This document shows, one piece after another, positions 1 to 64,000 of a DNA stretch of 64,000 bases; position 1 is the first letter of the stretch; each line of letters starts with the position of its first letter. Both the position numbers and the translations under genes were made by a program. The notes under the pieces are model-generated. The model made no database searches, was not told where the DNA came from, and saw nothing but the letters and a program-made list of their open reading frames with translations. Source of the DNA: Mobula hypostoma. Lineage: Eukaryota. Location: positions 54,438,001-54,502,000 of the forward strand of contig NC_086108.1 of the NCBI RefSeq assembly GCF_963921235.1, written 5' to 3'.

Positions 1-758
1 ATCATCCTCAACTAATACACAACAGGATCTTTATCATTTTAACTAATTCAGTAACATCTAAATTTGTGTTCTTCAATATTTTTAATTTATAGCATATGTA
101 GGAACTAGAACCAATGCTGTAGGGAGGAAAGAGAGAAAGAAAGCAGGATGAAATCTATTTATATTTCTCATATTTTGTTATGATATAGAAGCCAATCAAG
201 TTTACGTCAGCTCACAGAGAAATCCCATTTGTGCACTTATTTCCCAATGACCAATTCTCTCCTACCTCCCCATCAGCTTTCACACCTCTAGCTAACTCTC
301 ATGCCATCTACTACACTAGTGGTGATCAGCAGTAACCAATTAACCTGCCAACCAGCCTGTCTCAGGTGTGAGAGAAAATAAGGGAGTACACAGCAGGGAA
401 GCCACAGAATCACAAGAAGAACATGCAAACACCATCCAGACAATCTCAATGGTCTGGGCCCGAGTTAAGTTCCATGTGAATGGAGATCCTAGCACCACTG
501 GTGGTTGGAATGACTGTAAATGAAATGATGAGAGGATGGAGTGCACCTGACTCTGTAAAGTATTATGCAGAGATGGAGTTTCCTTGTAAATAAACTAACT
601 AGATTGGAAGGATTGACCATGGTTCTTCCCTTTGGACAGTCTGCAGTAAATTCAATGATTCATATATTTTAAGTCAAATGCAGAAGCTGAAAGCACAAAA
701 AATGAGTCATACTTGATGGTAAAAGTAAGTATCAAGGGGGAGCATATGCCACTAATTT

Positions 759-1157
759 AGAACATAGAACATAGAATAGTACAGCACATTACAGGCCCTT
801 CGGCCCACAATGTTGTGCCGACCCTCAAACCCTGCCTCCCATATAAGCCCCCACCTTAAATTCCTCCATATACCTGTCTAGTAGTCCCTTAAATTTCACT
901 AGTGTATCTGCCTCCACCACTGACTCAGGCAGTGCATTCCACGCACCAACCACTCTCTGAGTAAAAAACCTTCCTCTAATATCCCCCTTGAACTTCCCAT
1001 CCCCTACCTTAAAGCCATGTCCTCTTGTATTGAGCAGTGGTGCCCTGGGAAAGAGGCACTGGCTAGCCACCCCATCTATTCCTCTTATTATCCTGTACAC
1101 CTCTATCATGTCTCCTCTCATCCTCCTTCTCTCCAAAGAGTAAAGCCCTAGTTCCAT
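759..1157 (-). mobile_element. CR1-type LINE 3' fragment
   Basis: ORF LGLYSLERRRMRGDMIEVYRI...TRGH...FFTQRVVGAWNALP (CR1 ORF2 C-terminus) and TTCTATG-type tail. Confidence 0.9.
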
Positions 1158-3139
1158 TTCAGTGAATGGATTTCCCCTAGGGCATTGTGCTTTCTTATTT
1201 ACTTCATATTGCAGCTGGTTACATGTCAGGTTACAAAACCTGTAAGTGCTTGCTTACATGCTGCGGGGCTGTGTCAGGAGTGACCTATGGAGGATTGCTT
1301 CGAATACTTTCAGGCTTTCAGTCAAATTCTGTTAGCTTTCTCAGATAATTGTGCAGGAGCACAGGTCTCAAGCGAACGTGTCTAGTGGGCTAGGCACTCA
1401 GTATAAACTCAGCCCAGCTTTATGCTCTATTGGCTTAAAGACAAAAAGAGCACAAGTTCATTGCCCAACCCAAACACTAACACACAGCATGTATCAGGAT
1501 AAAACCAGAGATCTGATATTCTTGGAGGGTCAGTTCATCCAACTTTGTCCACTATAACTTATAATCTAGGAGACATAGAAATATGCTCTCAAATGTTTTT
1601 ATTTACGTGGCATTTTTCTTTCTTCCTCCCTCTCTCTCTCACACACACATACACACAAACAGAAAACACACGTATTCAAAACACTTTGCCGAGTTGAGAG
1701 GAAGTGGTTTCAACAAAAAAAAAGTTGCCACTTCCTCAAAATTGTAGCTTGCAAACAACACACCAAGAAACTAAGTAGCTTTATACAAGTAAAGTTCCCG
1801 TGGGCTAGATTCTCCCACTGTGGTTGTATGGAAGTTTACACTTTTGTGTAAAAGATTGTAAGGGTAAAACTAGTCTTTAACAGTAACACGTATGCAATTA
1901 CTGTATGTATATGTAAGTCAGCTTTACAACTAAACTGTTTTCCTTTGCATTGAAATTACATTGAAACCCTTTCAAACTTCATTGAAAACCTGAGTGAAAA
2001 ATACTACGTTACCATAAATCCTGCCTGCCCCCCATCTTTCTAGATCGCAAAGCATTCATCAAGGATTATTTCAAATATCTTCAAAAATGGGTACATTTAA
2101 AAATATCAAAATTATTCTGCACATCGCCAGTCTTAAATTTTTTTTAAAAATCAAAATAAATGGAAATAGTCTGAGAATCTGGAGATCAATGGTTCTGATT
2201 TGAATTCCCTGCACCGATAGAGTGAAGGACTGTCAACTAACTGAAATAAAAGTGCTATTTCCTGGTAGACTGGAGTTAGGAATAGGGATTTCAATCACAA
2301 CTCTAACACTATTTGATTGAACAGCAACTGGCAGTGAGTGATGTGAAGTTCAAAGAGTATTTCGTGCAGCAACAGACAGGAAAACTGACAGGTATATATT
2401 CTTAGAATAAAATTCAATGGCATTTTAGGGTCTGATGTCTACATTATATCTACAATAAATCTTTCCAAAGCCACTTATCATCTCCTGTTTCATGCTGAAC
2501 ACTGCATTTAATAGCACAGCTCAAAACCTTTTCCCAATTTGAATTTTTTCCCAATTACGCTCCAGCAAAAAGACACCATATTCAATATAATTCCTCATTC
2601 ACTCCACACCTCCAATATAGTGCCAACAAACACCTTTTTTCTATTATCCTTAATGTTTCAAAATATACCAAGACATCCCACATGAGTATTATTGAACAAA
2701 AACTAACATAAGACCCACATTGTGGCTACTAGGCAAATGACAGAGTTGGGTTTTATAACACATCTTAGAAGGCAAAATAAATTTGAGGCAGATAAAAAGA
2801 CTGGAGCTCAGGCCTTGGCATCTACTAATGGAGAGGAAATAAAATTCAAGAACAAGAGGACAGAATTAAAACACTGCAGAAATTTGGTAAGGCTGCAGAT
2901 TACTGAAACAGGACCCATGACCATAAGGCATTTGGAATTGGGGTAAGAAATGCAGTACTAAGGTATTGCTTAATTAGAAGTAAATTTGAGCCGAAGCAGT
3001 GGAAATGGATGAAAACTGCAACACAGAGATGGCAGTGTTTAGGACGAACTCATATTAAACCCAAATAAAAATGACTTGACCAACAAACCTCATTCTAATT
3101 ACTTTTTCCTCTTCATTGATCAATTTATACCACCATATT

Positions 3140-4760
3140 TAAGTGTGTTGACAACACCATTGCCGCTGGCCAAATCAAAGGTGGTGACGAATCAGCATAT
3201 AGAAGGGAGACTGAAATTCTGGCTGAGTGGTGTCGTAACCACATCTCACTCAATGTCAGCAAGACCAAGGAACTGATTATAGACTTCAGGAGCTGGAAAC
3301 CGGAGGTCTATGACCCAGTCCTCACCAGGATCAGAGGTGGAGAGGGTTAGCAACTTTAAATTCTTGGACCCAGCAAGTAAGTGCAATTATGAAGAAAGCA
3401 CCGCAGAGTCTCTATATCCTCAGGAGTTTGTGGAGATTTGGCATGGCATGTAAAGCTTTGACAAACTTCTACAGTTGAGTGGTGAAGAGCACCATGGCCA
3501 GGTGTAGAAACACCAAAGCCCTTGAACAGAAGAAGCCAACAAAAAGTAGTGGATATGGCCCAGTCCATCATGCTTAAAGCCCTCCCCACCATTGAACACA
3601 TCTACACAGAAAACTGTCGTAGGAAAGCATCATCGATTATCAAAGCCCCCCGCCATCCTGTCATGTTCTCTTCCCCCTGCTGCCATCAGGAAGGTGGTAC
3701 AGGAGCCTCAGCTCCAGGTTCTGGAACTGTTATTACCCCTCAACTATTAGATTCTTGAACCAAAGGGGATAATTTCACTCAACTTCACTTGTCCCATCAT
3801 TGAACTGTACCCACAACCTATGGACTCACTTTCCAGGACTCTCCACCTCATATTCTCAATATTATTTTGCTGATTTATTATTATCATCTCAGCTCAAGTT
3901 GGTAAACCTGAGGTACGGGCATAACCAAGAACGCTCATTTGTCAATTGCTAAGAACTTTTGGACTATTCTAGTGGTGTTTAGTACTGTGGCTTTCTGAAG
4001 ATTTACATAGATATTACTGTTTGTTTAATGCCTTCATTGGTTAATGCTATGTGTAATGCCTTTGGGATGATACCAGATGCAGATATTACTTCAGGACAAT
4101 ATACACCTGGCTCATGTTCCAAGGACTTTCAATTTCCTCTTTTAATTCAGCATACTTATGGTGTTTTTATTGACTTCTGTATGTTATATGTGCTTGGAAT
4201 GGCTATATCTATTAAATAAGTTGTTCTTGCTTGTTTATCCCGTATTAGTATATCCAGAGAGTTATTATGGACTGTCTTATCTGTAATAACTGATCAGTCA
4301 TATTATAATTTGTGGTCTTCTGATTCTAAAACTGGATCAGGCTTGTATTTACAGCAAGGTGTGATTTCATTTTTGAGTTTGTATTTTAAAGCAAGATTTT
4401 GATGAACGATGTTTGCAACTTCATTGTTCCTGTGTAAGTAATCAGATTGCGTAAAACTGCTACAAGATCCTGTAATGTGTTGGATTGTTTCTGTTTTTTT
4501 TGGCATTTTCTACACTTAGCATCTTGAATTTATTGGGTCTTTTATTATGTATTTTTGATACGTTTTTTGTGTTTTTTTCTTTTTGTCTTTGCACTGTTTG
4601 CTGCCCTATGAACATTGATTGTTTGACTGTCCTGTTGGGAACTGTCTTTCATTGATTCTATTGTGTTTCTTGTAATTACTGTGAATGCCCACTGGAAAAT
4701 AAATCTCCGTGTTGCATTTGGTTACAAACATGTACTTTGATAATTACTTTGAACTTTGAA
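3140..4760 (+). mobile_element. Rex1/Babar-like LINE 3' fragment, interrupted by a Dong/R4-like insert
   Basis: Degenerate RT C-terminus (nucleotide match to the LNVSKTKELIIDFR-type segment; ORF ...QKVVDMAQSI...); tactttgataat...tttgaactttga tail near 4730-4760. Confidence 0.75.
3885..4570 (-). mobile_element. R4/Dong-like non-LTR retrotransposon 3' fragment (CCHC knuckle + restriction-like endonuclease)
   Basis: ETIQHITGSC...YLHRNNEVANIVHQNLA...PVLES motif; downstream degenerate YLIDIAIP and QKATVLNTTRIV; 3' end abuts a (TTA)n run. Confidence 0.75.
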
Positions 4761-5164
4761 TTAGCTTTGCAGGCTATATTCAACCAACCTTCCACACCAG
4801 TAAGATTACAGGGTCCATTTATTCATTATTCATTTTTCTATTCTCAAAGCCCAAATCTTACCTTACTCTGGGAAGCAAAGTCCTAAAAATGACAGTACCC
4901 AGGAGACCCGTTTATGAGTGTTACATTTCTTTAATTACAGCAAGCTCATGTAGGCATGTAGTTACTATTCAAATAAACAGTGCATTTTATTTCTTCATTT
5001 GTGTATTCTTAATGGATAAGAGGAGCCCTTTGTTTAGATGATTGTCTAGCATTGATAAATAATGACTGTTAAATTTAAATATTGCAGACCTCACAAAATC
5101 TGGTAAAGGACAAATGGGAAAAGCAAACCTATTAAGAACAGTTGGAGCTAGCACTTGCAGTTGG

Positions 5165-6600
5165 AATTCAAACCTGGCAAGTGGGAAATAATGCATTTTA
5201 GGAAGTCAAATCGAGGCAGGGCATTTACAGTCAACAACAAGGAACGTTGATGAACAGAGGGACATCGAACATTGAACTGCACAGCACAGAACAACCCCTT
5301 TGGCCTACGGTGTTGTGCTGACCTTTTAACAAAATTAATCTAATCCTTCCCTCCTGCATATCCATGTGCCCAAGAATCTCTTAAGCGTCCTTCAGGTACC
5401 TGCCTCTACCACCATCCCTGGTAACACAATCCATGCACCCACCACTCTGTGTTTAAAATGAAAACTACTTCGGACATAATCCCACACAGAATGCTGGAGG
5501 AACTCAGCATGCTGTACATATTTTTCCATAGCAGGCCAGGCAGCATCTATGGAAAAAAAGTACAATTGACATTTCGGGCATCTCTGCCTGTTGAGTTCCT
5601 CCAGCATTTTGTGTGTTATTTGGATTTCCAGCATCTGCAGGTTTTCTCTTGTTTCTGACATAATGCAATCACTCTAAAATTATGCCTCCTTGTATTAGCT
5701 ACTTCCTTCCTTGGAAAAAAGGCACCGACTGTCCACTCTAGCAATGCCTCTCATTATCTTATATACATTACTCAAGCCAACTTTCATCCTCCTTCACTCC
5801 AAAAAGAAAAACCCTAGCTCGCTCAGCCTATAAGACATGCTCTCTAATTCAGGCAGCATCCTGGTAAATTTCCTCTGCACCCTCTCTAAAGCTTCTACAC
5901 TCTTCCTCTAATGAGACAACCAGAACCGAGCACAACACTCCAGTGGACCTTGGACCTCAAGCCCATAGTTCACTGGGGTGGAAATACAGATGGAAGGATG
6001 GCAAAGGCACCCATTTGGTATGCTTACCTTCATAGCGTGGGACACAGAATATAAAATTAAAAATGTTACATAATACTGGTTAGACCCCTCTTAGAGTATA
6101 GTGAGCAGCTCTAGTTGCCACATCTTAGGAGGGATGTGATTGTGCTAGAATTGGTAGAGAGGAGATTCACTAAGATGCAGCCTGGATTGACGGAGTTGAG
6201 TTCTGGTGAGACATTAGATAGTCTAGTCTTGTTTTCCCTGCAGCAAAGGATGTTGAGGTATGACCTGAAAGAGGTATACAAAACTCACAAGAGGTATAGG
6301 ATCGGGCAAGGAGTCATAATATTTATCCTGTGCTTAGAATATCAAGAACAAGGTGGCACAAATTCAAGGGAAAGGAATTCTGAAGGGGATTTGGGGGGAG
6401 GGTTGTTTTCCACAAAAATAGTTGAAATTGTACTGTGGAGGTGGTGAAATAAACACAATTACTAACTTTCAGAGAATTTTGGGTGGGCACCTCACCAGCA
6501 AGGCGCAGAAAAATATGGGCCTAGTGTAGGGGAATGAGCAAAGTGTCACACTGGTGTGGTAGGCCAAAGAGCCTGTTCAGCGCCGTGCAATACGACTGAA
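5165..6600. mobile_element. Cluster of degraded CR1 fragments in both orientations
   Basis: ORFs with HRVVGAWIVLP and LELVERRFTKMQPGL...SLQQRMLRYDLKEVYK. Confidence 0.75.
5481..5656 (+). mobile_element. Short Penelope-like fold-back remnant with TSD gacataat (5473-5480 / 5657-5664)
   Basis: atgctggaggaactca...tgagttcctccagcat inverted arms; same terminal sequence as the other PLE copies. Confidence 0.7.
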
Positions 6601-7044
6601 GAAAAACATCATCAACCGATAAATGGTCTTCGAACTTGACACCAAAACTCACGAATTGTTCTGCACTCAACGTGATCTCATGTACAGCACTCACAAGCCC
6701 CAATGGCCCTCTAGCTGTAATTATAGCGCAAACAGAAATAAACTAACACATGAAATGAAGTGGTAGTACAAACTTTTTTTCAAAGTCTCATATTTAGTCA
6801 CAACAATTAAAATGGGAGTGGCTAAATTAAAATAAAATTCTTCGCAACTACAAAAGAGTGAAGGAGCAACCCATTCCCATTGCTACTTCGTTAACACTTG
6901 GCAGATATTGACTAGTGTGGGCATCAGACAATTGGGTTTCTAAACTGAATATTTTACCAGTACGTATGCTCCTGAGCTGCCACAACAGCTCTCATACAGG
7001 AAGCAATGTACTGGGAAGAGATGAGAAATTATGACTCACAGTAC

Positions 7045-7399
7045 CTCTTTCAGTATGCGTCTCCACATAATTCCCATACTTCCTGTGATCATCACTTCAT
7101 GTTCTTTCTCCTTCTGTTCCTTCTCAATAGGCTCATAGCTGGTCATCAAGCGTTCATTTTCTGCTGAGATCAATAGGCTTGTTGGCTTAAATATTTCCGC
7201 TCCAAAATTCTTAGTCAGGGATTCCAGGGTTGCTAGGTACTTGACTTTGAGGTCATGAGGAGATACGTTGCTATCGCACACTGTCTTATTGTTGAACTCT
7301 TTCAGGAAATTTTTGAAGACGTTATTGATTCGACACCTGGTCAGGATGTTTCGCTGTTTGATACTTGAATTCAGTGTCTCGGGAATGTAATTCTTGTAA
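7045..7399 (-). CDS. JAK1: JAK1 coding exon (355 nt), [61 protein letters not shown]...MWRRILKE
   Basis: JAK1-specific [26 protein letters not shown] motif; ttttcag|T acceptor; GAG|gtactg donor gives phase 0. Confidence 0.95.
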
Positions 7400-8159
7400 C
7401 TGAAAAAAACAAGACAGTGTCACCTCACAATAGCATGCTACCTTGTACTTGAATGATGTTTCTGCAAAGGAAAAAATGCAATTAGCTTGGCAAATCCCTT
7501 TTATTTTAAATTGGATTTAAGGAACTCTTCCAATAATTGCCCTATAAAATGTACTTCTTGTCCAAATTAATTCAACATCCCATGAGGTTTAATAACAGTG
7601 CCCCAAACCCTATAGAAATCCATCCCAGAAGCATTGGAATGCCTTTACAGTGGTAGTGTTGGAAGAACTCTATGATAATGCCAACCTCAGCAACCATCTC
7701 CATCTGGGAATGCTACTTATTGTTCCCTCCCCTCTGCACACTTGTTGAATATTGCACCAAAAAGAAAAAAAACTATCGGATTTGTACTGGCAGTCTACGC
7801 TCCCAAGTTTCATAGAAAATAGTGGCTGGAGAAGCCATTCAGTTTAAGTCCAAGTTTCAACGTGATCATGATGATCATGGTTGATTATCCACTTTAATAC
7901 TCTGTTCGTGCCTTCCCTCCAAACTCTTCGACCACTCAAGCATCAAGAAACACATCTAGAGTCATAGAGGAGAGAACAGGTCTACACTGTAATCAGGAAC
8001 CCTTTGAAATTAATCCCATTTATTTTCTCTATCTTCCCAACAACTCCTCCTAGATTCCACTACTCACAAGCACTCGAAACAATTTTACTGTTACTAAGCC
8101 ACCCACCAACCACTTGTCTTTGGAATGTGAGACAAACGGAAGCATCCAGGGGAAACCCT

Positions 8160-8227
8160 CATGGTCCTACCAACCTAATCTATCTTCATGCATCATGGTC
8201 CTACCAACCTAATCTATCTTCATGCAC
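8160..8227. repeat. 34-bp tandem duplication
   Basis: catggtcctaccaacctaatctatcttcatgca(t/c) x2. Confidence 0.9.
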
Positions 8228-8269
8228 CAGTACACAAATCCTCAGTTGAAGTGTGACCAAAGAGCAAGG

Positions 8270-9240
8270 CCTTGTTCCTGTATGCAAACCCCTTACAATG
8301 AAGGCCACCATGTCATAGGTCTCCCTATTCCTTGCTACACCTGAATGCTTGCTTTCAGTCACTGGTGTACAAGGACACATTTCATCTTCCCCTTTTCCAA
8401 TCTATCATCATTCAGCTCATCTGCCTTTCTGTTTAATCTCATATTAATCCATGCTTTATTTATCATTTTACCAGTTACACAACTTGTCAAAGTCACAATG
8501 GAACCCCTTTCCACTCACCTCTACTCACATTCCATTCAACCCAATTTTATGTCATTTCCAAACTTGGAAACATTACATGTATTTCCCTCAGCCAAATCAA
8601 TGGCATATGTTGTGAATAGCAGGGTCCCAGTCACTGCCTGCCACCTAGAAATAGCAATGATTATTCCTACTATCTATTTATTGTATATTAATCATTTCTC
8701 AATCCTTGATTAATATATTACCTTCAATATCACACCAACCTCTATGAGGCCTTATCAAAAGTCTATTAGAAGTCTAAATACACCACATCCACTTGCTTAT
8801 CCATTCTACTTGTTATCTTCTCAAAATAAACTCCAATAGATTGGTTTAATATGATTTTCCTGTCATAATAACATGTTGACACTTTCTAATCCCATTAAAG
8901 TGCTTTGCTACTAGCTTCTCTAAAATGGCTCCAGCATTTCAGTACCTCTGACATTAGTGATCTTTGCCCCCCTTCTTTTTCTTTAAGGACTGGGGTTTTG
9001 TTTGTCACCCTCCAGAACCACTTCAGAGTCTAAAGAATTTAAGGATGACCATCTGTGCATTGACTACTTGGGATGTAGATTATCAGGCTCTAGGTATTTG
9101 GTCAGCCTACAGCCCCATTAATTTCCCAGGTATTATTTCTACTCTAATACTTTTCCATCTGTTCCTCCCACTCACTGCACTCTTGGTTCACCTACATATC
9201 TGGGAGGTTAATTAGGTATTTTGCTGTGAAGACAGAATCA
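8270..9240 (-). mobile_element. Old degraded CR1 LINE
   Basis: Patchy similarity to the CR1 at 60880-64000 (RT region). Confidence 0.55.
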
Positions 9241-10984
9241 TACACGCCTCCTTCAAGTGGATGAAAGGAACTACCTCACTGTAATGAAGAAGAAAAAAAA
9301 TGAAGACAATCTTAAAAGTAACACTAAAAGTCCACTGGAAATTGAAAATGAAAATACATCTGACTAATAATTGTACTGAATTCATATGGCAGAAGAGCTT
9401 TCAAGATCATCCAGGCTGAGATTTTTTGTAGAGCTCCATGATAAAAGCTCTGATTGAAGGAAGCTTTCTGTAGCTGATGCCTACTTGGAAAGCACTTCTT
9501 TGTCTGTGCCCTTTGGCAGCTATACCCATAACCACACTGTGGATGGTGCTGATTGGCCGCTCTAATTTCCCATCTTCACTTGGGAACACAATAGGCTTAA
9601 AATAATAAAAAATGGAACTGACGATGAAACAATTCAGACAATAGCAGCTGGGTGATACGGGGTAATGGGAAGCAGACTGAAATAAAATCTACCACAAAAA
9701 AAGAATCAGTTTTAGCCTGCATCGGGCAGGAAACTGTTGCAGCAGACTAGCTATCCATTATACAGACTTTGCTCTTCTCCATTGTACATCTGATATGTGT
9801 TCAAACACAGTTCAGTAAAAAGCTGGACATGCATAAATAACCCTGGACAGAAACACTGTCCATTGCGTACCCCACTACAGTTGGCAGTTTCTCATGTGTT
9901 CTAAATAAAACGCCCAACCTTTCATCATATCAATCTGTCTGCAGAGTTTTTTTTTGGAGTCTGGGAGCCTTCACTGTGTAAATCATTCCCGTTAGTGGGA
10001 CTCTGCATTATTAACTCAGAGGTACTGGAGATTAAAGAAATGTCATTTAAACTAATTCATCTATTCAATACATCTAATTAATAGAAAGTGACACTGTAAC
10101 TTTATTTGAAATCTCCCATCTAACACAACAGTTTACTTCTGAAGGATTTCAGTTGTGAATAACTGAACATTAGGGAGGCAGCAATCAGAAAATGAAATAT
10201 TCCCAATCTATTCTTCAATTTCTCTCTGTGCAAAAACAGCTATTTGTCCTTGAAATCATAGGTTATTCATGTGAGTTAAGACAAGTGGATATGACAATAG
10301 TAATTCACTTGCTAGTAAGTTAATTTTGGAATGAGAATCAGGTTTATTATCACCGGCATGTGTCATGGAATTAGTTAACTTAGCAGCAGTAGTACAATGC
10401 AATGTATGATAATTTAGAAGTAAGGGGTTAACTCCTTAAAAACTTAAATGTTGTATCCTTCATAAGTAGAAATTTAAAAAATCAACGTGTTAGTTTGTAA
10501 ATTGCTCACAGCCACTGTATTGCAAAGCCTTTTAGTCTTCCTTTGTGGTTGCAAACAGAAAACAGAGACCAGGATCCTTGTGGTATGTAGAAAGACCGAA
10601 ACCATTGCAATTAATTGCTTTGTTGGACACCTTCTGTAACTGTGGTGGCCAATGAACATATTGGGAGGTCAATGTTGTTTAGTTTTTAGGAGTTCTCCCC
10701 ATCAGTCACCTGACTGGTATTTAACTGAGAAAACCTACATAGTGTGAAGCAACCTGTCAACAGGAAAATAAGGTTTTGTGGACAGGAAATGTGTAAAAGC
10801 ATTGCACGAATTCCAGTAACAAAATTGGCAGTCAGATAAAATCGCGCAAAGAGTTGAGGAAAGAACAAGGGTTAGATCAGAACATTATAAGAATGGATTC
10901 AAAAACAATTAAATACTGTACATTTCCAGCAGGAGAAAGACTGAAGGATTTACAGCAAAAATAGATCAAGGTGACTGCAGTCAA

Positions 10985-11362
10985 CTGTAAAAATAGTTAT
11001 TGAAGCAGCAGAGATGTGGTTTTCGAGGAGGATGCAAAGAATATCATGGACGAAACGAATATCTCTTGAGGATGTCATGAACAGAGCAAGCACAAAAAGA
11101 GAAATAGTGTATGAGATCACGAAAAGACAACATAACTTCATTGGACATGTGATTAGGAAAGAGGAGTTAGAATGCACGGTAATTATGGGAAAGATTGAAG
11201 GGAAGAAAGCAAGAGGAAGGGAAAGACAAATGATGATGGAAAAAGCAGCCAGAGAACTGGAAATGAATACCAAAGAATTGATCCACTTGACCCGAAACAG
11301 GAGTATGTGGGCCATGGCAGTCAAAGCTCAGACTGGGCACGGCACCTGAAGATGATGATGAT
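10985..11362 (+). mobile_element. RTE-clade LINE 3' fragment with (GAT)n tail
   Basis: EAAEMWFSRRMQRISWT...FIGHVIRKEELE...GKIEGKKARGR. Confidence 0.85.
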
Positions 11363-11507
11363 TGAATCTCATGACCATTTCCCATTTTTAATGTTTACAT
11401 ACTTTCTTCACTCTGAGAATAATTCTCAAAGAGAGTATACTACATAACAAATTACATTCCAAAATAGTATTGCCTTTTGCTCTACTCCTAAGCAATCACA
11501 ATCTCAC

Positions 11508-11671
11508 CTCATTTCCTTGGAGATCTCTTGCAATGGGATTTTGCGGTTAAGAGCCTGATGAGTCATGGCCAGGACAGCCATCCCCAGACACTCATTCTCT
11601 ATCTCGTGAAATTCAGTTTCACTGTTGGGATCTCGAACAGGTGCCAAGCCTTTAATCAAATCATACTGCCC
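11508..11671 (-). CDS. JAK1: JAK1 coding exon (164 nt), [54 protein letters not shown]
   Basis: Matches JAK1 GQYDLVK...[12 protein letters not shown]; tttag|GGG acceptor; AG|gtgag donor; phases 0 to 2. Confidence 0.97.
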
Positions 11672-12939
11672 CTAAAGTAAGAAGACAGTTATAAGCTTCA
11701 ACCAAACATTGCACTTTGGCATGATTTTCATAACTACATTTTGCCCAGAGGACCATCACTCCCTGAATTAAAAAATGACTGCAGAAGCTGAAAGTCTGAA
11801 ACAAAGACAGAAAGTGCAGAAAGTGCTAGAAAAACTCAGCAACCTCACCACCAGGAACATGCCCTGGATCGTGACACCTTTGGACTCCCCCCCCCCACCA
11901 TCTGGAGCGTGCCCTCTTCTCATTACCACCGTCAGGATGGAGTACAGGAGCTGAATGACTCATATTAACTGATTTAGGAAAAGCTCCTTCATCTACGCAA
12001 TCAGATTTCTGAATGACCCACAAACACCACCTTGTTATTCCTTTCTTTTTGCACTTCACTTATCTTTATAATTTATAGATTTTTATGTCTTTGCACTGTA
12101 TGTGGTGGAGCACTGCGGGAGGGGTGTGTAACGGGTGGCAGAGAAGTAGTGCCAGGGTGGGAGGGGTGGTGTGAGTGTAGACACACCCAGCCCTGAGACA
12201 TCAGGCAAGGTCATTTGACTCCAAACAATTGGTTTATTGATCATTACAGAATGACTCTCTAGTGTTTCTAACTCTCTTCCCATTCTCAGTCCACAATAGA
12301 GACCCGTAGCAAAACCACGTTTATCATTATTCACATATGTCATGAAATTAATTTTTTTTTAGTAGCAGCAGTACAGTATTTTACATAAAATTACTACAGT
12401 ACTATGTAAAAGTCTCAGGCACCCTAGCTATATGCATGTGCACAGTACTGTCTGTGAACATAAATCTAATCTTGATTCATCCAATACTTTGGATACGCAG
12501 CCTTTGATGAAACTGGGCAAGTGAGGGATGCAAATTCATTTTCTGTAGGAGGGAAGGCGGGGCAGAAATATGTAGAATAAAGGGAGTGCCAGTGTTAAGA
12601 TGAGTCAAAATGGCTTAATAGGGACAGTTCTTGGTTCACCACGTTTCTAGTTTCTAGGTCTATGTAATGAGTTGCTCAGGTGGGAGGACACCCAGCAGGC
12701 TAGACTTAAGCATGGGGTTGGGGGGGGTGGGGGGGAGGCTGAAAATAAGGAGTGCTGGAAAAGCTAATCAGATCAGGGAGCATCTGTGCAAAATGAATCA
12801 GTTAATGATTCAGATGAGGGACCCTTTGTCAGACCTGAGAAAAGGGCAGCATAAAATAGTCTTGGGCAGCTGTGCAGTGAAACCAATTCGACAGGCCAGA
12901 CAATATTCTGTACACAGAAAGGAAAAGAGAAAAGGATGG

Positions 12940-13090
12940 CAGTCATAAAAGGTTCATTCCTACAGACAAAGAGCAAGTGTTCTGCAAAGTGATCACCCAA
13001 TATGCATTTGTTTTCCCCATTTTAGTGTTAATCTTGTGACTTCCTCTAAATGTAGTAGTCTAGAACAGAAGTTGCTTCACCTGGAAGAAT
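12940..13090 (-). mobile_element. Degraded Penelope-like GIY-YIG endonuclease fragment
   Basis: GENKCILGDHFAEHL resembles the PLE GETRRRLGDRFAEHL motif. Confidence 0.55.
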
Positions 13091-13094
13091 GCAT

Positions 13095-13630
13095 TGATAT
13101 TGATGTATTATTCTCATGTACCAAGACGCAGTGAAAAGTTTATCTTGCATAATCTTTGTACAGATCAAACAATTATACGGTGCTTTGAGTTAGAATAAGG
13201 TAAAACAATAACAATGCAGAATCAAATGTAACAGCTACCAAAGGAGTGCAGTGCAGGTAAACGATAAAGAGCAAGATCATAACAAGGTCGATTGTGAGGC
13301 CAAGAGTCCATCTAATCATACAAGAGGTCCTTTTAAGAAACTGATAGCACTGGAGCAGAAGCTGTCCTTGTGCCTGGTTGTGTGTGCTTTCAGATTTTCC
13401 TATCTTCTGCCCAGTGGGAGATGGAGAAGAGAGATGTCCATGGTGGATGGGTTCTCAAATGATACTGGCTGCATTACTGAGGGCAGCAAGAAAAATAGAC
13501 AGAGTCCATGTTGGGAGACTGGTTGCTGTGACGTGCTGAACTCCGGCCACAAATCTTTGCCGTTTCTTGCAGTCGCGTGCAGATATTATGCATCCAGACA
13601 GAATGCTTTCTGTGATAAAAATTGCTAAGG
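13095..13630 (-). mobile_element. Rex1/Babar-like LINE 3' fragment
   Basis: ITESILSGCI...RLQRFV..QHVTATSLP motif. Confidence 0.65.
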
Positions 13631-13946
13631 ATTGAGGGAGAAATGTCTGAGGAATTAGAGGCATTTGCGTCCCTATATGTTGGTAAAAGAAATGGTAACA
13701 GGACAGATATTGCACCTCCTTCATGCAATTGCAAGGGAAAATACCATAGGATAATGGAGCAGGAGTCAAGGACAGAAGAGCAGACCAGGGAATCGTAAAG
13801 TGAATCTACGGAATGCAAAAAGGGAAGAAGGGGCAATACGAGTCTAGAGCTCGAATCTTGTTTGAGCTAGTGGAAATGATCATGAATAATCAACGACTTG
13901 GACAATTCATGATTCTTTCAGTGAATCATGACAATAACTGCTAATA

Positions 13947-14508
13947 CACTCAGTGGCCATTTTATTAGGTTCACCCTGCATACCTCCTTGTAAATATAAA
14001 TACCTAATTAGCCAATTATGTGGCAGCAACTCAATGCATAAAAGCACGTAGGCGTAGTCAAGAGGTTCCGTCATTTTTCAGACCAAACATTAGAATTGGG
14101 AATGCATATAATCTAACTGACTTTGACCATGTAATGATTGCTGGTGCCAGACAGGGTGGTTTGAGTATCTCAGAAACTGCTGATCTTTTGAGATTTTCAC
14201 ACACACCAGTCTCTGGAGTTTACAGAGAATGTTACAAAAAAAAACAGGAAACATCCAGTGAGTGGCAGTTCTGTCAACAAAAACACCTTGTTAATGAGAA
14301 AGGTCAAAGGAAAACAGTTAGACTGCCTCAAACTGGCAGGAAGGTGATTCAAATAGCCATACAACAGTGGTGTGCATAAGAGCGTCTCTGAATGCACAAT
14401 GCGTTGAACCTTGAAATGGATGGGCTACAGCAACAGAAGACCATGAACATACACTCAGTGGCACCTTCAGTAGGTACAGAAGGGACTGAATAAAATGGCC
14501 ACTGAGGG
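13947..14508 (+). mobile_element. Non-autonomous Tc1/mariner element
   Basis: TIRs cactcagtggccattttatt / aataaaatggccactgag after TA; Tc1 HTH remnant LTDFDHVMIAGARQGGLSISETADLL. Confidence 0.85.
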
Positions 14509-14742
14509 CAAGTACCCACAGTGTACCAGATGAATAAGTCAGACTGGTAGCCACTTCAATGTGCATGCACAATTCAGGGTATTGTGTAATGATCTATGTT
14601 CAACCATATGAGGAATTATTAGTGCCCACAAGGATTGTTGAAGTATTTGATTCAGCAACAAATTAAAATATGGTCTTTGTAGGTTAGGAACTTCCTGGTT
14701 TTGATAATTCTCAAACTCAAGATCATTAAACAAAACTCATAC

Positions 14743-14899
14743 CTGAGCAAATAGATATTCCAAGGAATTTGCATCCAAGAGAGGAGTTCCATTTTCCATA
14801 TTTTGAGGGTCACTATTATTTTTCAGCTTTCGAGCAGGAGTATGTCTCCAGACAGGTTGTTCATTTTCATTGGATCCATGCCAGTTGCCAAAGAAGAAC
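14743..14899 (-). CDS. JAK1: JAK1 coding exon (157 nt), FFFGNWHGSNENEQPVWRH...GTPLLDANSLEYLFAQ
   Basis: Manual translation of the reverse strand matches JAK1 FYFTNWHG...PLLDASSLEYLFAQ; cttcag|G acceptor; CAG|gtatg donor; phases 2 to 0. Confidence 0.97.
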
Positions 14900-15825
14900 C
14901 TGAAGAAATATGACATAGTTGGTTCTGGAAATCAGTCAACGTACAATAATGACACACAGAATAGATGCTATGGACAAACAGAGAGCAGTGGCACAGGTTT
15001 CGATGTGCAGCAGATTGCACCATGGCCTGTTTGTACCCATTGTATTTTCCAAGTTCCCACCAGTGATCTGCCTTGTTTATGGCATTAATGGAAAAACCTC
15101 AACCGAAGTCCAGCATTGCCTTTATCACCTTTTTTTCACATTTAAGTATCAACAGGTGTCAACCAACAATCTTCAGCTTATCCTAACTGAGGCATCAGGA
15201 GACCTCAGAGGCCTTTATCTAAAGTCTATTGCTTACATCATTACACAAGGCTTAGAAAGGAAATACTGAGTCAATGACTTTTCAAAATACCATGAACAAC
15301 TGAATCATTGTGGTTAAGTGTGCTAGCCAATGATTTTCAGCTCGTACGAGTTATCAGGACATACGGGATGTTGGAAAGCTCCAATTATAAGACATGCAAG
15401 AGCTGGTTGCATGCACTTTACAGCATACAGATAATAATTAGGAAGCTGGAAAAGCTGTACAGCTAAAGTAGTTTGCACAACCAACCAGACCAGGAACAAC
15501 TAACTCAATTAAAAATGAGCATCTAACTTACTGTTATCCTTATCTCAATGAACACTGCCCCAACGGTTAGAGCACTTACCAAGAGGATCTCAAAGTCTAA
15601 TGAACTTTAATAAATGTAATTAAACACAGAGAGAAAATTCAGCTTCACTTGATGTGACATTTGCCCAAGCTGACACAGCAACAACCATCTAAAACCTGGG
15701 CTTTCCTGATAAGAAGACATAGCCACAAAGGACTGTGTCAAATTGTTGTTTACATTCTGGACTTAAAAATCCACTGTACATTGCATATATCTGTATATAG
15801 CAATGGCAAACAACTAAATTAACAG

Positions 15826-16270
15826 ACTACTACTACGTCAACTCAGGCCTAGGGGGCTGGCATCAGGCACGATGACGGACTCTCCACTTCTCCCTCTCCC
15901 TCATCAGTGTTCAGTTGATCTATACTAGTTGCGCTGCTGTCTTCTAGGAGCGTGTTGACCATAGTCTTGGGAGGGCGCCCAGGGTTCATCCTCCCATGCT
16001 TGGGCTCCCATATGAGGCTGGCAGGTAGGTAGCTTGGGGTGGTGTCGACAGTGCCCCGCTAGTTGCAGTCTTCTCGCCTCGATTTTAGTGGTGAGCATCG
16101 GTAGGTTGTTATAGAGCTCAACATTTGTCATGTGCTGTTGCCAACTCACGTCAAGAGCCATCCGCAGCATTCCTGTATAGCAACCATCTAGAGACTTTCG
16201 CATCATCTTGGTGAGTGTCCACGTCTCGCATCCGTACGTGAGAATGGACTCTATGACTGCTATGAAAATT
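15826..16270 (-). mobile_element. RTE-like LINE 3' fragment with (TAG)n tail
   Basis: AVIESILTYGCETWTLT...RRLQLAGHC; near-identical to 32097-32860. Confidence 0.85.
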
Positions 16271-17340
16271 AATGGAAAGCAGCAGCAAAACCAGGATAAA
16301 ATAAATGTCAAGTGTTAAATATTAAAGCCAATATCTGTAAAAAGCTAAAGCATAATTTTTTAAACACAAATCCTTACACGTTGATAAAAAGTTTTTCTGA
16401 AATATCGTAACTAGCATTTTCTCTTTGCAGCTACTGATTCAGACATTTTAGATCTACATTTTTCACTTTAAAATAAGCCTGTTGTTGTGTTGCAATAGCT
16501 TTCAACCCTACTGGAGTAAACAGACCATCAAAGCAATGAACTGTTAGGTACATCAGTGCATGAGTCACTTTGATGCCTGGCAAATCAGCCACAACACCAC
16601 CAGATTGTGTAGCCCCTAGCCCATCATCTTTCCTGCTGAGCTGCCAGCTCCATATCATTTGGGCTATGACCTTGAGTCAACGAGAAGGGCAGGAACCTCT
16701 GATACGCTCACCTCATGTCTCTTCCCTCTATTACATTAAAACAAAATTGGCGAAGGTCTAGGAGAAGGCTGCTTGCATGCATAAGTAACACATGATAAAT
16801 ATGGAATAGAATGTTGAAAACGTTCACTGCTTTAAATTAGATACATAAATTATCAACCAACCTTAACTTTATGAAAGCAGCAATGTGCAAACCTTAAAAC
16901 ATAACTGATGCAAAGTATGTGTGCATAGTGCTCATAAATTTCAGGTGAATTTCACATCCCGTTTATTCTAAAACAATGGCATTTCATAAATTATAAAAAT
17001 TTATTTGCCCTGTGCTTAACACATTTTAATAGTTAACCATTTTACTTTTCTTTACAATGCTAAATGAAGATTCTACCAAACAGCAGCACCAGCTGATGCA
17101 TTTGTTATTCTCATCACTGAGGTGAAGTCTTCCGTTTTTTAAAATTACCTGCTGTGGGGGGCAGGTGTAACTTTGTTCAGAATAGTCAATTTTGTTTTAT
17201 TGAGCTCCATCAACCACAAAACAGCATCTTTGGCCAGAAACACAGAAAGCGACTACCCATTTTCAGGAACTTACACGGGCCAGCACATACTGAGCTACTT
17301 TGTAATAGCAGTTCTTTAACACACACCAAAACAAATATAT

Positions 17341-17868
17341 ATGCAGTGGCCACTTCATGAGGTACAGCAGTGGATTTCTGTGCTGCTGTAGCCCATCCAC
17401 TTCAAGGTTCGATGTTTTGTGCATTTAGAGATGCTTTTCTGCACACCATTGTTGTAACACATGGCTATTTGAGGTACTGTCACCTTCCTGTCAGCTTGAA
17501 CCAATCTGGCTATTCAACCCTGACCTCTCTCGTTAACAGAGTGTTTTTACCCACAGAACTAGTGCTCACTGGATGTGTTTTGGGTTTTTCACACCATTCT
17601 CTGTAAACTCTGAGACTGTAGTGTGAAAAATCCCAGGAGATCAGCAGTCTGTGAGATACTCCAACCACCCTGCCTGGTATCAACAATCATTCCACAGCCA
17701 AAGTCAATTAGATCACATTCCTTCCCCATTCTGTTTGTTTTGAACAACAACTGAACCGCTTGACCATGCCTGCATGCTTTTATGTAGTGAGTTGCCTACA
17801 CATGACTGGCTGATCAGATATTTGCATTAATGGCCTGTATATGTGCACCTGATAAAGGTCACTGAATA
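17341..17868 (-). mobile_element. Non-autonomous Tc1/mariner element, same family as 13947-14508, opposite orientation
   Basis: Reverse complement of the first copy, e.g. gtagcccatccacttcaaggttcga vs ttgaaccttgaaatggatgggctac. Confidence 0.8.
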
Positions 17869-18674
17869 CATCAGCAGCTTTCTACACAGCGTCCCGCTTA
17901 TTTTTTCTGAGCTCTGAGATAGAATATTAGAGTTCCTTGGTATTTAAGAGGACATTCTTCACTATATCAGCATGTGGCTGAATTGCAAAAGGCAATGCAG
18001 GATGACAATCAAGTTCAAGGCCTTCTTAAGGCACATGACTCAAATCCACTGCAGGCAATAATGTTCCTAGTTGAGCATCTGGAGGATTTCAAAATGGGCT
18101 TTTAATGCTTTAGAACAGCACAGTACAGCACATTACAGGTCCTTTGGCCCAGAAGGTCTGCTAACTCTTTATTATCATATTAAATGTTCAAGTTCTGCGG
18201 TCAAAAACAGTGAACAAAAGTTAAAAAAAAGCCAATAATGAAAACACACTCTGAGATGTGGAAACAGCAGTTTGAACTTACCTAGTATTCAATCTTCATA
18301 ATACTTAAACCAGAGAGTAAACAAGAGATTCTTGATGACAGTGCCACAATAAAACAAAAGGAACAGCAATATAACACCAAGAAGCTCAGAATATACCCTC
18401 TACCTAGAGCACAGTTAAAGACCTCTAGAGTTAATTACTATAATTTAAGCTAAAGCAAGAGATTTACCATTACAATATTTTTAGAGATTTCCAGCTCTAA
18501 AATTGTTTGAAAAATTTATTAAAGGGTCCAAATGTCAAAATCTAGAAATAAGTTAAGCGGTATATTTTTCTTTTAATGCATAAATATCAGCAACTGATAT
18601 GCACTTAATCTGTAGATGATAACTCACCCTACGCATACAGAAAAGATCGAACTGCTTGCTCAACGTAGATCCTA

Positions 18675-19430
18675 AACAAAAGAAATTCTGCAGATGCTGG
18701 AAATCTTCAGCATCACGCGCAAAATGCTGGAGGAACTCATCAAGTCAAGCAGCATCTAGGCAGATGAGTAAACAGTTGGTGTTTCAGGTCAAGACCCTTC
18801 AGAAGGTCTGGAAAGGAAGGGGGCAGAGGCCAGTATAAGAAGGGGTGGGCTGGAAAAACTACAAGTTGTCATTTAATAGGTGTAACCAGGTGAAGGGCAT
18901 GGTGGGTGGGTGGGGGGGGGATGAAGTAAGAAGCTGGGACACGCTTCTTAGGGAAGGGGGTGTAGGCAACAGTGGAAGGAGATGGACAGTTGAAAAGAAG
19001 AGAACGTGTGAGAGGAGAACTAGAATGGGGAAAGGAAAAAGAGAGAAGAAACAGAAGTTAGTATAAACATTGATTTCTCTACCAGGTTAGGGGCTACAAA
19101 TAGAAAATGAGATGTTGTTTCTCCAACACAAGTATGGTCTGAAAGTGGCAGCAAAGGAGGCCGTGACAGACATATTGGGATGGGAATGGGAAGTCAGATT
19201 GAACTGGGCAACCAGTGAGAGATTCTACAACCTGCTGGTGAAATGTTGCCTCACCTGGAAGAACTGAATGGAGGTGAAGGATGAGGTGGAGAGGCACATG
19301 TAGCACTTGTCATGCTTGCAGGGATAAGTGCCATGAAGGAGATTTGTAGGAAAGGATGAAGACTTTTGGCCCTAAACTCCTCTCCAGCGATGCTGCCTGA
19401 CTTGCTAAGTTTCTCTTGCAGTTTGCACAT
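18675..19430 (-). mobile_element. Penelope-like element 3' fragment with short inverted 5' arm
   Basis: GIY-YIG C-terminus (HGLLCCH...LEKQHLIFYL), purine-rich 3' region, decayed hammerhead, fold-back end at about 19350-19425. Confidence 0.75.
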
Positions 19431-19509
19431 GCTGATCAATGTAGATCATGCACATTCTCCCCACATACAGGACTGTTATTAATCAGCATGCAATCTGCCA
19501 AAAGCTCTC

Positions 19510-21260
19510 TTTAAAAGCATATTTGAAGTGCTACTTTCAAGAAATTTTTCCTAGATCCCTCTGTTCTACAGCATTCCTCAGTACTCTACAGTGTAAGCCC
19601 TCCCAAAGTGCAATATCCCATACCAGACTGCATTAAATTCCATTTGCCATTTACTACCCAATTTTTCCAGCAAGCTTTGAAAGCCTTCCCCTTGCTGTCT
19701 ACTACACCCTGAATCTTGGTGTCATCCACAAATTTGCTGATCTAGTTTTCCATATTGTCAAGGTCATTGATGTAGATGACAAACCACAATGGACCCAGCA
19801 CTGATTCCTGTGGCACACCACTATTCACAAGCCTCTAGTCAAAGAGCCAACCATCTACTACTAGTCTCTGGCTTCACCCACTATGCCAATGTTGAATCCA
19901 AGTTATAACCTCATCCTGAATGCCATGCAACTGAACCTTCTTGATCAGCCTCCCAGTGAGACTTTGTAAAGGGCCTTGCTAAAGTTTATGCAGACAACAT
20001 CCACTGCCTTGCCTTCATCAACTTTCCTGGTAACCTCCCTGAAGAACTTGAAAGATTGGTTAGACAAGACCTGCCATCCACAAAGCCATGTTGACTATCA
20101 CTAATCAGGCCCTGTCAATTATAGTAGATTCTGGTTAACTGGACCATCAGCTAATCAGGGCAGCCGCTTATTTGGTATAACTCTTGAAGAACAAAAACTA
20201 ATTCAGAAAATAGCCAGGATTACCTTAGCATATTTGGGACACTATGCTACTTAATTGGAATAGGAGACTAAAAGTTGCCGAATGGTTTCTAGCTAGTGTC
20301 AGTCACATGCACCCATGTAGCAGAGACTAAACTATTCCTCTTTGTGTTCAAAAAGCTGTGATTTTGTTACTGTTAGTTGGTGAGTAATAAGCAGTAAGAA
20401 TTCAGAACTGCTTTGCTCAGGACAGTTTCAAACATTCAGGCTTGGAAAAGCCAAAAATGGTCACGAGTGAGAATGAAATTATTTCAATTTACAAGTTAGG
20501 AACTGAAAAATTTGAAGAGATCAACAATTACCTTCAATGTTACAATGAAAATGAAGATTTGGAAGATACATTCATCTAAAGTGTCTGCACTGGGGTGTCT
20601 CCACTGATTTTGTTCGTTTACAGTCAATCAAAAATAATATTGTAGCATACACTGCATGTCAATAGCTACTACGAAATAATAGTTTTATGGTATTATAGCA
20701 ATATTGGTAAGGTTCTAATTTGTTCATAAATTGTTACTCAGTTAAACGGCAGTTTCCCTTTTTCATATCTTTTTAACTATTTTCATGAAATTTTGGCTAA
20801 CTGGGTCAAAATGTACTGATCCTGATCAGTATGTCCCAATCAACTGGAATCCACTGTACTTATGTATCCTATTACTGTATTAGAATACCTTCCATTAATT
20901 GACCCACTACTGACATCAGACTCATCTGCCTATACTTTTCCAGTTTATTCTTAAGAGCCTTTCTTGTACAACAGAACAACATTATCTGTCCTCCAGCACC
21001 TGTCTGTCACTAAGGACATTTTAAATACCTCTGTAATTTCTCCATTAGCCTCCCACATGGTCTGAGGGGGCACTTTGCCAGGCCTTGTGGAATTATCCAT
21101 TCTAATTTGCCTTCAGACAACAAATACCTCCTCCTCTGTAATCTCTATACAGTTTGTGGCCTCACTGCTGTTTTGCCTCACTCCCATAGACTCTGCATCC
21201 ATTCTCAAGTTAATACCGATACAAAAAATCCGTTTAAGATCTCATGCTAAAAAAATCCAT
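19510..21260 (-). mobile_element. CR1 LINE RT fragment, interrupted by a DNA transposon
   Basis: RT motifs on the minus strand (QHGF, DVV.INF.KA, GVPQESVLGP, KFVDDTK). Confidence 0.75.
20122..20856. mobile_element. Non-autonomous pogo/Tigger-like DNA transposon (partial second copy at about 50570-51010)
   Basis: Imperfect TIRs agtagattctggttaactgg / ccaatcaactggaatccactg followed by TA; internal sequence repeated at 50570-51010. Confidence 0.65.
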
Positions 21261-21992
21261 TTAAAATCTCAAGTACAAGAATTCTTGTCTGATCATATTG
21301 GATGGCCACGGTTTTTCTCCCTGCAGTTTATCACATACCAGGCATTCTCCCTCATACTCAATTTGTGCCATATTCCCACGGGGATATGCAGTGTGACAAT
21401 TCATTTGTAGCCAAGAGCTGTATTATCAGAAGAAGTCAGCCACAATCTGGCGCTCCGCAGCATGGAGGTCTCTGCGACTGAAATCAACTACTGAAAGCTC
21501 AGATTAGTTGTACAGTCACAGCATCTGTAGGAGAAATTAATCTGGAACCATATTAGTTCTCAGGAACGAGATCTGTAAAGAAATCTGCCACACACAAAGA
21601 AACATTACTCACAGCAGTGCTGTACTGGGATCTTCATGCAAACCCCTGTCCCCTTTAGGGTTGGGTGCTGCTATGCCAGGGACCAGGCAGTAATCTCACA
21701 ATCTCACAGCACAGTGTAGGGAAGCTGCCTGTGAGGCTATGGTACTGGAGCAAGACCAAGGCCAGTAGTACCTATTCAATGCATTAACTGACCATCCAAA
21801 TGCGATAGTCTGTTGTCACCACTTGTTGCATGTGTGGACGTTGCTGTCTTCCCTCTCGTATTATCTGCACAACTCTCCCCAACTTGGAAATTTCTTCAAA
21901 GGAGCTTGTTGCCACAGGGAAATCTCTGGGTTAGTACAATCATCGATGTTGCGGAGAAAAAGTCGGGGAGAGGTTTGTGTACTCTGCCGCAA

Positions 21993-23022
21993 CAGACACA
22001 AGTGCTGGAGGAACGCAGAAAGTCAGGCAGCACCTATGGAGGGGAATATCTGTCGAAGTTTTGGGCCAGGACCCTTTAAAGGAAGGGGGTAGAAGTGAGA
22101 ATAAGGAGGTAGAGGAAGGGGAAGGAATATAAGTTGGCAGGTGATAGGTGAAACCAGGTGAGGGGGATGTTGGGTGGAAGTGGGAGGGTGGAGTAAGAAG
22201 CTGTAAGATGATAGGTGGAAGAGGTAAAAGGCTGAAGAAGAAGCAATCTGATAGGTGAGAATAGTAAACCATGGGAGAAAAGGAAGGAGAAGAGGCTCTA
22301 GAGGCATGGGATAGGCAGGTGAAGAAAAGATGAAAGAGGGAAGCCAGAAAGGGGAATGGCAAAATGGAGAAGGGGAGGGATGAGAAACTACTGGAAGTTA
22401 GAGAAATCACTGTTCATGACATTAGTTTGGGGGCTACCTAGCTGGAACATGAAGTGTTGCACTTCCAACCTGACGGTGACTATAGAGGTGATCATAGACC
22501 AACATGTTGGAATGGGAATGGCAAGTCAAATTCTGTCTGACCTCGAACCTGATAGCATGAACATCAACTTCTCTAACACCTGGTAAGTTCTCCCCCAATC
22601 CTTTCTTTCTTTTTCCATTTCCCATTCTGGCTCCCTTCTTAGCCCTTCTCCTCAACTGCTGATCACCCCCATCTGGTGCCCTGCCCCTTCCCTTTCTCTC
22701 ACGGTCCACTGCCCTCTCCAATAAGATTCCTCCTTTATCAGCCCCTTACCTCTTCAACTATCACCTCCCAGCTTCTGACTTCATCCCACTTCCCCCACCC
22801 ACCCACCTTCCCCCTCACCAGATTTCATCTGTAATCTGCCAGTTTGGACTCCTTCCACTCCCCCACCTTCTTATTCTGGCTTCTTCCCCCCTCCTTCCCA
22901 GGCCTGGTAAAGGGTATCGGCCCAAAGCATTGACTACTTATCCCTCTCCAGTCATGCTAAGCTCCTCCAGCATTTTGTGTGTTCTGCTCTGGATTTCCAA
23001 CATCTGCAGAATTTCTTGTATT
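21993..23022. mobile_element. Penelope-like element with long inverted (tail-out) arms
   Basis: Left arm minus, right arm plus (PDSMNINFSN EN end, C/T-rich UTR, decayed hammerhead at about 22898-22935, canonical terminus). Confidence 0.8.
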
Positions 23023-23212
23023 TGTGTATTCTGCACTTCATGAATGATTTCATTACGTTGTGAAAGAGAGGTGGGCATCCTTCCTGTTAAAGATGCAAAT
23101 CAGTCATGACATGTTCAGAGAAAGAGAGCTGGCTGGAACACAATCCCAAAGTGGAACTATTAGGGGCACATTCTTAATGCTTTCCCTTGCATCTTTCTGC
23201 TATAACACGGTA

Positions 23213-23498
23213 GGGGCGCCATGACAGCACAGCAGTTAGCTTGGAATGTTCCGGAGTTTTGAGTTCAATTCTGGTGCCATTCTGTAAGGAGTCTGTACAT
23301 CCTCCCGGTGGAATGCGTGGGGTTTCTCTGGGTGCTCCGGTTTCCTCATGCAGTCCAAAGACTGCAGGTTAATTGGTCATTGTAAATTATCCCGTGATTA
23401 GGTTAGGGTTAAGCAGGGTTGGTGGGGATTGCTGGGGCAGCGTGGCTCAAAGGGTCAGAAGGGCCTACTCCCCACTGTATCACCTAAATAAATAAATA
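23213..23498 (+). mobile_element. tRNA-derived V-SINE (HE1-like)
   Basis: B-box gagttcaattc; V-domain gcgtggggtttctctgggtgctccggtttcctc...tccaaagac; CR1-like tail and (TAAA)n. Confidence 0.8.
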
Positions 23499-23712
23499 CA
23501 TACACACATTGTTGCCTATTTCCTGCTTTGGTGCATGCACCCTCTCCAATGTAATGTCATTTGTGATCCACCTCTGTAACTAAGTACATTTAGGAGCTTT
23601 AAGGGGTCTTCAAATGTCCTAAACTATAGGTGGTAACATTACAAATTGTTAAGAGCTGCTAATGTTGATTCTCCCTCAGTTAGCTTTTCTGCTAAATGCC
23701 AGTTAATTTTTC

Positions 23713-23877
23713 CCAGCCGTGGTGCAGACCAAACAAACCAGCCACACACTGACCAAAACCAAGTCGTTTGCACAAAACTTAAATTTGCCAAAGTTTTCTA
23801 GAGCAGAAGTTACTGAGTGTAAAATTCCCCCTTTTTCACTTTCAAGTTCCTTCTTATTGCTGAATGCAGAAAAACTT
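23713..23877. repeat. 165-bp unique intronic segment, duplicated in inverted orientation at 24590-24754
   Basis: Direct read-through comparison shows 3 substitutions in 165 bp. Confidence 0.97.
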
Positions 23878-24548
23878 TGGCAGAAATCTGAAATACTAAT
23901 CACACTTAAATTTATGTCATCTGTGGATTATGTGCAAAACGCCTTCCTTGAGCAATTTAGTTCATGCCATCATGGATATAAAATGCAATCATCTTACTTC
24001 ACAATGGGAGAAGAGCCAGAATTAGATTTATTATCACTGATTTATACAATGTGAAAATTGTTGCTCTGTGGCACCAATACGGTGCAAAGATATAAAATTA
24101 CTAAAATTTACAAAATACAAAGTGAAAAAAAAGAGGGGATGTCCATGGGCCATTCAGAAAATTGTTGGCAGAAGAGAAGAAACAGTTTCTGATTCACTGA
24201 GTGAGAGTCTTCAGGCTCCTCTACCTCCTCCCTGATCAGAGTAACAAAAGATGCCCTGGATGGCGAGGGTGATTAGAGATGGATGCTGCCTTCTTGATTA
24301 GATTAGATTATGAGGACACGCAGTCCTCTTTTATTGTCATTTAGTAATGCATGCATTAAGAAATGATACAATATTCCTCCAGTGTGATATCACAGAATCA
24401 CAGGACAGACCAAGACTGAAAAGCTAACAAAAACCACATAATTATAACATATAACAACAGGAATTCTGCAGATGCTGGAAATTCAAGCAACACACATCAA
24501 AGTTGCTGGTGAACGCAGCAGGCCAGGCAGCGTCTGTAGGAAGAGGTG

Positions 24549-24588
24549 CAGTCGACGTTTCATGCCGAGACCCTTCGTCAGGACTAAC
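24549..24588 (-). ncRNA. Minimal hammerhead ribozyme motif, second arm (sense to JAK1)
   Basis: AGUC-CUGACGA-A-GGGUCUCGGCAU-GAAA-C-GUC|GACU; core intact, one mismatch in stem II. Confidence 0.65.
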
Positions 24589-24757
24589 GAAGTTTTTCTG
24601 CATTCAGCAATAAAAAGGAAAATGAAAGTGAAAAAGGGGGAATTTTACACTCAGTAACTTCTGCTCTAGAAAACTTTGGCAAATTTAAGTTTTGTGCAAA
24701 CGACTTGGTTTTGGTCAGTGTGTGGCTGGTTTGTTTGGTCTGCACCACGGCTGGAAA

Positions 24758-24797
24758 GTTAGTCCTGACGAAGGGTCTCGGCCTGAAACGTCGACTA
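24758..24797 (+). ncRNA. Minimal type I hammerhead ribozyme motif (PLE-associated)
   Basis: UAGUC-CUGACGA-A-GGGUCUCGGCCU-GAAA-C-GUC|GACUA: intact core, stem I UAGUC/GACUA, stem II hairpin, vestigial palindromic helix III. Confidence 0.75.
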
Positions 24798-26829
24798 CAC
24801 CTCTTCCTACAGATGCTGCCTGGCCTGCTGCGTTCACCAGCAACTTTGACGTGTGTTAATTATAACATATAGTTACAACAGTGCAACAATACCATAACTT
24901 GATGAAGAACAGGCCATGGCACAGTAAAAAAGTTCAAAGTCTCTTCAAAGTCCCACATCTCACACAGACGGGAGAAGGAAGAAAACTCTCCCTGCCATGC
25001 CTGACCACAGTCCGACTCTGAGTCGTCCGAAAACTTCGAGCTCCAGTCAGCCCTCTGACACCGAGTACCGAGCACCATCTCTGCCGAACGCTTCGACCTC
25101 AGCCTCGGCTGCCAGCAGCAGGCAAAGCTGGGGATTTTGGGGCCTTCCCTCCGGAGATTCTCGATCGCACAGTAGCAGCGGCAGTGAAATGGGCATTTCA
25201 GAAATTTCTCCAGATGTTCCTCTGAGCCTTCTCACGTCTGTCTCCATCAAATCAGAATTGTGCACGGCATCCTACTTACAAATCCGATATCATTTCACCG
25301 GAGAGCTGCGCGCGCTGCGTCACGCACTCTCTCTTCAAAATTCCTTGAAGATGGTTGGGTTGTGCCTTTGATGGAAATGGTTGAGTCTAAAATCCTCTGT
25401 ACTCTCTTGCATTGCAGCCTCCACACCAGGCTGTGATAAAAATCAGTCAGAATGCTCCCCACCATACCTTCAGAAAACTCTGCAAGAGTCTTTAGTGGCA
25501 GAGAGCTGCATGGTCAATGGAATACTTTTGCAGAAGTTACTGTTACATAAAGGAAAGACAGCAATTTGCATGGAGCAACTTTCTATCAGCAGCAACACAA
25601 AAACAACCAGAAATGAAGAGCTTCAGTCACAAATTCACAGCCTGATCAAATATGAGGTTATTGCAGAAGACCTCAGGAACAACATCCTCAAGACCAGACA
25701 GAACTCCGACAGTGTTCTAGTATAGGGGGATCTCCCTGGTCTCTGCCAGAGTGCGAGTTGTCACCAAGGTTCTTCTCAGCTCATTCCCCTCTGCGGTTGA
25801 AGAGCTGCTCCTCAAATCACAGTCTAGCTTCCTTTCATCCAGAGTTCCAGTGGACATGATGGTGATTGGGAAACAGAACCAAGAAGAACAAGATGAAGAA
25901 GAAAACAACCAAGTAAATTTGGGGATTAATTATAGCCAAGGCACCATGGAAAATGCCATTTGTCTTCTTTCAAATAGCGCTACATGATTTTCCCAACCTC
26001 CTGAGAGAGTCCTTACACATTGATAAAGATTTGAAACAATACCTCCATAGCATGAGGTAGGAAATAAGGCAATGCTGGTGTTTATATTACTCCAAACTAA
26101 ATTTTCTGCAACTCAGGTTAACAATGCATAAGCACTGCATTTAGCCATTTTGTTTGACCTCTTACTGAAAGTTCGACTCACTACCGATGCATTTATTATT
26201 GGAACAGATGCTACATTTTGGAAAGTGCATAGAAGAATCAAGCTGCTGCTTTGCAAAGGCAGCAAAGGAAAACCACTGAACCTTTCAAACCAATTGTTCA
26301 GGTAGACCACAAAACAGGCCTTGTATGTCACAGGCTTGTTCCCAAAGTTTGCTACTTATCAATGAGCTCAGGTGAAAGCAATGGTTGCCAAGAAAATAAT
26401 TTAATTTGCTGCTGGAGAGCGGGGAGATGGGGGCACGGCACAGAAGGACACAATTCATTAAAGCTTTAGTTGGTATCCTGAGCTGTTATAAGTGTAATTA
26501 TAAGTGAAATGTTTGAAATGGAAATTTCCACCAAAAGTAATCTCAATTTCGCAACTATATTGAAAGGAACCACTTTACACCTTAAAGCAAGCCGGCGATT
26601 ATCCCAGGGACTCTTATCAGAACTTCAGCACTCCTGATGGATCAAGGGAAAAGGCTTGACCTTAAATTATGATTAAACTACCTTTAGTTAAAGCAAATAC
26701 AATGGAACTGCTAAATACCAAAAAAGATCAGAGAACACATTGCTGTACTTTGTTCACAAAACAAACACTGGTCATTGCACAAGATGCATGAAATAGTTTA
26801 ACTGCAGAAACGCAGCAGGGAATTTGCAT

Positions 26830-27900
26830 GCAAAATCTGATAACTGATGATGGTAGGACAATGGATACTGTCTACAGTAAAGCACTCAACAAAATCCTCT
26901 GGTAGGCTGATCCAGAAGATTAAGACAAATGGGATCCACAGAGATTTGGTAGATTAGATTCAAAATTGGTTTGTCCACAGAACATGAGAGTAGGGGTGAA
27001 GGAATGCTGATGTGACTGAAGGCATCAGACCAATGGATGAAAATGGAGGTGGGCAGGTTTGTAAATTTGCAAATGAAAAGAAAGTTGGCAAAGTTGGGGG
27101 AAGTGAGAAATGCTGTCAGAGGATACAGCAGACTTGGAAAAGTAGGCACACGGAACTTAATCCAAACGAGTGAGAGTGTTACACTTTGGGAGGTTAAATG
27201 CAAGAGGAAAGTATACAATAAATAGCAGGTTCCATGGAAGCAACACAAGTAGGCAGGGTAGTAAAGAAGGCAAACGGCATACTTGTCTTTATCAGTCAGG
27301 ATACTAAGCAGAAAAGTAGGGCAGTCACATTGCAGCTCTATAAAACTTTGATTAGGCCACATTTGAAGCCACCGTGCAGGATGAGGAGGCTTTCCAGACA
27401 GTGGAGAAGTAGTTCACCGGGATTTGCCTGGTTTGCCAAAAGAGTTTCATTTGCTCTGTTGAGCTAGCAGACGGGATGTGGCGCAGACACACAGAAGTCA
27501 CTGAAGTTTCAGTTGGTGTGCTGAAATTACAGATGAACCAGTAAATTAAATGCTTGAAATGGTAGTTTCTACCATTAGTAATAAACTTGCATTCTCTGTC
27601 ATGGTTTGGAGGGTGAAAGGCAATCTGCTAGAAGTATATATATAAAAAAATTACAAGATGTACAGATAGGGATTTTTTTTTTCCACACACAGCGGTAGCT
27701 GGCTGGTGCATGCTCACTGGAGAGGTGAAGGAAGCAGATACAAGAACAACATTTAAGAGGCTTTTATACAGCCAAGTGAATGTGCAGGGGATGGAGGGAG
27801 TTTGACCAGATGCAGGCAGATCGCAATAATTTAAAAGGCACCGCGGTCAGCACAGACATTGTGGGCCAAAAGGCCTGTTCTTACAAAAGAACAGTGCAAA
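26830..27900 (+). mobile_element. Degraded CR1 LINE
   Basis: QVGRVVKKANGILVFISQ...LQLYKTLIRPHL motif. Confidence 0.75.
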
Positions 27901-29311
27901 CAACAGAAATATATGTCTGTAATGGTTAACATCAAGAGGCAGAGGACAAAGGACACAGGCAGTGGCCTGGACTTGCTTCTCCAGACTATGTAAACAGTGA
28001 AGCTGGCAGCGCCAGGTGCATTGGTAGGCCTATCCCACTGGAACTCTGCCAATTGTGGTTTGGTTTCCTAGGGATGAGAAAAAGCACCAAATATGACTGG
28101 TCACCGAAACACACAACTGTGAAAATGTGCTCCCAGTTGTTGGAATGGATTGCTCAGATTTGGTGACGCAAACTGACTTTGGCTGCACTTCTGCTTGTTA
28201 ATATCCAGTTCGCAGACACCTTTGCACCAAATATTCAATAGTTTCTGCTCCTGGAATTATTCCTGATACCAAGTTTTATCCCAAAGCATTCCCTCAGACA
28301 CCGATCCCTCAAACATTCAAAACGATGAGGAAATACCCAGAACTAACTCAGTTCTACAAGAGTGTAGCTTACACCAGGGAACTGTAATGTAAGCAGGGAT
28401 AGTTGCAGGAATTTCAATTTGTTGACTTTTGGAGGAATGCCCACATATTTATAACTGGTTTCTCTTCTTTCCACACTCTCCCAGTAAATATTGTAAATGT
28501 AGCTGAACAGTATCAGAACATGCTCACCTACACTTTGAATATCACTAAAATGTTAATTGGAACCTAAAGCAATCATGTACTCTTCCTATGCTCTCTTTAT
28601 ACAATTCGTTTAATTCATTCAATACTCAGACCATTAAATAACAGTAGGTTATCTAATATAACCTAAGAGAGAGTGATAAATTGTGGCTAACTACACAGGC
28701 TAAACAAAAAGTCATGGCATCTTAGCAAAAATTGGTGCAACTCCTCTAAATTGCTCTATTACTGTTCAGGTATCTCTCCATAAACGAGAGATGAATAGAC
28801 ATTCGATTGGCATGGAGAACACAAGGCAGGTAAAACTTTGTGCAACTTCAATGGCCACGTGTGCTATTGCTTTCAATAGCCCTTAATCATTTCTACAGCT
28901 GCTTATTATTTATATGACTTGGGTTTCTGAGTTTCCTCTCTTGGTCACTCTGGACTCCAAATATGTTTCTCTGCATGATGACCAACAGGTTTCCATGTCA
29001 AATTCAGTTTAGCCACAATTCAAGCTTTTTCTTCTTGGATTGTGAAAGAAAGAGGAAAAGCACCATCTCACTTCTGATTACCAGCCTATTATTCCTGTGG
29101 AATGCGATGCCTATCTACATAAAGGACCAGTCTGACCTCATGAGCATCACTGTCCAAGGCAGTACCTTACTGAGTGTGACACAAAAACCTGCTGGCATAG
29201 CTGAATGCAGTGGGCATTGAGACAACAACACTCTTATTCAGGAGGAAATTACGGACTTTGTTCTATAGATGAAATGAGCTGCCAGAGGAAGTAATTGTGC
29301 CAGGTACATTC

Positions 29312-30680
29312 ATCTTCTTCCTTCTTCGGTTGTCCTTCGAAATCCGATGACGACGTCCACTCCTTTAACGGTGAGATCTTTGATGACTATACAGTCCTAT
29401 CCAGGACCCACAAGCTCTATTGCAGGTGGGACATGTATATGTAGTAGTGGTGGCAACCATGGCTGCATTTCTCCTGGCTCTCTTCTGCCGTCTTCTGGTT
29501 GTTCTTTCCATCTCCAGAATACGAATCCTGTCCCTACATTGCTGTGGGATGTTCTCATCAGTCCAGGCCTTTGTGATGTACTAGTAGAGTGTGTGCATAC
29601 ACATGTACCCTCCATTCTTCAGTAACTCAGCAGGGATATTGTCAGTGCCAAGGGACTTGTTGTTCTTAAGGGAATGGACAGCTGACAGAACCTCCTGCAA
29701 GGTTGGTGGTAGACTGAGGTTGTGGATAGGAGGAAGTTCAGGCAGTTCGTCCAGGATGGTGGGGTCTGCGTCAGAGTCCTGATTAAGCAGGGTGTTAAAA
29801 TGCTCAGCCCACCTCAGCAGAATTGTATTCTGATTCATCAGAAGTGTTAGACTATCTGCTGTTTCCAGGGGAGTAACACATCGATTTATTGGGCCGTAGG
29901 TGGTTTTGACAGCATTGTAAAAATTATGCATGTCATTATTATCAGCAAAGAACTGGATTTCGTGTGCCTTTTCAGTCCACCACTCATTTTGTATGCCCGT
30001 ATTGCCTTTTGCACTTTCCTCCGAGCTGCCTGCCAATGCTGCTCGATGCTGGGGGATGACGGGTAGTCTAAGGTTGCCCAGTGTGCTTTGTGCATGTCCT
30101 TAAGTAAGTTGTGCATGGTGTCTGGGTTATCGTCAAACCAGTCTTGGTGGTTCCTGCTCTTATGGCTGATGGATTGGGCTGCTGCCTCATAGAGTGCAGA
30201 GCTGATATAGGTCCACTGTTGTTCCATGGTATTTTCTGAGCTCAGACAAGGTTCCAGCTCCCTTAGTTTCTCAGCTAGGATGCGTCGAAACTCACTTCTT
30301 GCTTCTGTGTTTCTCAGGCGGTTGCAATTTAGCCGCTTTTTATTGGGTTTTTGCAGCCGCAAGGGGGGATGCACTTTCATATGCAGCTTGGCCACAATCA
30401 TACGGTGGTCAGTCCAGCACTCTGCACCTCTCATGGCACGGGTGATAAGAAAATCCTTGATGTCACTATGTCTCACAATGATGAAGTCTATCATGTGCCA
30501 ATGTTTAAAGCGAGTGTGCATCCACGAGGTCTTATATTTTGCCTTCTGCTGGAAGATGTTGGTTGAAGGTGAAGGTGTTGGTTATGGTAAGGTTATGCTC
30601 GGAGCAAACAGTAAGTAGCATCATGCAATTTGCATTCACCTTGTCAATACCATGCCTACCTAGCACTGCACTCCAGGTAT
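29312..30680 (-). mobile_element. RTE-clade LINE, internally deleted (APE endonuclease end + pre-RT region)
   Basis: KHWHMIDFIIVR...TRAMRGAECWTDHRMI; DWFDDN; RWAEHFNTLLN; GTDNIPAELLKNGG; (GAA)n tail. Confidence 0.9.
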
Positions 30681-30939
30681 ATTAACAACATTTAAAAGGC
30701 ACTTAAACACTTAACAAGGATAGAAAAAGGTTGTAGGGATATGGGACAAAGGCAGGAAAATGGGACTAGCTTAGCTGAGCATCTTGTAGGCTTGAACTGG
30801 TTGGGCCAAAGGGCTCGTGCCCTTGTTCCTGACACACAAGGTCCATAATTTCCTGCTGAATAAGAGTGTTGTCATCTCAATGCCCACTGACTCTACAAGT
30901 CCAGTGATCTGAGTTCTGTTTCACCAAAGTGAAAATGGT

Positions 30940-31755
30940 GCAGATTATTGAAAGTGTCCCAGCCCAGTAATTCAACAGTGAGAGTTCCTCACGGCAGTGT
31001 CCGTGGCCCAACCATCTTGTGTCCTTTGATCAATGATCTTCCGTTTATTAAGAGATCTGAACTGGATATGTTCCCTGATGGTTGCACAATTTTTAATTCC
31101 AGTTACAGCTCCTCAGCAAATGAAGCAGATCAGGTCCACATGGAGCACATTTGAGACAATGGAGCTGATAAGTGGCAAGTATTGTTCATGCCACAAAAAT
31201 ACCAGGCTCTAACCCTCCCCAAAAGAGAGTCTCACCATCTACCATTGACATTGAAAGGCATTACAATTATCAGCTCTCCTATGATCAATGTTCTAGCATC
31301 ACCAATGACTGAAAACTCAACAGCATTAACCATAAAAAAATTGTGACCACAAGAAAAAGTCAAAAGCCGGGTACTCCATAGCAAATACATCACCCCCTGC
31401 GAGCCAGCATCCATCAAGTCTGTGATGGAAACATTTCAGTTGCCTAGATGAGTAGAGCTACAGCACAACTCAAGAAACCATCCAAGACAAAGAAACCTGC
31501 CCAACTGGTAGCCCATCGACTACCCTGAACTTTCATTCTCTCTACCTCAGCACACAGTAGCTGCAGCATGTACCAGCTACAAGATGTACTGCAGTTACTG
31601 TTCAGCTTCCCCCTCACGCCATTCAACTTCTCCATTTGAAAAAGCACCATTCCTTCGTTGACGCTTGACCTAAATCCTACAAGCTTCTCAAGTGCAATGG
31701 GGAATGAATGCTAGCTTTGGCATCAACGGCCCTGATAATGAAAAATAAATAAATA
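30940..31755 (+). mobile_element. Old CR1/L2-group LINE fragment
   Basis: VPHGSVRGPTILCPLINDLP...MFPDG RT remnant. Confidence 0.6.
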
Positions 31756-31892
31756 AAGCCCGCACATGTAAAGTAGCCAATAAAACAACAGAAAACAACA
31801 GCTATTGGGAGAGGAAGAAAAAGCATTCCCATGGAAATTTAATGAAATATGTATTCTAAAGCATCGTTTCCAAAAAAATAATGAATTCCTAC

Positions 31893-32016
31893 CTCATCCG
31901 ATAATGCAACAATAGGGCTGTTTTGTCATCAACTTTGAAGGTGTGATTTGGAGGAAACCATAGTCTTTTATTTGGATCATACAACGCAAAGAGATTCTGG
32001 CATAATGGAGAAATAC
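31893..32016 (-). CDS. JAK1: JAK1 coding exon (124 nt), [41 protein letters not shown]
   Basis: Close match to JAK1 FERM F1 lobe; ttttcag|GT acceptor; AG|gtagg donor; phases 1 to 2. Confidence 0.97.
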
Positions 32017-32096
32017 CTGAAAAAGAAAAATTCAAAATGTTACCTAAAGCACAAAATGAAATCCGGCAAACAATGTAATATTGACTACAACAATCA

Positions 32097-32860
32097 CTAA
32101 TACTACTACATCGACTCAGGCCTAGGGGGCTGGCATCAGACACGATGACGGACTCTCCACTTCTCCCTCTCCCTCATCAGTGTGTTCAGTTCATCTACAC
32201 TAGCCGTGCTACTGTCTCCTAGGAGCTTGTTGACCATAGTCTTGGGAGGGCGCCCAGGGTTCATCCTCCTGTGCTTGAGCTCCCATATGATGACTAGGCT
32301 GGCAGGTAGCTCGGGTTGGCGTAGACACTGCCCCGCTAGTTGCAGTCTTCTCGCCTCAATTTTAATGGTGAGCATCGGTAGGTTCTTATACAGCTCGACG
32401 TTCGTCATGTGCTGTTGCCAACTCACATCAAGAGCCATCGGGAGTATTCGTGTATAGCAACCATCTAGAGACTTTCACATCATCTTGGTGAGTGTCCATG
32501 TCTTGCATCCGTACGTGAGAATGGACTCTATGACTGCTATGAAAATCCTCTTTTTAAGCCCTCTGGTCAGGTTCGACTTCCAGATTTCCTTCATGTCGTT
32601 CATAGCCCTCCACGCCAGTGCCTTCCGTATCTTTATGTCCTTCTCTGAACTCATCATTCTTGACCCGAGGTACTTGTAGTCAAAGACTTCCTTAATGGTA
32701 TCATTCTTTACGTCTTGAGAGTACCTTCGTCGCAGTTAAACACCATGTACTCTGTCTTTTTAGCGTTTAGGTGAAGTCCAACTTTATTGCACTCAATTTC
32801 CACTTTTGTCAGTAGCTGCTGTGCTTCCTCCATCTGGTCAGAGAGCAGGACTATGTCATC
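32097..32860 (-). mobile_element. RTE-like LINE 3' fragment with (TAG)n tail
   Basis: DDIVLLSD...GLHLNAKKTEYM; FDYKYLGS; ESILTYGC; same family as 15826-16270. Confidence 0.9.
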
Positions 32861-33204
32861 TATGTCAATCAAATAATAATTTAACATTTTCAAATGAATG
32901 AAAATAGAGATAGTAATAAAGGTCTTTCAGTCTGCCATGCCCAACTCCTTTCCACCAACCACCCAAAACAAGATTGATTTTTTTTTTTGCCCCTTATCTA
33001 GGCTTTTGGCAACATTTCTCACACCCATAATTTTCATGGCCAAAAAAGACAAAGGCAGAAAATATGTGGGAACACAATTAACTCCAAGACACGCACCATC
33101 TTGAGTGGGCATATTTCTGCAATCTGTTTCTGTAATTGGTTGAATACCTTGGAGTTCACTGCAACACATATCACCATCTTATTAAGGGCAGTTTGATGCC
33201 AGAA

Positions 33205-33430
33205 GATCATAAGATATAGGAGTAGAATTAGGCCATTTGGCCCATAGAGTCTGCTCCGCCATTTCATCATGGCTGATCCACTTTTCCTCTCAGCCGCAAT
33301 CTCCTGCCTTCTCCCTCTATCCCTTCATGCTCTAACCCATCAAGAATCTATTAACCTCTGCCTTAAATATACATAAAGATTTGGGCTCCACAACTGCCTG
33401 TGGCAAAGAATTCTGCAGATTCACCACATT
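33205..33430 (-). mobile_element. CR1 3' end fragment
   Basis: cataagatataggagtagaattaggccatt tail; VVNLQNSLPQAVV remnant. Confidence 0.7.
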
Positions 33431-34295
33431 CTGGCATCAATTTTCCAGTATGTCCACAATCTAAATGAGCTTGAATTTTCAGATTTCTCCTATACCTATT
33501 ATGTTCGTGTTCAGCTTGCACTCAGATATCGAAACTAAAAACAGTTTGCGCATGCAGCTACAAGTGGAAACAATGGAAAAGTGGGCAGGCAACAGATGTT
33601 GTTTCCCATTTCGGCAAGCAAGCAACTAATTTGGACTTAGCAAATAAATGATGGTAGAGGTGTAATTAATAACCTGGTATATAGCAATCAGGGTAAAGTC
33701 ATGTGCCCTCTTTTAGCAGGGCCCATCTTGTTCCAAGTCAAACTCCGATCACAATTCATAAAGATTTTGATTTCAAATATATTTCATGGAAGAACATTCA
33801 ACATTAGCCTAAGAGTATTGCCTACCTACAAAAATATTAGAAATATTGAGTGGTCTCCAAAATTCAAAGTTACCTACATCAGTAAGAAAGGGACTGCCAA
33901 CATTATACTGACTAACAATTTGGAAATATCGAGAATCAACTAATGTCACATGATCACCTAACAGTACAATAAATGTTCAAACAAAAAGAAGAAAGCACTG
34001 CTAACACTGTCTGTTTCTATTTAAAGGTAGGCAGCCAATTACAAGAATTGCTGATGTGGCTATTCCTTTTCCAACTGAGCAAAAAAAATTTCATTTAGAT
34101 AAATCAGCAGCAGAGACATTGACAGGACAAGTTTGATTTCCAATTTTATCCCTTCAGAATTATCGTGGGAGATTACATCAGAATTGGATTGGAATTTGAT
34201 GATCCATAAAACAACATGACTGAGAGAATGATGCAAGAGACCACTTCCTTTCTTATGTTCATGTATTCTTGGAATACAGCATTTTTTTTTCTTAC

Positions 34296-34461
34296 CACAT
34301 TTCTTGGCAGCTTCAATGCACAAATCCTCAGCTGTATGCTCGCCCTCTTGACATTTGATGATTGAATTGTTTACATATCTGAACACTTCCATGCCTTTAT
34401 TGGGAACTACCGGCTGCATCTGCAAGATATACGATTTGCTTTTTTTCAAGCAGAAGTCCAT
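34296..34461 (-). CDS. JAK1: JAK1 first coding exon (exon spans 34487-34296; ATG at 34461), MDFCLKKSK...GEHTAEDLCIEAAKKC
   Basis: Translation resembles the JAK1 N-terminus (MAFC...GEYTAEELCIRAAQAC); acceptor tttatag|GATC at 34488/34487; donor TGTG|gtaag at 34296/34295, phase 1. Confidence 0.9.
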
Positions 34462-34929
34462 CACATAGGTCTATTTTCATTTAGATCCTATAAAACAAAT
34501 ACCAAAATGTTATTTCGTTTAAAAACACAAAGTGAAATTGCAACAGAAACTAGGATGAGTTTGGTTTAGTGCACTACTTTTGCAACCTAAGGCAGCAATG
34601 TTAATTGATGAAATTCTGCATACATTGCAAAGGACTTGGCCAATTTCATTGTCCGCTGAAGTCTGTGCAGAGCATATCAAGCAAATTGTAAAAACTAACT
34701 ATCCACTCAAGTGTGGACTTTCGACCCTGAAAGTCAGATTAATTTCTTGCAGTTAATTCTCATTTTAGTTTACTTAATTTTGGATGGTTTAGAAGACAAA
34801 GGCTGTAGATGAATATATCACCTGGATAACATTGCATTGCCTCCCAGAATGCGAAACACAAAGGACCACTGAATTGCAGCAAATCAAAATACCAAAATAT
34901 TTTTCCTAGCTGGTTGTATTATGAATCAT

Positions 34930-36065
34930 AAGCACAAGAGATTCTACAGATGCAGATGCTGGCAATCCAGAGCAGCACACACAAAATCCTGGAGAAACTC
35001 AACATCTATGGAAATGAGTAAATATTTTGGGCCAAGGCCCTACGTTGGGACCGAAAAGGAAAGGGAGAAGAAGCCAGAATAAAAAGTGAGGGAGGTGGAG
35101 GTGGAGGGGAAGGAGTACAAGCTAGAAGGTGATAGGTGAAGCCAGAAGGGTGGAGGAGAAGCTGGGAGATGATAGGTGGAAAAGGTAAAGGGCTGGAGAA
35201 GAAAGAATCAGATAGGGGAGCGCATTGAGAGAGGGAGAGGGGGGAGAGGGGGGGGAGAGAGGGGGGAGAGAGGGGGGGGAGAGAGGGGGGGAGAGAGGGG
35301 GGGAGAGAGGGGGGGGAGAGAGGGGGGAGAGAGGGGGAGAGAGGGGGGGAGAGAGGGGGGGAGAGAGGGGGGAGGGGGGGAGAGAGGGGGGAGAGAGGGG
35401 GTGGAGAGAGGGGGTGGAGAGAGGGGGGAGAGAGGGGGAGAGAGGGGGAGAGAGGGGGAGAGAGGGGGGAGAGAGGGGGGAGAGAGGGGGGAGAGAGGGG
35501 GAGAGAGGGTGAGAGCGGGTGAGAGAGGGGGAGAGGGGGGAGAGGGGGGGAGAGGGGGGAGAGAGGGGGGAGAGAGGGGGGAGAGAGGGGGAGAGAGGGG
35601 GAGAGAGGGGGGAGAGAGGGGGGAGAGAGGGGGAGAGAGGGGGAGAGAGGGGGAGAGAGGGGGAGAGAGGGGGGGGAGAGGGGGGGAGAAAGGGAGGGAG
35701 AAAGGGAGGGAGAAAGGGAGGGAGAAAGGGAGGGAGAAAGGGAGGGAGAACAGACACCTGGGGGAGGTGATAGGCAAGTGAAGATAAGAGAAGAGGCAGG
35801 GGGAGGGTGCAGAATGGGGAATTGGAGAAGAGAAGGGGAATGAGGGAAAATTATTTGAAGCTGGAAAAAAAACTGGTGTTCATGCCATCAGGTTGGAGGC
35901 TAACCAGATGAACTACAAGGTTTGCTACTCCAACTGGAGAGTGGACTTATCATGGCGGTAGAGGAGGCGATGGAACAACATATTGAAATGGGAATGGGGA
36001 TTGGAATTAAGATGGATTGCCAGCGGGAAATACTCCTTTTTGCAGATGGAGCAAAGGTGCTCAAC
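34930..36065 (-). mobile_element. Penelope-like 3' fragment containing an expanded G/A-rich repeat
   Basis: Same terminus and purine-rich UTR as other copies; EN C-terminal remnant at about 35860-36040. Confidence 0.75.
35227..35749. repeat. About 520-bp polypurine (G4-7 AGAGA)n tract followed by (GGGAGAAAGGGA)x5
   Basis: Directly visible; source of the spurious G/E/R- and P/L/S-rich ORFs. Confidence 0.98.
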
Positions 36066-37705
36066 GTCACATCAGGGATTGCAAAACACCAGACCATTTT
36101 ATTTGACAAAAGAAATTTGAAGAGTAACTGCAAACACCCCTCCGCCCCCCACCACAAACCTGAAAGCGAGGCTACAGTAATATCTTACAGCCCACAACTA
36201 GGTCCTCCATCCACCAAGTCCACACAATCCATTTGCAGTTTGTACAACAGTGATACAAGAAACTGCAGATGCTGGAATCTGGAGCAACACACAAAGCTCT
36301 GTAGGATCTCTGCTGAGTTACTTCAGTGCTTTCAGTGGTGCAATAGTTTAATGCAACTTCTATTCTTCAATCCACGTTGACTCTGCTCAGACCAATTACT
36401 CTGTCCTAACTACTCTCATGCAGCTTTCTTACAAGATTCTAGCCCTGTTTAACCTCTCCCTCTTTTCTTGAATAGAGGGCTTATATTTACTGTTTCGATC
36501 CAATAGAATTTTCTGGAATTGATACTGTTTTCAGAAATGACATTAAGAATATCTACTTATCCCATTGCCACCTCTTACAAAACAAAACGATGCAGGCTTC
36601 CAGATCATGGGAATGTATCATATTTCAAACCCCTTAATACATCCAATTCATTTTTTTTTAAACTTATGATAACTTCCAACAGCTTCTCATTCACTATAGA
36701 CCTGCTCTTCACCACTATTTCCAGAAGATTTTGTATGTCATCTTCGGTAGAGGCAGGTGGTGGATGATCACATGACCATCTGGAGCATATCGCAAGTCCT
36801 GGATATGCGATCACAGTCTCTGAAGATAATTGATAATGGCTGGGGTCACCTGTCTTGCAAAGGCACTGCCCAGAAGGCGGCAATGGCAAACTACTTCTGC
36901 AGAAAAACCTGCGAAGAACCATCATGGTTATAGAAAGACCACGTTCAGCTACATCAAACAACACGGCACGGCAGAGCACATATCAAATGAACAAACGATT
37001 TATCTGCCATTTTCCTACTCCACAATATAATTTTTACCACTTCACTCTGTAAAAGACCTATATTAACATTAGCTAATCTTCCCCATTAACACTTTAGAAG
37101 CTTTTACAATTTACTTCCATGCTTTTTGCTAGCTTTGATTGGACTATATCTTACTTTGGTTTCTCAGTGACTTTATCCTTCTCTGCTGATCCGTGGATAA
37201 TGATCTTTTTGGTGAGATTATAAGCTTTTTCCTTTAATCCAATATTTCTAAGCTCTCATGACTGGACATGCTCCCTACTGGACTATCATACACAGCTCTT
37301 TCAGCCTCTGCAAGGCCAAAGGTCAAAGCTGTAAACCGATTCATTTTGCTGCATTCTTTCCAATATGTGCAGCTGGTCAAGATTAGTCAAATAGAACCAG
37401 AGCCCTGTTTGCCAGAATGGAACCCAGCAAATCTTGTCACATTTTCAAGCACTCGTACTGGGAAATCGGGCCAGCAAGCCTGATTCTGTGCAAGTTTAGT
37501 AGAGCCATTAATATTAGTAGGAAGAAAACAGTTCAGGAAAGAAGCACAAACACAAAATTCAATTTTGTTTTGTCTTAACTCAGGTGAGTCAAGTATGTTT
37601 GTCACCCAGCTTTCACTTTTTATGTTATAAATTCATAGAGATTTTAATAACTTTAATTTGCCACAGACACTCAATCTCAAAAACAGCATTAATAACTAGT
37701 AAAAT

Positions 37706-39460
37706 CAGAATCAGGTTTATTATCACTGGCATGTGTCATGAAATTTGTTAACTTAGCAGCAACAGTTCAATGCAAAATATAGAAGAAAAAATAAAACAAT
37801 AATAATAAGTAAATCAATTACAATATATGTTTATTGAATAGATCAAAAATTATGCAAAAACCAGAAATAATATATATTTTAAAAAGTGAGTTAGTGTCTA
37901 AAAATTCAATGTCCATTTAGGAATCAGATGGCAGAGGGGAAGAAGCTGTTCCTGAATCGCTGAGTGTGTGCCTTCAGGCTTCTGTATCTCCTACCTGATG
38001 GTAACAGTGAGAAAAGGGCATGCCCTGGGCACTGGGGGTCCTTAATACTTTTCTGAGACACGGCTCCCTAAAGATGTCCTAGGTACTTTGTAGGCTAGTA
38101 CCCAAGATGGAGCTGACTAGATTTACAACCTTCTGCAGCTTGGTTCAGTCCTGTGCAGTAGCAACCCCCCCCCACCCCCATACCAGACAGTGATTCAGCC
38201 TGTCACAATGCTCTCCATGGTACATCTTTAGAAGTTTGAGTGTATTTGTTGACATTCCAAATCTCTTCAAACTCCTAATGAAGTATAGTCGCTGTCTTGC
38301 CTTCTTTATAACTGCATCAGTATGTTGGAACCAGGTCAGATCCTCAGATCTTGACACCCAGGAACTTGAAACTGCTCACTGTCTCCACTTCTGATCCCTC
38401 TGTGAGGATTGGTATGTGTTCCTTCCTCTTACCCTTCCTGAAGTCCACAATCAGCTCTTTCATCTTAGTGACGTTGAGTGTCAGGTTGTTGCTGCGACAC
38501 CACTCCACTAGTGGACATATTCCCCCCCCCCCCCCGCCGTACACCCTCTCATCACCCCCTGAAATTCTACCAACAATGGTCGTACCATCAGCAAATTTAT
38601 AGACGGTACTTGAGCTATGCCTAGCCACACAGTCATGGGTATGGAGAGAGTAGGGCAGTGGGCTAAGCACACACACCTGAGGTGCACCAGTGTTGATCGT
38701 CAGCGAGGAGATGTTATCACCAATCCGCGCAGATTGTGGTCTTCCGGTTAGAAAGTCAAGGATCCAATTGCAGAGGGAGGTAACGAGGCCCAGGCTCTGC
38801 AATTTCTCAATCAGGATTGTGGGAATGATGGTATTAAATGCTGAGCTATAGTTGATGAACAGCATCCTGACGTACATATTTGTGTTGTCCAGGTGGTCTA
38901 AAGCCGTGCGGAGAGCCATGGAGATTGCGTCTGCTGTTGACCTATTGTGGCAAAAGGCAAATTGCAATGGATCCAGGTCCTTGCTGAGGCAGGAGTTCAG
39001 TCTAATCATGACCAACCTCTCAAAGCATTTCGTCACTACAGTGAGTGCTACTGGCCAATAGTCATTAAGGCAGCTCATATTATTCTTCTTAGGCACTGAT
39101 ATAATTGTTGCCTTTTTGAAGCAAGTGGGAACTTCCACCTGTAGCAGTGACAGGTTGAAAATGCCCTTGAATTCTCCCACTAGTTGGTTGGCACAGGTTT
39201 TTAGAGCCTTACCAGGTACTCCATCGGGACCTTCCGCCTTGTGAGGGTTCACTCTCTTTGGTGACAGCCTAACATCAGCCTCTGAGACAGAGATCACAGG
39301 GTCATCAGGTGCAGCAGGGATCTTCACAGCTGTAGTTATATTCTCCCTTTCAAAGCGGGCATGGAAGGCATTGAGTTCATCTGGTAGTGAAGCATCGCTG
39401 CCATTCGTGCTATTGGGTTTCGCTTTGTAAGAAGTAATGTCTTGCAAACCCTGCAAGACT
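37706..39460 (-). mobile_element. Rex1/Babar-like LINE, 5'-truncated, RT largely readable
   Basis: 370-aa ORF: GPDGVPG...LNDYWPVALT...DPLQFAF...YVRMLFINYSSAFNTI...GAPQ...KFADGTT; (TTCTGA) tail. Confidence 0.92.
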
Positions 39461-40029
39461 GGCAGAGGAGATACTTGGCTCTTAGAACAATTCTGGGGGC
39501 GTTACCTGTCAGTTCCAATCAGAAGGCCTTGTGCTGTGCTTCACCAATCAGCTGGCAACCCAAATTACAGAGGATGACAGTACCAGAAATAGCAGACGCA
39601 AATGCTATGTGCAGGTGACTAGTAAATTCTGTTGTCTCACTGGAATATGGAATATGTGGGCAAAGAAACCACCATTTCAACAGGCAAGCAAGACATGAAT
39701 AGTGATGCAGTGAAACCTTGCTTCAACCCTGCAGGTTGTAATATGACTGCAATCCTATTGTTGGCGGAGAGTGGTGACAATGCAGGCATGTCAATCATAA
39801 CTGCAGGGTCAGACCACTGGTTAAAAGTGAAAGAGTAAGTCGAGATAGCTTGCACTGACAATGACATCCACAAGAGTCAGGAATGTTGCACTTGATACCA
39901 CAAGTAAACCTTAGGCCTCCTTTGCCCAGGGATTTTATTCCCTCCACCGCGGCTGTCAATATACCTCTTGTGAATTACTCTCACTGCAATCTGCAGCACG
40001 TTAAAACAATGTACTTTTGAACTGACAAT

Positions 40030-42930
40030 GTTAACTACAGATTTCAAAATCTTCTGAAGGACTCAACCGTTAACTCTCAGGCAAGCAGTTACCGCACCTA
40101 CGAGGGTTCATCGCCAAGGCCAGAAGCAAGGCAGGGGGAATCCAAGCCAGGCTGAAATACAGAGGAACAACTTCTCTACGCAGCAACTTGTTAGCAAATG
40201 ATGTCGTCACTGGAGAACAAGATTGAAGAATTGAAAACCCAAGGGCAAGATTGCTGTAGCAGAGGGAAATGAGTAATTGTTGTGTTCTGTGTTTTACCGA
40301 GACAAGGTTTACTCAGAGCACACCAGGTTCGGCAATCAGATCTGAAGGCACCTCGATGAACCGAACTGCTGATTCAGAAAAGGAAAAAGGTTTCATGATA
40401 AACTCTCTGTGCTGCTGTTGTCATACCTGTCCCTCCCACACCCCTTCCCACCCTTCATTGACTTGGAACATTGCCGACTGTTCTGTTTACCAAGAATTCT
40501 CCTCCGTCATCCTGACCACAGTTTACCTACTGTCAGCCGACTATAATCAGACACTTGAGATACTGTATGCTGAGGTCACCAAACAGGAAACAGTCCACCC
40601 TGACACATTTCAGATCACAGATGGGGACTTCAATCTGGCTTTTCTGAAGAAATCTGTCAACATATAACACGGAGTGGCAGAGGACCCAACATAGGTGACC
40701 ACTGTTATACTATGATAAGGAATGTCTACCGTACCATGCTCAGACCATTTTCAGGAAATCTGATCACCTGACTGAGCTCCTCCCGGCATACAGGCAGAGG
40801 GTGAAGTGCAAGGCTCCTGATAAGGACAAGAAAGATGACTGCAGCAGGTAGAGGTGTGGCTACGGGACAGCTTCAAGTCAGCAGACTGCTCTGTGTTCAA
40901 GGACGAATCAGTGGATCTGAATGAATACTGTTGTCACAGCCTTTATAAAAACAGTTGTAGATGACTGTGTCCCCACAAAATCATTCAGTCTTCCCCAACC
41001 AAAAGCCCTGGATGAACCATGAGATCTGAAATCTGCTGAGGGCCAGGTCAGAGGCATTCGGTTCTGGTGACGAAGTAAGATACAAAAAGGTCCAGGTATG
41101 ATCTGCTGAAAGCCATCTCACAGGTAAAGTGGCAATTCCAGGCTAAACTTAACTCAATGAATGATGCTCAACAGCTGTGGCAGGGCTTCACTTCCAGAGG
41201 AATTCAATGCTTTCTATGCTTGCCTTGACCGTCAGGACATGGAAGAACTTTCACAAGCTCCTACAGCCCCCACTGACACTGTGATTTCAGTCTCTGAGGC
41301 TGACGAGAGAGCATCCTTCAGGAGGGTGAACCCACGGAAAGCATCCGACCCAGAGAGGATACCTGGATGAGTGCTAAAGACCTGTGCTGATCAACTGGCA
41401 GGAGTTTGCACTGATATCTTTAACCTCTTGCTTCAGTAATTTGAGGTATCCACCTGTTTAAACAGGTTTTAAATCATACCAGTGTCTCAGGAGAACATGG
41501 TAACCAGCCTCAATGACTATCGTCCAATAGCACTTACATCCACTGTGATGGAATGTTTTGTGAGGTTGGCGATGAAGCATAAAACTCCTGAGAAGCAACT
41601 TGGATCCACTCCAATTTGCCTACTGGCACGACGGGTCCACAGCAGCTGCCATTTCATTGGCTCATCACTCAACTCTGGAACATCTGGACAGCAAAGATGC
41701 ATCCATCAGGATGCTCTTTATCAACTACAGCTCAGCATTCAACGCTATTGTTCCCCACAAAACTAATCAATAAGCTTCAAGACCTTGGCCTCAATACCTC
41801 CTTTCACAATTGGATCCTGAATTTCTCACTTCCAGAGCCCAGTCAGATTGGCAGCAAGATCTCCTCCTCAATCTCCATCAGCACTGAGTGCTTAGTCCCC
41901 TGCTCTACTGTGCTTTTTTCTTACAATTGTGGCTAAGTACAGCTCCAATGCCATTCTTAAATTTGCTGATGACATCACTGCTGTTGGTTGAATTAAAGGT
42001 GGTGACAAATCAGCATATCGGAGGGAGATTGAAAATCTGGCTGAGTGGAGCCACAGCAACAACCTCTCACTCAATGTCAGCAAGACTAAGGAGCTGATTA
42101 TTGACTTCAGGAGGAGGAAACCAAAGGTCCATAAGCCAGTACTCATCGGGGGAATCAAGGGTGGAGAGGTCAGCAACCTTCACTCTCCAGTGTTATCATT
42201 TTAGCAGATGTGTTCTATCCTAGGCCCAGTATGCAAGTGAAATTACGAAGAAAGCACAGCAGCACCTCTACTTCCTTAGATGTGTGAGAAGATTCGGCAT
42301 GAGATCTAAAACGTAGACAAACTTCTATAGATGGGTGATGGAGAGAATACTGACGGGCTGGATCACAGCCTGGTATGGAAAAAACCAAAGCCCGTGAACG
42401 GGAAATCCTGCAAATGTAGTGGATATGACACAGTCCATCACTGCTAAAGCCCTCCCCACTATTGAGCACATCTGCACAGAGCGCTGCCGCAGGAAATCAG
42501 CATCCATCATCGTGGAACCCCACTGCCCAGGATGTGTTCTCTTCTCGCTGCTGCCATTGGGAAGGTGGTACAGGAACCACAGGACTCTCACTACCAAGTT
42601 CAGGAACAGTTATTATCCCTCAACCATCAGGCTCTTGAATGAGTGGGGATAACTTCACCCAACTTCACTTGTCCCATCACTGAACTGTTTGCACTTTAAA
42701 GGACTCTTCATCTCATGTTCTCGATATATATTGCTTATTTATTTATTTATGTTCTTTTGTATTTGCACGGTTAGTCATCTTTTGCACACTGGCTGCTTCG
42801 CCACCCAGTTTGGTGCAGTCTTTGATTCAATTCGATTATGGTTCTGAGTACGCCCAGAAAAGTTATGTCAGAGTTGTATATGGTGACATACATGTACCTT
42901 GATAAATAATATATTTACTTCGAACTTTGA
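40030..42930 (+). mobile_element. Rex1/Babar-like LINE, decayed EN + RT
   Basis: CCVLCFTET, GDFN, LNDYRPIALTSTVMECF, KFADD remnants; cgaactttga tail. Confidence 0.88.
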
Positions 42931-43517
42931 TTACTACATCTCTCTATGCCAGGGATGGGCAACCTGTGGCGCACTGGATGATTAGAAGTGGTGCATTGCA
43001 CACCAGTGATAATAATAAAAAAGTAAGCCTACTCACGCAAAAAGTATTAACCAAAAACTGATCTGCAGAAAAAAAAATCTATAACAGGAATTCAAGGAGC
43101 TTAGAGCTAGAAATGGGTTTTACTGAGAATAAATCTAAAACTTAGACATTATGTTCAATGATTTTATTATTTCGTGCACATCTTTTGGCGAATGTTATCT
43201 TCTTTCACGTTAATCTGCTTTCAATTTTTAAAAAAATGTTCAATGAGTCAAACTAGGAAAGAAGGACTTTTGTTCTGCAGTCGTTCCATAACTGTTCAAT
43301 ACACGTTTGATACTTATTTGATCCTGAGGCACCAGGCGTCTGCACCAGCGGTGCATCGCATGTTTTTGCCAGTCAATTTACAATTGACACTCGTGCACTA
43401 CGGAGTTGTGCTTTGTCCGTCCTTTGTGAACATTTGCAGTTTTGTACTTTTTCGAAAATTAAGCCTTGTTTTTACATTCAGTTACCCATCATAGTGCAAG
43501 AGAAAAGCAGAAAGTGA

Positions 43518-44954
43518 TGATCCCCTTAAATGATCCCCCTGGCACTGCAAGCAATTTAGCTGCCGCGCCCGCCCCCCCGCCCCCCCAGCCAGAGAAGACA
43601 CACTGAAAGCTTCTCCCCAATCTCCTAACACAGGTATGGAAAGCCCCCAGGTGCTGCATTTTACTTCCAGTTGAACCAGACGCATTTTCCCCCGCTTTCA
43701 GATAACTGGCAGCTGTCACTGCAGGGTAATTGAACCTGACAGTTCTGACAACATCAACAGCCTGCCTACTCAAACTTTCAACCAATCCCTGCTGCTCTCC
43801 CTCAACCGAGCTTTGCCACTCATCTAACAAGTGAGAGATCCGCTCCGTCCACGTCTTGTATGCCTCCGCCCCTTTAGGGGTGGACATTATCCCAAAAACC
43901 AGGCGGAGCCTGCCATAGCTGGAACATTTATTCGTAGACACTACCTCCGAATCAGACCACTCTTTCCTCTCTCTCCTAACAATATGGACAGCCCATGGTC
44001 CTGCCTCACCTGGGGCACCAATAGACACTGGCAGTCCCACCACCATTTCGTCAGCACTAGTCTGAACTCGAATAAAGACCTCTGGGGTACCAACAGCCAC
44101 CCCACCCAACATGCATACAGTAACAACCAGCAATCCCACAGAGACACACCAGATTTCCGTCCCCACAGCATGCATAATTTAAAGAGGGCAATCACACCGC
44201 TTCCTACAAAAATCTATATTCCGGACGAGTAACCCCACAACGTAGCCCCCCGGTAAGCCTCAGGCTCACTCAGCTCACTTTCGCCTAGGGGGAGCAGCCT
44301 TCAGCCCCGCCAAACTGGGTAATCAAGTTTGTGTAGATGCTGTGTGATGTACCCCACCATGCTAAATAACAGATAATACACCATTTGCGATTAAATGATT
44401 ACACTTTATCACTCTTACTTTGACTGTGTAATTAATAGAGATACAATATGAAAGGAAAGTAAAAGGCACCAGACTTATCAAAGTTTAACCACTTCGTGCA
44501 CAACCGTTGGAGCTCAATTAACGGGGTCTTCTTTCCACCATTCGACCCCCTCCGACCTCCTCGACCCGCTGCCTGGGACCAACCACGGTGGTTGACCAGA
44601 GAGCGTCCAGCACGTCTTTCCTCTTCGGTTCTCCTCCCGAAAACCCTGGGCCTCGGACTCCTGCTTGGGGTCCATTCCGTCACCCAGTTTACGGCATCGC
44701 GCCTCCTCTCCCTGTCCCCATCGTGCCTTCTGCCCCAAAGCCCGTGAAAACAATAGCTTACAGACACACAAGAATAACATCTATCCCAATTGGCTAGCAA
44801 ATGAATACAATTCTCTTTATCAGTAATATAACCCAAACTAACTGCTAGAGAGAACCACTGTCTCAGCAGTTAACATCACAGAGAAGCCATTTTTATAACA
44901 ACAAAGCCAATTTTATCAGCCTTAACAATAAACTAAAAGAAGAAAACCCTTACA
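43518..44954 (-). mobile_element. Ty3/Gypsy fragment: one LTR (44241-44954), tRNA-Pro-like PBS (44218-44237), PNMA-type gag remnant
   Basis: LTR begins TGTAAG and ends GGGGCTACG; PBS tggggttactcgtccggaat resembles TGGGGGCTCGTCCGGGAT; gag YGRLRLVFG...W...LLDEWQ...LVESL...YLKA. Confidence 0.8.
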
Positions 44955-45261
44955 GTGATAGTAAGCATGAATTCAATGAACAGTGGGAAAATGAGTTCTT
45001 ATTTATAGTGGGTCCGCCAGGAAAACTATTGTGCATTGTTTGTGAAAACACTTTCTCACATGAAATTTGATGAGCTTCCCTCAGTCCCAAATGTTTCTGG
45101 CATGATTAATTTCTGGCGACCATTACCCTGTGAATATTTTCCATAACTAAGAAAATTTGCCCAGAGTTTTATCTGTCGTTTCGAATGACGTACTGATGTG
45201 AACAAGCATTTTCAGCCATGAAATTGATTAAAAACAAAATGAGGTCACAACTGACTGATTC

Positions 45262-46047
45262 TGTTATGGACCAGCAGCAATGAATATAAAGGTGAGTCAG
45301 GTTTTATAAACAAACGATGAGATTTATTAACTTCTACTCAAAATATAGAAAAGTAAACAAACGACTAACTTAATCGGAAATTAACAGTTAGGCGACTATA
45401 TCGAACAGTCAAAGTTATGAACTGTTCTTAACGAGTTCTCATCTAAGCACAGACTTAAAGTGATAAATTCAAAAGTCCAAGTGATTTATTCAGTCATTAA
45501 GGAGAGAGTTCCCCGAAACAACGATTCCTTCGAAGTAATGACGAATCTGCCGATCACAGCTAAGAGGTGCCTTGTCCAAAGAAATCATGAAGAAATAAAG
45601 GATCTGACCTTTTGGCTGGAGGGTGGTCACTGCACAAACCTTTCCCGACCTTGCAGGGGTTTAACTCAAATGTGCAAGCCACAATTCCCAAACAAAAACT
45701 CAAAAAGGTCGATCATTCCCAAGACGCTGAACGACATTAACTTTACCCAGTCCTTTGAGCTCAGATAACTCTGGTAATGCCTTCACTTTCCGATACTGGA
45801 CTGTAAGGGAAAAATAAACGTGCAACAAACAAAACCGGTGGCATCTCCAAAACATCCGACCAGTAGCAACAACATTGCACCAATAATAAAAATGAGAACT
45901 GCATCACAGTGGTGGGCTTTTCTTTTATACCATGCCATCACGTGACATCATCACCCTGCTATCATGAGACAATTACATCATGCCCATCACGAGATAATGA
46001 CATAATGCTCACAAGATAATTACATCATGCTGACGGAATATGTAACA
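45262..46047 (-). mobile_element. Solo LTR with 4-bp TSD attc
   Basis: TGTTA...TAACA termini; TSD at 45258-45261 / 46048-46051; minus-strand TATA (about 45925) and AATAAA (about 45325); short tandem repeats in putative U3. Confidence 0.85.
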
Positions 46048-46204
46048 ATTCTCTGTGGCTCTCAGTAATTAATTTAACTCCAAACATTAAAAGCTTGGCA
46101 AAATCAAAACAGATTCAAACGTCTCATTAAGGTAAGTAATGTTTATCTTGTTTTTATATTAAAATATATCAATATATCATGTAAAAATGCTAAATATGTC
46201 TATA

Positions 46205-47817
46205 CAGGTTTCCCCCGCCATCCGAAGGTAGAGCGTTCCTATGAAACAGTTTGTAAGCCGAAATGTCGTAGTGAAGAAGCAATTACCATTTATTTATACG
46301 GGAAAATTTTGTGAGCAGTCACAGACCCAAAAATAACCTACCAAATCATGCCAAATAGCACATAAAACCTAAAATAACAGTAACATATAGTAAAAGCAGG
46401 AATGATATGATAAATACACAGCCTATATAAAGTAGAAATACTTTTCCACAATCATTACTGCACCGTTCTCCGTAGCGAAAATCTCATGCAACCGCGGTCG
46501 GCAGAAAATCTCACACAAGCGCTGTTAGTAAAAACACGGTGCAAGCGCTCTCCAGTAACCTTTAAGCTATGAAGCTGCCAAATCATACCAAATAACACGT
46601 AAAAATACACGGTCTATACAAAGTAGAAATAATGTATGTACAGTGTAGTATCACTTACCGGAATTGGTTCAGCGCCAAGCACACTGATGATCATGTGTTA
46701 GGCTGAGTCATCGCAGGTTGGGGTGGTGCAGTGGCCCCCACACTCCGGGCCACCAACCGATACCGAACCGCGAAGCATGCAGGGGTGCAGCAGTAGCCGG
46801 GAGGCACACAGTACATCTTTAAGAAAAAAGCCGAAACAAACATGCTAATTAATTAGGGGCCGCCCGGCACGTAATTGTCGGCCCAGATCAGTGCCGATTT
46901 CCGATTACGTCATCTCTGATCTGGGCCGACAACTACATGTCAGGCGGCACCTAATTAATTAGTCTGTTTGTTTCGGCTTTTTTCTTAAAGCTGTGCTGCG
47001 TGCCTCCCGGCTACCACCGCATTCTCTGCGAATTGGTATCTGTCCGTGGCCTGGGGGTTGGGGTGGTGGGACACTGGGGTGTTATCTCGTCATCGTCTGT
47101 TTCCATTAGGGCAGGCAGGTCATCTGCTATCTCTTCCTGCCTCGAGGTCAAAGGTCGAGGTTCATCGTCTGCTGTGGCTGATGTGGAAGGCTTGCTTGAC
47201 TGCTGAGCCGCGTGCATTTTTCTATCACACAGCTCCTTGTAAGGACTCAAACCATCTTGCAAATATCCCCTAAACCTATGTACGCTTTCAAAATTAAAGT
47301 CGTACTTTATCATTGCAGCGAAAATCTCACGCAGTTGCTTCACGTTCAGTTTGCTAATGCATTCGGCTTCGATTGTTATCCTTTTTTCTTCCAATTGCAT
47401 CAGCTCTTCATCTATCAGATCTTGGTCATGGGATGCCGAAACCTCTTCAACATCATGTTCGTCAGCTTCCACAAGCCAAACTCACTTTGTCCTTACTTCG
47501 TTCACCACGATCGAAAAGCTTAATTATGTCTAGTTTTTCGCTAAGTGTAACACCCTTAAGAGCTCTTTTAGGCTTTTCCAATACATAGAACTCATCTTGC
47601 AAGTGGCTGCTCACAGGCACGTGTTTAAGCAATGCCAGCTAGAATGCCACTCCGAATCCGGGGAGAGCGCCTGCTCAGGGCATGTGCTGATTTTTTCGCC
47701 AGCTTTTTTTTTGTAACAGTGAAAACACCTTCTGAAAGCGAAAACAGAGTACTAATGTAGGTCTTTCGTAACAGTGAGGTTTCGTAAAGCGAATGTTCCA
47801 AAAGCGGGGGACACCTG
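46205..47817 (-). mobile_element. Tigger/pogo element, internally deleted
   Basis: TA-flanked TIRs caggtttcccccgc / gcgggggacacctg; TIGD1-like C-terminal ORF (DVEEV..SH..DLIDEELMQLE). Confidence 0.88.
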
Positions 47818-47939
47818 TATTAACATATTTTTACAAGAATTGAATGGGGGTACAAGAGTTGTATGGCGCATCTGAACTCATGAGTGAGAAAATTGATGCA
47901 TGAAATGTAAAAGGTTGGCCACCCCTGCTGTAGGCTCTC

Positions 47940-49140
47940 ATGTTTACTGGCATCAGGAAGCCCATTCTGCAGCCACTTTCCAAATGAATTTCTACTTTGC
48001 TGTCAGAATGAGAGTCTGGCCAGGTTTGGGGAGGATGTAACATCTCCACTGCAGCAGTGAGAAACTGAAGGTGAACTTGTCCAGCTGGTTGGCACGTTTT
48101 CAATGCCCTGCCAGGTACACCATCAGGACCTAATGCTTTGTAAGGGTTTACCCTCTTGAAAGATGTTCTGATGCTGGCTTAAATCACAGGATCACCAGAT
48201 GCTGCAGGGATTCGCACCAGTGTAGTTATATTCTCCCTTTCAAAGCATGTGTAAAGTGTGTTGAGCTTATCCGGGAGTGAAGCATCACTGTCTTTCATGA
48301 TGTTAGGTTTGCCTTGAGGAAGTAATGGCCTGCAAACCCTGTCAGAGCTGATGTGCATCTGATTCCGTCTCTAACTTCAATCAGAATTGCTTTCTTGCTC
48401 TTAAAATAGCCTTCCCTTGGGCATACCTGGACTTCTCATATAGTTCTGGATCACCGATTTTGAATGCCACCGATTAATTTATTTATCTTTCTATCTGCCT
48501 AGAGATTCAGTGTGGAATAGGGCCTGCCACACTGTCTTGAATACTGCAGATCTAGCCCTCAAAAAGATTGCAGATCTCCTGGCCCATCCTCGGCTCTTGG
48601 TTTGGGCATGTCCAATATCTTCTTAGAGGAATGCACTCATCCACACAGGTCTTGACGAAGTCAGTGACAACTGTGGTGTATGCATTCAGCTTCGAAGATG
48701 AATCCATAACTGCTGTCCCATCCATCAATTCAAAGCAATCCTGTAAGCACTCCTCTGCCTCCCTTGACCATACCTTTGTGGTCCTCACCACTGGTACTGT
48801 GGTCCTCATTCTATGTTTGTACACAAGAAGTAGAATACAACTAGGTGATCAGACTTTCCAAAGTTCCAGTGTGAGATGGCTCAATAACCATTTTTAATGG
48901 TGGTGTAACTGTGGTCAAGTCTATTGGCTCCTCTGGTTAACAACTTCTTTAAACTGGCCAGGTTGAATCCCCCAAAATGATAGGGAAAGTTGTGCTGTTT
49001 TGTGACTCCTGATCATGGTGCTCAACTCCTCCAATGCCTGCCTGATATTGGCCAGAGGTGAAATATACACCACTAGCAGGAAGATGGCAGAAAACTCCCT
49101 CAGCAGAGAAAATGGGCATTTGACCACCAGATGCTCACTT
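47940..49140 (-). mobile_element. Rex1/Babar-like LINE fragment
   Basis: KVWSREAEECLQDCF; LPREF-like EN remnant. Confidence 0.75.
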
Positions 49141-49691
49141 TCCTACCTCACTCTATTTTCAAAGAACTATTAACTGTTGCAATGTTAAATTACATAATGG
49201 GTAATACCCACAAAAATTTAACAAATTCCCTGTAAGGGTATTCTATAGATGACACACAGCACATGGAAAGCTATTTAAATAGTATTGGTGACTATCTAAG
49301 CAGGCCTTTCAACTTGTTGGCCACTAATACCAGAGGCTTGTATCTGGGAATCATTATCTTTAGCTAACAACAAAATTAAAGCCAAAAGCTCTCAGGACTC
49401 TGGCTCTCTCTGGCAACTACAATGGTAAATACACAATTACAGATGTTCCTATCAAACAGGAGACAAAGGGTTCTTAAAGCATCCCCACGAACAGTCCCAC
49501 AAGAACTCACAGAGGTGGCCTGGCCTAAATATTTCTAACAAAGTACATGCTGTATTGGGCAGAGTAAAAGTACATACAGTATATGTTATCACATACTACC
49601 TTGAGATTCATTTTCTTGCAGATACTTATAGGAAAATAAATACAATAGAATTTATGAGAAACTATACACAGGGAAAGACAGACAAACAACC

Positions 49692-50299
49692 TGTTAAAGT
49701 CGAATCTGAGTAAAACTCAGGAGACCAGCTTCTTATCGTCACCAGTTTATTGTGCACTCTCCTGCAGGAGTTTGAGACCCAGTTGTCAAAGGGAAGGCAC
49801 GTAAGTACTGCCACCATCTAACAAGTGGACTCCCTTAGTCAGGTTACAGCCACATATTTATACATAGTAAGCCCCATACATTACTACTGCAAGACGTTAT
49901 TAGAACTGCTATGCCCACCAAGTCTGTTGGTGCAAAACCTAATTACTTAGATAATAGAGTCCACTAAATCAAGGTTTAATTACAGATGGATGTACAGATG
50001 GATTCCTTATCAGTTATTCCCTTTGCAAGGCCCTGACTTAATTCCAAACAGATGCTCACTCCTGTCCTTATCAGTGAGTCCTCCTCCCCTTACTCAAATG
50101 AGGGTACAAAGTATAATGTTATCAACCTCCCAATGTCTCTCTGTAAGCCAAAGAGAACTGGTAATGAGTTTGTCTTAGCTAACTGCTGAAGAGAGAGTTT
50201 ACTTCAGTTTAAAAATTCCTATTCAGTCTCAATGATTCTTTTAGCCAGAGGTTACATAGGTTCAAAATGATTTTTTTCCCCAATATCCTCAGTTCCTCA
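49692..50299 (-). mobile_element. Solo LTR (ERV/Gypsy-type) with 4-bp TSD aacc
   Basis: TG...CA termini; TSD at 49688-49691 / 50300-50303; minus-strand TATAAATA (about 49858) and AATAAA (about 49748). Confidence 0.8.
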
Positions 50300-52194
50300 A
50301 ACCAATGTGCAAAAGACACATCACTAATTCCACACAGAGAATGGCTAAAACGTTTAGGGTGGATGCACTCAACAGTGCAAGTTTTTAAATATCACAGTGC
50401 GATCATTATTGTCAAATCCCCTATCTGGCTATGAAATATTAATTTCACATAAATACAGACAATGCAGAAAAAACTCATGAGGTCAGGGTGGATCTGTGGA
50501 AAGAAAAACAGATTGATCTTTTCACAATGAAATAACCCAAATCAACTTGCTGAGCACAGCAGATTTCAGCTACCTACCCACTATTTGGGACAACTTTTGA
50601 AGAACATAAACTAAATCGAGAAAATAACCAGGACTCCCTTAGTTTATTTGGGCACTATGCCACTTAATTGGGACAGGAGACTGTTGCTTAACAGTTTCCA
50701 ACTAATGTCAATTGCATGGCAATTAGATACTACACTGTGCTTAGAGCAAACAGTTTTTAAAATAGTTTTGGTACTTGTGTTTGTGTTCAAAAAGCAGTGA
50801 TTTTTTTGTCACTGATAGTTGGTGAGAAACAACAGCAAGACAATTTAGAGCTGTTTTGATCACTGCAGTTTCAAGCATTCAGGCTTGGCAATGCCAGAAA
50901 TGGCCAGGAATGAAAATGAAACGATTTCACTACTTCAACTGGTTAGGAATTATGAAAATCAACAGTCATCTTGTACGTTACAATGAAAGTGAAGAGTTGG
51001 ATGATATTGTGTAGGCAGAAGAGATTCGTTTAGTTAGACATTTGAGTACTAATTTAATTAGCTTGACACAACACTGTGAGCCGAATGGCCTGTTCATGTA
51101 CTGTACTGTTCTATGTTCTAGGATCACTATTGCTCCCTATCAATGCCACTTTGTTTCTGATTAAGCAACACAAACCTGATTTGTAAATTCCTAATCCACT
51201 CTTATTTACAGAACTGGTTTGAGTAGTTGAAATACACTGTTGATCTATTTCTGTTTTGCTATGCAACTCCACCTATTAAATAGCATTCTGTATACATTAG
51301 GTATGCAATCTGTCTGGCTGTCAGATTCTTGTTTTGCAAAAACTGCCATTTAAATGTACATTGTTTCTCTCAGCCAGAACAGATACTTTTTTGTACAACT
51401 AGTTAAGTGCACTACATACCGGGGTCACAGTGTGCAGTAAATGGTGAAATTAAATGCAGGTTAAATGAGCACTTTGAAGATTGCACCCATTCCATCTGCA
51501 AGAATGAGTTGAAGTTTCAATCCTTTCTCCTACCACTGCTCTGACATGCCTATGTTTTATACTCTTACACTGTTTCAATAAAGTCCAATGAGCCTCAGGA
51601 ATAAGTAATCAATTTCTGATACTCTAATTCCTAGCAATTTCCTCATGTGCCAAAACTCTAGATTAGTCATTGGACATTGGGCTCCTCTTTTTTTTAACCT
51701 GAATTTACATCAATTAAGCTCTCAAAGAGAAATTTGGGAAAAAAATTATGCTTCAAATTGTAATTACATATTTCCTCAAAAAATGGAAATAAATTTTATT
51801 TCCCAATTAAATATGCTCTTGATATCTATTTTGTTTATCAAAAAAACTGTTTGGTTATAGAATGTGAGACTATTTGCTTTATGAAGACTTTATGTAGACT
51901 TGGATTTCTAAAGAAAATAACATTCAAAAATCTGCATGTAAGAAAGTTTTAGATATAGCAAGTCTGAGTGTTTACTAGACTCAAAACACACTAAACTCAT
52001 GAGTAGCTGGGAGTTTCTGAAGGGTCTGTGCCCATGTTATCTAATCTATGATGAACAATTTCATCATACCTGGACAATTCATCAAAAGAGAAATGCTAAT
52101 ATGTACAGGAGACAGAGGCCAAGACATAACTCTGTTTATCTACTGCTGCTTTTTAAAATATGAAATACATTTATTAACCTTCAAACTCTTAAAC

Positions 52195-53643
52195 CAGCTT
52201 TTCTCAATCTTTTTGCCCTGGAGGAACCCTTGAAATAATTTTCAGGTCTCAGGGAACCCCTGCATAAAAATTACATTTACCGCACATTAGCGTGACCAGT
52301 AAATTGTAGATATAATAATCCAAAAATAATTGTCATTGCTCTTCTGAGTAGAGAATGAATTTTTAGCCAACCCTTCTTGAAAAAAAAAAGGTAGTTAAGC
52401 CTAACTTACCTTTCTTGAAATAAATCTATTTCATATCTTTTCATAAAATTAAAAAACTCACAAGGCAAACATAATAAATTTCTGTTAAATAACTGGCTTA
52501 ACCCAAAATGGAATTTAGTTTCTTTTAAAAGGTAGGCTTGGTAAATTTAATTTAAATGAAGGTTGTAAATGGATTTTAATTTATGCTATTTACAGCATGA
52601 AAATTTACTGACCATGTTGAATACTAAAGTTACTAAAGACCATAAGGAATATCAATAAAACTATAGCTTAAGACACAATTTTATATAAGGCTTTGGAAAA
52701 ACATTTTCTTACTAAGTGACATGATTAGGCTCAAATATAGGTAGGCCTAGCATGTGAAACCTTGGTTTGTTTTCTGCTGCACAAATACTAAATTCTGGGT
52801 TGAACTTGAGATAAACACACATGGATTTCAGCTTCAACTGAAATGAGATGATTTCTATCCTTGTTCTTGATGCTTATTAAACCAGAAAAAGCTTGCTCAC
52901 ACATGCAAGAAGTTGAAAACTGCAGCAAAATGTCCATTACTTTCCTATACTCTTCTTTCACAGAAAATCAGAAGTTGCCCAGGGGCAGGTCAGTAAATTT
53001 CATCTTGAGTACACGATCAGACCGCAACTCAAAGTTCTTCCTCTTCTCTCAAAGTCAAGTTCTCAGGCTGAGCAGAAGATACAAAGAAAGGGTCCCTCAC
53101 CCAGTCATATGCTTGTGTTGAAAGCGAGGGAAAATACTGTTCAATTTTGTTCTGCAGTTCTCCCAGGTGGTTTTCAATAAGACTTGAGACTTCGTGATAT
53201 CCTTCCTCATTCTCAAGCCCAAGCAGCAGTGGAAACATTTCAAGATTTCCTTTTGCAACATGATTTTTCCAAAGATTCAGTTTCCTTTTAAATACAAGAA
53301 TCTTGTCACTTGAAGTCAAAACATTTTCTCCAGGGTCTTGCAGAGACTTGTTCAACGGGTTCATATGATGAAAAATGTCTGCTAAGTAGGAGAGTTTCTG
53401 CAGCCATTCTTCATCTTCGCACTCAGCAAAATCTGGTCTACCATTTTCTTGAAAGTAGCGCTCACCAATGATCAGTGGCTCCTGAGCTCAGCCACACTGG
53501 GCTGACAGACCTCTAACGAGATTGCTAACGGGTCTGCCTGGCTACTGCCGCCACTGCGAACACTAGCACTGCACAAAGTTCAAAAACAGTATCTATTTTT
53601 TTAAAATCACAATCTCTCGCAGAACCCTGGTTTAGAACCTCTG
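52195..53643 (-). mobile_element. hAT Charlie/Buster-like element with transposase remnant
   Basis: TSD tcttaaac / ccttaaac; WLQKLSYLADIF..MN.LNKSLQ...FKRKLNLW...WVRDPF (ZBED5/FAM200-like). Confidence 0.85.
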
Positions 53644-53703
53644 CCTTAAACCACAACTCAACAACAGATTTAGAAAAACACATTTACAATAATGATAGTT
53701 ATA

Positions 53704-54366
53704 CAGGTTGAACGCCCCTTATCCGGAATGCTTGGGGCAAAAGTGTTCCAGATTTGGATTTTGGAACATATAGTTTGGGATTGCCTTCATTTCCGACAGT
53801 TTATGTGCTACTGGTAAGCAGTCTTCATCTTATGTTTGTTCTATCACACATAAGTACTGATGTAGCTGTTGAACATTTTAGATTTTCATCAGTGACAATC
53901 TTGACAAGCTCCTTAATGAATTTCTCCGCAGTTTCTTGATCAGTAGACTCTTTATCACCACAAATCTTTACAAATGTAATGCTCTGCCTTTTCTTAAATT
54001 TCTGCAATCAGCCTGAATATTCACAATTACCTTCAGTTTGTCATGATAGATCATGATGATCAGCATACCATTAAGCAGCATAGCTTCACTCCAATGCTGA
54101 AGAACCTACCCTTTCAATACACAATCAAGATCTCAATTTTTCGCTTTATGCAGTGTTTTTCTATTTGTTATTAACTTCTGTATATTACACACGTCAGGTC
54201 ACTTCTCAGAACTGTCTGTAATGTGCAGAAACCTATGCATCACCTAGGAACCTTCCCAACACCTTGTGGAATTTTCTATCTGTGATGTCATGCCAGTGCT
54301 CAAGAAACATTCAAGATTTCCCATGTTTTCAGAGGTTGGATTTTTGGATAAGGGGTACTCAATCTG
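53704..54366 (-). mobile_element. Tigger/jerky-like non-autonomous element
   Basis: TA-flanked TIRs caggttgaacgccccttatcc / ggataaggggtactcaatctg; LQKFKKRQSI..KICGDK remnant. Confidence 0.85.
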
Positions 54367-55079
54367 TAATACTAAATAAACATCACCAACCTGAATTACT
54401 GCTGACCAAAAGATACATCAGGTTTGGAATTCCTGTTCAAGTATGCATAAACAGAAATGCACTGGCTTACCACAACTTTCCTGACTGTTCCTGGGTTCCT
54501 GATGAAGTTCAGCAGCAAAGTACAATGTTCCAATAAATCTCCAGCCTGTACTATGTGGAACACACTCAGATAAACCTGGTTGGACCTGGCACCTAAATAA
54601 TATCTCCTTTAATTGAATGGAGAGTATGGGCCAAGTTTTGCTTAATTTACATTTTTTTGATAATTATGAGTTATTTAAATATTTTAATGTTTCAATTGTT
54701 TTGTTTTTGCTTCTAAAAACTGATTGTCTTAATAGCTTCAGATTTTTTTTTTACAAATTTCTGATGATCAGAAACATTTACAATACTTTGACCATGCTAT
54801 CACTTGGCCATGCCAAGGGCCACATTTAGCCAGCTATCAAAGCTGCTTTCTTAGCATTTTTGCAGCTCGATCTGTCCCTACCCAACACGTCAAGATTTAT
54901 GCCCAATAAACATTGCAACTATGCAGGGCCTAGTCTTTTGAGAATAAGATAGCATTTTGTTTGAACTATTGCCAGTGTGCATCATCAATTATAGAAGCAT
55001 TATATTTGATTACATTAACAGAGCAGATTTAGATTATTTAATGTCAGCATCTAATTACTGCAATTTCAAAAACTGCTCT

Positions 55080-56785
55080 CCATGACTATTGAGATGGTTT
55101 GTATTTCATCATTGCCTTCAGAGTTCAATGTACTCACAATCTTATCCGTCATATAAAACTTCCCAATCCAATTTTATAGCCATCTCTTTAGCTTTAACAT
55201 ATAAGTTCACTATGTCCAATATGTCAACCGGAGAAGTGTCACATCTGAACATTTGCTCTCTAAACACATTATCTCACCATCAATGACACCCTTTCCTTGG
55301 TTTCTGTACACTGAAATACTCTTAAGCAGTTCACTTGCAAAATTTTAATTTACCAGACATTATCCTTGTATTCTGCATTTAACTTTAACTTAACCACACT
55401 CTTGCCTTCACCTACTTCCCTTAATTCCAAACAAAACCATTATACTTGTTTACTCTGTCAGTGTGCACTTATGCCAAGACTTGAACAGATATGCCAAATA
55501 ATGGGTTTAGTAATTTACCACCAGCTAAAACCACTCATAACTACAGACACATCCACGCTGCTAATGTAACCATATTCTTCTCTACTGCAAACCACCTGCA
55601 TAAACCCCAGACATCTTGAATACAAAACTCTGTGAGCTTATTTTCAATAACTTGGAGACCATCTAATCAACTAACTCTGCCACAACTTTTCCTTCTCCTT
55701 GCCTGCCAGGGTGAACTTTCATTGCTTACCCCTACAAGTTCCTCATTTCAATTTGAACAGCTTCCTTCCTATGTCCCTACATGCCTTATCAAGCTGAATA
55801 AGCTCTCCAAACTCTCTTCCTGTTCTTGTGACCTCATTTCCATAAAACAGATAACCACTCAAGTGCTCACTTTTGTCTCCATATTAGCTAAAAGTACTGA
55901 GAGTTTATGCTCAAACACTATCATTTAAATATACCATCATCATCTTTCTCCTACGGTGGAAAAAAAATCAAACCTCAAATCTATCAGAACGAATTATTCT
56001 CTTCCCAGTTTCCCTTTCCTCCCAGAAGTCCTTGAAATTGTAACAGCCTCCCACTTTTATGCCCGTCCACTACTACTACTATGTTGACTCAGGCCTAGGG
56101 GGCCAGCATCGGGCCCGTCCAAGACAGAACTATTTGTCTGAACCCCTGCCGTCGTGCAGAAAGAGCTAATGACAACCAATAAGACCATGGAAGAGGAAAT
56201 CTATTCTTCATAACTTGTCATATTGCTTTGGCAACCTCACTTCAAAACCTCTCTATCATTATCCAGCTGAATGAGGCTACACTCGCCTGGCTCCTTTCTT
56301 ACCTATACATTCTTACTCAGAAATCAACCACAATGGCTCCTCTGCTCACCCAAGTAGAATTTTATCCAGTGTCTCTCAAGGATTTGTTACAACTCCTCCA
56401 CATAAACATTATCTAAACAGGGAAGTACCAGATTTCACCTCTGCCTTACTTCTTGACCTCTGCACACCATTGTCGACATTGTTTGTCCAGGAATCTCCTG
56501 GGGAGTCCAAAACCTTCCACTAAACACTGGTGAGTACAAAAAACTTCCATTTTGGTTATTTCAACAAACTTGATTCCTTACTCACTAATTTTCCTTGGGA
56601 AGTATTCAAAACCAGAGAGTTTGGAATTTGCGGTCTTATTTCACACCACGGTGCTCACATATTCATTCTACCATTAAGCCTGTCTACTTCCACCTCCATA
56701 TATCTGCTCCCACTTCAGCTCATCTCTTGTTGACATCTCATCTGCATTTTACCATCTCTAGGCTTGACTATTCCAACAACTAGAC
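55080..56785 (+). mobile_element. Very old L2-like LINE
   Basis: Patchy remnants (SSCSCDLI, ISRLDYSN). Confidence 0.5.
56070..56112 (-). mobile_element. 43-bp 3' tip of the RTE-like LINE with TSD gcccgtcca
   Basis: Matches the ends of the copies at 15826 and 32097; TSD at 56061-56069 / 56113-56121. Confidence 0.85.
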
Positions 56786-58099
56786 ACGAGCCTCTAAATT
56801 GAGCATTCAGCTTTGGTGCAGATGAAATGAATTCCAGTTACAATTCTTGCTGTAATTATGTTGAGATTATACCTGGAGTACAACGCGTAGTTTTGACCTA
56901 CCTAAAAAAAGAGGCTATAGTTGCCATGGGGAGAGTTCACTGAATACTTAAAATACTTGAATACTTGAAAACTTAAAATATTATTACAGGGCTTGAGAGG
57001 ATGGACATTAATTCTCCAGTTAAGGAATCCAGGGGAGAAATGGTCTCTTTACTTAAGCAGAACAAACCTTTGGAAATTTCTACCATGGTGGCTATGGAGG
57101 CCGAAATATTCAAAACAATAATGCATATTTTTCTGATTGTTCGAAGGATATGGGGATAGGGCAGGAAAATACCACTTGAGGTAGAAAATCAGCAAGATCT
57201 TCCCAAATAGCTGAAAAGGTCTAAAAGTTCAAATGGATTCCTCCTGCCAATTGATTTCGCTCTTTAACCCATTTTGTTTGTATATGGTGGGTGAAAGCAA
57301 ACTACTGTTCAGCTATATCATGTCACAAATGATCCTACACTCACTTTTTCCAAATCTTCAATGAAGATTAGCTCTGTGAATATCAGATTTGTAGAAAGAT
57401 ACCAAATTAAAAGTAAATATAAAAATGGAGTAAGAGAACTGAACATTAAAAGACAAATTCAAATGTCTGATTTATGGAACTGCCATCCAATCCCAGAGAA
57501 AACCCTGATGACTCAACATTCATCAACAAGGAGCCCTGAGGCAAAAGAGATGGTTATTTTTGGCAATGGAGTTTCACCCTTCAGAAGGCTCTGCACTACA
57601 GTTAGCTATAGCCTGGCTCATGCCAGAGGCATCTCTCAAATCTTCACCACAAAACAAGGGCAGCAAACACATGGGGAACATAATTAATTGGAAGTATCTT
57701 TCAAACAACATCGATACAGAATTTCCTTCTTTAGAAGCATTCTACCAGTTCAGAGCAATGACTCACCACCTTGATGTCCTCAATGGCAATTGGGCAATAC
57801 TTGTTAGCTTTGCCAGCAACACCCACATTCAATAAACATAAAAATATACTGCAAGTGCTAGGCCAGAACCCAAGCAATCTACCACTGATCTAATTTCCAA
57901 TGCTTTCAACTACATCTACAACTGAAAAGAGCAGAAATGCACCAAACAGGCAATAAGTTCACAAAGATATCCAAGATAATAATGGGCAAAAAAAATTTAA
58001 CCCATCTTGATTCATCCAGCTAGAGGGATCCTAAAATCCAACAAAACCTCAGCTACACAGATTCCAATGTTTACTTATTCTGCATTTCACATATATATA

Positions 58100-58392
58100 G
58101 GCATCCATTAGTCTCGTGACCATGGATTTGCGCCTTGGAAGGTTTCCAAGGCGCAAGCCTGGGCAAGGTTGTATGGAAGACCGGCAGTTGCCCATGCTGC
58201 AAGTTTCTCCTCTCCACGCCATTGATATTGTCCAAGGGAAGGGCACTAGGGCCGATACAGCTTGGCACTGGTGTCGTCGCACAGTAATGTGTGGTTAAGT
58301 GCCTTACTCAAGGACACAGCACACTGCCTCAGCTGAGGCTCGAACTAGCAACCTTCAGATCACTAGATTGATGCCTTAGCCACTTGGCTACT
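58100..58392 (-). mobile_element. tRNA-derived CORE-type SINE with RTE-like tail
   Basis: A-box tagccaagtgg; B-box agttcgagcc; CORE-like tgtgtccttgagtaaggcacttaacc. Confidence 0.7.
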
Positions 58393-58627
58393 GGTCATTA
58401 TATACATAAAGAATTTTCCCGATGTCATATCCCAAAAGTTACCAAAATAGAATTAGATGCCCTTCTTACATGCACATTTGTTATATTCCAAATCAACGTT
58501 TTTTGTACTCAAAACTAAGGTCACCCTGAGAAACCTTCTTTCCAGTCATGATGGCCATACTTTTTCAAGCTCTTCTTTCATAATACTGATACCAAGTACC
58601 ATCTGGCTGCCAACCAGTGCACAAATA

Positions 58628-59580
58628 GGTCAAGATGGTCAAGATTGTTTAATGTCATTTCCAGTACAAGTGTAAAGGAGAACGAGGTATTTGTTACTCC
58701 AGATCCAATGCAGCACACAAAAAATACAATAATAGATATAAATACACAAGCTAGCTTATATACATACATTGAATGCATGTCCATAAGGTGACACTAGGCA
58801 CAGGAGTGTCGCCACTCAAGGTGACCGACAGGAAGAAAGTAGTGGGGGGGGGGGGTTGTGGAGGGGTGAATGGAGATGTTAATCAGCCTTATTACTTGGG
58901 GAAAGAAAATGTTTTTGAGTCTGATGGTCCTGGATGGATGCTACTAGTCTCCTCCCTGATGGGAGTGGAACAAACTGTCCATGAGCAGGCTGGGCGGGAT
59001 CCTTCATGATTTTAATGGTCCGTTTCTGGCACCATTCCGCATACATGTTCTTGATAGCCGATTGGCTGGTACTGGTGATGCATTAAGCAGTTTTGACTAC
59101 CTGTTGCAGAGCCTTGCTGTCCACCACAGTGAATGAGGCAGCATGCTGAAGTGCTCTCTACTGCGCATCTATAGAATAATGCGAGTATAGATGTGCATAG
59201 TCCAAGCTCTCTTCAGTCTCCTCAGAATGGAGGCATTGGTGAGCTTTCCTGATTATGTGGAATGGACTCTGGGACCATGAGAGGTTGTGCGAGATGTGCA
59301 TCTCCAGGAGTTTGAAACTGCTCACAGTTTCTTTTGCTGTGCCGCTGACATAAAGAGGAGCATGAGTGGTGCGGGTTCTCCTGAAGTTGATAACCATCTC
59401 TTTTGTCTTGTTGACATTAAGGAAGAGGTTATTTGCCTTTCTCCAGCCTCGAGCTCTCCCACCTCTACCCTGCATACCGTCTCATAATTGTTGGTGATAA
59501 GCCCCACCACTGTCGTGTCATTGGTGAACTTGACAATATGACTACTCAGGTATTTGGCTGTGCAGTCATGTGTAGGTAGT
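58628..59580 (-). mobile_element. Rex1/Babar-like LINE 3' fragment
   Basis: IVKFTNDTTVVGLI; NNLFLNVNKTKEMVINFRR. Confidence 0.8.
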
Positions 59581-59664
59581 TTTACTTTTTTTAAAAAACA
59601 TATCCCCCTGTTGTCATGAAACAGCAAATGTCATGACATAGGTCAGTGATATTAAACCTGATTC

Positions 59665-59915
59665 TGATTCACCTCCCTCTGGTGCTTCCCCTCTTTGTTT
59701 TCTTTTCTTCTATGGCCTCTGTCTCTTTCACCAATCAACTTCCTAGCTCTTTGCTTCATCCCTCCCCCTCCAAGTTTCATCTATTGCCTGGCATTTCTCT
59801 CTCCCCTCCCCCCACCCTCTACTCCTCAGCTTTTTCTCTTCAGTCCTGCTGAAGGGTTTCAGCCCAAACATCGACTGTACTTTTTTCTATAGATGCTGCC
59901 AGCATTTTGTTTGTG
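59665..59915 (+). mobile_element. Penelope-like 3' end with decayed hammerhead (about 59841-59877)
   Basis: C/T-rich UTR, then cagtcctgctgaagggtttcagcccaaacatcgactg. Confidence 0.7.
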
Positions 59916-60079
59916 TGTGTGTGTGTGCGCGCGCGTGCACGCACGCGCTGCTCTGATTCCATTTGATTATTTTGTGTGTGTGTTGCTCTGATTCTATTCG
60001 ATTATTTAGTGTGTGTGTTGTTCTGATTCTATTCAATTATTTAGTGTGTGTTTTGCTCTGATTCTATTTGATTATTTTG
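59913..60079. repeat. Alternating purine-pyrimidine run followed by a 35-bp tandem repeat (about 3.7 copies)
   Basis: (GT)n(GC)n; unit tgctctgattctattcgattatttagtgtgtgtgt. Confidence 0.9.
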
Positions 60080-60874
60080 ACTAAGTATTTTATCCCGATA
60101 GTTTTTCCAGCACTAATCTTTATTACATGCCTGATTTTTATAGCATGCCTGCAGAAGGCTTCTTTGGCTTTTGCAATTTTAGACATACCCAGCCTCCACA
60201 AGGTAGTTAAATGGTTTCATATACGTCTGCAAGAACAGAACATCTTTCAACTTATTAGCATTAAGCTAATCATCATATTTTATGGATCCCCAAGTATAAC
60301 AACATTTGTATTCAGTTTGTTTGTCTGAAGTAGATAACTAAGTAAAGCTTGCTAGCAGGAAGATGCAATTGACCTCTTCTTGGAATACCACATTTTTCTG
60401 TTAGCTGATTAGAACCAACATACATTAAATGATGAATACCTGGAAAATTATTCTGTTAAATAGAGGAATGTTGCACCATAAGACAACCGTGCTGCTCCAG
60501 TGTGTGCCGTATGAGGTCATTCCTACGCTCAGCCATTAATCTCTATAATGAGTCAACTTATAGATGGGGAAGTGATGACTCCCTTGCTGTTAAGACTGTT
60601 TGTGGTATTTTTTTTAATCCTTTCTACTTCTCTTCTTATATTTATATCAGTGCACCTGTAATGCTACTGTGATACTAATTTCCTTTGGGATCAATTAAGT
60701 ATCTATTTACCCTGTAGCTATGCACTGAAGTATTTGACTACCTCAGTCTTCAGTCAAATATCACAGCAATGATTTTATGGTGTCCTCATAAATTATGTGA
60801 CTTCTTATTCTACTTCATCTCTTCTTTATACAACCTTACAAGTTTTAAACCCTCGAATCATGATGTCACCTAAA

Positions 60875-63800
60875 CCACAAGACCATAAGGCTACTAACCC
60901 CAATGAGCCTGTTCCGCTATTCTATCATGGCTGATTTATTGTCTGTCTCAACCCCATTCTCTGCCTTCTCCCCGTAACCTTTGACACCCTAACAAACAAA
61001 GAATCTGTCGCTCTGGTTTAAATATACTCCTTAACTTGGCCTCCACAGCTATCCACGGCAATGAATTCCACAGACTCTCTACTCTCTGGCTAAATAAATT
61101 CCTCTTCATCTCTGTTCTAAAAGGACGCTCCTCTATTCTGTGGCTGTACCCTCTGGTCCTAGACTCCCCTACTATAGGAAACATCCTCTGCACATCCACT
61201 CTATCTAGGCCTTTTGGTATTCGATAGGTTTCAGTGAAAATCCTCCTCATTCTTCTAAGTTCCAGCGAGTACAGGCCCAAAGCTATTAAACATTCCTCAT
61301 ACGTTAACCCTTTCATTTCCAGAAACATTTGCGTGAACCTCCTCTGGACCTTCTACAATGCTAGTACATCTTTTCTTAGATAAAGGGCCCAATACTGCTT
61401 ACAATATTCTAGCTGCAGTCTGACCAATAAGATGGGTAAGACTTTATAGCCTCATAAAGGCTCAGCATCAAATCTTTGCTCTTACATTATAGTCCTCTCA
61501 AAATGAATGCTAACATTGCATTTGCCTTCCTTACCACCTTTAGGGAATCCTGCACAAGGACTCCCAAGTCCCTCTGCACCTCGGATTTTTGAATTGTCTC
61601 CCCATTTAGACAATAGTCTACACCATTATCCTTCTACTAAAGTGCATGGCCATATACTTCCCTACACCTTATTCCATCTACCACTTTCCCCAATATGTCC
61701 AAGTCCTTCTTCAGATATCCTGCTTCCACAGTACTGCCTGCTTCTCCATCTATCTTTGCATCATCTGTAAACTTGGCCACAAAAGCCATCAAATCAGTCA
61801 TCCAAATCATTGAAATGTAACATGAAAAGAAGCTGCCAACAGCGATTCCTGCAGAACACTACTAGACACTGGCAGTCAACCAGAAAAGGCCACATTTGTT
61901 CCCACTCTTTGCTTCCTGCCAGTCAGCCAATCTTCTATGAACACTAGTATCTTTCCTGTTATACTATGGTCTTTTTATCTTTCTAAGCAGCCTAATGTGC
62001 AGCACTTTGTCAATGGCCTTCTGAAAATCCAAGTAAACAAAATCCAACGCCTATCCTGCCTGTTATTTCCTCAAAGAATTCCAATAGATTTGTCAGGCAA
62101 GATTTTCCATTAAGGAAACCATGCTGACTTTGGCCTACTTTATCATGTGCCTCCAAGTACCCTGAAACATCCTCCTTAATAATGGATTCTAACATCTTCC
62201 CAACCACTGAAATCAGGCTAACAGGGCTATAATCTTCTTTCTTCTGCCTCCCTCCCTTCTCAAAGAGCATAGTGACATTTGCAATATTTCAGTCTTCCAG
62301 AACCATTCCAGAATCTAGTGATCCATGAAAGATAATTTCTAATACCTCCACAATCTCTTCAGTTACCACTTTCAGAACTCTGGGGTGCAGTCCATCTGGT
62401 CCAACTGATTTATTTACCTTCACACCTTTCAACTTCTCAAGGACCCTCTCGTCATTAATAGCAAGAGCATTCACTTCTGCCCCCTGACACACTCAAATTT
62501 CTGGCCTACTGCTATTGTCTTCCACAGTGAAGACTGATGCAAAATACTTAAGTTTGCTTGCCATTTCTTTGTCCCCAGTTACTACCTCTCCAGATTTATT
62601 TTCTAGCAGTCCAATATCTACTCTGCCGCTCTTTTACTCTTTATATATCTTAAAAATATATATTCTCTTTGATATAATTGGGTAGCTTACCTTGATGTTT
62701 TAATTTTTCTCTCTTTATGTTTTTTCTTTGCCTTCTGTTGATTTTTAAAAGCTTCCCCATCATCTAATTTATCTAACCATCTAATTTTTGCAATATCTTA
62801 TGCCCTCTCTTTAGCTTTTATGCTGTCTTTGACATCCCTTGTCAGCCACAATTGTCTCATTCTCCTTTTCGAATACTTATTCATCTTTGGGATGTATCTA
62901 ATCTGTGCCTTCCAAATTGCCCACAGAACTCCAGCCACTGCTGTTCTGCTGTCACCCCTGCTAGTGTCCTGTTCCAATCATCTTTGGCCAGTTCCTCTCT
63001 CATGACTCTGTAATTCTCTTTACTCCATTGTAATACTGATACATCTGACTTCATCCTAAGAGTTCCTTTACCTTAAGCTCCTTAATAAAATCTGGTTCAT
63101 TACACAATGCAGAATTGCCTTTCCCCTAGTGGATTCAAACATGAGCTGCACTAAAATGACATCTCGTAAGCATTCTAAAAAATTCTCTGTCTTGGGATCC
63201 AGCACCAACCTGATTTTCCCAATCTACAGGCATATTGAAATTCCCCATGACTATCATAACATTGCCTTTATTTTGTCTTTTCTATTTCACATTGAAATTT
63301 ATAACCCACATCCTGGCTACTATTCGGGGCTCTGTATATAACGCCCATCAGGGTTCTTTTACCCTTAAAATCCCTGAGGAACTCAGCAGGTCAGGCAGCT
63401 TCTATGGAAGGTCTTAGCCTGAAATGTCGACTGTATTCACTTCCATAGATGCTGTCTGACCTGCTGAGTTCCTCTAGCATTTTGTTTGTGTCGCTTTGGG
63501 TTTCCAGCATCTGCAGAATTTCTTGCGTTTATCCTTCTACCTTACAGTTTCTTAATTCTACCCAGAAGGATTCTTCCAATCCTATGTCACCTCTGCCTGA
63601 GGATTTAATTTCATGTTCTACCAACAGAGCTTCCCCAGGCCCTCTGCCTACCTGTCTGTCCTTTCAATACAAAAGTATATCCTTTGGCTATTGAGCTCCC
63701 AACTGTGATCTTCTTTCAGGCACGTCTCAGTGATGCCCACATGATTCCTGCCCAACTTTAAGATTTATTATTTTGTAGTGTAGTAATTCGGTATGCAGCA

Positions 63801-64000
63801 TTTATTTAAGTAACACCTTTAGTCCTGTATTCATTCCTTTTTGATTTTGCCCCCATGTTACACCACCTCATCCCACCTGCTGTAGTTTTGCCCATTCATC
63901 TGCCTATCCATCCTCACAGTCTCACTACATACTGCGTCGACTTATCTACCAACTGCCCCATCCTCAGCCCTATCACTCTGGATCCCGTCCCCCTGCTAAC
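60875..64000 (-). mobile_element. Long decayed CR1 LINE running off the window end
   Basis: GPDGLHPRVLK; YSPVSLISVVGKMLESI; QHGFLNGKSCLTNLLEFFE; LGLYSLELRRMR. Confidence 0.92.
63377..63530 (+). mobile_element. Short Penelope-like fold-back insertion inside CR1
   Basis: gaggaactcagcaggtcag...ctgacctgctgagttcctc arms; half hammerhead (ggtcttagcctgaaatgtcgac). Confidence 0.75.

Follow-up and report, generated by a model that had tools for sequence, protein, structure and literature searches.

A Penelope-like fold-back insertion in a predicted JAK1 intron of Mobula hypostoma holds an inverted copy of nearby host DNA between its arms

How does a stretch of host DNA, otherwise present only a few hundred base pairs away, come to lie inverted inside a retroelement insertion? 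This question is raised by a locus in a 64,000-nucleotide stretch of the Mobula hypostoma genome (contig NC_086108.1, positions 54,438,001 to 54,502,000; hereafter the window, in which all positions are counted from the first letter). A preliminary description had seen there an inverted-arm insertion with a 15-bp target-site duplication (TSD), the 3' terminus of a Penelope-like element (PLE) and an inverted copy of upstream sequence, and we found all of these in their places. A direct-repeat search of the window delimited a block of 403 bp (24454-24856) between two exact copies of the TSD, TAATTATAACATATA, and an inverted-repeat search identified the cargo between the two PLE arms (Table 1).

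The arms are unequal. Both are inverted PLE arms as first described, but the left one is longer than had been thought and reaches the complete 3' end of the element (136 nt, tailed), and the right one lacks the last 35 nt (100 nt, tail-less). Over 100 nt (24489-24588 against 24758-24857) they are 96% complementary, and compared with the majority of 28 genomic copies the left arm differs at 1 of 136 positions and the right arm at 3 of 100. The junction nucleotide between left arm and cargo, a G at 24589, is explained by neither of its neighbours. The preliminary description had proposed to search for an empty site in other individuals or related species; a paralogous copy of the flanking repeat (L024), in which the TSD motif occurs once, provides one in this genome; together with the exact 15-bp TSD, this argues that the block is a single insertion. 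The flanks themselves belong to a high-copy repeat, so that read joints skipping the insertion stem from paralogues and are uninformative on the orthologous site. As a side effect, the intron now contains one inverted repeat of 168 nt and another of 100 nt, which cross each other.

Table 1. Features of the insertion, its source and its host gene in the window
Feature	Position	Strand	Remarks
Open frame with predicted JAK1 exon (FERM F2, Jak1 PH-like)	7039..7419	-	Pfam FERM_F2 7.7e-26; Jak1_Phl 26.2 bits
Cargo source	23710..23877	+	single-copy intron DNA, 576 bp left of insertion point
Left TSD copy	24439..24453	.	15 bp, exact direct repeat; motif once in uninterrupted paralogous repeat L024
Left PLE arm, complete 3' end	24454..24589	-	last 136 nt of element 3' UTR
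Tail of left PLE arm	24454-24488	-	about 35 nt, within the 24454-24589 arm
Minimal hammerhead-like motif, left arm	24549..24586	-	by eye; C>A change in helix II
Cargo	24590..24757	+	168 nt, inverted copy of 23710-23877
Right PLE arm, inverted relative to the left	24758..24856	+	element positions 2-100; without the 35-nt tail
Minimal hammerhead-like motif, right arm	24760..24797	+	by eye
Right TSD copy	24857..24871	.	15 bp, exact direct repeat
Open frame with predicted JAK1 FERM F1 exon	31892..32173	-	Pfam FERM_F1 5.1e-16

Where does the cargo come from? Apart from four mismatches (at 24614, 24621, 24622 and 24755) it is the reverse complement of its source. It had been described as 165 bp starting at 23713 and derived from about 560 bp away; the inverted copy and its nearby origin hold, while its extent proved to be 168 nt with a source starting at 23710, and the measured distance is 576 bp. 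As had been anticipated, the cargo occurs at exactly two places in the 3.48-Gb genome (both of two candidates scored), which rules out a dispersed repeat or a part of the PLE itself. No PLE homology adjoining the source was found in the window, which argues against transduction from a neighbouring PLE copy. Cargo and source differ at 4 of 168 positions; this divergence is similar to that of the two arms from their family, so the cargo copy is of about the same age as the insertion. Situated left of the cut and 576-744 bp away, the source shares its side with the tailed arm. A 612-nt read contig of run X1 covers the source region (23514-24053) with 0 differences at a depth of 11.3. At the left junction, element and source have three nucleotides in common (AAG), and at the right junction a single A is common to both sides.

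The host gene was identified by a Pfam scan of open frames of at least 62 aa (150 of 287 frames, up to about 34.4 kb). Two minus-strand frames with FERM exons lie on either side of the block, placing it within an intron of a minus-strand gene. The frame at 7039..7419 has its best solved relatives in JAK1 (4e-43 to 7.5e-43), followed by TYK2 (2e-11) and JAK2 (1.3e-06). Judged from these matches, the host gene is JAK1, as had been suspected from the start.

By the sequence of its copies, the element belongs to a true Penelope-like family of the canonical, endonuclease-bearing type, with an ORF that ends in a predicted GIY-YIG domain. In copy L004, a frame directly upstream of the same 3' UTR (691-1209, 172 aa) matches Pfam GIY-YIG with 22.8 bits (E 0.00012), barely above the cut-off of 22.6; two other frames of L004 gave no Pfam match, the loci analysed reaching about 1.5 kb beyond the arm in the upstream direction. 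The family is very abundant and young, the 40 scored copies of the arm being 96-100% identical. One strict fold-back pattern matched 2321 times genome-wide, and its reversed control never. PLE insertions are known for frequent 5' truncation, an adjoining inverted truncated copy and a tail of 30-40 bp at one end only (PMC8557442). Among 35 sampled fold-backs analysed here, 27 combine one tailed arm with a partner ending at element position 93-110, 10 are near-symmetric hairpins, and 33 have a gap between the arms of -9 to +17 nt. Flanking direct repeats of at least 9 nt were found in 26 of the 35, in 23 of these with a length of 12-15 nt, and in none of 35 controls. The routine product of the family is thus a fold-back of one tailed and one tail-less arm within a 12-15-bp duplication.

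The arms had also been described as ribozyme-bearing. Guided by the features described for minimal PLE hammerheads in metazoans (Cervera and de la Pena 2014, PMC4209133), we recognized by eye in both arms the core CUGACGA and GAAAC, corresponding to the conserved CUGANGA ... GAAA, together with a helix I of 5 bp (UAGUC with GACUG or GACUA), an extra A, a short helix II and a palindromic ACGU. The core is kept in many of 25 diverged copies and altered in several. Related subfamilies have a fuller form, GGGU-CUCG-GCCC with G10.1-C11.1, and the young subfamily of this insertion carries a U at 11.1 (G-U pair). The hammerheads stand at the level of the motif but not as an Rfam family match, as no hammerhead was obtained at the gathering score over the window, nor at E<=1 over 24300-25000. 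The sole Rfam match, MIR8562 (25.6 bits, where the gathering score is 211), is an artefact of the long hairpin. Since the two motifs lie on opposite strands, no single transcript contains both in sense orientation, as self-cleavage in the form of a dimer of two sense copies would require, and a ribozyme logic of the cassette finds no support.

Is host DNA at the junction a common feature of these fold-backs? In a sample of 50 of the 2321 (35 analysed in full, 15 judged from their end sequences only), we found no case of unique host filler, and among the 58 genome-wide matches of a targeted pattern it was present only at the JAK1 intron locus. Long junction fillers of 54 and 76 nt occur in two of the 35 (L065 and L047). 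Our reading is that they derive from elsewhere in the element, which BLAST confirmed in the case of L065 and which for L047 is judged from the sequence by eye; this implies that multi-step switching takes place in the family. The fillers of L065, C1:56812935 and C1:64711561 match the stretch of the element after the tail in L004, the last two by eye. A candidate host filler at C1:80908752 was rejected as a dispersed repeat with 2246 matches, and shorter uncovered pieces in L035, L054 and L067 were judged, by eye only, to be element variants or low-complexity sequence. At such a frequency, the capture does not serve as a general route for local duplication of regulatory DNA, for which it had been put forward as a candidate.

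The structure is read most economically as the result of a template switch while the element integrated. We think that the block probably arose in one aberrant PLE integration, read here from its single product, in which synthesis first switched to a template nearby and afterwards to the other cDNA. The preliminary description had suggested a jump of the reverse transcriptase from element RNA onto genomic DNA or JAK1 intron RNA and back; its switch of template is supported, and the sequence is compatible with both a DNA and an RNA template. What the data show is the anatomy, the origin in one event, the uniqueness of the cargo, the microhomologies at the junctions and the habit of the family to form fold-backs; that both ends primed, in which order the switches came, and which polymerase and which template took part, we infer. 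The PLE endonuclease would have made a staggered double cut of 15 nt in an older repeat within the JAK1 intron, and both cut 3' ends would have primed reverse transcription of the element RNA, the plus-strand end at the RNA's extreme end, giving the 136-nt tailed arm, and the minus-strand end about 35 nt further in, giving the tail-less one. In normal copies, the two cDNAs would then be joined head to head as synthesis leaves the RNA and jumps to the other cDNA. The extra step at the JAK1 locus would have been an annealing of the growing strand, near element position 1-2, to a local template by the three nucleotides AAG; after 168 nt had been copied, a 1-nt annealing to the end of the other cDNA would have allowed completion. 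As this local template we favour the plus strand of the left target end, which may have become single-stranded by resection and snapped back in cis.

Several of these steps have precedents. Both strands of the target are cut and extended by a PLE protein, which has internal starts at two sites (PMC11167929); this would explain the tail. PLEs have been suggested to prime themselves and to jump between templates, and unrelated sequence between their pLTRs was found inside TSDs (PMC3846280); for LINE-1 insertions 5' resection, self-annealing of cDNA ends and templated insertions have been described (PMC11702581). A snap-back in cis on the resected 3' strand predicts a cargo that is inverted, on the side of the tailed arm and nearby, and this is what we see. 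The copy is inverted, its source and the extending 3' end lie on one side of the cut, and there is microhomology at both switches; the cargo's length of 168 nt, however, is far above the mostly 5-34 bp reported for fold-back templated insertions at yeast breaks (PMC11724301).

Could the cargo have been copied from RNA instead? In the same integration, the tail-less cDNA, extended to about element position 1, could have jumped onto the minus-sense pre-mRNA at 23710, copied it to 23877 and then reached the end of the other cDNA. We regard this course as possible though rather unlikely, and we lean to some degree towards flanking DNA in cis over nascent JAK1 intron RNA as the template. As JAK1 lies on the minus strand, intron RNA of the right sense runs through the source and would have been available to the tail-less cDNA; the enzyme changes templates, PLEs have been suggested to perform such jumps (PMC3846280), and the other long fillers look element-derived, suggesting RNA templates. 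The strand of the host gene was considered as a test between RNA and DNA template and rejected, since either cDNA could have jumped. On the other hand, an RNA acceptor could have lain anywhere in a long intron or in any abundant RNA, and a distance of 576 bp is not predicted unless nascent RNA was held at the site; moreover, this course allows either orientation of the cargo, whereas the cis-DNA model predicts the inverted one observed. That the 168 nt come from nascent unspliced JAK1 intron RNA by an end-to-end jump, and that Penelope integrations can thus retro-copy local pre-mRNA, we consider unlikely. If true, such retro-copying would plant inverted repeats, and with them potential long dsRNA, in the intron that is hit, here in a gene of the interferon signalling pathway.

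Against our preferred reading stand the shortness of the microhomologies (3 nt and 1 nt) and the G at 24589, which is unaccounted for. The two arms also stop at element positions that coincide to within about 5 nt, which would fit equally a plain palindrome that broke later at its centre. A near-perfect PLE hairpin could have inserted first and later have been broken at its centre, trimmed to about element position 1-2 and filled in with 168 nt from the flank. The near-symmetric hairpins among the sampled fold-backs (10 of 35) are potentially fragile, and inverted templated insertions are a known product of break repair (PMC11724301). Such a history is nevertheless quite unlikely, as it requires a second independent event at exactly the same spot, as thousands of similar hairpins are still intact, and as the 4 of 168 differences between cargo and source are not below the expectation from the arms, so that not much time can have passed between insertion and fill-in. 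An assembly artefact, in which reads were mis-joined in a palindromic repeat and nearby sequence was pulled in, appears extremely improbable. Tandem and inverted PLE structures do trouble assemblies (PMC8557442), and the reads of four runs, used as contigs of short-read type, include no contig seen to span the whole structure. However, had the same reads been mis-joined, the four differences between cargo and source would not have arisen, and the architecture of TSD and arms is exactly that of the family. In addition, run X1 has a contig that reaches a depth of 5.7 over the cargo-specific bin 24616-24679. A 158-nt contig of run X5, which carries another organism label, equals 23720-23877 with 0 differences and ends exactly at the cargo boundary 23877, as expected of a fork in the read graph there, which we take as a hint only. 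The contigs of X5, X10 and X13 leave the cargo-specific bin uncovered, which is no evidence of absence.

The locus comes close to several known systems and differs from each of them. As in PLEs with inverted 5'-truncated copies (Craig et al. 2021, PMC8557442; Frangieh et al. 2024, PMC11167929), a tailed arm is joined by a tail-less inverted copy, a TSD surrounds the whole unit, and the terminal repeat carries a hammerhead motif and the ORF a predicted terminal GIY-YIG domain; in the standard product, however, the arms are joined directly, whereas here 168 nt of unique host DNA lie between them. The Penelope pLTR capture of Adineta vaga (Arkhipova et al. 2013, PMC3846280) likewise has non-element DNA framed by PLE repeats, bounded by a TSD and with an empty site. 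There, a gene lies between direct pLTRs and was moved in trans, while the inverted arms, the 168-nt cargo and the source 576 bp away point here to a copying slip in integration and not to a mobilized pLTR-framed unit. LINE-1 twin priming and templated insertions (Mendez-Dorantes et al. 2024 preprint, PMC11702581) resemble our locus in priming from both strands, in the retained TSD, in microhomology at internal junctions and in a cDNA 3' end that anneals to its own resected flank. PLEs are nevertheless another class of retroelement, with a GIY-YIG endonuclease and a telomerase-like RT, and twin priming in LINE-1 yields an inverted part copied from a more 5' stretch of the RNA than the direct part, whereas both arms here correspond to the same 100 nt (element positions 2-100). 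Fold-back templated insertions at double-strand breaks are also inverted, near the break and have microhomology at the switches, but in the yeast account (PMC11724301) they reportedly measure mostly 5-34 bp, compared with 168 bp inside a retroelement insertion here.

PLE repeats with unrelated DNA captured between them, and templated fillers at LINE-1 insertions, are already published, and the JAK1 locus is a clean example of what is, in this family, a rare slip. As a source of change in the host genome it is minor, occurring about once among thousands of fold-backs. The mode of PLE integration is still poorly understood, and this copy would be a natural record of an integration with three templates, whose junctions can be read to the base. 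It supports priming by both target strands and suggests that the integration intermediate may be able to copy any nearby single-stranded template.

Reading of 23500–25100, together with a repeat finder, confirmed the anatomy proposed for this insertion in the JAK1 intron, namely a target-site duplication (TSD), the 3′ terminus of a Penelope-like element (PLE), an inverted copy of host DNA and an inverted second arm. The host segment between the arms (the cargo), described as a 165-bp inverted copy of 23713–23877, is indeed inverted; its extent had to be corrected to 168 nt from 23710–23877 (the source). The element 3′ end in the left arm adjoins the left copy of the 15-bp repeat, and the right arm carries the sense sequence on the plus strand without the element's last 35 nt. 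Three bases past the right TSD copy (24872–24885), the flank reads ACAACAG, the same 7 bases that start the inserted left arm, where they are the complement of the element 3′ end; this match may reflect chance or a homology that aided priming.

Features of the insertion and of the surrounding JAK1 region (positions in the window)
Feature	Position	Strand	Details
High-copy repeat hosting the insertion	24168–24453 and 24872–25300		paralogues in L024, L025, L006
Exact 15-bp direct repeat (TSD)	24439–24453 and 24857–24871		TAATTATAACATATA
Left arm, full length	24454–24589	element sense minus	136 nt
Inverted arms	24489–24588 and 24758–24857		100 nt, 96% complementary, 169 nt apart; repeat finder
Cargo, reverse complement of 23710–23877	24590–24757		168 nt, 98%, 712 nt from source; repeat finder
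FERM F1 exons, open frames	34063–34470 and 31892–32173	minus	Pfam
FERM F2 and Jak1 PH-like domain, open frame	7039–7419	minus	Pfam
RVT_1 reverse-transcriptase match	32711–32926	minus	30.8 bits
Weak C2H2 zinc-finger match	29368–29580	minus	below cut-off
Older element fragments	5586–5652, 18676–19266, 22389–22577, 35877–36065, 62927–63523		69–92% identical to reference copy L021

The flanks of the block 24454–24856 belong to a high-copy repeat, with a read-contig depth of 10^5–10^6 versus ~11 over the source; Pfam gave no match in the open frames tested in its two tabulated stretches. In L024, a paralogue from the same genome, the repeat runs unbroken through the insertion site and holds the 15-bp motif once. 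This paralogous empty site shows that the block arrived as one piece, in agreement with the preliminary description of one insertion within a TSD.

With the left arm as query, the 3.48-Gb assembly yielded at least 917 first-look candidates, and the 40 that were scored are 96–100% identical. A common sequence extends upstream of the arm in 29 fetched loci, and in L004 and similar copies it leads to an open frame with a terminal GIY-YIG domain (Pfam 22.8 bits, cut-off 22.6), which upholds the Penelope-like identity claimed for the insertion. The arms are therefore the terminal part of the ~430-nt 3′ UTR in a PLE that is young and very abundant. At three loci (L004, positions 350–520; L005; L065) the element continues for at least 171 nt beyond the usual ...TGTTGT end as tandem copies, which fits the pseudo-LTR arrangement reported in PMC8557442. 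Many other copies show a few bases of this continuation (TTGCGTTTAA...), varying in number, before the flank, so the start point of reverse transcription varies.

Fold-backs, i.e. two inverted arms, are a routine product of this family. A strict pattern, with both arms reaching element position 2 and 20–400 nt between them, occurs at 2321 places in the genome, and its reversed control at none. Among the first 35 of these, which were fully analysed, 27 combine a tailed arm with another arm ending at position 93–110 (136 and 100 at the JAK1 locus), and the arm-to-arm gap is −9 to +17 nt in 33. Flanking direct repeats of at least 9 nt were found in 26 (12–15 nt in 23 of these; 0/35 in a shifted control). 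The sampled fold-backs thus agree with the published picture of an inverted truncated copy with a 30–40-bp tail at one end only (PMC8557442) and of a PLE protein that cuts and extends both target strands, beginning at two internal sites (PMC11167929).

Is the capture of unique host DNA equally common? The cargo had been expected at exactly two genome places, and the genome search returned two candidates, both scored: the cargo itself and its source. A repeat or a part of the PLE is thereby ruled out as its identity. Since no element homology adjoins the source, a read-through transcript from a neighbouring PLE copy seems unlikely. Fillers of at least 50 nt occur in 2 of the 35 fold-backs (54 and 76 nt), and we read both as derived from other element parts (L065 by BLAST, L047 by eye). 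In another 15, for which the printed ends were inspected, there are three fillers: two match, by eye, the L004 stretch after the tail, and the third, with 2246 matches, is dispersed repeat sequence. A targeted pattern (an arm ending at position 2, then two non-T bases) has 58 matches genome-wide, and by our reading only the JAK1 locus among them continues into non-element DNA. Unique host DNA at the junction is therefore rare in the family; a junction insert from nearby DNA, as proposed, holds for the JAK1 locus, with none in the 50 sampled fold-backs and no other among the 58 matches.

In the plus-strand direction the block reads as an unbroken product of three parts: antisense element, for which RNA would have been the template; the complement of the 23877–23710 plus strand; and sense element, whose template was presumably the other cDNA. 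Across the left junction, the ...ACTAAC of the antisense arm is followed by a single G and then by AAG, the start of the cargo; the element continuation there is TGAAGG, so AAG is common to both. The right junction has one shared A. We consider it probable that an ordinary two-ended integration underwent one extra template switch before the cDNAs joined. Alternatively, a plain hairpin could have broken later at its centre, with copying of this kind during the repair: the end points of the two arms differ by no more than ~5 nt, and near-symmetric fold-backs make up 10 of the 35. This would take another, separate event at that very site and finds no support in the divergence figures, and we regard it as unlikely. 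Against the majority sequence of 28 copies, the arms show differences at 1/136 and 3/100 positions, and the cargo differs from its source at 4/168; the cargo copy is thus about as old as the insertion. At all four differences (24614, 24621–24622, 24755) the cargo plus strand reads A, in an A-rich context and with one adjacent pair, which might reflect error-prone copying.

An assembly artefact is very improbable, given the cargo's own four differences, an architecture that is that of the family, and a read contig (X1) spanning the cargo-specific bin 24616–24679. A further contig under another organism label (X5) has its end precisely on 23877, the cargo boundary, which is a hint only. It is 158 nt long, matches 23720–23877 without differences and starts just past 23719, a base differing in that organism; its end would be as expected if that organism also has the second copy.

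For the extra switch, the preliminary description had left the template as nearby DNA or JAK1 intron RNA; within this integration-coupled reading we lean modestly towards DNA. Resection would bare the plus strand of the left target end itself, and this strand would snap back in cis; under this model the cargo should be inverted and come from a short distance away on that side, as is seen. A LINE-1 parallel is described in PMC11702581. Nascent JAK1 intron RNA would be at hand in the right sense for the tail-less cDNA behind the right arm, as JAK1 lies on the minus strand, but by itself it does not explain the closeness of the source.

The arms had also been called ribozyme-bearing. Rfam found no hammerhead at gathering score across the window and none at E ≤ 1 across 24300–25000; by eye, both arms hold CUGACGA, an extra A, a short helix II, GAAAC with a palindromic ACGU, and a 5-bp helix I. 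Many of 25 more diverged copies keep a fuller form (helix II GGGU-CUCG-GCCC) with the features listed for minimal PLE hammerheads by Cervera and de la Peña (PMC4209133). The young subfamily has U instead of C11.1, and the left arm one further helix II change. PLE hammerhead motifs are thought to work as dimers of two sense copies; here each strand holds one of the two motifs, which leaves the cassette with no ribozyme logic of its own.

Arkhipova et al. (PMC3846280) describe Penelope repeats and TSDs on either side of a host gene and, in 'a few other cases', of unrelated sequence; they propose self-priming and template jumps. In open-access text we found no paper on a Penelope fold-back with filler traced to the adjacent flank. 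The JAK1-intron copy is therefore a new, unusually legible case of a known phenomenon.

The assignment of the host gene to JAK1 was borne out by the FERM and Jak1 PH-like exons, from a Pfam scan of 150 of the 287 open frames, and by the best solved relatives (JAK1 4e-43 to 7.5e-43, versus TYK2 2e-11 and JAK2 1.3e-06). The RVT_1 and C2H2 frames are probably parts of other intronic mobile elements. Folded as RNA, the block gives a 100-bp hairpin (−235.6 kcal/mol, z −22). In the minus-strand sense of the pre-mRNA, the intron holds two crossing inverted repeats (23710–24857), cargo with source and arm with arm; long double-stranded RNA could arise from either one in the unspliced transcript of this interferon-pathway kinase.
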